64,000 bases of DNA from Chrysomallon squamiferum (taxonomy: Eukaryota > Animalia > Mollusca), in NCBI GenBank assembly GCA_012295275.1, contig CM022677.1, positions 23,746,001 to 23,810,000 of the forward strand, written 5' to 3'. The notes beneath the pieces were generated by a model, which was given only the letters and a program-made list of their open reading frames with translations, searched no databases and was not told where the DNA came from. Shown piece after piece: positions 1-64,000 of this stretch. How positions within the stretch are numbered: position 1 is the first letter of the stretch; every line of letters begins with the position of its first letter. The position numbers and the translations under genes were made by a program.

Positions 1-149
1 ATTATTTCTATTCCAGCTAATCAAAACCAGTAATATTTCAGGAAGATTCCATTAATAATTGTCTTCTGTTTGAATATTTATCATCTTCATCATCATTACA
101 ACATCTATCATCTTCTTCATAGCTTTACATTTCTATACTCAAATTCTAT

Positions 150-193
<44 letters not shown>

Positions 194-278
194 TTTGAGA
201 AAGACAGAGTTAAAGAGACAGAAAAGAGACAGACAGAGTCAGGAATTCATTGTTACAGTAATGATGATGTATATATAG

Positions 279-5524
<5,246 letters not shown>

Positions 5525-5578
5525 CGATTTTGAGAACAGTTAGAGTTAGAATATTTTCTGAACAATAATAACTTTTAT

Positions 5579-5663
<85 letters not shown>

Positions 5664-6105
5664 TCTATATTATATATATATATGTATGTATGTCTGTATA
5701 TATATATATATAATAAGTTTTGCATGCATGTAAATATGTATGGATGTACTGAACTGTGTTGTAAAAATTAACAAATACGCATATGAAATTTTACTCATAT
5801 TAACTCTAAATATTGTGCATCAACTGAAGTCAGGTTTTTGTTTCTTTTTCTCCGTCCGTGTTAATTAATAAACGAACACACAGACAAATGATGCTAATAA
5901 AATTAATAAGCAAATTGTCGACTTCTTTGTGGTTATATTAATGATAATAATAATCATATAGCTAAAACTCGTCGTTTACTTCTTTTGGGTATATTTAAAT
6001 GGTTTGGTGTTTATGTGCCTGCTTATTAATACAATAGCATTATTCGTTCCAGGAAATATATGGGGATCAGGGTTTCACAACAAACGTAAAGAAATGCAAT
6101 ATTTT

Positions 6106-6170
<65 letters not shown>

Positions 6171-6316
6171 ATAATAATAATAATAATAATAAATGAAAAC
6201 AAACTGAACAATATATTTATGCATGTATTTTATGACAATTAGATTTGTTTTCTTAAGTTACAAAGAGAAAGACAATATTTAAATTTGTCTTAGAGATGCT
6301 GATGATGATGAAGGTG

Positions 6317-6357
<41 letters not shown>

Positions 6358-7206
6358 TAATAATAAAAGATGAGACCGCTATGTATGCGATGACGTTATA
6401 ACTATTGTTAGGATAAAATGGCGGCTTTCAAATGTATTCAGGAGTTTTACTTTATTGCAAAACTTTCTTATTAAAACTACAAAATAATAACATGAAAGTA
6501 TTATTAATATTAAGAAACAACTTGATCGTACAGCTTTAGAAGAACTTTTTAAAGAGGAAGTCGTGTTTTATCATACACAAGATTAGATAGCTGAAGGTAC
6601 GGAGATAGGAGGCTTTTATTTTTCAAACAGTTTTATTTCTTTTTACTGTTTTAGTTGAACTAAATCAGACTTTTTCATTCACTGTTATTATCCTGGGACA
6701 TTATTATTATTTATTAATTTATTTCGTTTCATTAGATTACCGTCATTCTCAAATATTTTTAAAGTGTATATCTAACAAATAGTTTAATAAAATTATTATA
6801 GTTCCAATTTATATATATATATTATTTTCAGAGAACCCAGTAATCGCTTAAAATAAATAAAATATTAGAACGCAGCTGTTTTAGACCTTTCATAATTCCA
6901 GCTATGACGTCATCAAAGTCTCTCAGCCATGTGTAGTAGTAGATGACCTCATATTGAAAATGTCGGAACTGATTTTTTTAGATTTACTATTTTGTTATTA
7001 TACTTCGTTATTAGTAAATGCTGAACGGAAGAAAGAAACAGCAGGTAACAGGGAAGTACCAGAATATATGAACACTGTTTGTTAGCATCACCGAAGATGC
7101 GCTTTTAAAAGTTTAGCTTCACACAGAGTTTTTTATGTACAGTCGTTCTCGGTTCATTTGAAATCCACGCTTGAGGTCTTTTCTTAATTACTTCTGTCTG
7201 GACTAC

Positions 7207-7372
7207 TTAAATAACACAGATGAGATTTTTACCCTCCAGCACCTCCTCCTCCACCTTCCGCGATGACGTAGATGAATCTGCTCTGATAGACAGGAATGAA
7301 CACAGGAATGTAAGGATGGTTCCGCCAATGGCGAGGTAAAATGACCAGCCTAAAATAGAAACGTTTGTTTTC

Positions 7373-7431
<59 letters not shown>

Positions 7432-8389
7432 AAGAAGAATGTTATTATTATTAATTAATTTATTAATTAAAACTATGAAGTTTTTTTTTACTGAAATTAA
7501 TACATAACGTATTATGTATAGTAATGGTAATAGTAACAATAGCAATAGTAGCTTCAGTAATATCAGTAGCAGTCTCTGCAAATGAATTCGTAGTAGCAGC
7601 GGTAGCAGCAGTAGTGGTAGTAATAACTGTTGTTGTTGTTGTTGTTGCAGCAGTAGTTGTATTCATGTTATTACAGGATGAATGAATTAAACGGATGAAT
7701 GATGACGGCTCTTTTTCCTATTTCAGTGGCCAATCTCCATACATTACAATACGCAAAACACTTAGATTTCCTGACAGTATGTTTGATTGCCACTTTATTC
7801 CAAATATCGATTTCTTACAGAAATTAAGGGATCTGTGCTGAACGAAAGATTGATATGCTATGAATACAGAATCACGTTTTTAAATAATGTATTACTTAGA
7901 ACTGTCCTAAATATCAGACGAAGCTTTGTGTTTGTACGTTGAATGGCTGCTTGGTCCGTGTCTGTTTGTTTGATTTTACGGTTCATAATTTAGTTTTTTT
8001 CTTTCTTTCTTTGCTTAATTCTTTCGGTTTTTAAGTATTTTCGTTGATTTCTATTTTTCGTATGTTTTATTTTATTTATTTATTTATTTATTTTTTTTTT
8101 TTGGGAAGGATGGCTATATTTATTGTTATTTGTTTTCATTCGAATTTTTTTTTTTAGCGTAACCAAATTCACTAGTAGTGATAGTGACAGCAGCAGTAAT
8201 AACATAACCAGATTCACTAGTAGTGTAACACAACGTGGTGTTTGGACCAGTGTTCGTAATCACTTACCTAAACTGCACTCATCTTTTTCAAAAGGTGACG
8301 CGTACTTTCCACAGTATTTCTTTACCAAATCTGAACCCCAGCCTGCAGGATAGAGGATCAGTCCCACAATGGCAATAAGACCTAAGAGA

Positions 8390-8439
<50 letters not shown>

Positions 8440-9779
8440 TGATGATGATGATGATGATGAGAAGAAGAAGAAGAAGAAAACAAAAATAATTAAAGATAAA
8501 ATTAATAATTCCAGTCCAACTGGACTGTAAAACAAAACACTTTGGTTAATGATTAATTAACGGTGGTCGTTTGTGTGGTTTTCACTAATCGTGTTGAAGA
8601 ACTACGCCGAGAGGCTGTGTCTGAGATAAGTACTAACTCATCACAATACCATCTGAGTAACATGCAGCCTTAGACTCGAAATTAAACTAAACCCTCGACT
8701 AGATCACACTAAAAATTTAGCTTAACCATATCACTCTAAAAATATAGCTTAACCATATCACTCTAAAAATATAGCTTAACCATATCACACTAAAAATATA
8801 GCTTGACCATATCACACTAAAACTAAAGCTTAACCCCAGGGACACTAAATCTGATTTCCTCAGTCTCAAGCAGTCATAAGCGTTGACTAACAGTTTGAAT
8901 TACGAATGAGTTACAGCTCAAGTGCATCATTCATGACAGCACCCATCCTTTCCGTTGTAATATTAGTGTGAGTCATGATCACGTGTCTCTGTATTCGACT
9001 CTCTAAGTGTTAACGGATACAGAACGGAGGAAGAAAACCTGACTTTATTGTTTGTGTGCGTCTCAACATAATATTACATCTATCTGTATAACTGAATTAG
9101 TCAATTCAGAGCATGTATGTCTTCCTGTGTATCCGAATGTAACTCATATACAGAGCAAATATGTATTTCATATGTATAATGTGTATGCATTTATATGTGT
9201 ATACAAATTTATGTGTGTATGAGAGAGCGCGAGCGTTTGAATCTGTGTTTGTGTTTATGTGCGCGCGTATTCGTAGTTGTTTGTTTTCTCGCAAACGTCG
9301 AAGTAAATCTGCATCCGAACGTTCCCGAATATAAACGAAAGAACCCGAAACACCAGAACTGTGATTCATTCGTATTAGACTTAATACATATTCCCTGCTG
9401 AACCTATCACGTCACAAAATCTGAAGTCCGTCTGTGAATTTATGATTCATCTTGAGAAATAAACATGTCGTGGTCTGGCTGTTCTCAGCGCACGCAGTTT
9501 GACTCCTCGCTTAGACGTTTTTAATGTCGACACGACACGCGACTGAAAAACGTGTTTTCTCTTTTTTTTAAAGCGAAACAGTTTAGAGTGTTCAGTTATA
9601 ATTAATAATTCAGATAAAACGAATTAAGATTAAAACAAAAATATTAATGTAATAATACGAATAATAATAGCGAGGTAATGATAATGAAAACGATGATGAT
9701 GATGATGATGATGATGATAATTGTCAATATCAAAATAGAAATATGTAATGTATATTACATGAGATAATAATAATAATAA

Positions 9780-9810
<31 letters not shown>

Positions 9811-10828
9811 AAGAAGAAGATTAATGACACTATTTCACAATCTTTAACATCACAGAAATATATAACAAAGAAAAGAAAAAAATATATATATCAATAATAA
9901 ATTGCATTTAAGCAAAAAGAATGGGCTGGTTTTGTTTGTAAATGTGTTTAGCATATTTCTGACCTAAAAAGAGTATAAATGTGTTCAAACTGAATACACA
10001 TGCCGTTGCCATTATGAGGTCAAATTTATTTTCCATTTGTCCATCCACGTTTTCGATAATGAAAGGACATTTTTAAGAGTACCAATGGTCTGAATCTGGG
10101 GCAGATTTAAAAATATCAAAGGAAATTTGTTTATTTTAGTTTTATCATCTAATAAAGTGTGTATGTTCTGTCGAGTTCAATAGAACATAGATGTTAACGA
10201 TTTTTAAATTTATTTTTCAGGAATGTGCTAATATGATAAAAATCTGGACTGCGATTTCAGTTAACATGATATTAAACACAAATAATAAAACGATTGCATG
10301 CTGAGTAAATGATTTGAAAAACAGAACACACATACGTCGTGTTTGAATCCTTAATTCCCAGATGTGCCCGTGGGATACATCAAAGTAACAGAAATAAATA
10401 AAGAAAAATATCTCAAAATTATTCGGTTAATTTGTGAAGATAGAAAACACATTGTTATATTCTGACTTATTTCTTCGAGAACTTTATGCGAACTATAAAT
10501 TCTTAATAATTATTATATCTCGGCGCTGTTCGGCTTAAATCGGTTTCGTTCGTTTAAGTTCGTTTACATTTCGGTTCATCTCGGTGTTAATGTTGAAGAC
10601 AAGATATGAAGATGACCTAGCATGTATTGAGAGGAAAGGTAAAATAATAATAATAAAAAAAACGTCTTTAAATTCTCATTAAAATGGTCATGTTAATGGG
10701 AATTTCAAAACTTTTTTTGTATTATTTTACTAGAAAACGATATTTTGTCTGAGTAATACACTGACAAATACATATAATAATAGAAAATATATAGTTTTTT
10801 TCAAAGACATACACAAACAAACATAATG

Positions 10829-10872
<44 letters not shown>

Positions 10873-11367
10873 CAATGCATATAACTACACAAATGTTACT
10901 ACAACAAAGCAGCCAGTCCTACCTGCAATACTCTGCAGCAGTCCGCACACAGTAAATATACTTTTACCACAAAGCGACCTCGTACACAAACTGATGATCG
11001 ACATCACTGTTACAAACACCAAGATTTGAGCCGTGCACGAGAAAAACACCAAAGCGGCTTTCCATGCGTGAGGAAATTCAGAATCGGGCATATCAAACCC
11101 AGTCACAAAATGAGCGCACGATTCTCGATCATCGATACTCCGATAGTGATGTAGACGAGTGCATCGATTAAAGATTCCGATGGTCGGACGAAAGATCCGA
11201 TCAGGGTCGATTCCTGTTTGATTATCGTAAATCGACAAGGAACCGGCCTTACGTGGCGTTCCGATCAGCCAGTAAGGGGAGGTAATCGAGACGGTGATCA
11301 TCATGAAGCTGGTGATGGAAAGGAGTGTCCATAGCAACGTCCAGCACGTGATGATGACGTAGCACAT
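7207..11367 (-). CDS. LHFPL2: LHFPL tetraspan family protein (LHFPL2-like), 233 aa
   Basis: Exons 11367-10923, 8381-8268 and 7349-7207 (702 nt, GT-AG, phase 1). Starts [17 protein letters not shown], contains [11 protein letters not shown] and [13 protein letters not shown], and ends [13 protein letters not shown], matching LHFPL2-type termini. Acceptor for a 5'UTR intron at about 11423. Confidence 0.92.
8703..8835. repeat. 27-bp minisatellite, about 5 copies, in an LHFPL2 intron
   Basis: Unit ATCACACTAAAAATATAGCTTAACCAT repeated with few substitutions. Confidence 0.85.
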
Positions 11368-11515
11368 TTTTCTTGTCTGCAGTTATAATGCCGAGACTCG
11401 GCAAATTCATTAAATTATAGACCTGTAGAAAGAAAAGAAAATTAATTAATCATTTAATTACGAAGAAGAAGAAGACGGAGAAATGTTTTTAAAACTAACT
11501 AACTAATTAACTGAA

Positions 11516-11566
<51 letters not shown>

Positions 11567-12223
11567 AAAGGGGTTGTGGTTATTCTTAATCTTTAACATG
11601 CAGAAACAGAAAAGTACGATATAAGACTTTTACTTAACATTAGAGACTGGCGGAATGACAAAGCCACAACAGGCTGGTGTTGCTGCTACCAAACGACAAC
11701 TACTACTAACAGTAATAATACCATAACAACGATTAACTGATACAAATAATATTGCCACTGCCGCTGCTATTGCTGCTATTCTTATAACTACTACTATTGC
11801 TACTATTACTGTTATTTTCCTTTTATTATTCAGGTGCTGCCATTGTACTGCTGGTACTATTGCTGCTGCTACTACTACCACTACAACCGCTACTACAACT
11901 ACTACTACTACTATTACTACTATACAGAAATGTTAAAAATCATTGTGAAACACGATTTGCTATCTAACATTTTTTTTATTATCTCAGAGGAGAATGAAAA
12001 TAAACATGTCACTGCGATTAATTTCTATAAATAGAAGTCAGAGCTGTCCAGTTTGAATGGGATCCATGTTTACACATGGGAAGCATTTGACACATGGACA
12101 AACAGACAGGTCAGGGCTACAACTGGAGAAACAAGATTCTTTTCACATTGTAATTGATTATATTATTTTGCTGAGATGATTAGGAGACCGGCAGACAAAG
12201 ATTCATAAACTGATAAAATGAGT

Positions 12224-12371
<148 letters not shown>

Positions 12372-12675
12372 ACAGGTTTTCAAGCCATCACGAAGACGAC
12401 ACAGTCAGTGTGTAATTATAACAGTTACCACAGTCTAGTATCTCATGCCGTGAACTGCATTATATCTCGCTCCAGAGTTGAAAAGTCCACACAGCATGTC
12501 GATTAGTACTACATTCATTACCGTCCATTTTGCAATAACACGGTCTGTTATATATGTAAATGCACTAGAGAGAGAAGAAAGAGAAGGTGGGGGTAATAAT
12601 AGATAGATAGGTAAGTAGGCAGGTAGTAGACTTGATGAATGAACACATTATATTTGCATATACATATGCACGCAC

Positions 12676-12767
<92 letters not shown>

Positions 12768-13423
12768 AGAGAGATATATAGATATATAGATAGGTAGATA
12801 GACAGACAAACAGATTATTATTACTATATGAGAGATTAAAACAGACAGACATGCCGACGCCAACCATAATCCGAAACTTCATCTAGCCACATTCGCGAAT
12901 GTCATTTTAATTTATTATATAATCATAGTGGATCAGATATCAAGATGATAAGGAACATTTCCAGCTTTCCTGGCAAAGCATATTTACATGTAACACTGGT
13001 ATGCAGAGTCAGACATAACTCGTCTATGCAGGCACTGAGACAAGACAGTAAACAGGTGGAAGATTATTACATTTAATATGAGTCACAATACACAAAACAA
13101 ACACGAAAACAGGAATTTTAATAATTTTTGATTCAGATTCTTCGTTACCAAGCCTCAGTCCCGCGCTGACTAAGCGAGAGCTGAATTCAGTTTTGTCAAA
13201 CGCTGATTGTTTCGGTTTAAAATAATTCTTAAAAAGTATACTTCTTTACACTTTGTGAATAATGCTTTGTTTTTATTATACAGAATAAGGTTATACATGT
13301 ATTTGCTTGTTTGTTGTGGTATCTATACACATAGACATACATTATACATACATGTACACATTCATAATTAGTTTAGACACACACACATATATCTATGTAT
13401 ATAGATATATATATGTGTATATG

Positions 13424-13464
<41 letters not shown>

Positions 13465-13502
13465 TATATATACATACATATATACACACATATATATAGC
13501 GC

Positions 13503-13533
<31 letters not shown>

Positions 13534-13571
13534 CATTTAAATAAAAACAGAAAGACGCAAACAAACAATTC

Positions 13572-13606
<35 letters not shown>

Positions 13607-13630
13607 GTTAAAATAGCATTCTGTCCATAC

Positions 13631-14220
13631 CTGATGCTCCAGTTTCTACGGTAGATAAATACTCATTCTGTAAACGCTTTATTCTAACAAATCGCTGGGT
13701 ATTTACAATCAAAGGTAAATCCTGGAACAAAACAGTGAACAATGCTTCTATGGTAATTCACGACGAAACAACGACCTGTCCTTTTCACAGAGTTCTCTGT
13801 TTGTGTCCGGTTTTCACCATCACAGAGTCGAGAAAAAGAAAACTTCAAACACTACGTAGTAAATCTGGACTACACATTTATCAAACTTTCTTTTCAAAAC
13901 TCGTCTTCCAGTGGAGCGCGCGCCCGAAATCGTTTGCTACAGTAGGTTCGTCTGCTTTTCCTTTGATTTCTGTTTCGAGGCTGAATGTAAACTGACAGTC
14001 TGTCAGGTGCGAGGGCACGCGGAATCAGCTGACCGATTAGCTACTCAGCTGACTGCGGCCATTTAACGTTTGACGTCTGCTCGTCTGCGATTTGACCGGC
14101 GGTTAAGTCAGATAGCGGACCGCGGGAACGTTATCGGCTGCTTCGAATCGACAGACGGAGGCGCGCGGCAGCTGCTGTGTTTGCGCGCGCTGTGCATGCT
14201 GGCGCGCGCGCTCGTTTCTG
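13631..14220 (-). promoter_or_regulatory. Probable proximal promoter and non-coding first exon of LHFPL2
   Basis: Minus-strand donor CAG|GTATGG at 13631/13630. CpG-rich island at 13915-14220 (GCGCGCGC runs). Repeated CGTCTGC motif. Confidence 0.6.
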
Positions 14221-14326
14221 TTGCCATACGTATATTGATTTTGTGGCTGTGGAATATAATAAATTAATTTTAGAAAATAAGTGCTTTTCAATCAAACACT
14301 CAGTTCCACTTCGTTTTCCTTCTTTT

Positions 14327-14360
<34 letters not shown>

Positions 14361-15483
14361 TTATTATATTTCCGTTGTGAATAGGGATGTTCTTTTGTTT
14401 GTTTGTGTTACTGAACACATTGGCCGTCGCATATTTTTTCAAGATAGAATGTTTAGAAGTCTGTTTGGCAGGGGATTACTATAAGATACATATTAACGAG
14501 CCATAACACTGTGTTTATATTCAGCTTCTTTTCAAAATGAGAATAATAATCCCAAAAGCTGATTATATCACAGTAAAACAGCGGCGGTGGCAAAGCCTTT
14601 ATTGTGAAACTAACCAGTACCTGGTATTTTCATTTTAATTATTTATTTACTTTGTTTTTTATTTTTGTTTTGTTTTTTCTTCTTCTTGAAGCAGCAGTAG
14701 ATTGCTCTTAATAATAGTAATACTAATAGTAGTAATAACAGTAGTAGTTATATTAGAAGTTGTAGTGGTACGGGTTTTAATATTAGCAGTTGTAGTAGTA
14801 CGGGTTTTAATATTAGCAGTAGCAATAGCAACAAAAACAACAATAGTAGTAGTAGTAGTAGCAGTAGCAGGAACAAAAGCATTATAATAGCAGCAACAGT
14901 TATAGAAATAGTAGTAACAGCAATGATAATTTGCTTTTCTTTCTTCTGTTTTATTTATTTTGTAATGGTAACAGATTTTCCTGTCTGAAATTAAGAGGAA
15001 CCTAACTTTCAAACTCATTACCGCAGCAAGTTAACCTCGAATAGAGCTGAGTGCCCACATTGAATAACAACAGTACAAAGATCTTCACCTGCTAAAATTA
15101 TACAGCAGCTCCTTCATTATCTCCCTTTGTGTGAACTCCTCACAGTGAGTTGCTGTTGAGATTGATGAATAAGGTGTCGGGGGCGGAACTGGAAACTTAC
15201 CAGGGGGTGAAAACAATGTTGTAAAAGAGAGAGTTTAATGAAAGAAAGTGAAGGGCATGTTGCAGGACCCGAGAAACACCTGAAATGTCGCGTCTAAAAA
15301 ACACAAAGCTGTGCAAATTTAAAATTCTGTTTTCCTATGACTCTTCTTTTACAGATTTACTAAGAACTGACACCCACCTCACAATAATTATGCAAACCTA
15401 AAGGGGCGAACACGATTCACGATTCCCTGTAGTTGTTCGCTTATATTTTGAGTTTATAATGGAACTGAAGTACATTTTGAAGT

Positions 15484-15590
15484 GTTCGTCTGCTTTTCCT
15501 GCTGTTTCGAGACTGACGTAAACTGACAGTCTGTCAGTCAGCGAGGGCACGAGGAGTCAGCTGACCGCTTAGTTACTCAACTGACGTCTG
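15484..15590. repeat. Diverged direct copy of 13947-14055
   Basis: Both copies share TTCGTCTGCTTTTCCT...CTGTTTCGAG.CTGA..GTAAACTGACAGTCTGTCAG..GCGAGGGCACG.GGA.TCAGCTGACCG.TTAG.TACTCA.CTGAC. Confidence 0.85.
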
Positions 15591-16982
15591 CTTTTCTGTG
15601 TAATCCACAATCCCTGTCCCTTGTAAAACTCCAGGATCCGCCCGCAGATATAACGAATGTTTCCGTCTCGTTCACTGATCTTTAGTAAATACACGTTTTT
15701 ATTTATTTTATAAATGATTTCTCTGTTAAGCATGTCAATGATGTACTTTTTGCACATAAATAATTACTGTGTGTACGTACGTATGTGTTCATATGTGTGT
15801 TTGTTGGTTTGTTTGTGTTTTTACAAACAAACACATAAACAAAACAAAAAATCCCCCGAACAAAACACACAATCCAAAGACACACACAGACGAAATATAT
15901 TCACAGAGTGAAATTTTTATGGCCGTATTTTAGTGTATACATTAAACTCTCTCCTCGATCGAGTTTCACGGCTACGACAACTGCTGCTAGTAAAAGACGA
16001 CCGCGTGTACACCTGAAGTAAACACAGCGCACGAGAACAATGGCAGCGCGAGAAACGTTTTCTCTTTAGTCTCACGAATGGAATGTCCGATGTGAATAAA
16101 AAGGAAGGTAAATCTAGTACACTGTTTTCATTGGCAGCGCTTGTACGAGTTTGAACATATATCAGTTTAAAAAGGAAGAAGAAAAGTCATAAATATATTA
16201 ATAATAACAACAACAACCGCAACAACAACCGCAACAACAACAGCAAACAAACAAATAAATACATAAATAAATATCTGGATGATGGAAAACAGAAAACACA
16301 TATTCATGCTTCCTCACATACATACAAACATATATGCACACACACACACACACACACACACAGAGAGATAGACAGAGAAAACTGCCATTAATTCATATAT
16401 GCATACATACATACATATAAACATACACACACATACATACGTAAATACGTACATTCATACATACACATATACATACATACATAATTATAAACATAAAAAT
16501 AACTAAAGAAATAGGAATATTTTGAAAAGACAGGAATAAGGAATCAACAAAATGGAGAGACAAAAAAAGAAATCAGTCATACTGGGGAAAATGTTTTTTA
16601 ACTTTATTATCTTAGCCTAGAAGTGTATTTTTGATTAAACTCTGTTATAAATTCTGCATGTACGGCTGCGGTGCAGTAATTTACGGGGTGGTGGTGAAAC
16701 GTAAAATCAGGAAAGCGCACTCTGTGCTACTCTGTTCTTACACCGCTGTTTGATTTATTATTTAGCCGAGGCTGTACAAGATAAGAAGTGAAACGGACTT
16801 GAGAATCGGACTAACGTCTTTTTAATACGCGCGTTACGTGATCGTGCGCAATAAACACGTGTTTCAGTCAGGTCATAACTTAAACGTTGTCAGTGGTTCT
16901 GAGAAATGTGTCAGAGAAATTAATGATCAAAGGTAAACAACAGCGAGCAGAACTGTGAGAAGGTGATGGAATTTACCAACAG

Positions 16983-17069
<87 letters not shown>

Positions 17070-17402
17070 ATTCTTTATATTTTATGTGTTGAGTATAAGT
17101 CGATCTATCTCTCTATTCCTTTCTTTTTATCTCCCTTTTGTTTTATGAATTCTTGCATGCTTTTATATGTATATTTATATGTAATGTAGATATTATATAT
17201 ATTTGTATATATACATATATATATACACACACACACACACAGATATACACACACGTATATACATATACATACACACACATATATGCATGTATATGTATGT
17301 ATGTGCACACATATACACACACATATATATATATATAAAACATACATACATATATCTGTGTGTGTGTAAACATATACTAATATATAATTATGCAAATAAA
17401 AC

Positions 17403-17494
<92 letters not shown>

Positions 17495-18224
17495 GCGAAT
17501 GCACTGTATATTTTTAAATAAAAAGTAAATATATACTAATTTACCTGCACTCAGTAACCGCTTCAATATATTTCCACTCTAAATTGTTTAATAAAACTGT
17601 CGTGCAGAAGTGACTAACAAAATAAACACAGCTGACTGTCAACAACTGCACTGCTGATAACACTGTATACCGAATTGTTCGAGCGATACTTCGTATTTCC
17701 GTAATTCTCCGTTCGGCTATTTTCGGAATCTCAACAAAGCTGGCACAATACGCCAAAACAAATAGGTCCTCGCCCTTTCGTCTGCTAGACTTGCTTATCG
17801 GCTGATTCGAGTCAAGCTGAACGGGAATTTAACTGTCTGGTAAAACATTTATGTAGTACATATAAATATGTACGAAATGTTAAACAGAAAAACAGTGACG
17901 TATTACAATCAGCATTGAAAGCTCTACAAACATACGAGGCGTCTGGATGCTACAGTACGCAGACTGGTATAATAGATATCGCGTGGGTGGTGCTTTCGAG
18001 AAAAAGGCGCGAGGTTCTTTCTCACCAACTAGGTGCAAAAAGTCATTGAAGACTCGGCTTTCACCAGTAGACTTTCTCGTAGTACTTTGTGCCTATACTG
18101 TACTGAAAAAATATGTTTAAAGTAAGTGCACATATGGAGGATACATTATGGTGACGATGATGATGATGAAGATGATGTTGATGATGATGATAAACTAGTA
18201 GTTTAACATTTGTTTAAAATGTAT

Positions 18225-18267
<43 letters not shown>

Positions 18268-19587
18268 TGATTATACTATGGATCGTATTGTGTTTCTTGT
18301 TATTAGTAGTTGAAATTTATTTATTTATTTATTTATTTATTTAAAGAGGTTCAGTGTAACTATGGCTTTCATCAGCCAACGCCTAGTCTATATTTAGAAG
18401 ACAACGGAAAGTGACAGCTTTAACCGGATGTTTTAACGACACTGGTGATGTTGTAGTTATTACTAACATTGCAACTGCTACTACTATTACTATTGCTATT
18501 ACTGTTACAATTATTAGCATATTGCCAGTAGTAATATTACTCGTACCACTAGTAGTATCAGTATTAATACTTCTAATGTTACTACTGCTACTGCTACTGT
18601 TACTACCAAAATTACTTTATAAACAAAAACAAACATACGTTAATCAAACAAACAAAATCAAATAAAAAAAAAGAAAGAAAGAAAGAAATGGAGGAAATAA
18701 ACAAACTGAAACAATAGTTTTAGAAAAAATAAATATAATATAAAGAAATATTATACATAGAAAAAATAAACTTTATTGTCAGAATCTCGGATACGATACG
18801 ATAGAACAAACATTTACAAATATGTACAGTTAAGATACAGACCATTCTGAAAACAAAAATATTTGCCGTTATCTGCCAGTAAGATACCAGCACGTGAATT
18901 TCACTTTTTTGTAAAACAGTTACTCTCATGATTACATTATAATTTCATTACGACAAGCAATTTTTTATTCTAAGACCATTTTATATATTACAGTAGAACC
19001 TTAAATGTTAAAATATCATTTCACACTATACAGCAGTTCGTTGTATTTTAAGACACCAGTGTTTTTCAGTTTAAATTTTGATATTCTTCGTTGCAGTGAT
19101 AAAACTATTTCACACACATCTGCTGTAATCTGTTATAAACATGTTTGTGTATGTAGATACGTATAGAGTATCCTGAAAAATTAGCTACAAAATAAATACA
19201 CCTTGAATTTCAGAATCGTATTACGACTTGTATCCCTGATCACAGTGGTCATGTCGAAAATTAAGAATCGACAATAAATATTTTGTAAAAATCAAATAAA
19301 TTATTTTCCTTTATCCTTTTTACGGATCAAGATCAGAAGATATAAAAATTAAAAATTGCTCAAGGTCTTTATAGTCAGAAAAAAGATGACAGAGAAAGAT
19401 TATATTTTAGATTAAAAACGAAAAAAAAAAAAAAGCAAACAAAAAGAAAACTAAAACAAAAAAAAACAAAGACAGGTAAAAAAAAAAAAAAATAAAAAAA
19501 AAAAATTAAAATTAAAATTAAAATTAAACTTAATTAAACTGAATTAAATTAAATTAAATTAAACTAGTTTGAAACTTTGAGTTATGT

Positions 19588-20149
19588 TTAGAATGTGGTA
19601 AGTCCATCTATTGAAGTATCGTCTGCTTCAGATAATGTAGAGCGTGGAATTTTACCATATCTGAAAATAAGTAATAAGTAAGTAAGTAAATAAGTAAGTA
19701 AGACGAAGAACACTAACTATGTGTTATGCGAAACCAGTAACAGGATAAAAGTTACTATAATAATATTAATACACATCCAGTACTCAATTTTAGAACCAAA
19801 AAAATCAAGCAACATATATATATATATGTTATTTAATAAGTGTTTAGATTAAATAAGTAAATGATATATTGGTAAAATACTGAAGATAATGTGTAATGTA
19901 AAACCTCCTATTGACACATAATAACATTACGTTTTACAAATAGCGGAGTCGAACAGTGTTTGGCGTGAACTCAGTCTTTATAGACGTTTTCGTAAATAAG
20001 AAACAGTCATTTACCTTTCATAGTCGTAATTGTCGAGTGCTCGCAGACTTAACGTGCTCCATTTAATTTCTGGGTTTTTAACCTGTTCTTGCAAACGACG
20101 GCTAGTTTTTTTAAACAAAATATATATATATATATATAAGCAATTGCAT

Positions 20150-20232
<83 letters not shown>

Positions 20233-21316
20233 TTAAAGAAATATAAATACTTTTTATAACATAACCAAATAGCAGACAAACATATTAGTATATAACAAAA
20301 CCACATATAGCGAAACGTGCATATTCATGCTTACATTACAGAAAGGACTGAAATACAAGGAATGATATGCAAATATTTTACTACAGTAGCTTAGACGATT
20401 AGATTTAAATCATTGCAGAAAGTTGTTTTAATTATTACTGATATAGCTTCAAAACCATTTACTTGAACTGAAACGGCGTGTCATACAAGACTTCAGTCAA
20501 ATCTTCTCTACTGCGCCACCTGGCGTACACGTCTTCGTAAAAGGAAGGGTTGATAAACGTGCTGTGAATTTCCGGTTTTGCGTAATGGACACTTCCTGAG
20601 TCCAGGGCTCTGTGTTGCCGTTCTCGCTCTATTGCGTAGTACGGGTTGTCCAGATCGTCACACTGATAGGAGTTGACTGTCGTCTCCTCCGAGGAGCTGA
20701 AATAAATAAAATAAAATAAAATACAACAAATAAAATCCATAAAAAAAAAGAAGAATTATTAACGAATTAATAATGACACAAGTGAATCAGTGATTGAATA
20801 GATTAACCGTTCAAAATGAATCAGACGTCACAGAAATAAATTTATTAATCTACGACTCCTCTATGAGTCAATAATAGAACTACGTCATAATAGAAAATAC
20901 CTCATATCAGACAGTCGAAATGAGCGTAGTTTTCTACGCGTGGCTTATGAAATGTTACTGTTTTGCTAATTATGATTTTTTTTTTTACATCTACAGAATA
21001 TTTACCGTAACATACCGTCTGGAAAGTTTGGTACGTGGTTTGCAGCAGAACAGACGACATAAATTAACAGCAACGACGAGAATGATAAGGCCACAGCATC
21101 CAGACAGAACGCCTATCAACAGCTGTGTGGTCATAGGAATGCCGAAGTGACGTCCTCCTGAAATAAGTCTGTTATTATTAGTTTTAATTTCACTGTTGTG
21201 TTTGTTATGTTAGTTATTATTTTTTATTATTATTTTTCTTTTTTTGTTGCTGTTGTTGTTGTTATTTTTCTTTTTGTAATTATTGTTAAATTAAAGTCAT
21301 TGTTAAAATCATAATA

Positions 21317-21409
<93 letters not shown>

Positions 21410-21500
21410 ATCAAATCATATTGAGTGCATTCCGAGATTCCTTAGGGAATGAAAGAGAGAAAGATACATATATAGAGACGAATACAGAACGCACGCACAC

Positions 21501-21597
<97 letters not shown>

Positions 21598-21998
21598 TAC
21601 ATAGCCCTCCATCTGCACTTAGATGTAAATATTATATTTCATCAAACACAAACTGTTACTTGTAGCAATACGAAGTACAAGTGTCTGATACTTGAAACAA
21701 ACTGTGTGTGTACAACCACATAACCCTGCACACCTTGAATCTCGCAGTGAGGTCGTGATCCATTCCAGTGACCTCGACTTTCACACGTCAGCAGACTAGG
21801 ACCTCGCAGTATGGAGCCGTCGCGACAGCTAATGTGCACCACGGTGCCGACGTCGTGACTTGTGGTGCTGAGGATAATATGGTCGTCATAGAAACCGTGC
21901 TTAATGCCGATAGGTGGACATGCTGTTACAGGAACTAAAAAGTGTAAAGAAGAAAAAAATAAAGAGTAGGGTAAAGAGAATGTGTTATCAAAATAACG

Positions 21999-22083
<85 letters not shown>

Positions 22084-22297
22084 TAATTAGACAGTAAAGA
22101 GTTTTACTTACCGTCCACCGATGACGGGTTTCGATAATCCTGAGTCACATGATCACTTGGGTCTGTCGTCACTTCCGTCGAAAGGAACCGGTGACTTGTG
22201 TAGCGTTGCTAACGTTTCTCTGCGTCACTAAGATCGAAGGATGAATGATGCTTGTCGCCTGCATAGGCGGAATCGTGCTAGACAGCGACGTGTTCAT
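19588..22297 (-). CDS. Single sushi/CCP-domain transmembrane protein with a Tyr-rich cytoplasmic tail (SUSD3-like architecture); N-terminus uncertain
   Basis: Phase-consistent exons: 21934-21734 (CPPIG...ISCRDGSILRGPSLLTCESRGHWNGSRPHC, sushi), 21157-21016 (TM LLIGVLSGCCGLIILVVAVNLC), 20696-20463, 20101-20015 and 19660-19588 (...IDGLTTF*). The upstream exon ending at 22112 (GTAAGT donor) encodes a S/T-rich stretch from ATG at about 22297 (MNTSLSSTIPP) only if a 1-nt frameshift near 22180 is corrected. Confidence 0.8.
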
Positions 22298-22516
22298 TTC
22301 GAAACGTCTCTACATTTACGTCAATAAGTTTCTGTCCGTTTTAGTTATATTTCGGATTCCTATTACGTCATTGCGCTGTTCCGTCATGACGTCATAGTTT
22401 TATTGCTCCGGGTGATATCTGTGGATTTGTTGATATGAAGAACAGTCCAACACGGTTATATCTGAAAATAAATAAACGAATCCGCTAATAAGAAACAGAG
22501 AGAGAGAGAGAGAGAG

Positions 22517-22587
<71 letters not shown>

Positions 22588-22730
22588 ATTTCGAATAAAC
22601 AGAACGAAGTTTTATATTGATTGCTTTATAAAGATTTGATCCCACAAACCAGATAATACTGATCAATTATAATCTGATAAAATGCCTATGAACACTACAA
22701 ATAAAATATGTAAACTTTTCTAAAGTCAAT
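22588..22730. repeat. Dispersed ~140-bp repeat next to a (GA)n tract; inverted copy at 53795-53920
   Basis: Shared core TTTGATCCCACAAACCAGATAAT.CTGATCA.TT.TAATCTGATAAAAT...AAATATGTAAAC.TTTCTAAAGT. Both copies give ISIIWFVGSN in the ORF track. Confidence 0.8.
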
Positions 22731-22819
22731 AATGTTTGATAATCGGGATATAAAATATTTTTAAAATGCAGAAAACTGGCTATTTTCCAGTTTAAGAAAA
22801 CAGAGCGTTTGTTTTTGTT

Positions 22820-22938
<119 letters not shown>

Positions 22939-24390
22939 TAAAATGTTTGTGTGTCTATATATATATAGAGAGAGAGAGAGAGAGACACACACACACATAC
23001 GCGCACACATACATATATAGACACACACACACACATATATAGACACATATATTTTTTAATTTTTTTTATTTTAATATTTGAGGAAATGCATAAGAAACGA
23101 TTTGACTGGTACACTCACAGGTCAAATTAGTGTAAACTGAAATAGAACCCGGAGACGCATTTCCTTATATAGAAACATCCATAATGAATCACATTTCACT
23201 CATGTTTATACTTACCCATTCACGTATATTCATCATACATAAAACATTTGCGACAGATTGAGAGCTGGCTTCCTTGCACAAATAGTTTCTCGGTAAATGT
23301 TTAACTCCATTATATCATCAGAGTTTTAAAGTTATTTATTCTCAGAAAAAAAAAAAAAAAAAAAACGTTCTAAATACTATCAGATATAGAACACTATGTT
23401 CCCATCAGAAAAGATATATTTTAGACTACACAAGAAATATCTGTGTATTATCATTTGACAAGCAAACGCAAAGTGAAAATTAAATTTACCTTTAGAAAAC
23501 AAATCTACGACTTTGCCATGATTTAGAATTCGATTCCCATAAAGGCAAATTTATTAGCCGTTTAATTTGTTTAATGAAACTTTTTACAGGTGTTTGTTAA
23601 GGTGTAGGCAGCTGTTTACCTGTTGTTTTTGAAGTCAGTGTAGCTGATGTGAAGACCAGGTGAAAACGTACTGAGTAAATAAACAAAGAGGTGACGATCC
23701 AAAGTCCACAAAAGTTGAGAGTTTGTAACTGTTTCTCTTTTCTTACAACAAACCCTGTTACAGCAGCATTCTGTATGAAGCTTTGACCGTAGATACTACT
23801 TTATGTTTTGTAGAGAATAAGTATGTGCAGAGGTACGTAGAAATCACCTATAGGTACATTCACGCACATACACACATACACACGTGCGTTGATATCTCAA
23901 CCTACTGATATATTATTCCTTTACAACGAAGACTTTAAATTAATAACAGAATAAAATGATGGAAGATGATAACAACGTCACAGTGGCAGCATCTACAACT
24001 ACACGACAACAACGACGACGATAACAGTTATAATAATAATAATAATAAGAATATCATTACCTTTTGAAAACGACGTCAAATTTTTAGACTTCTCGGATCC
24101 GTTGACCACGACGACACTAACGGTGTTAGTGAAGGGTGACGTCATTTCCCGTAAATCACGCGAAAATACTGATTAATCATTCAAAAGTTAAGGTGTCGAC
24201 ACACCGTCCAATTCACTCTCCCATGTGCTGTTAATTGTTTCAGTGACACAAGACAAAATTACTACATTTAACTTGTTATTTGCATAAATTTTAAGTTTCT
24301 CCTCTTTCTCGAGTCAGTCTTATATCTTTGTTTCTTCATCCGTTCCCCATATAATAACACTGGTAATAAAGAGCAGACAGCTTCATTTTT

Positions 24391-24473
<83 letters not shown>

Positions 24474-24824
24474 AGCCAGCTACCATATTCTGAGAATTTT
24501 GATAATTCTGATTTGATATTTTTCTAGAAGGGTTTTTTTTTTTTTTTTTTTTGCCTCAGAATGATTTTGCATATAATTGCGAATATATGCATTGTATAAG
24601 AAGAAAAACGAGAAAGACAAACACAAGCAAAAAGACTGAAATTAATACATAAGGTAGATAAGTTAAACCGTCTGTCAGCGCCTATAACCGATTACTGTCA
24701 ATCTCGCTTTGACATTCCGTCTCTTTTTGATTGATCGGCTCGTTAACGGTAAACGTATTACTTCAAGTGAGTTTGCTTCAGGATAACATACTTGTATGTT
24801 TCTCCTCACGTGACGTTCAGCCCA

Positions 24825-24838
24825 CAGCGCCCTCTGGC
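24825..24838 (-). promoter_or_regulatory. CTCF-like motif between the divergent sushi genes
   Basis: The minus strand reads GCCAGAGGGCGCTG, close to the CTCF core consensus. CACGTG and TGACGT motifs lie adjacent at about 24807-24816. Confidence 0.45.
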
Positions 24839-25011
24839 ATTGAATTTCTTCGTTTTACGCTTTATTTGTTTATTTATTTCAGATTTAATCGTTTTGAAGA
24901 GTAATTAGATGTTGTCAGAATGAATCATCGAGTGATAACGTTCGTCTTGTGTCCGATAGACTGTTACCCTTACTAGTTAATATCCTTAATTCATTTAACA
25001 AAAGCAGTCGT

Positions 25012-25048
<37 letters not shown>

Positions 25049-25151
25049 TGTTATTGTTATTTTTTCCTTTTTCTTCTTCTTCTGTTATTATTATGATTAT
25101 TATTATTATTATTTGTTTGTTATTTTATTGTTTTCTTTTTTATTATTTTCT

Positions 25152-25238
<87 letters not shown>

Positions 25239-25454
25239 CAATGAATAAAAAGCATTTGCCACATGTGTAATAATATTCTGTACAAAACAAGGAATGGGAC
25301 TAGCTGCAAGTTTCTTCACAGATGAATCAAAAACTGAAATCAGGGTTTGGTTATTACAGTATGTATTGATTCACATCCTAATAACATATAAAAATTAAAA
25401 AAAAAGGAAATTTATAAAAAAATGTAAAAATAATTAAAAAAAAAAAAGAAAACA

Positions 25455-25485
<31 letters not shown>

Positions 25486-25834
25486 TAAACACTACTAGTA
25501 TGATTGATGCCTAAGGTTAAAATGCAGTAAAATTTTATTTTTTTTTATATTTTATTTTTATAATTTTAGCCTTAAGATATACACATCTTACTGACACTCA
25601 TTTTAAAATTAAGAGCACACCTTTTTTTGCCTTGGGGTTAGAATTTGAAGTAACCTGGATGTAGAGTCAGGGCATGTTTGTTAAAAGTCTTTTGTAAAAG
25701 TAAACTAAGCAGTAGATTCATACACCTACACAGTCATCAAATAAACCATTTAAAAAAGACAGAGAAAACAAGCAAATACATGCAAACTTGCACATACTTA
25801 TTATTATTATTATTATTACTGTCATTATAATTAG

Positions 25835-25871
<37 letters not shown>

Positions 25872-25886
25872 TGTTATTATTATTAG

Positions 25887-25950
<64 letters not shown>

Positions 25951-25989
25951 TGTCATTATTATTATTATTATTATTATTGTCATTATAAC

Positions 25990-26020
<31 letters not shown>

Positions 26021-27153
26021 ATTATAACATATTTTCTATAGCATCCTTTCTATACTTGGTAAGTTCAAAGTGCATTACAGTGTAAACTAATAAACAAAAA
26101 TAATAAAGACATAAACCTATTAAAATAAATGTAAACAACATTTTATTAGAAATAAATGAGTCACATTCAAAAAATTGTTTACAGTAATTAAAAGACTCGC
26201 TTGAATTGGAAAAAATAAAACAAAACTATCTCTCAACAAAATGTATTTGAAAAGAAAAAAAAATGGGTTTTTAGTAGGGTTTTGAAAGTTTTTTTGTTTG
26301 TTTTCAGCCTCCTCAGTGTTACTTGAGAGAGTTCCAAAGCCAGGGTAGCAGAACTGAAACATCTCTGACATATGTAGTTGTTCTCACTCTTAGTGTTACT
26401 AATCTTAATGAATTCTGTGATGTTAGAGTCCTAGGTGTCCTCTACACTTCCATCATGTCCTTCGTGTGCTCTGGTGAACAATCATGGACCAGGAGTTTCA
26501 GTACTGTCTATATTTAGACTGTGACATCATCTCCTTGTCTCAGTCTATGCTGCTGTACATATGAGGACTATGATGCCAACTACTACTACCATTACTAACA
26601 CCATTACTACTACTACTGTTTTATCATTACCATTATCATCATCATCATTATAATTATTATTAACATTAGTATTATTATCATCATCATTATTATCATTATT
26701 ACTATTATTAAAAATAATACTGCTACTGCTAAAATTAATATACAACAACTACTACTACTACTACCACCACTATCTCCATTATTACTACGATTTTATCATC
26801 ATCATCATCATCATCATTATGTTATTATTAGTAATATTATTATTGCAACTAATACTGCAATTGCTAAAACTGATACAACTACTACTTACTACAACAAATG
26901 ATGATGATGCTTATGATTAATTACAAGAAGGAAAAATCTTATAAAAATGAATGAAAATATATATTTTTTAAAAGTATTAAAATATTTATATAGACTGCAT
27001 GGAGAGTAAATTGTTATCAAAGTGTAATAAAGCCTCAGTGACTAAACTAAATTACATATTGTTATCTTTCAAACAATAACAAACTTCTTAAACCCTGTTT
27101 TATCTGAATGTAGACTTGCTTCAAGTCTAATGTATAAATTAAAATCAGAAAAT

Positions 27154-27207
<54 letters not shown>

Positions 27208-28074
27208 GCTCATTCAGCTTTATACAAAAAAGCACTGAGTCATTTGAATGGTTAAAACAGAATGCTCACAAATGACAAGTTACAGGATTTATTCTCCACT
27301 ATGGACATTTTCCAATTTCATGTCCGGTTTATGTTCTTGAGTATTAAAGACCTTTTTGTCATTTTGTGACAGTAAGTTTCTTTTCTTATCCTGTGTTTAT
27401 TTACATTTGTGAATTTTTTCTAGATATAAATACAGAGATTAATACATTCACTGATACACTAAAATGGCCACAAATCAAGGCTAGGGTAACAGAAGCACGT
27501 CAAATCCATGATAAGTTATCTGTGAATATTTCATTTCTAGATAGCAACATTTGTTAATGTATACCAATGTATACAGAATATATTTTAATTTCAAATTCAC
27601 ATTGTTTCTTAATGGCTTAGAGCTGTCTGCAGTTTTGATGTTAAGGTAAGACTGATTTATTTGTAAGGATGAATAGTAAAATGGTGTCAGTTATGGAAGC
27701 AAGGGAGGTAAACACTGTGGATGTTGTGTGTATGGAGTTACACTTGTAAACAGGAGGATTAATTCAAATTCTACTGATACTTACCTACATAAATATTCAT
27801 ATTATTTATATTTTGAAATTTTTTTTTTTATCCAAATTCCACCATTAGTTTGTGTACAACATGCACAGCTGAATGTAAGAAAGTCTGAGCAATACTTGAA
27901 AAACTTATCAAAGTTCAGTTCAGAGAGCATCATGATTTTTTTAATTTTTTTGTTATTTCTGTTAGAAGAAGATCAATATTTGTGTAATCTTTTCTGTCAC
28001 AATCTTAAAAAGAAATACAAAAAATGAAAGGATGATATTTTCATCAGAGCTCAAAGGAGTGTTTTGACTTAACC

Positions 28075-28325
28075 TATAATTCAGTGTGCACTCTGATTTT
28101 ATAAGTGTCTGATTCAGTGTGTAGTCTGATTCAATGTACAGTCTGTTTCAAAGTACAGTGTGATTTGAAATGAAGTGTCTGATTCAAAGTGCACAGTCTG
28201 ATTTAATGTGCAGTGTCAAATTCAGTGCACTGGTGTGATTTAATGTGAAACATCTTAATCAAGGTACAAGCTCCTGATTCAGTGTGAAGGGTTTTAATTC
28301 AATCAGCAGGGTTTGGTTCAGTATA
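28075..28325. repeat. Degenerate ~18-bp tandem repeat (TCTGATTCAGTGTGCAG-like)
   Basis: More than 10 recurring TGATT(C/T)A(G/A)TG units just upstream of the signal-peptide exon. Confidence 0.6.
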
Positions 28326-28405
28326 AAAGCTCACATGTATATACTTGTCAGTTTGAAAAATGTTTATTTTGTTTAAATTTTTAGGTTCTGAAAGGAAATG
28401 CTAAA

Positions 28406-30575
28406 ATGGATTTCATTATTTTCTTGGAAATTCTGATCATCAGTAGAATGATACATGGTGTGGATACAGGTTTGAGACAAACAACAATTTCTAATAACAG
28501 TAACAACTATTGCATAACTTTCAATTTATATAATTTTAATACAGTTAGAAGCTGGGACAAATTTAGTTTGTTTATTTAATATATTCAGTTTTGGTTATTT
28601 TGCTGTACATTACTTTGCCATCATTGTCATTTAAACAAAAATTAAAGAAGAAATAATGCAAACGAAACCTGGAATAAAACGAAAAAGAAAAAAAAGATGG
28701 AGGAAACTATTCAGTTTTACTAAGATAATCAATAATAATAATAATCATGATGATAATAACAAAAATAATAATATTAATAATAACAATAATAACTAAAATA
28801 AATAAAAAAATAAAAATAAATAAATAGATGTTGTAATGAACTAATGTATTTTATTTTTATTATTTTTATTTAAATAAAGGATGTAAAAAGCCAGAACAAT
28901 TTTTAATAGTGACAAAAGAAAATCAATATGACACTGACATAGATGTGGCAAACTATAAAAATGACAGTACCTTGTTACCACTCACCTGTGTTAATAATGT
29001 TGATTTTGAACTGAAGAAACCAGCATTTGTCAGATGTGTAAACAACAGCTGGGTGAAAGATAAGGCCGAATGTGTAGGTATGTACATATCAAATAGTACA
29101 CTTACACATACACACACACACACACTTTTTCTGTCTTTGATTTTTCTTTATTATATTTGTTTCCTCTAAGATTACTATAAAACAGCTCACAATGATTTAT
29201 TTTATATTTTTTTATATTCTCAATTATTTATATTTATTTATTTTTCTTCTATAATAATGAAAAACTAGATTTGTCATTTTTTGTTAGATTTGCGCACAGG
29301 CATTCCTTTATATACCAAATATAATTATAGAATAATTATTTATTTTACTTTAACGTGTGATTTTTTGACATAATTTTAAAAGTATATTTTGTACAGCAGT
29401 TAATCTGCACAGTAACTGACAAATCTGCTATAACGATTTGATTATATTTAGTATAGAAAATGAATTAGAAACTAAAACATTTTAAAATAAAATCTAGCTT
29501 CCTGTTTGAATTTTTGTTTCTAATGAACGAATTTTAACTGTATCATGTATATGGTAAATATTTCCCTTAGATCGTTTACTTTAATTTTCTTATTGTTGAA
29601 TTGTTACTAACTGCGATGATAATGGTTAAATAATAATAATAACAAAAATCTAATAAAATCGTGTAATATTCTGTTTTTGTTTCTCTCTCCAAAATTGTTG
29701 AAATTAAAACTTACAGTTTAGGCCAAACAGGTTTCAACTTCCGGTCATGGTAAAAACACGTTCTCAGTACTTGTACAGCAAGTAATCATGAAACCACAGA
29801 ATAAATACTTAAATTAATAAACAAATAAATAAAATATGTTGTGCTAATTTGCATAAAACAAAGAAATGTAAGAATTTGTTTGTATTTTATCAAGTAATGG
29901 GTGCAGACAAGAGTTATGAGTTATCCTTTATTACTTTTTATTTATTTCTTCTTCTTCTTTTTATTATTATCATCATCATTATCATCATCAACAACCTTCT
30001 TCATTTATTTTAATTTTATTTAACTCATTTTATTAGGCTGTATAATATTTATCATAAAACATTAAAATATTAAAATTACAGCAAAGCAGAGACCCACTTT
30101 AGCCAGTTATTCAAATTACAGCCTCAATGTTTTACCATTGGTTTGTCCTTTAAAAGTGTCTAAATTGTAAAGTGTCATAAAAAAAGTTGACAAACTATTT
30201 ATATATGTAAAGCTCATGTGTTTTTAGTCTTTTTTTTTTTTTTTTTTTTAATCCAACGGTCAGCTGATATTAATTAATCATTATAAGGTTTAATAACATG
30301 TCGACAGTGGTGTTTTCTATTTCTGTCTTATTTATTTATTGTGCCCTGATACAAAAACGAATAACTGCAACAGAAATTAAAGAATTTTAAAACAAATCTA
30401 AATAAGAATTAATAGAATATTAAATAAAAAAGAAAAAAAAAAAAAAGAAAACAGGAACACATTTCAGTTTAATTAAGTTTTTAACTGAACTATACAAATA
30501 TCGTTATGATATATATGTTAAAGGTATAATATCCAACATAATAATACTAGTGAAATAGTAATTAAATATAATTAA

Positions 30576-30622
<47 letters not shown>

Positions 30623-31511
30623 GAATGATTTAAAATTCTGATTCATAATGAAATTAGCTTAATTTTCACGAATAAAAACAGTTAATATATTTATCCTTAT
30701 GTATTATTGTCTGATTGAAATAACACACTGAATTAATTACTCAAATGTTTTCTCTCTTTGATAATTGCTGTAAAAGTTGAATTTCTAATTACATTTTACC
30801 ATTTTGCAAATTCAGTAATATCTTTTGAAATATAAAAAGGAGAGACTGATAACTTTTTATATTTAAAATGATAAATATTGTAAATTTACGTTATAATGAT
30901 GATGATGATGATGATGACAATAACAGTAGAAGAAAGCTTCAAAGTGTTCAAACTTTTCCCCCTATTATTCATCTGTTACTGTGTAAATAATAAATGGAAT
31001 GATCTAAGGGAAATAACTCTTATTTTCGTTTGTTTTTTAGAGTTCAGTGTAAACATGTATTTATTTATTTATCTATTTATTTATTTCATTCTTCTATGAT
31101 GTATCGTTTTATGTTATAATACAATTTAATAACAACTCATAGCAAAATAATAAATAAATAAATAGCAATTAAAGTTCGATTCCTTCAATTTTATGGTCTA
31201 AGGGATGTAACTCTATTAAAGCAGTTGCTTCCCCTAAACCGTAAATTTATTTCGTTCCATAATGACAACAAATATATATATATTTTTTTTTTCACCTGAA
31301 TTAAAACTGAAAAGTAAAAATTTGATTATTTTCTATCTCACAGCTATTTATGTCATTCAAAATAATTAAAATTATTGATAATAAAATAATAACATGAATT
31401 AAAAAAAAAGAAAAAATAAGAAAGAAAGAAATAATAACAAAAAATAAATAAATAAATAAATAAATAAATAAATACACATAACACAATCTATTTATATTTA
31501 AAATTTACGGT

Positions 31512-31571
<60 letters not shown>

Positions 31572-32676
31572 TAACTAACTAATAATAAGTGGAATTAAGT
31601 TTAAAGTATTCAAACTTTTTTACCCTATTCTTCATCTCTTATTAATTAATAAATGTAATGGTCCAAGGGAAATAACTATTTTATTTATTATTAGAATTCA
31701 GTGTAAACATTTAATTATTTATTTCATTCTTCTACGACGTATCTTTTTATGTTGTTGCACAATTTAAAATGATAACAAGTAATGACAAAATAATAAATAA
31801 ATAAATAAATAAATAAATAAATAGCAATTAAAGTTCGATTCGTTCAATTTTATGGTCTAAGGGATGTAACTCCATTAAAGCAGTTGCTTCCCTTAGATCG
31901 TAAATATATTTTGGTTCCATAACGATAACTATTATTATTATTATTGTGTTTGTTTGTTTTGTTTTTTTGCATCTAAATTAATGTGAAAAGCAAAAATTTG
32001 ATTATTTTCTATCTCATTCAAAATAATTAAAATTATAGAAAAGAAAGTAATAACAATTTTAAAGAAAAAAGAAAATAAAAAAAAAGCGTGAAAGAAAAAA
32101 GAAATAATAACAATAAATTATAAATAAAACTGCAAAGGATTAAAATGGCATATATTTACTTATTAGTGGCGGCTTAATCTTTCACATTTATGGTCTAAGT
32201 GAAAGAACTGTAAAGAAATAAATAAAGACACATAACACAATCTATTTATATTAGCAGTCTGCAACTAATACCTGGAGTTACCTCCCATGGACCATAAACA
32301 TTATTCCCAATGTTAATTTAAAATTTACATTCATTTTAATATTTTTTTAAAACCATTATTCCCAATAATTAGTCATTTATCACAATTTAATAATTATTAT
32401 ATTTTTTTTGTTATTATTATTACTGTGAAAAATACTTCTACTATGAAAAATATTATTTAACATACTTATTTTTAAAATTAATTTTCATTTTTTATTTTCT
32501 TATTTTCTTATTTATTTATTCATTTGTTCCAGCAAAGATTTGGCGACTTCGGCAAAGAACTGAAACTATCATTCTAATCTCTGGAATAATGTTTGGCTCT
32601 ATGGCATTCTTCTTTCTTTTTCTCAAATTTGTTCACCTCAGGTGGCAATGGAATCAAAAGAAGTAAATAATGAAAT

Positions 32677-32755
<79 letters not shown>

Positions 32756-32989
32756 TGTATAAAATTATCTAAGTGGTGTTATTTATTTATTACATTAACT
32801 CTAGTATTGTTTGTGGTCGTTTTCTTTCATTCTTTCATCAGATGTAATTTTGTGTGTTAATTTGAGTGGTCAGTTTGATATTTATTAGACATTTCTTCAT
32901 TTTAATATCAATGCCTTTGATGTAAGTCTAAAAATATTATCTTCTGCTCCCTTTTCCCTCCATGTTCCTTTCTAGTTCCATTATTTATC

Positions 32990-33069
<80 letters not shown>

Positions 33070-33092
33070 TAATAATAGTAATAATAATAATA

Positions 33093-33123
<31 letters not shown>

Positions 33124-34152
33124 TTAATATTTTATTTTTTAACTTTGTTATTATGAGTATAGCATTATATACATTTGCAGAACCATTAATACTATTTTTA
33201 TTGTGAAATGAGGAGATGTCACTGAATGGATTTTATTTTATAATTATTATTATTATTTTATTCTTTTTTCCTTTCTCATTTTATTAATTTGTTATATATA
33301 TATTTAAAGGAAATAATAATTCAAAAAAAAATGTGTACACACACACACACACACATTTATAATTTATATTTTTATTTATTTCTAGGACTGACAGCTTCGA
33401 AAGATCTGCACTCGCCACTGTTGGAGAAAGCTGTGTTGATAACTTATATGCAGAGATTCATAAAACCAGAACAAATTACTCTTACAGAAGGTATGTCTGC
33501 CATACTAGTCAGACAGACAGATATATATAACTAGACATTTAGATATATATAGATATAGGTAGACAGATATATAGCTAGATATATGTAGCTAGACAGATAG
33601 ATTATATAGCTAGATATATGTAGCTAGACAGATATATATAGGTAGACAGATAAAGAGTTAGACAGACACATACATATAGGTAGATAGATAGACAGGTAGG
33701 TAGGTAGGCAGGTAGATATATAGGTAAACAGATATAGAGATAGACATATATCTTAGATAGACAGACAGAAATACAGATGTATGGATGGATAGCAAACCTT
33801 ACATTATACCTTTTTCCAACAACTGCCAGTCATAAAATGCATTTTCATTTCCTGACATCCATTTCAAAAAATGTTTTTAATGTTAAATAAAAGGTTTTTT
33901 CTTCTTCTGTTGCTCAGAAAACATCAGTTTCACAAACCAGTACAATTTAACTAAAACATTTTAATTTTCTTTCTTTTTTAAACATTTTTAAGAAGAAACA
34001 AATATACATCTGCTCACAAATACAGAAAAAAGAAGAGAAAAAAAAATCAAATATAATCTTTTTATATGAATGAGAGAAAGAGAGACAGACAGAGGGAGAG
34101 AAAGGGACACATACACTGATATTTATATTTTTTATGTTCTAGGTCTACATAA
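28406..34152 (+). CDS. Small type I membrane protein (168 aa): signal peptide, divergent sushi/CCP domain, TM helix and Tyr-motif tail
   Basis: Exons 28406-28469 (MDFIIFLEILIISRMIHGVDT), 28880-29077 (CKKP...LTCVNN...VRCVNNSWVKDKAEC), 32533-32662 (IILISGIMFGSMAFFFLFL), 33386-33490 (DNLYAEIHK) and 34143-34152 (RST*). Total 507 nt, all GT-AG with matching phases. Confidence 0.8.
30884..32255. repeat. Tandem duplication of a ~600-750 bp intronic unit carrying AAGGGAAATAACT / AAGGGATGTAACTC motifs (possible non-autonomous DNA-element relic)
   Basis: 30884-31500 and 31501-32255 align over long stretches, e.g. AATAGCAATTAAAGTTCGATTC.TTCAATTTTATGGTCTAAGGGATGTAACTC.ATTAAAGCAGTTGCTTCCC at about 31161 and 31820. 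Confidence 0.8.
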
Positions 34153-34830
34153 GTGTTTTATCAGAACACAGAATGACATGTCTATGACTGCATCACATAC
34201 TTCATCTTATTTCTGTAACAGAATCAAATTAAACATAGTGACCTCAGCTTCAAAATTATTTGACATGAAATGCTGCAAAAGAAAATGTTCAAGGAAACCA
34301 AAACATGCAAAACAAAAAAAAATAAAAAAAATAATTAAAAAAATAATTTCATTCTGACATTATTGACCCATTGTTTTTTTTTTTTTTGCATTGTCACAAT
34401 AATGTAACGACTGAAATCACTGTAATCCCAAATCAAACCAAAATTCCAAAAATAATTTTAAAAATAACTTCAAAAATACAGCAAATGAGAAAAACCATGG
34501 TCTTTCTCCCTCAGGCTTCATCTGAGAGTGTTAGAGATTCCCATTTGATCTAATGTCATGTTTAATCTCTTATAATATCAACTTGTTTATTTAAACCTGT
34601 TTAAAACAACACACACAACAGTCTAATCCAGAAATGAGATGCAACAAACTGTGCGTGTGTGGCTTTAACACTGAAGGTAAAATTAATAAAATTCTGATGT
34701 AAATAAAAATTAAAAATATTAAACATGAAAGATGTGTGTGCATGAGAGAGCAAGGCCTGTGCTGAACCCAAGTACAGATCTGTTGTGTGCTGTACAATGT
34801 CTTCATGATACAACTCCTGTATCTCTCTAT

Positions 34831-35154
34831 TCCTGTAAAACCATTAGTATTTCACTTATTATATCTTCAATATATATATATCTATCTCTTCCTGTAAAAC
34901 TTCAGTGTTTCAGTTATTACATGTTAATGATAAAAACTCCAATATATCTGTTCCTGTAAAATATCCGTGTTTCAGTTATTATATCTTCACAATATATCTC
35001 TTCCTGTAAAATGCTTTGTGTTTCAATTATTATATGGTTAATGATAAAATCTCCAATATATCTAGTTCCTGTAAAATCGTCAGTGTTTCACTTAAGTGTT
35101 AATGACATAAATTCCAGTATATATCTTCCTGTAAAATCGTCAGGGTTTCAGTTA

Positions 35155-35160
<6 letters not shown>
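34831..35160. repeat. ~50-65 bp minisatellite, 6 copies
   Basis: TCCTGTAAAA...TTTCAGTTATTA at about 34831, 34890, 34952, 35002, 35067 and 35127. Confidence 0.8.
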
Positions 35161-37911
<2,751 letters not shown>

Positions 37912-38892
37912 CTGTAAAATGTACCCAAAGTTTTGTCAGATGAACAATTGAGTTAAATAGAGGACTGTGCTGCTTGTGTGCGTGTGTCTGTGTGTGTGTG
38001 TGTGTGTGTGTTTCTGAATGACTGATGATTGTATGCATTTATGTGTGTAAAGTTTTGTGGCATTCAGACCTAATTAACCAATGACAACTAGTTGAAATTC
38101 TCTAAATAAAAGAATAAACTAATAAAAGAAAATTAAAAGAAAAATATATGGAGTAGAAGAAAAAAAATTGCCATGAAAATGGCGAATGATTTTGATGTTT
38201 TATTTAGCAGTTTAGATTGTAGTACCATCCTGTAATACTGCAATTCAAACTTACTCTGTACTAGTTTTGGATGTTTTTAAAATCCAGAATATATATTTCA
38301 CAATTTTATTGAAAACTGTTGAAGCTGTCTTTTCAAACCGTTTATTTTATATTTTGCTACATTATTCGAATTTGAAGAGCTGTAAAGAATTTATGATAAT
38401 AATATTAAAATAAAAAGAATTTATATTTATATTTATATTTATATTGGCATCACCTGTTCTTTATTTTATTAGTAAATATTTTTGTAAAACGAAAAATAAA
38501 ATAAGCTTGGCCTAAAATAATAAATAAAAGAGTACTACCGCAGCAAATAATCAACAAACAGACCAACACGATCCCGTTAAACAGCTCAGAGTGAATCATA
38601 ATATTTTCGCAAAGTTCTATAAATAATAAACTGTCATTTAAATAATATCTTCTAATATTTTGACGAAAAAGATGTACTGAATCAACGTAATCGCATATTT
38701 ATCTAATTAATCCATCTCCTCTTTAGTTCACCCTCACGTTTTCAACCAAAACTGATGTCGTCATTCAAATGGGTAAGTAAAAGGTTTGGTTTCCACCATT
38801 GTATCGGAGCACCTTTTTCGACAGAACACGCGTTAAAAAATAAACATAAAATAAAACTCAGGACCGGATTCAAGATTTTAGGAAAATAATGG

Positions 38893-38923
<31 letters not shown>

Positions 38924-39053
38924 CTGTTATTATTATTATTATTATTATTTATATTTCCTAATATCATTTGTAATATCATTATTGATAACAATAAATATAA
39001 CTTAGTAAACATGTACATACGTACGTATATATGTATGTATGTATGTATATATG

Positions 39054-39087
<34 letters not shown>

Positions 39088-39204
39088 TGTATGTATGTAT
39101 ATATGTATGCACGTAATAAAAGTAATACCTCACCAGTTAAAAACACAGTAGTCTTACTAATACGTTATAATAACAAATTTATTAAAGTCAAATTAACAAA
39201 ATGT

Positions 39205-41671
<2,467 letters not shown>

Positions 41672-42271
41672 CTGAAAATTCACGTCTTTCTTTCTTCAAC
41701 ATTATTATTTTATTATTATTATTATTATTTTTATATTATTATTATTATATTTTTTTTTTTTTTCATGCACGTCTGCTAGTCTGTACACGTTTACTGAGAC
41801 ATCACACTACTTGTAGCTCAGAGATCAACAAAATCTAAACCCAGGCAACACTGATTATACTTAAATTAGTTCTACTTAGATTTCCAGTTGTGCTGCCAGT
41901 TCAAATATAAAATTATTAAATTTTTATTTTTTTTATTTTTATTTTTACTTTTTTTTTTCACTTCAGGTTTCTTCTGATATCTAGGATAATGAACCAGTGT
42001 CATTTCCTTTTTTTGTTTTCAAGCAATTAAATTTTGCAGTAAAAGTATGCACCAGTCATATCGATGTTTATGGGATAAAAAAGATGGGACAGAAGAAAAA
42101 CAACAAAATGATTGATTTGACAAGGAAAACTGAACTTAGATTATTTTTATGATCGTTTTACATCTGCACTAACTGCAAATCAACATAGTCTGTGTTTTAA
42201 AGCATATAGAAAATTTGTGCTGATAAAGCGCAGATCTACACTTCGAGATTACCGTTTATGGAGAGAGAGAG

Positions 42272-42361
<90 letters not shown>

Positions 42362-42926
42362 GCGTTTCTGTTAAAAATATAATTATGAAGATACAGAACT
42401 ATCTATTTATTTATTTATCATTTACTTTCAAGATGTTAATAACAGACATTTATTTTTTTCGAAAAGCTATGAGTTTTTTCGTTTTTATCGATGTTGAAAG
42501 AATGTCACGATTTTTTTTTTTTTTTTGATAAGGATCATGGGATACTCTCAGCTGACGGCTAAATTCTATTTTTAGAAAACTCGTTCATAAACAGAAATAT
42601 TTCTTCTACTACTTTGAAACTAAATTAATACGTCCTTTTTTATTTCAAACAGTTAAATTTGATTTTTGAAAAGATACTGCTGAAACAGATATTAAATGAT
42701 GTCATATGTTCAATTCCAGCGCTTTTAAATTCAATTTTTGATTAATTAAATGATATAATTTGATTGATAAAGATCAGTTCAGGAACATATTTGTTTATGA
42801 TTAAATTTTTAAAAAACATAAAGTCCCTATGTATGGAAATCTTGTCTTATCTATGTCTGTGTCATTCAATATACGATATGACGTCAAAAAATATTTTTAA
42901 AAATTTGTTAAATGGAAACTGATTAC

Positions 42927-43058
42927 TTACAGATAAATACATTTTAACATTTTCATTAACACTACTCAATACATACATATTTGTTTTATACGTTACAGAT
43001 AAATACATTTTAACATTTTCATTAACACTACTCAATACATACATATTTGCTTTATACA
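42927..43058. repeat. 66-bp direct tandem duplication
   Basis: TTACAGATAAATACATTTTAACATTTTCATTAACACTACTCAATACATACATATTTG(T/C)TTTATAC occurs twice. Confidence 0.9.
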
Positions 43059-43865
43059 TCTGAATAATGTAAATGTGCTACGTGAAAATTTCATAAATTT
43101 ACTACAGATAAAATAATCTATCGATGAGATTTTTATAGGTTTAGTGTGAAATGTTGGCCAGTTTAAACCGATGTTAAGTTTCATTTTTAGATAATAACCA
43201 TTATCGTGAATTTAATCGTAGGATTAAGCAAAAATACACTGATTTCTCTAAATGCTATTTATTATATATAAATTTTTTTTATTTATTTATTTATTTTTTT
43301 TAATCTTGCTTAATTGTCCTCGTTATCAGCAGATATCATTATTTCCTTAACACAGAAAGTAAGAAGAAAAATAAGAAAAGAAGAAAGACAGAAATAATCA
43401 GAAAACAATCTAAAATAATTGGGAAAAAAAAAAAGAAGAACAACACATAAATTAGAAATAATAAATAAACAAACCGGCAAAAAACAAACAGCAAAAAACA
43501 CTTATCCAGGACATCTTGGTTCACGTGCGTCGTCTGCTTCTTCTGTTGACCGACAGATGGCGCTCACAGTTATGAACGTGCTTGTTAAGACGTGGAACTG
43601 ATAAGAGTAGTAAAAGTGTATTGAGAGATTGCTTGATTTATTTTTTTTAAAAAAACACACGAAAATGTAGCTTATCAGTGACCTCTTGGACACTCCTGTT
43701 TGGTCAGCTGGTAAAACTGGACAGAGACGTGACGTGTCACAGATCTGGATTCCAGTGGCCCACGACGGGCGTGGTTTTTTTTCCAATTTATGGGATTGAA
43801 CGTGTAAAATATTCTTGCTAGCAGGTTATCTAGTTATGTGTGAAGTGATGCTAGTGATCATATTG

Positions 43866-43942
<77 letters not shown>

Positions 43943-44125
43943 CTCTCTCTTTCTCTCTTTGTCTCTGTCTTTCTGTCTGTCAAACCGTATGATAAAAATA
44001 ATTTGTGTATTATACAGATTATAATGTTACACTGTACACTATTTTGAGTTCAGGGTCCAAGTTAGATTGAAAGGATGAAAGGAGAAAAGAAATAATTACT
44101 TTTTCTTACATCGCAGAGAATCAAC

Positions 44126-44191
<66 letters not shown>

Positions 44192-44586
44192 GACGAAGAT
44201 GTTTAATAAGAAATTTAAATTTAATTCCGTAACAATTAAATAAATTATATTTACTTTAACACAATTTTATAACTCTTCGAAAGAACACACTTATTTTTGG
44301 GGAATAAATTAACTGTTTAAACGTAAATGAAACATCCATGTATTTGTTTCTCATCTATTGGTTTTCAAATCGGGATATTTAAAATAAAAATAAATATCGT
44401 TCTCTTTATGTATGCGTACAGAGCAAAATGAGGAAAAACGATCCATGTTCTGTTCTTATAGAAATAGAGACCTTTATATCAGAGAGAAAATCAGTTAATA
44501 TGAAAACATTAAGACAATACGAAATGTTTTAATTCTGCTGCTGTTTTTGTGTCAAAATAACGACACTTAATAAATAAACTGACAAA

Positions 44587-44617
<31 letters not shown>

Positions 44618-45201
44618 AAAGATAAATCAGTCATATAGTGTTTTATTGCAGAAATAATTTATTTACAGTGGTTATATCTCGTAAATGTTGAACGTAATTA
44701 AAAAAAAATCAATGAATATTCATAATTTACTGCAACATGTCCATATGAACATTCATTATAAATATTTGTTTTATTTCGCGTCTGCATCCATACATACACA
44801 CGTGTATGTATACAAATACACATCACACATACATACAGACACATACGCTACGCAGACATACACACAGCGTCAAAAATAAACTTTAAAATAAAATAAAAAT
44901 AAATGTAAACTGAGTAATGCTTATAAGTCTAGAAAGACTGAGGTGACACTCAAAGGAAGACAGATATTGCATAATAAAACAAAGGCGGAACATTTTATAA
45001 AATAATGTCAGCAATAAATTAGTTTTATATATAATATACAATACACTGCCATTTATACAGCGTTTTTTTTTTTATTAAATCAAATTAATAAATACTTAAT
45101 ATATAGAAAGTAATGGTATTATATGGTTATATACATTTAAAAAAATACATGATTTTCTAACATGGAAATCTAGGTTATAATAATAATAATAATAATAATA
45201 A

Positions 45202-45232
<31 letters not shown>

Positions 45233-45482
45233 AAGAAGAAGAAGAAAAGAAGAAGAAGTGAGAAAAAAGGAAAAGAAAATAAGAAATAAAGGTCGCACAT
45301 TTTTGAATTGCATAATAAACTATGTAGATTAGATTATATTCAATACGTCATTTTATCACATTTCTGAAATCCACAGAAATCAAAGCACGCTAATCATACA
45401 CGCTGTAATGCACCAAAGTCCCCGGATGAACGTATCACATTGCTTCTCTCCCCTTCTTTTATCTGGTCACTTTTCTTTTCAT

Positions 45483-45515
<33 letters not shown>

Positions 45516-45772
45516 ATCAGTTAACAAAATTCGTTTCAAACGTTATAACCACCACAGATCTGATAAATATACTTTTGTGAATCTGGACCCGTGATGGTGT
45601 CGAATTATCGGTAACAAGAGAAAAATCAAATTACATGACTAGGTAAAAGTGGCCAAGTATATCGTATATCTGTAATGTCATTTATCTATATCTATATATC
45701 ACATGTCCGTATATGATTTATCTTCATACATCTTATATCATTTATCTTATCTAAAACATCACAGAGTCTGCT

Positions 45773-46101
45773 TCAGAATCGCGTGCAGTCTGATGGAAGG
45801 TTCGATACGGTCAACAGAACTTCAGGATCAGTCCATTTTTCGTTCGCCGGAACTATTAACATAACCTGTCCCGCGCATGCGCGTAAAATTTCATCGCTGT
45901 CTATTTCCGTTCCGTCTTCGGCAAGACACACTTTGAGAGGACCAGACAGTCCCAGCTTTTCACTTCCTGTGGTTGAAAACAAAAATGAAGCAGATGAGAA
46001 AAATCTGTGATGAAAATAGCGAATCGCCACATCAAGTTTAATAAAGATTTGTTAGACATCTGTCATGTTAATCAATATGGCAGAGTCATTATCTCGACTA
46101 T

Positions 46102-46141
<40 letters not shown>

Positions 46142-46696
46142 GAGGATTCATTACTGGAGTAAACAAAAATAAATAACTCACCTTTAGATTTTAATTCCTC
46201 CAGATCATCAGCAAACGTGAAAGTTCTTCTGTCTCTTGTGTGATTCCATATCTTATACATTAATCTGTAATTTTATATATATATCATGTTAACATTATTA
46301 TTATTATTTATTATTATTATTATTATTATTATTTTCTAATTTATTAAATTATTATTTTTTTTAAATTTGGACTTATCCATTTTTTCAAAACTTTATCGCT
46401 ATTCTGTTTACATTTTTGTGTCTTTGTCTTGTTCTTACATTATTATATTTCTCTGGATGTTTTGCATTTTCCGGACCGTTTCCATTTCATTCCCGACTTG
46501 TCCGGACCCTGAAAATGAAGGGTGAACAACACAAAAATGCATACACACATGCGCGCATTCAGATACAAAATTAATGCTATCCATCCATCTATCTAATCAT
46601 TTATCTATATATAAGTCTCTCTAGCAATCTATTTTTGAATATACATATTTTTCTATCAAATTATCTTATTGTAATATTATTAACATTATCGTCTAC

Positions 46697-46772
<76 letters not shown>

Positions 46773-46949
46773 TTTGTAAATAACACTGAATACCTGTTAT
46801 TAAACATAATATCTCCACCAGCATTTCCGTTAGGTAGAGCCTCGTTCTGAATTGCCATTATACTCCTCCTTGATTCTCTGCGAACCAGTTCATCCAGTGG
46901 ATCTCTCAGAGAAATTCTCTCCATAGTCTGAGCCAGTCGCTCTTCCCTG

Positions 46950-47004
<55 letters not shown>

Positions 47005-47645
47005 AATAATAACAACAACAACAACAACAATAATAATAATAATTTTAATATTTAAATTCAACCTGACGTTTAAGAACATCTGCAGATCTCAAAACATTTC
47101 TGTTTGTGACAAACGAAATGTTCTGCTTTCATTATGTATCACCAGATAGCTTTACACACAAGTATAAATAAACAAGCTATATTGCTTTTCATCATAACAT
47201 AAACAATACAAAAAAATATTCCAGCATTTTCTATGCCATCACATTACTGTAGTTCTTGATAGTTAGTCCAGTTTAGTATAGTTTAGTATTTATTTATATA
47301 AAGCTAGGGAATTAATATTATTGTTAAATTAGTGTTGTTTTTGTTCCAGTGACAGTTTATGTATCTCGTTTGTCTTGCATACTTATATTTATATGCATAT
47401 ACTGAGGTATGGATGTGTGTATGTATATGTGTGTATGTGTATATAAATATATTTATGTATGTTTACCTTTTTCTACGTTTAATTCGTTTTTTCCTCAAGT
47501 AACAGCCGAGAACAATCAAGAGACAAGTAATCAGAACAAAAATCAAACCAGACGCACACCCTAATATGATTATCTCCCTTTCAGTGAGCTTTTCAGTCTC
47601 TGAATAAAAAAAAAATACAAATTAAAAAAAAAAAAGAAAAATAAA

Positions 47646-47722
<77 letters not shown>

Positions 47723-48279
47723 TAATAATAATAATAAAATATAGCACACTACTGGAGATAACTGTGATCTAAACAAAGATATTTCTTTCTTTCCTCCTTT
47801 CATTCCTTCAGTCTGACTTGAACCCCGAACTCAAACTGATGTACAACATAACATTATAATCTGTATAAGATATAAACATGTAATATTTATGTGACTGGGC
47901 AGCCATTTTATTTTAAATCAGCGATCTGCAGTTTAGATATCAGTGAAATATAAAATAATTGATAGACTTATTTTTAGTTCGAGAGAAACGTTCTTTTTTC
48001 TTCTTTTTTTTTTTTTAATGTACATTCTGAATTTTCGCCAAAACTAACGTTAACTTTTAAAATCTCTGTAAAATAGTCAGTAGTTTATAAAACAAACAAA
48101 ACATAAAGAGAGTTCTGACTAGATCAGTTAGCTGTGTTGATTTCTCAAACGTTTATCAAGACAACTTTAAAACATTTCACTTCTGGATGATACAATAAGA
48201 CAAACATTGGTTAGAGTTTCCATGTACAAATACTAATTCATAGTTTAATTTATTTTCTTATCAACATTTTACCTGGCAT
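45773..48279 (-). CDS. Membrane-anchored CIDE-N domain protein (189 aa): N-terminal TM helix, basic linker and C-terminal CIDE-N
   Basis: Exons 48279-48273 (ATG CCA G, with an in-frame TGA upstream in the same exon, 48317-48273), 47599-47467 (TM IIILGCASGLIFVLITCLLIVLGCYL then RKKRIKRRKR), 46946-46794, 46264-46182 (YKIWNHTRDRRTFTFADDLEELKSKG) and 45966-45773 (SEKLGLSGPLKVCLAEDGTEIDSDEIL...MLIVPANEKW...CTRF*). Total 570 nt, all GT-AG with matching phases. LxEDGTEID and EKW are CIDE-N hallmarks. Confidence 0.85.
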
Positions 48280-49740
48280 TGCACCGTAAATACAAAAATG
48301 AGTTGATCACCGGTATTCTGAAAAATAAAACAAAGACAAAATTAGTTTGTAAGTTTTACTACTGCTTCTACTACTACTATTAATACTACTTCTACCACCA
48401 CTATTACTACTACTACTACTATTACTACTATTATTATTACTACTTCTACTACTACTACTACTACTACTATTATAACTACTACTATTATTACTATTACCAC
48501 TACAATTATGACTTGTATTTCAACTAGGACTACAATTACTACTACTACTGTCACTACGACGACTACACCATTACAACTACTACAACGATTAAGACTTCTA
48601 CTCCTAGTACTAATAGTACTGCTACAACTAATGTTACTATAACCCTAATTAATAATAGTTACATTTGAGTTTATTTAGAGAAAAAGAGAGACAGAGAGAC
48701 ATGGAGACATAGAGACAGTGAGAAAGACAGAGATATAGCGAGGCGTGAGACTGAATAGACGATTAAATATGTACATATATCTGTCGCACACACACATACA
48801 TAATACATACGTGCATAAATACATATATACATATGTGATAAATACATACATAGACAAATAAATACATACTGCATACAGAGAGACAGAAATATATAGCTGA
48901 ACAGAGAACTGTATATATATATAGTTTAGTAATCGTACATATGCATGTATGTATATACACAAAGAAGCGAATTTCTATTACTCGAGGATTTGTTAACTAC
49001 TAATATACGTAATATACGTAAATGTCTCCGTGGTAAATTTCTACGTCTGTAATATTAAGGGATTAACAGTGATATGAAACATACAACATACACAAGTGAC
49101 ATCCAGCAATAAGTACATTACAATACAACGTTAGATATCGTACACCGTAAAATTACTTTGTTTTCTTTACACCCCGATCTGTTCCATTCACAGCTAACAA
49201 GCAGACGTTCACTGATATGTAAAGCAGCCAACTCCAGCTATACATCTAGTTTCTATAGCTTATCTGATAGCCTGTTGAGTCGCCTATTGTTACGCTAGTG
49301 TAAGCTAGTGCATAATCATAATAAGTACGAACGCATAACGAAATAATAATGATTTGTGACCTGTGACCTCCTTTGAGACGGGGAAGACACGTGACCTGTA
49401 TATGCTGGATTATCTGCGTTGGTAATTAACATAGGCGTAGCGCGCATTACTCACAAAACACGGGTGCAAGAAACGAATACGGGTACAGGTCAAGGATGTC
49501 AGTAATTGTTCTTAAAATAGAGTTTTTATGCTTTTTCAGTAATTAAGTTTCGAGACAGAACAATTCTGAAGAGACTCTTAAAGAAAAGACAGAAAATAAA
49601 TAAATAAAATTTAAAAAAGGCAACTTAAACATAAACCTGTCTTCAAACAGCGTTCTAAAATGAGGAAAGTTAATTTACGATAGAAATCATTAACACACTA
49701 CAACTAATATAAAACCATAATTATAGTAATACAGTTTAGT

Positions 49741-49776
<36 letters not shown>

Positions 49777-50596
49777 GAAAGTAGTGCAATTAATAGCAGT
49801 AGTAGTGATAGTAATAATAAATATAGTAGTAGCAGCAGTAGTAGTAGTAGTAGTTATTAAGCATGAAATAACATAGTTATTTACCTGCTGTAATTCTTCC
49901 CCTTTTATTTACTTTTTTTTTTTGTTTTTCTGTCATTAAAATAATCTTACTGTTGCATTATTTATTTTTTTTTTTTTTTGTTCTGTTTTGGTATAATGAC
50001 TCATAAAGAAACTGGTTAGTCCAACTTGAAAATATATTTCTTATTTATTTAATTTATTTAGTTAGCTAGTTATTTATTTATTTATTTATTTATTTATATA
50101 TTTATTTATTTTTCATGATAACAAGTAATTCTTATTTACGAGAAACCTACTTTGTAAATCGTAATTTCAGTTAAATAAGAAAGAATTTATAATAAAAAAT
50201 CGGTATGTCATAACTTAGAAATAAAATTTAAAAATTAAAATAACATTTTCAAGTGACCACTGACTTCGGTAGACATGTTGAAATAATTCTTCTTTCTTTG
50301 TATCGTAATATGACGTCACGTACAGATATGACGTAAACACATCTCTGTCTTTTGAACCTAACAAAAGTCATATACGCAGATACGCACAAATCCCCCACCC
50401 TTTTTTTTTTCTCTTGTAAATACAAATGGCACGCACTAATTAATAAGCTATACCGTGTTTTTATTATCAGTATCTGCAGTGAAAATCCAATTAAAGATCC
50501 AAGCTGTTTCGTTTCAGGCACGCTGGGTGAGAAATAAATAAAATGTTATCTATGACTCGATATTAAATTATTCGCTTCAGAGACATGTCAGGGAAG

Positions 50597-50663
<67 letters not shown>

Positions 50664-51387
50664 TATATAGATATAGATGTATATTAAAAGACAAACAGAA
50701 AAAGACGCAGAGTATGAGAAAGGACCAATGAATACGGATTGAAAGAACGAAAAAAAAAAAAAAAAGAATGACGGAGGCTTTAAGAGAAAGAATGCAAGAG
50801 TGAATGAAAGAAAGAAATACGTAGGCGAGACAACGAATGAATTAAACAGAAAAACAGAGGCAAAGAAAGAACGGAAAAGAGATATAAAGAGAATAAATAA
50901 TTTAAAAAATAAAAAATTAAAAAAAATAAAATTAATAAAAATAAAAATGTTTGAAGGTAATTATTCCTTGTCGAGTTCTTTACAAAATGATTAACACTGT
51001 TGGCATTCTGTTCACGTTTTCGTTTTGTTTCCCTTTCTTTTATTTTAATTTTAATTTTTAATTTTCTTTATCTTTGTGCTGTTGTTGTTATTTTTATATA
51101 CCTACAACAGCAGCTAGGATATATCCCGGGACATATTAACCTAATTCAACAAAGCGTCAGAAAAAAAAAAACACTCGAAATTTCAAATATCACGCAATAA
51201 ATCAGTAATGTTCAAATAACTTGTCTTGTTTTCAGCTCGTAAAAAGGTTTGTTTCGTATTACAGATAAAAAAAAAAAAGAAAAAAAACAAATTGTTCTAA
51301 GTCTATTTTTGTTTGTGTCTTCCTGTTTGTCAGTATGTAAATTTGTCTCATAACTGATTTGAATACAGAGAAATAACATACTATTAA

Positions 51388-51484
<97 letters not shown>

Positions 51485-51789
51485 AGAGTATAAACCTTTC
51501 CTGTTTTCTTCTTTCTGTATAAATAAAATGATAAAACAAACAAATATAAAGGTGTTTCTTTTTCAGTCATATCCAGTTTCTTACTTCTAAAATTAATTGT
51601 GTGCGTGTCAGGTTTGTGTATATACCTGACAACTACTAATTAGGTACCTGTCAGGTATTAATTACATCAAGTGTATTACCTGAAGTTTTCTTAGCTTGTC
51701 GAGTCACGACACAGTTTTGAACATGAGATATTTTGATTTCGATGTTAATGTTACTGATACACACTAATTTGTTTTAATTACTGTTTAGA

Positions 51790-52829
<1,040 letters not shown>

Positions 52830-52893
52830 ATACTCTCAAACATATATATATATATATATATATATAGGCTACATAAGAAACAAAATATCATAT

Positions 52894-52956
<63 letters not shown>

Positions 52957-53392
52957 TATACTTTACATAAGCCACTTCACCTAAAAACTCGGTTACCCCA
53001 CACGTTTTATTAGCTGGTTTTTCTTATCAGCGAGTGAAGAGGTCAAAAGCAAACAAAAACACCGAAAGCTGATCTGAGAAAACAGACGACAAAGTCTATT
53101 TTGATATCTCGCCACGTGACATGCACGGACAAACCTCGCTAGACTCAGTCTGGTCGTATTACGAGTCCGTTGTTCAGGGCAGAGTTTACACTGTGCTGGG
53201 TAGTCACAGGTTTCTGTTTTCATTGAAGTGGCGATCGAGTGTTTAGCAATATGCTCAGTGTATCGTAAAAGTCAGTCTCGTTTTTTTTTTGGTTTGTTTT
53301 GGTTTTTCTTTTTGTTTGTTGTTAGTGTTTCTACGTTCAATATTAAATATAAAATACAAATAATATGTATGTATGTATGTATGTATGTATGG

Positions 53393-53492
<100 letters not shown>

Positions 53493-53631
53493 AGAGACAG
53501 ACAAAGAGAGAAGAGAGAGACACACACATACATACAAACAGAGAGAGAGAGAGACAAATAGACAGACAGAGAGAAAGAGAGTAAGAGACAGACAGTGAGA
53601 GAGAGACACAAACATAGACATACATACAGAC

Positions 53632-53715
<84 letters not shown>

Positions 53716-53794
53716 AGAGAGAATATTTCTTATATCATTTTAAAAATATTTTTATACTGATGACAGTTAGATATTCTGATCGTCAAACTTTATC

Positions 53795-53920
53795 AACTTT
53801 AGAAATGTTTACATATTTCAGTTGTTGTCTACATAGAAATTTTATCAGATTAGAACTGATCAGCATTATCTGGTTTGTGGGATCAAATCCTTTAAAGACT
53901 AAAGTATGTTATTTTTCGAA
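53795..53920. repeat. Inverted copy of the 22588-22730 dispersed repeat, followed by (CT)n
   Basis: Reverse-complement match to 22588-22730. Confidence 0.8.
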
Positions 53921-53922
53921 AT

Positions 53923-54124
<202 letters not shown>

Positions 54125-54570
54125 AGACAGGCAGATATAAATAGAGAGCGTGAAAACAAATGCACAGATTGTGCCTGTGCGAATTATCAAATTGACTATA
54201 GTAAATATTATTAATTCACGTAAATCTATCTTCAATCTTCAACACGATCACATTACGTCCCCTTTGTAAAGAAAACATCGTCGCCAACCATGTAAAAATG
54301 TTATAATGTTAGAACGACTACTGTGTCAGCTGGGACATTGTTCTATACAAACACAGGTTTTATTGAACATATGTCTAAATGTTAAAACTATAGCCAGTGT
54401 TGATTTAATATCTTGTATTCATTGCAAATGTTACAATGATTTCGTAAATAAGAAAATCTACGTTTTGGGAAATAATTGATGTGTCCAGCTTGAAGTTACA
54501 GTAGATGAAGTAGTAGTGTTTGTAAACAGTGCTGGTTGTGTTTTCTGAGTGGGGGTAGGCGATGGGTGAG

Positions 54571-54676
<106 letters not shown>

Positions 54677-55032
54677 TAGAAGGATATATATATAAAAACA
54701 AAAACAGTACAAGATAGATTTTCCAGTAATGTAATTCATCCTTTGAAAACTAGATAGAGATTACAAGTTAAGAAAATAATTTTAAACCTTTCTTCGTTTT
54801 GATAATAGCTGTATGTTCTTTCAAAATTACTTCGTAATTAGCTTTCGATTATATATGGCATTTCATGTATTTTTATATCTATGTATATTTATCTGCATCT
54901 GTGTCTGTGTCAGCCTATCTATCTCTGTCAATCTCTCTCTCTCTCTCTCTGTCTGTCTGTCTGTCTGTCTATCTGTCTGTCATCTGTCTGTCTGTCTGTC
55001 TCTCTGTCTGTCTGTGTCTCTGTTCCTCTCTC

Positions 55033-55121
<89 letters not shown>

Positions 55122-55626
55122 GAATATATTCATATATACTATTAAAGATATAGAGCAGTAGTAGTAGTAGTAGAGGCAGCAGCAGCAGTAACAACAGCAG
55201 AAGTAATAGGAATAGACTGTAACAACGTAGGTAACTGTACAATAAACAATTTGATTTTCTTATATATTAGTTATAATTAACTCAATCACAGTACAGAGAA
55301 CAGATTTTCATATTAAAACGTTTCTTTAAGCAATGTTACTAGCTACTTGTTACTGCTAATCATTATAACTTGTATTTCTTCATTTTATTTTCTGTGAAAT
55401 CCTCCTCTATCTACATATTCACGAACACACATATAAATGAAAGAATGAACAAACGTACACACATATATATGTATGTACGTATGTATGTACTATATGATTT
55501 TGTAACGTGTTGAAACTATATATATATATATATATATATATATGTTTGTATGTATTTATATGAATGTATATATATATATATATAACTAACACATAAACAT
55601 ACATATTTGAATCTATTTATTTATGA

Positions 55627-55660
<34 letters not shown>

Positions 55661-55721
55661 GTGCACACACACACACACACACATACACATATACACACAC
55701 ATGCACACACACACACACATG

Positions 55722-55752
<31 letters not shown>

Positions 55753-55968
55753 TTACACATTATTTATATATACCTGAAATACTACATCTGTTGTTTGCCT
55801 TTATCGGAAAGCCATGTTAACATGAACTACAATCTATACATGACAATAGACATCAATATAGGTCGCGTAACTGTTATTGGCAGTTAAAATATATATAAAT
55901 ATATACACATACATAAGTCATACATATAATAATAAAATAAAATAATATAAAATACTTAACTTGCTTAC

Positions 55969-56085
55969 CTGTATAATGCGCTATTCTGGTTTAAACGTGA
56001 GAAAACTTCTACCTTGTACAATACAGTCTTCCTGGTGAATTATTTTAGGGTGTGTGTCGTGTTGTTTTCAATATATAAATTACAG
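55969..56085 (-). promoter_or_regulatory. Candidate TATA promoter and non-coding first exon, possibly of the TM-CIDE-N gene
   Basis: Minus-strand TTTATATATT at about 56070-56079, followed about 100 nt downstream by a strong donor CAG|GTAAGC at 55969/55968. Confidence 0.4.
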
Positions 56086-57206
56086 ATAGGTAAATCTGAG
56101 ACTTTACTTCGTGTATAAACTTGAAAGAAGAGACAGCAAGGGGCCCTCTTTGGGATGTGTGTTTGCGTTAAATACGATAGAGTGTATTTAATTGTAAAAT
56201 ATTCAGACTTTGATAAAACTGTAATTATTTTTGGTGTTGAGTATCAAACACGCACTTATTTATAACAGTCCCAGACCAGAGCTGGCGGGGAAAAAAAAAA
56301 GGTTTATGAAACGAGACAAATATCTAAAAGTGTGTTCAAACTTTTGCATTGATCTATTAATAATCGTTGTAAATTTTATATTGGTTTCTTTTTTGTGTTT
56401 TAACCCCTCTCTCTCAGTTCATAAGAAGTATTGTTTATTTATGTAGTTTAATAATTTTTTATTTTTACACATGTCCAGTCAGATGTCCTTTTTTAAGACT
56501 AATCAAAAAATTAAATAAAAATAAAAAGAATAAAGAACAAGAAGAAGAAGATGTAGCAAATGTTAACGTTTTTATAATTTTATTACAGAAAACACAGATA
56601 ATTCATGTCAAGCTAAATAGTTTAAAATGACAATAAAAAATAATTCACTTTCTATGTACAAATCTATGTATGTATGTACACACACACACATACACCACAC
56701 ACACATTTTAAAACACACACACACGTCTTATCATATACATGTATTATGGATCTGCTATAATCAGATTAACATAATTTATAAAAATACAAATGAACTCACC
56801 ACACTCGCGTAGGTTTCAAGCCTATTGATTTCATTATGTCCTACAAAAACTCTACATCAAAACAAAATAGTTCTTAATTAAAAACAATTTATTTTACACT
56901 TCTAAGCTGAAAACTTTGAACATAATGAAGTAGAATGGTTTTCAACAGCAAACAAAACATTGTATTATCATGTTTTTTTTTGTTGTTTTCTTCGATTGTT
57001 TTTTTTTTTTTTTTTTCTAATAATCTCGAGTTACAGCAGTACATTATCAAACTATAAATATGTATGAACGTATGTGTGTATGTATTTATGTATGTATATC
57101 TGTGTTTATGAATGTATATATATATGTACTTATGTATGTATTTTGTAGTATGTTTGTATATAGGCATATAGACATTCATGTATGTATGCATGCATATATG
57201 TGTGTA

Positions 57207-57256
<50 letters not shown>

Positions 57257-57774
57257 TATGTAAGGTCGTATCTACATGCATTTATCTATGTTTATATGCC
57301 TGTTACATATAGATTTGATACGATTATAAATAATAATTGATACAAATATTATAAATTCACGAAAAATCAAAAAAAAAAAAGCTTTTATCGATATCATAGA
57401 CAGGAAAGTGAAAAGTCACACATCTGACACGCTTGAGTGAACACTGTGTTTATTATATACATATAATCAAACAACCATAAAAATGTATAGCTGACAACAT
57501 CTTTATTTGTTGTTATAAATAATTCGAGAACGTTAAGAACAATGAATTAACGTATAATAGTAACTGCTTAAAATACGTGACTTTACAAAAACGCTACACA
57601 CTAATTATTCTGTGAAATAACACAAGGGTGTGGCCGCTTTCATCCTTTGCATTTGTAAACTGGTTAGATGATGAAGTGTGTGTTTTCACAGTGTGCAGTG
57701 ACACGCCCTGTGTATCTGTCTTCTGCTCTACGCGTTAATCGGCTAGTCACGTGATTCTTGCATCTTTAGGCGAA

Positions 57775-63935
<6,161 letters not shown>

Positions 63936-64000
63936 CTTTAAACCAATTTAAATACAAGATAAAAATGTAGATTTAAGTATAATATGAACGTGATATGAGC

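What the first reader, a model, noticed from the sequence alone, without database searches (positions are those of the whole stretch)
45773..48317. Transmembrane-anchored CIDE-N protein: a possible membrane signalling or filament-nucleating adaptor
Seen in the sequence: five phase-matched exons join a very short N-terminus (MPETEKLTERE), a ~25-aa TM helix, a strongly basic stop-transfer segment (RKKRIKRRKR) and a C-terminal CIDE-N domain. Established knowledge: CIDE-N occurs N-terminally in soluble DFF40/CAD, DFF45/ICAD, Drosophila Drep1-4 and the lipid-droplet CIDEA/B/C proteins. It pairs head-to-tail through a basic and an acidic patch, and Drep2/Drep4 CIDE-N forms helical filaments. Here the acidic patch (EDGTEIDSDE) and N-terminal basic residues (YKIWNHTRDRR) both appear retained. 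Inference: an N-out type III topology places CIDE-N in the cytosol, like a LAT-style membrane adaptor. It could polymerise on a membrane or tether CAD/ICAD-type partners. Juxtamembrane Cys residues (possible palmitoylation), RRES/RRS kinase motifs and a T-R-F terminus fit an adaptor role. I do not know this architecture from characterised proteins.
Basis: partly seen in the sequence, partly recalled or inferred. Interest (0 to 1): 0.85.

Follow-up and report, generated by a model that had tools for sequence, protein, structure and literature searches.

The report
Mollusc membrane receptor with CIDE-N tail
A snail gene, transcribed and spliced as predicted, joins a predicted membrane anchor to a CIDE-N domain (a module known from soluble cell-death and fat-droplet proteins); it is the ectodomain-less form of an apparently undescribed snail-and-bivalve receptor family that likely signals by chaining these domains under the membrane.

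Summary
The five-exon model is real. It gives a 189-aa reading frame with GT-AG introns, and each of 3 RNA runs laid holds all five exons in one contig. Pfam, AlphaFold and Foldseek confirm CIDE-N. Gigantopelta aegis has the same protein (74% identical).

Relatives in 13 other named gastropods mostly carry a Sushi domain before the helix. Seven named bivalves have three tandem CIDE-N domains, mostly behind a signal peptide, Sushi and helix. The window gene has lost its Sushi exon; Physella skips it as an isoform.

Both charged faces of CIDE-N are kept in gastropods. Bivalve domain 2 has lost the basic face and domain 3 the acidic motif. The domain lacks the Dff/Cide signatures and lies outside their clade in a short-alignment tree.

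Best reading: a membrane scaffold that likely chains CIDE-N head-to-tail (0.5). Polymerisation, ligand and partners are untested. Seven literature searches found no description.

The parts
55969..56001 (-). 3' end of an upstream non-coding exon (donor at 55969) spliced to exon 1; its 5' end was not mapped
   Evidence: Loose ends of 2 of 3 RNA contigs match here with 0 mismatches; CAG|GTAAGC donor
48273..48317 (-). Exon 1: 5' UTR with in-frame stop, ATG at 48279, 7 coding bases, phase 1
47467..47599 (-). Exon 2: short acidic N-flank, predicted TM helix (residues 12-34, 47573-47505), basic stop-transfer run
46794..46946 (-). Exon 3: conserved helical juxtamembrane motif (residues 48-76, 46945-46859) with R-R-x-S type sites, then a variable spacer
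46182..46264 (-). Exon 4: first half of CIDE-N, basic face (K102 at 46254-46252 aligns with Drep2 K13)
45773..45966 (-). Exon 5 coding part: second half of CIDE-N with EDGT acidic motif (45919-45908), T-R-F terminus, stop
45525..45772 (-). 3' UTR covered by the same RNA contigs (true end not mapped)
   Evidence: table 8
47600..48272 (-). Intron 1 (673 nt), where relatives' proteins imply a Sushi exon; none detectable here
   Evidence: Family Sushi profile and tblastn over the whole window find only the exon at 21.9 kb

Best explanation
This is a transcribed, five-exon gene for a 189-residue protein with one predicted membrane helix and a C-terminal CIDE-N domain, the Sushi-less form of a gastropod-and-bivalve family, and it likely works as a membrane scaffold whose CIDE-N domains chain head-to-tail when the protein is crowded in the membrane. 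Step 1 (shown): the gene is spliced as modelled. Step 2 (predicted, well supported): the short N-terminus faces out and the rest faces the cytosol. Step 3 (inferred): in the ancestral form an extracellular Sushi domain binds a ligand or partner and clusters the receptor; here, with no ectodomain, clustering would come from the TM and juxtamembrane helix, a co-receptor, or a PDZ-type scaffold on the hydrophobic C-terminus. Step 4 (inferred from solved CIDE structures): higher local concentration drives basic-face to acidic-face chains, as in Drep2/3/4, giving short arcs or rings under the membrane that could recruit other CIDE-N proteins at their free ends. Step 5 (inferred): R-R-x-S sites in the conserved helix would let kinases tune assembly. 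The downstream output is not identified.
For: Gene and splicing. Fold: AF2 model of the G. aegis orthologue, pLDDT about 95 over CIDE-N, continuous helix 7-58; Foldseek best match Drep2 CIDE 4d2k, E 1.5e-7, rmsd 1.2. Family: 12 of 12 hits are TM plus CIDE-N and 11 of them have a Sushi-like N-terminus (Pfam Sushi above cut-off in 5, any hit in 8); bivalve forms with three CIDE-N. Interface: 9 of the 12 Drep2 head-to-tail residues listed in PMC6292858 are identical or conservatively replaced in the window protein; K13, W15, R19, K/R22 and E-D-x-T-E are kept in 14 of 14 gastropod relatives. Natural asymmetry: bivalve domain 2 has Asp at the K13 position in 7 of 9 rows, the change that made Drep2 monomeric, yet keeps E/D/T of the acidic motif in 9 of 9; domain 3 keeps K13 in 8 of 8 but has lost the motif. 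CIDE assembly depends on concentration (PMC8647176). Terminal F/L in 20 of 23 rows.
Against: Three Drep2 interface positions are not kept: K23 (T in the window; K in only 2 of 14 gastropods), Y65 (I; Tyr in 0 of 14) and N72 (gap). The window protein alone has Ala where 14 of 14 relatives have Glu before the EDGT motif. Two charged faces also fit binding to other CIDE-N proteins only. Solved filaments are three-dimensional helices (8-10 subunits per turn, about 50-57 A rise), so a membrane-tethered chain would have to stay short or flat. The juxtamembrane helix is more conserved than CIDE-N and is absent in bivalves, so the gastropod function may centre on it. No ligand, partner, tissue or localisation data.
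Confidence: 0.5

Rival explanations
1. Membrane tether or sink for the apoptotic nuclease system: the acidic face binds CAD (DFF40), or the basic face binds ICAD (DFF45) or a Drep-like protein, keeping them at a membrane, without self-assembly.
For: Molluscs have Dff-A with CIDE-N (PMC3634015 passages; Bradybaena hit). Face charges resemble those of DFF-C proteins (+4.4/-6.4 against +4.4/-7.4). A clade of gastropod domains with Drep2-like ones was not rejected (AU p 0.075).
Against: The VDDxxYF (Dffa), LPxxGSR (Dffb) and RPxRV (Cide) signatures of PMC2426694 are absent; Tyr-65 is in 13 of 13 DFF-C rows and 0 of 14 gastropod rows. The canonical rows form a starred branch (97/95) that excludes this family. 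No labelled DFF40 was in the tree.
Confidence: 0.15
2. The working parts in gastropods are the conserved juxtamembrane helix and the hydrophobic C-terminus (an auxiliary subunit or anchor for a channel, transporter or scaffold); CIDE-N only dimerises or binds one partner.
For: Motif 46-74 is 79% identical across 11 relatives against 58% for CIDE-N and 36% for the TM; the Sushi domain is dispensable in this lineage and in a Physella isoform.
Against: Bivalves lack the motif but have tripled the CIDE-N; both faces stay invariant in gastropods. The word-based search may favour relatives that keep the motif; pulmonates keep it less well.
Confidence: 0.15
3. Organelle-contact protein working like vertebrate CIDEA/B/C: CIDE-N condensation from an ER or vesicle membrane holds membranes or lipid droplets together.
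For: CIDEC N-terminal phase separation is needed for droplet fusion (PMC12022687, search listing only); Foldseek ranks FSP27 and CIDE-A domains 3rd to 5th.
Against: No CIDE-C region; relatives have Sushi ectodomains with sequons and, in bivalves, signal peptides, as cell-surface proteins do; a bilayer-spanning helix does not fit a droplet monolayer (established knowledge).
Confidence: 0.1
4. The TM and CIDE-N exons are the tail of the upstream thrombospondin-repeat gene (eight phase-1 exons at 58.0-63.9 kb), giving a type I TSP1 receptor at least as a minor isoform.
For: Same strand and matching phase 1 at the TM exon.
Against: 3 of 3 RNA contigs join exon 1, with its in-frame stop, to the TM exon; 2 of 3 continue into an exon ending at 55969, downstream of the TSP1 exons; the TSP1 gene has a candidate stop exon at 57785 and AATAAA at 57507; Pfam finds no TSP1 in the relatives scanned.
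Confidence: 0.04

Closest known systems
Drosophila Drep2 (and Drep3/Drep4) CIDE domains
   Same: Best solved match by sequence (4d2k, E 9.4e-13 among CIDE entries) and fold; two charged faces; 9 of 12 interface residues kept or conservative. Drep2 localises to postsynaptic membrane (PMC4229683 passage).
   Different: No 'transmembrane' occurrence in that paper's main text; here CIDE-N is C-terminal to an integral helix, lacks the Y-F pair and K23, and the tree does not place it with Drep2-like rows (not formally rejected).
DFF45/ICAD and DFF40/CAD
   Same: CIDE-N fold and EDGT motif.
   Different: No DFF-C or nuclease domain, no VDDxxYF or LPxxGSR signature, membrane-anchored.
Vertebrate CIDEA/CIDEB/CIDEC (source of the RefSeq label 'CIDE-B-like' on XP_041356359.1)
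   Same: CIDE-N domain on a membrane-associated protein.
   Different: No CIDE-C domain or RPxRV signature; domain order reversed; Cide proteins are vertebrate-only in PMC2426694. The RefSeq name is a best-hit label.
Receptors and adaptors that signal through polymerising domains (TIR in Toll-like receptors, death domain in Fas/TNFR1; recalled, not tested)
   Same: Ectodomain, single helix and cytosolic self-associating module; shortened membrane-anchored forms.
   Different: The module is CIDE-N, a ubiquitin-like fold close to PB1, which I found described in no receptor.
Non-canonical CIDE-N proteins of invertebrates, some transposon-like (e.g. Frankliniella KAK3915709.1)
   Same: Share the aliphatic residue in place of Tyr-65 and lie on the same side of the tree.
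   Different: Soluble, CIDE-N mostly N-terminal, fused to zinc fingers, CARD, NYN or a shared unnamed C-terminal region; one has a weak Transposase_21 match (E 1.3e-5, below cut-off).

Membership tests
CIDE-N domain (PF02017) | Profile match above the curated cut-off | tested here: met
   Exon 5 alone 27.5 bits, cut-off 23.5; orthologue 52.4 bits
CIDE-N domain (PF02017) | Alpha/beta roll fold | tested here: met
   Model of the G. aegis orthologue, not of the window protein itself
CIDE-N domain (PF02017) | EDGT signature | tested here: met
   Residues 142-145; signature from PMC2426694
Filament-forming CIDE domains (Drep2/3/4) | Basic and acidic faces on one domain | tested here: met
   Net +4 and -6; 9 of 12 Drep2 interface residues kept or conservative
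Filament-forming CIDE domains (Drep2/3/4) | Head-to-tail oligomers in solution | not testable with these tools
   Needs SEC-MALS or electron microscopy
DFF45/ICAD/Drep1 | DFF-C domain and VDDxxYF signature | tested here: not met
   No DFF-C hit; Ile-Leu in place of Tyr-Phe
DFF40/CAD/Drep4 | C-terminal nuclease domain and LPxxGSR signature | tested here: not met
   Protein ends 19 residues after CIDE-N; no DFF40 hit
CIDEA/B/C | N-terminal CIDE-N with RPxRV signature followed by CIDE-C | tested here: not met
Drep2 orthologues | Groups with Drep2-like CIDE domains | tested here: inconclusive
   Outside the starred canonical branch, but AU p 0.075 for a joint clade; 81 columns only
Mollusc Sushi-TM-CIDE-N family (defined here) | Single TM, conserved juxtamembrane motif, C-terminal CIDE-N, alignable over the whole length | tested here: met
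   42-74% identity over about 180 aa to 8 of the 9 gastropod-type relatives compared, the ninth over 144 aa
Mollusc Sushi-TM-CIDE-N family (defined here) | N-terminal Sushi domain | tested here: not met
   No Sushi exon in or upstream of the gene within the window; RNA joins exon 1 to the TM exon. It is the Sushi-less variant, like G. aegis and Physella X2
Type III (N-out, no signal peptide) membrane proteins | Reverse signal-anchor with positive charge behind the helix | tested here: met
   Charge -2/+7, no other hydrophobic segment; by hydropathy only, no DeepTMHMM and no experiment

The most novel reading that the evidence does not exclude
Molluscs have a receptor class that signals through CIDE-N polymerisation, in the way Toll-like and death receptors use TIR and death domains. 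A Sushi-TM gene captured a non-canonical, possibly transposon-borne CIDE-N before gastropods and bivalves split. Bivalves tripled it into one two-faced and two one-faced domains that cap or branch the chain; the window's lineage dropped the ectodomain and kept a ligand-independent membrane nucleator.
Probability: 0.35. Interest if true: 0.85.

Novelty: new variant of a known kind. Interest (0 to 1): 0.68.

Why it matters
CIDE-N is known from soluble apoptotic nucleases, their inhibitors, Drosophila Dreps and lipid-droplet proteins. What its filaments do outside DNA fragmentation is stated as open in PMC8647176. An integral membrane family with one or three cytosolic CIDE-N domains, conserved across gastropods and bivalves including farmed oysters, mussels, scallops and abalone, would extend the domain to transmembrane signalling. 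It also offers natural test material: a two-faced single domain, one-faced tandem domains carrying the very K13D change that breaks Drep2 chains, and forms with and without an ectodomain. The proteins already sit in databases under automatic names, so the novelty is the architecture and family, not the sequence.

Tried and rejected
Complex prediction of three copies of the G. aegis cytosolic region (residues 40-187): no verdict, score 0.30 against a mark of 0.32, alignment not used, controls not folded; it is no evidence either way. AF2 of a mussel three-domain protein: all three domains fold as CIDE-N but pTM is 0.45, so nothing can be said on how they pack. ESM Atlas: no usable feature hit for the snail or the oyster protein; structure hits were canonical CIDE clusters; small clusters cannot appear there. 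No whole genome is held, so the species' DFF40/DFF45 and synteny were not examined. RNA could be laid only on 45000-48660, so the TSP1 exons and the upstream non-coding exons were seen only through contig loose ends. Single origin of all TM-linked CIDE domains: neither shown nor rejected (AU p 0.227). TSP1 fusion considered because of matching phases and judged unlikely (see rivals). A decayed Sushi exon was sought with stops read as X and not found. Crassostrea isoform X3 first looked like Sushi skipping but starts inside the Sushi domain. P0047 has a hydrophobic stretch before a canonical CIDE-N but none of the family's features, and was not counted as a member. A search for a precedent of signal-peptide-less Sushi-TM proteins (SUSD3, recalled) gave nothing usable. 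Earlier findings of this scan: none.
Full report
Observation. Five minus-strand exons (48317-48273, 47599-47467, 46946-46794, 46264-46182, 45966-45773) have AG/GT ends and phases 1,2,2,1 and give 189 aa. Exons 5 and 4 match the two halves of Pfam CIDE-N (E 3.2e-6 and 0.0073). The one hydrophobic segment (residues 12-34) has charge -2 before and +7 after.

RNA. Five public runs hold part of the region: four RNA runs of one study and one of unrecorded kind. I laid three RNA runs and the fifth on 45000-48660. Each RNA run has one contig carrying all five exons in order; the fifth covers introns. Two joints are listed as such; the exon 1-2 and 2-3 joints follow from contiguous record coordinates. 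Exon 1 has an in-frame stop before the ATG. Two contigs continue into an exon ending at 55969; the third into sequence matching 49022-49051 with 3 mismatches and no donor at that point, which I cannot explain. Six of seven coding variants are synonymous. All RNA support is assembled contigs from one study.

A rival checked early. Eight TSP1-type phase-1 exons lie upstream on the same strand (Pfam TSP_1 in 2 of 4 scanned) and could in principle splice to the TM exon. The contigs do not show this, and the TSP1 gene has a candidate stop exon at 57785 with AATAAA at 57507.

Relatives. The nearest protein is Gigantopelta aegis XP_041356359.1, 187 aa, labelled 'CIDE-B-like', 73.8% identical over 183 aa and also without an ectodomain. 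The window is therefore inferred to be from a related snail. A search with it gave 12 hits among 536 candidates, all TM plus CIDE-N, 11 with an N-terminal Sushi-like domain and no signal peptide. The full-library search gave 115 hits; I looked up names for 10 of them and ran a profile search that gave 18 hits among 7992 candidates. Named members come from 14 gastropods (Gigantopelta, four Haliotis, Patella, Lottia, Littorina, Babylonia, Nucella, Lymnaea, Physella, two Biomphalaria) and 7 bivalves (two Magallana, Argopecten, Mizuhopecten, three Mytilus). Bivalve proteins carry three CIDE-N, most behind a signal peptide, one or two Sushi and a TM; the M. californianus model starts at the TM. Of 156 proteins then held, 50 had a hydrophobic segment before a CIDE-N, many being isoforms and one probably unrelated. 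No named member came from outside these two classes except one record labelled Digyalum oweni inside the Littorina cluster, likely host contamination. Several unnamed members were not placed, and the searches are not exhaustive.

Loss of the ectodomain. A profile of the family's Sushi domain, run on all six frames of the window, finds one exon only, at 21920-21741 (34.6 bits; next best 3.6). It lies 24 kb downstream in a separate Sushi-TM gene without CIDE-N and is 41% identical to the Babylonia Sushi. So the CIDE-N gene here has lost its Sushi exon. Physella has both forms as annotated isoforms. The neighbour hints that the Sushi-TM half arose by local duplication (inference).

The domain. 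The AF2 model of the orthologue has a helix over 7-58, a second helix over 61-80, a low-confidence spacer and a confident CIDE-N; Foldseek ranks Drep2 first. PMC6292858 lists 12 residues in the Drep2 head-to-tail interface and shows K13D makes a monomer. The window protein keeps or conservatively replaces 9; K23, Y65 and N72 are not kept. Among 14 gastropod relatives K13, W15, R19, K/R22 and E-D-x-T-E are invariant. In bivalves, domain 1 has both faces; domain 2 has Asp at position 13 in 7 of 9 rows with the acidic motif intact; domain 3 keeps K13 in 8 of 8 but has lost the motif. This complementary loss is the best indirect sign that the faces are used for head-to-tail contacts in this family.

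Placement. The family signatures of PMC2426694 are absent except EDGT. The tree used 118 of 134 extracted domains (16 fragments, near-duplicates or misaligned rows dropped, after isoforms were left out) and 81 columns. DFF-C, CIDE-A/B/C-like and Drep2-like rows lie in one starred branch (97/95) that excludes every TM-linked domain; the latter sit among non-canonical CIDE-N proteins. The Drep2-like and CIDE-like labels were set by eye and no labelled DFF40 was present. AU tests rejected neither a gastropod plus Drep2-like clade (p 0.075) nor a single origin of all TM-linked domains (p 0.227). Several non-canonical neighbours share a C-terminal region with a protein that has a weak transposase match, so a transposon donor is possible but not shown.

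Other features. The motif right behind the membrane (orthologue residues 46-74) is 79% identical across 11 relatives, against 58% for CIDE-N; it is weaker in pulmonates and absent in bivalves. The C-terminus is S/C-T-R-F here, in G. aegis and in Haliotis, and ends in F or L in 20 of 23 rows although the tails differ; a PDZ-ligand role is inference from recalled motif rules.

Mechanism. Shown: gene, splicing, domain identity, family. Predicted: N-out topology. Inferred: clustering in the membrane raises local concentration and drives short head-to-tail CIDE-N chains that scaffold partners, since CIDE assembly is concentration-dependent (PMC8647176). I put this at 0.5. Rivals: CAD/ICAD tether 0.15; helix-and-tail anchor with a minor CIDE-N role 0.15; organelle or droplet contact 0.1; TSP1 fusion 0.04. 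Polymerisation, ligand and partners are untested.

Literature. Seven searches for a description returned 2, 1, 1, 7, 6, 0 and 585 papers; for the last I saw the 25 listed, of which two held all four terms. None of the listings concerned this architecture. I read parts 1-2 of 5 of PMC6292858, parts 2-3 of 5 of PMC8647176, and keyword passages of PMC2426694, PMC4229683, PMC3417536, PMC7642931, PMC8195603 and PMC3634015; PMC12022687 only as a listing. No supplements were read; genome-paper domain tables or subscription journals could mention the family.

Verdict. A real, expressed, conserved gene and an apparently undescribed receptor-like architecture for a known domain. Novelty: new variant of a known kind. 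Interest 0.68.

Noticed in passing
window 58015-63933, minus strand: Gene with at least eight TSP1-type phase-1 exons, continuing beyond the window's end; candidate stop exon at 57785.
   Followed up: partly
window 61301-61489: 18-bp tandem repeat, 10.5 copies, 94% matches, at the 3' end of one TSP1 exon; each copy carries a GT donor-like site and the frame stays open through it.
   Followed up: partly
window 20460-22461, minus strand: Separate gene with a Ser/Thr-rich stretch (broken by stops in each frame as read), a Sushi exon, a TM exon and a Tyr-rich tail, no CIDE-N; its Sushi is 41% identical to the family's.
   Followed up: partly
window 49022-49051: One RNA contig joins exon 1 to sequence matching here with 3 mismatches in 30 and no GT at the joint in the window; alternative 5' exon, another allele or a repeat copy.
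   Followed up: partly
window 39200-41680, minus strand: Trypsin-like serine protease gene (Pfam Trypsin E 2.2e-9 on the first catalytic exon).
   Followed up: partly
window 8268-11422, minus strand: LHFPL-family tetraspan gene (Pfam L_HMGIC_fpl E 4e-9).
   Followed up: partly
window 35140-36368, minus strand: Candidate exons for another small single-pass protein with a Lys-rich tail.
   Followed up: no
window 2221-2297, plus strand: Short candidate exon with a TSP1-like W-x-x-W start, on the opposite strand to the TSP1 gene.
   Followed up: no
proteins P0046, P0049, P0071, P0073, P0041: Non-canonical CIDE-N fused to CARD (1021 aa), to a NYN nuclease domain, to zinc fingers, and in a protein with a weak Transposase_21 match: further architectures I found no description of, and possible partners or donors.
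   Followed up: partly
protein P0018: Record labelled Digyalum oweni clusters at 90% with the Littorina protein; likely host transcript in a parasite data set (host link recalled).
   Followed up: no
proteins P0054, P0031, P0040: Unnamed members with signal peptide, Sushi, TM and one CIDE-N, or with divergent tandem CIDE-N; taxon not determined, so they may widen the family's range.
   Followed up: partly
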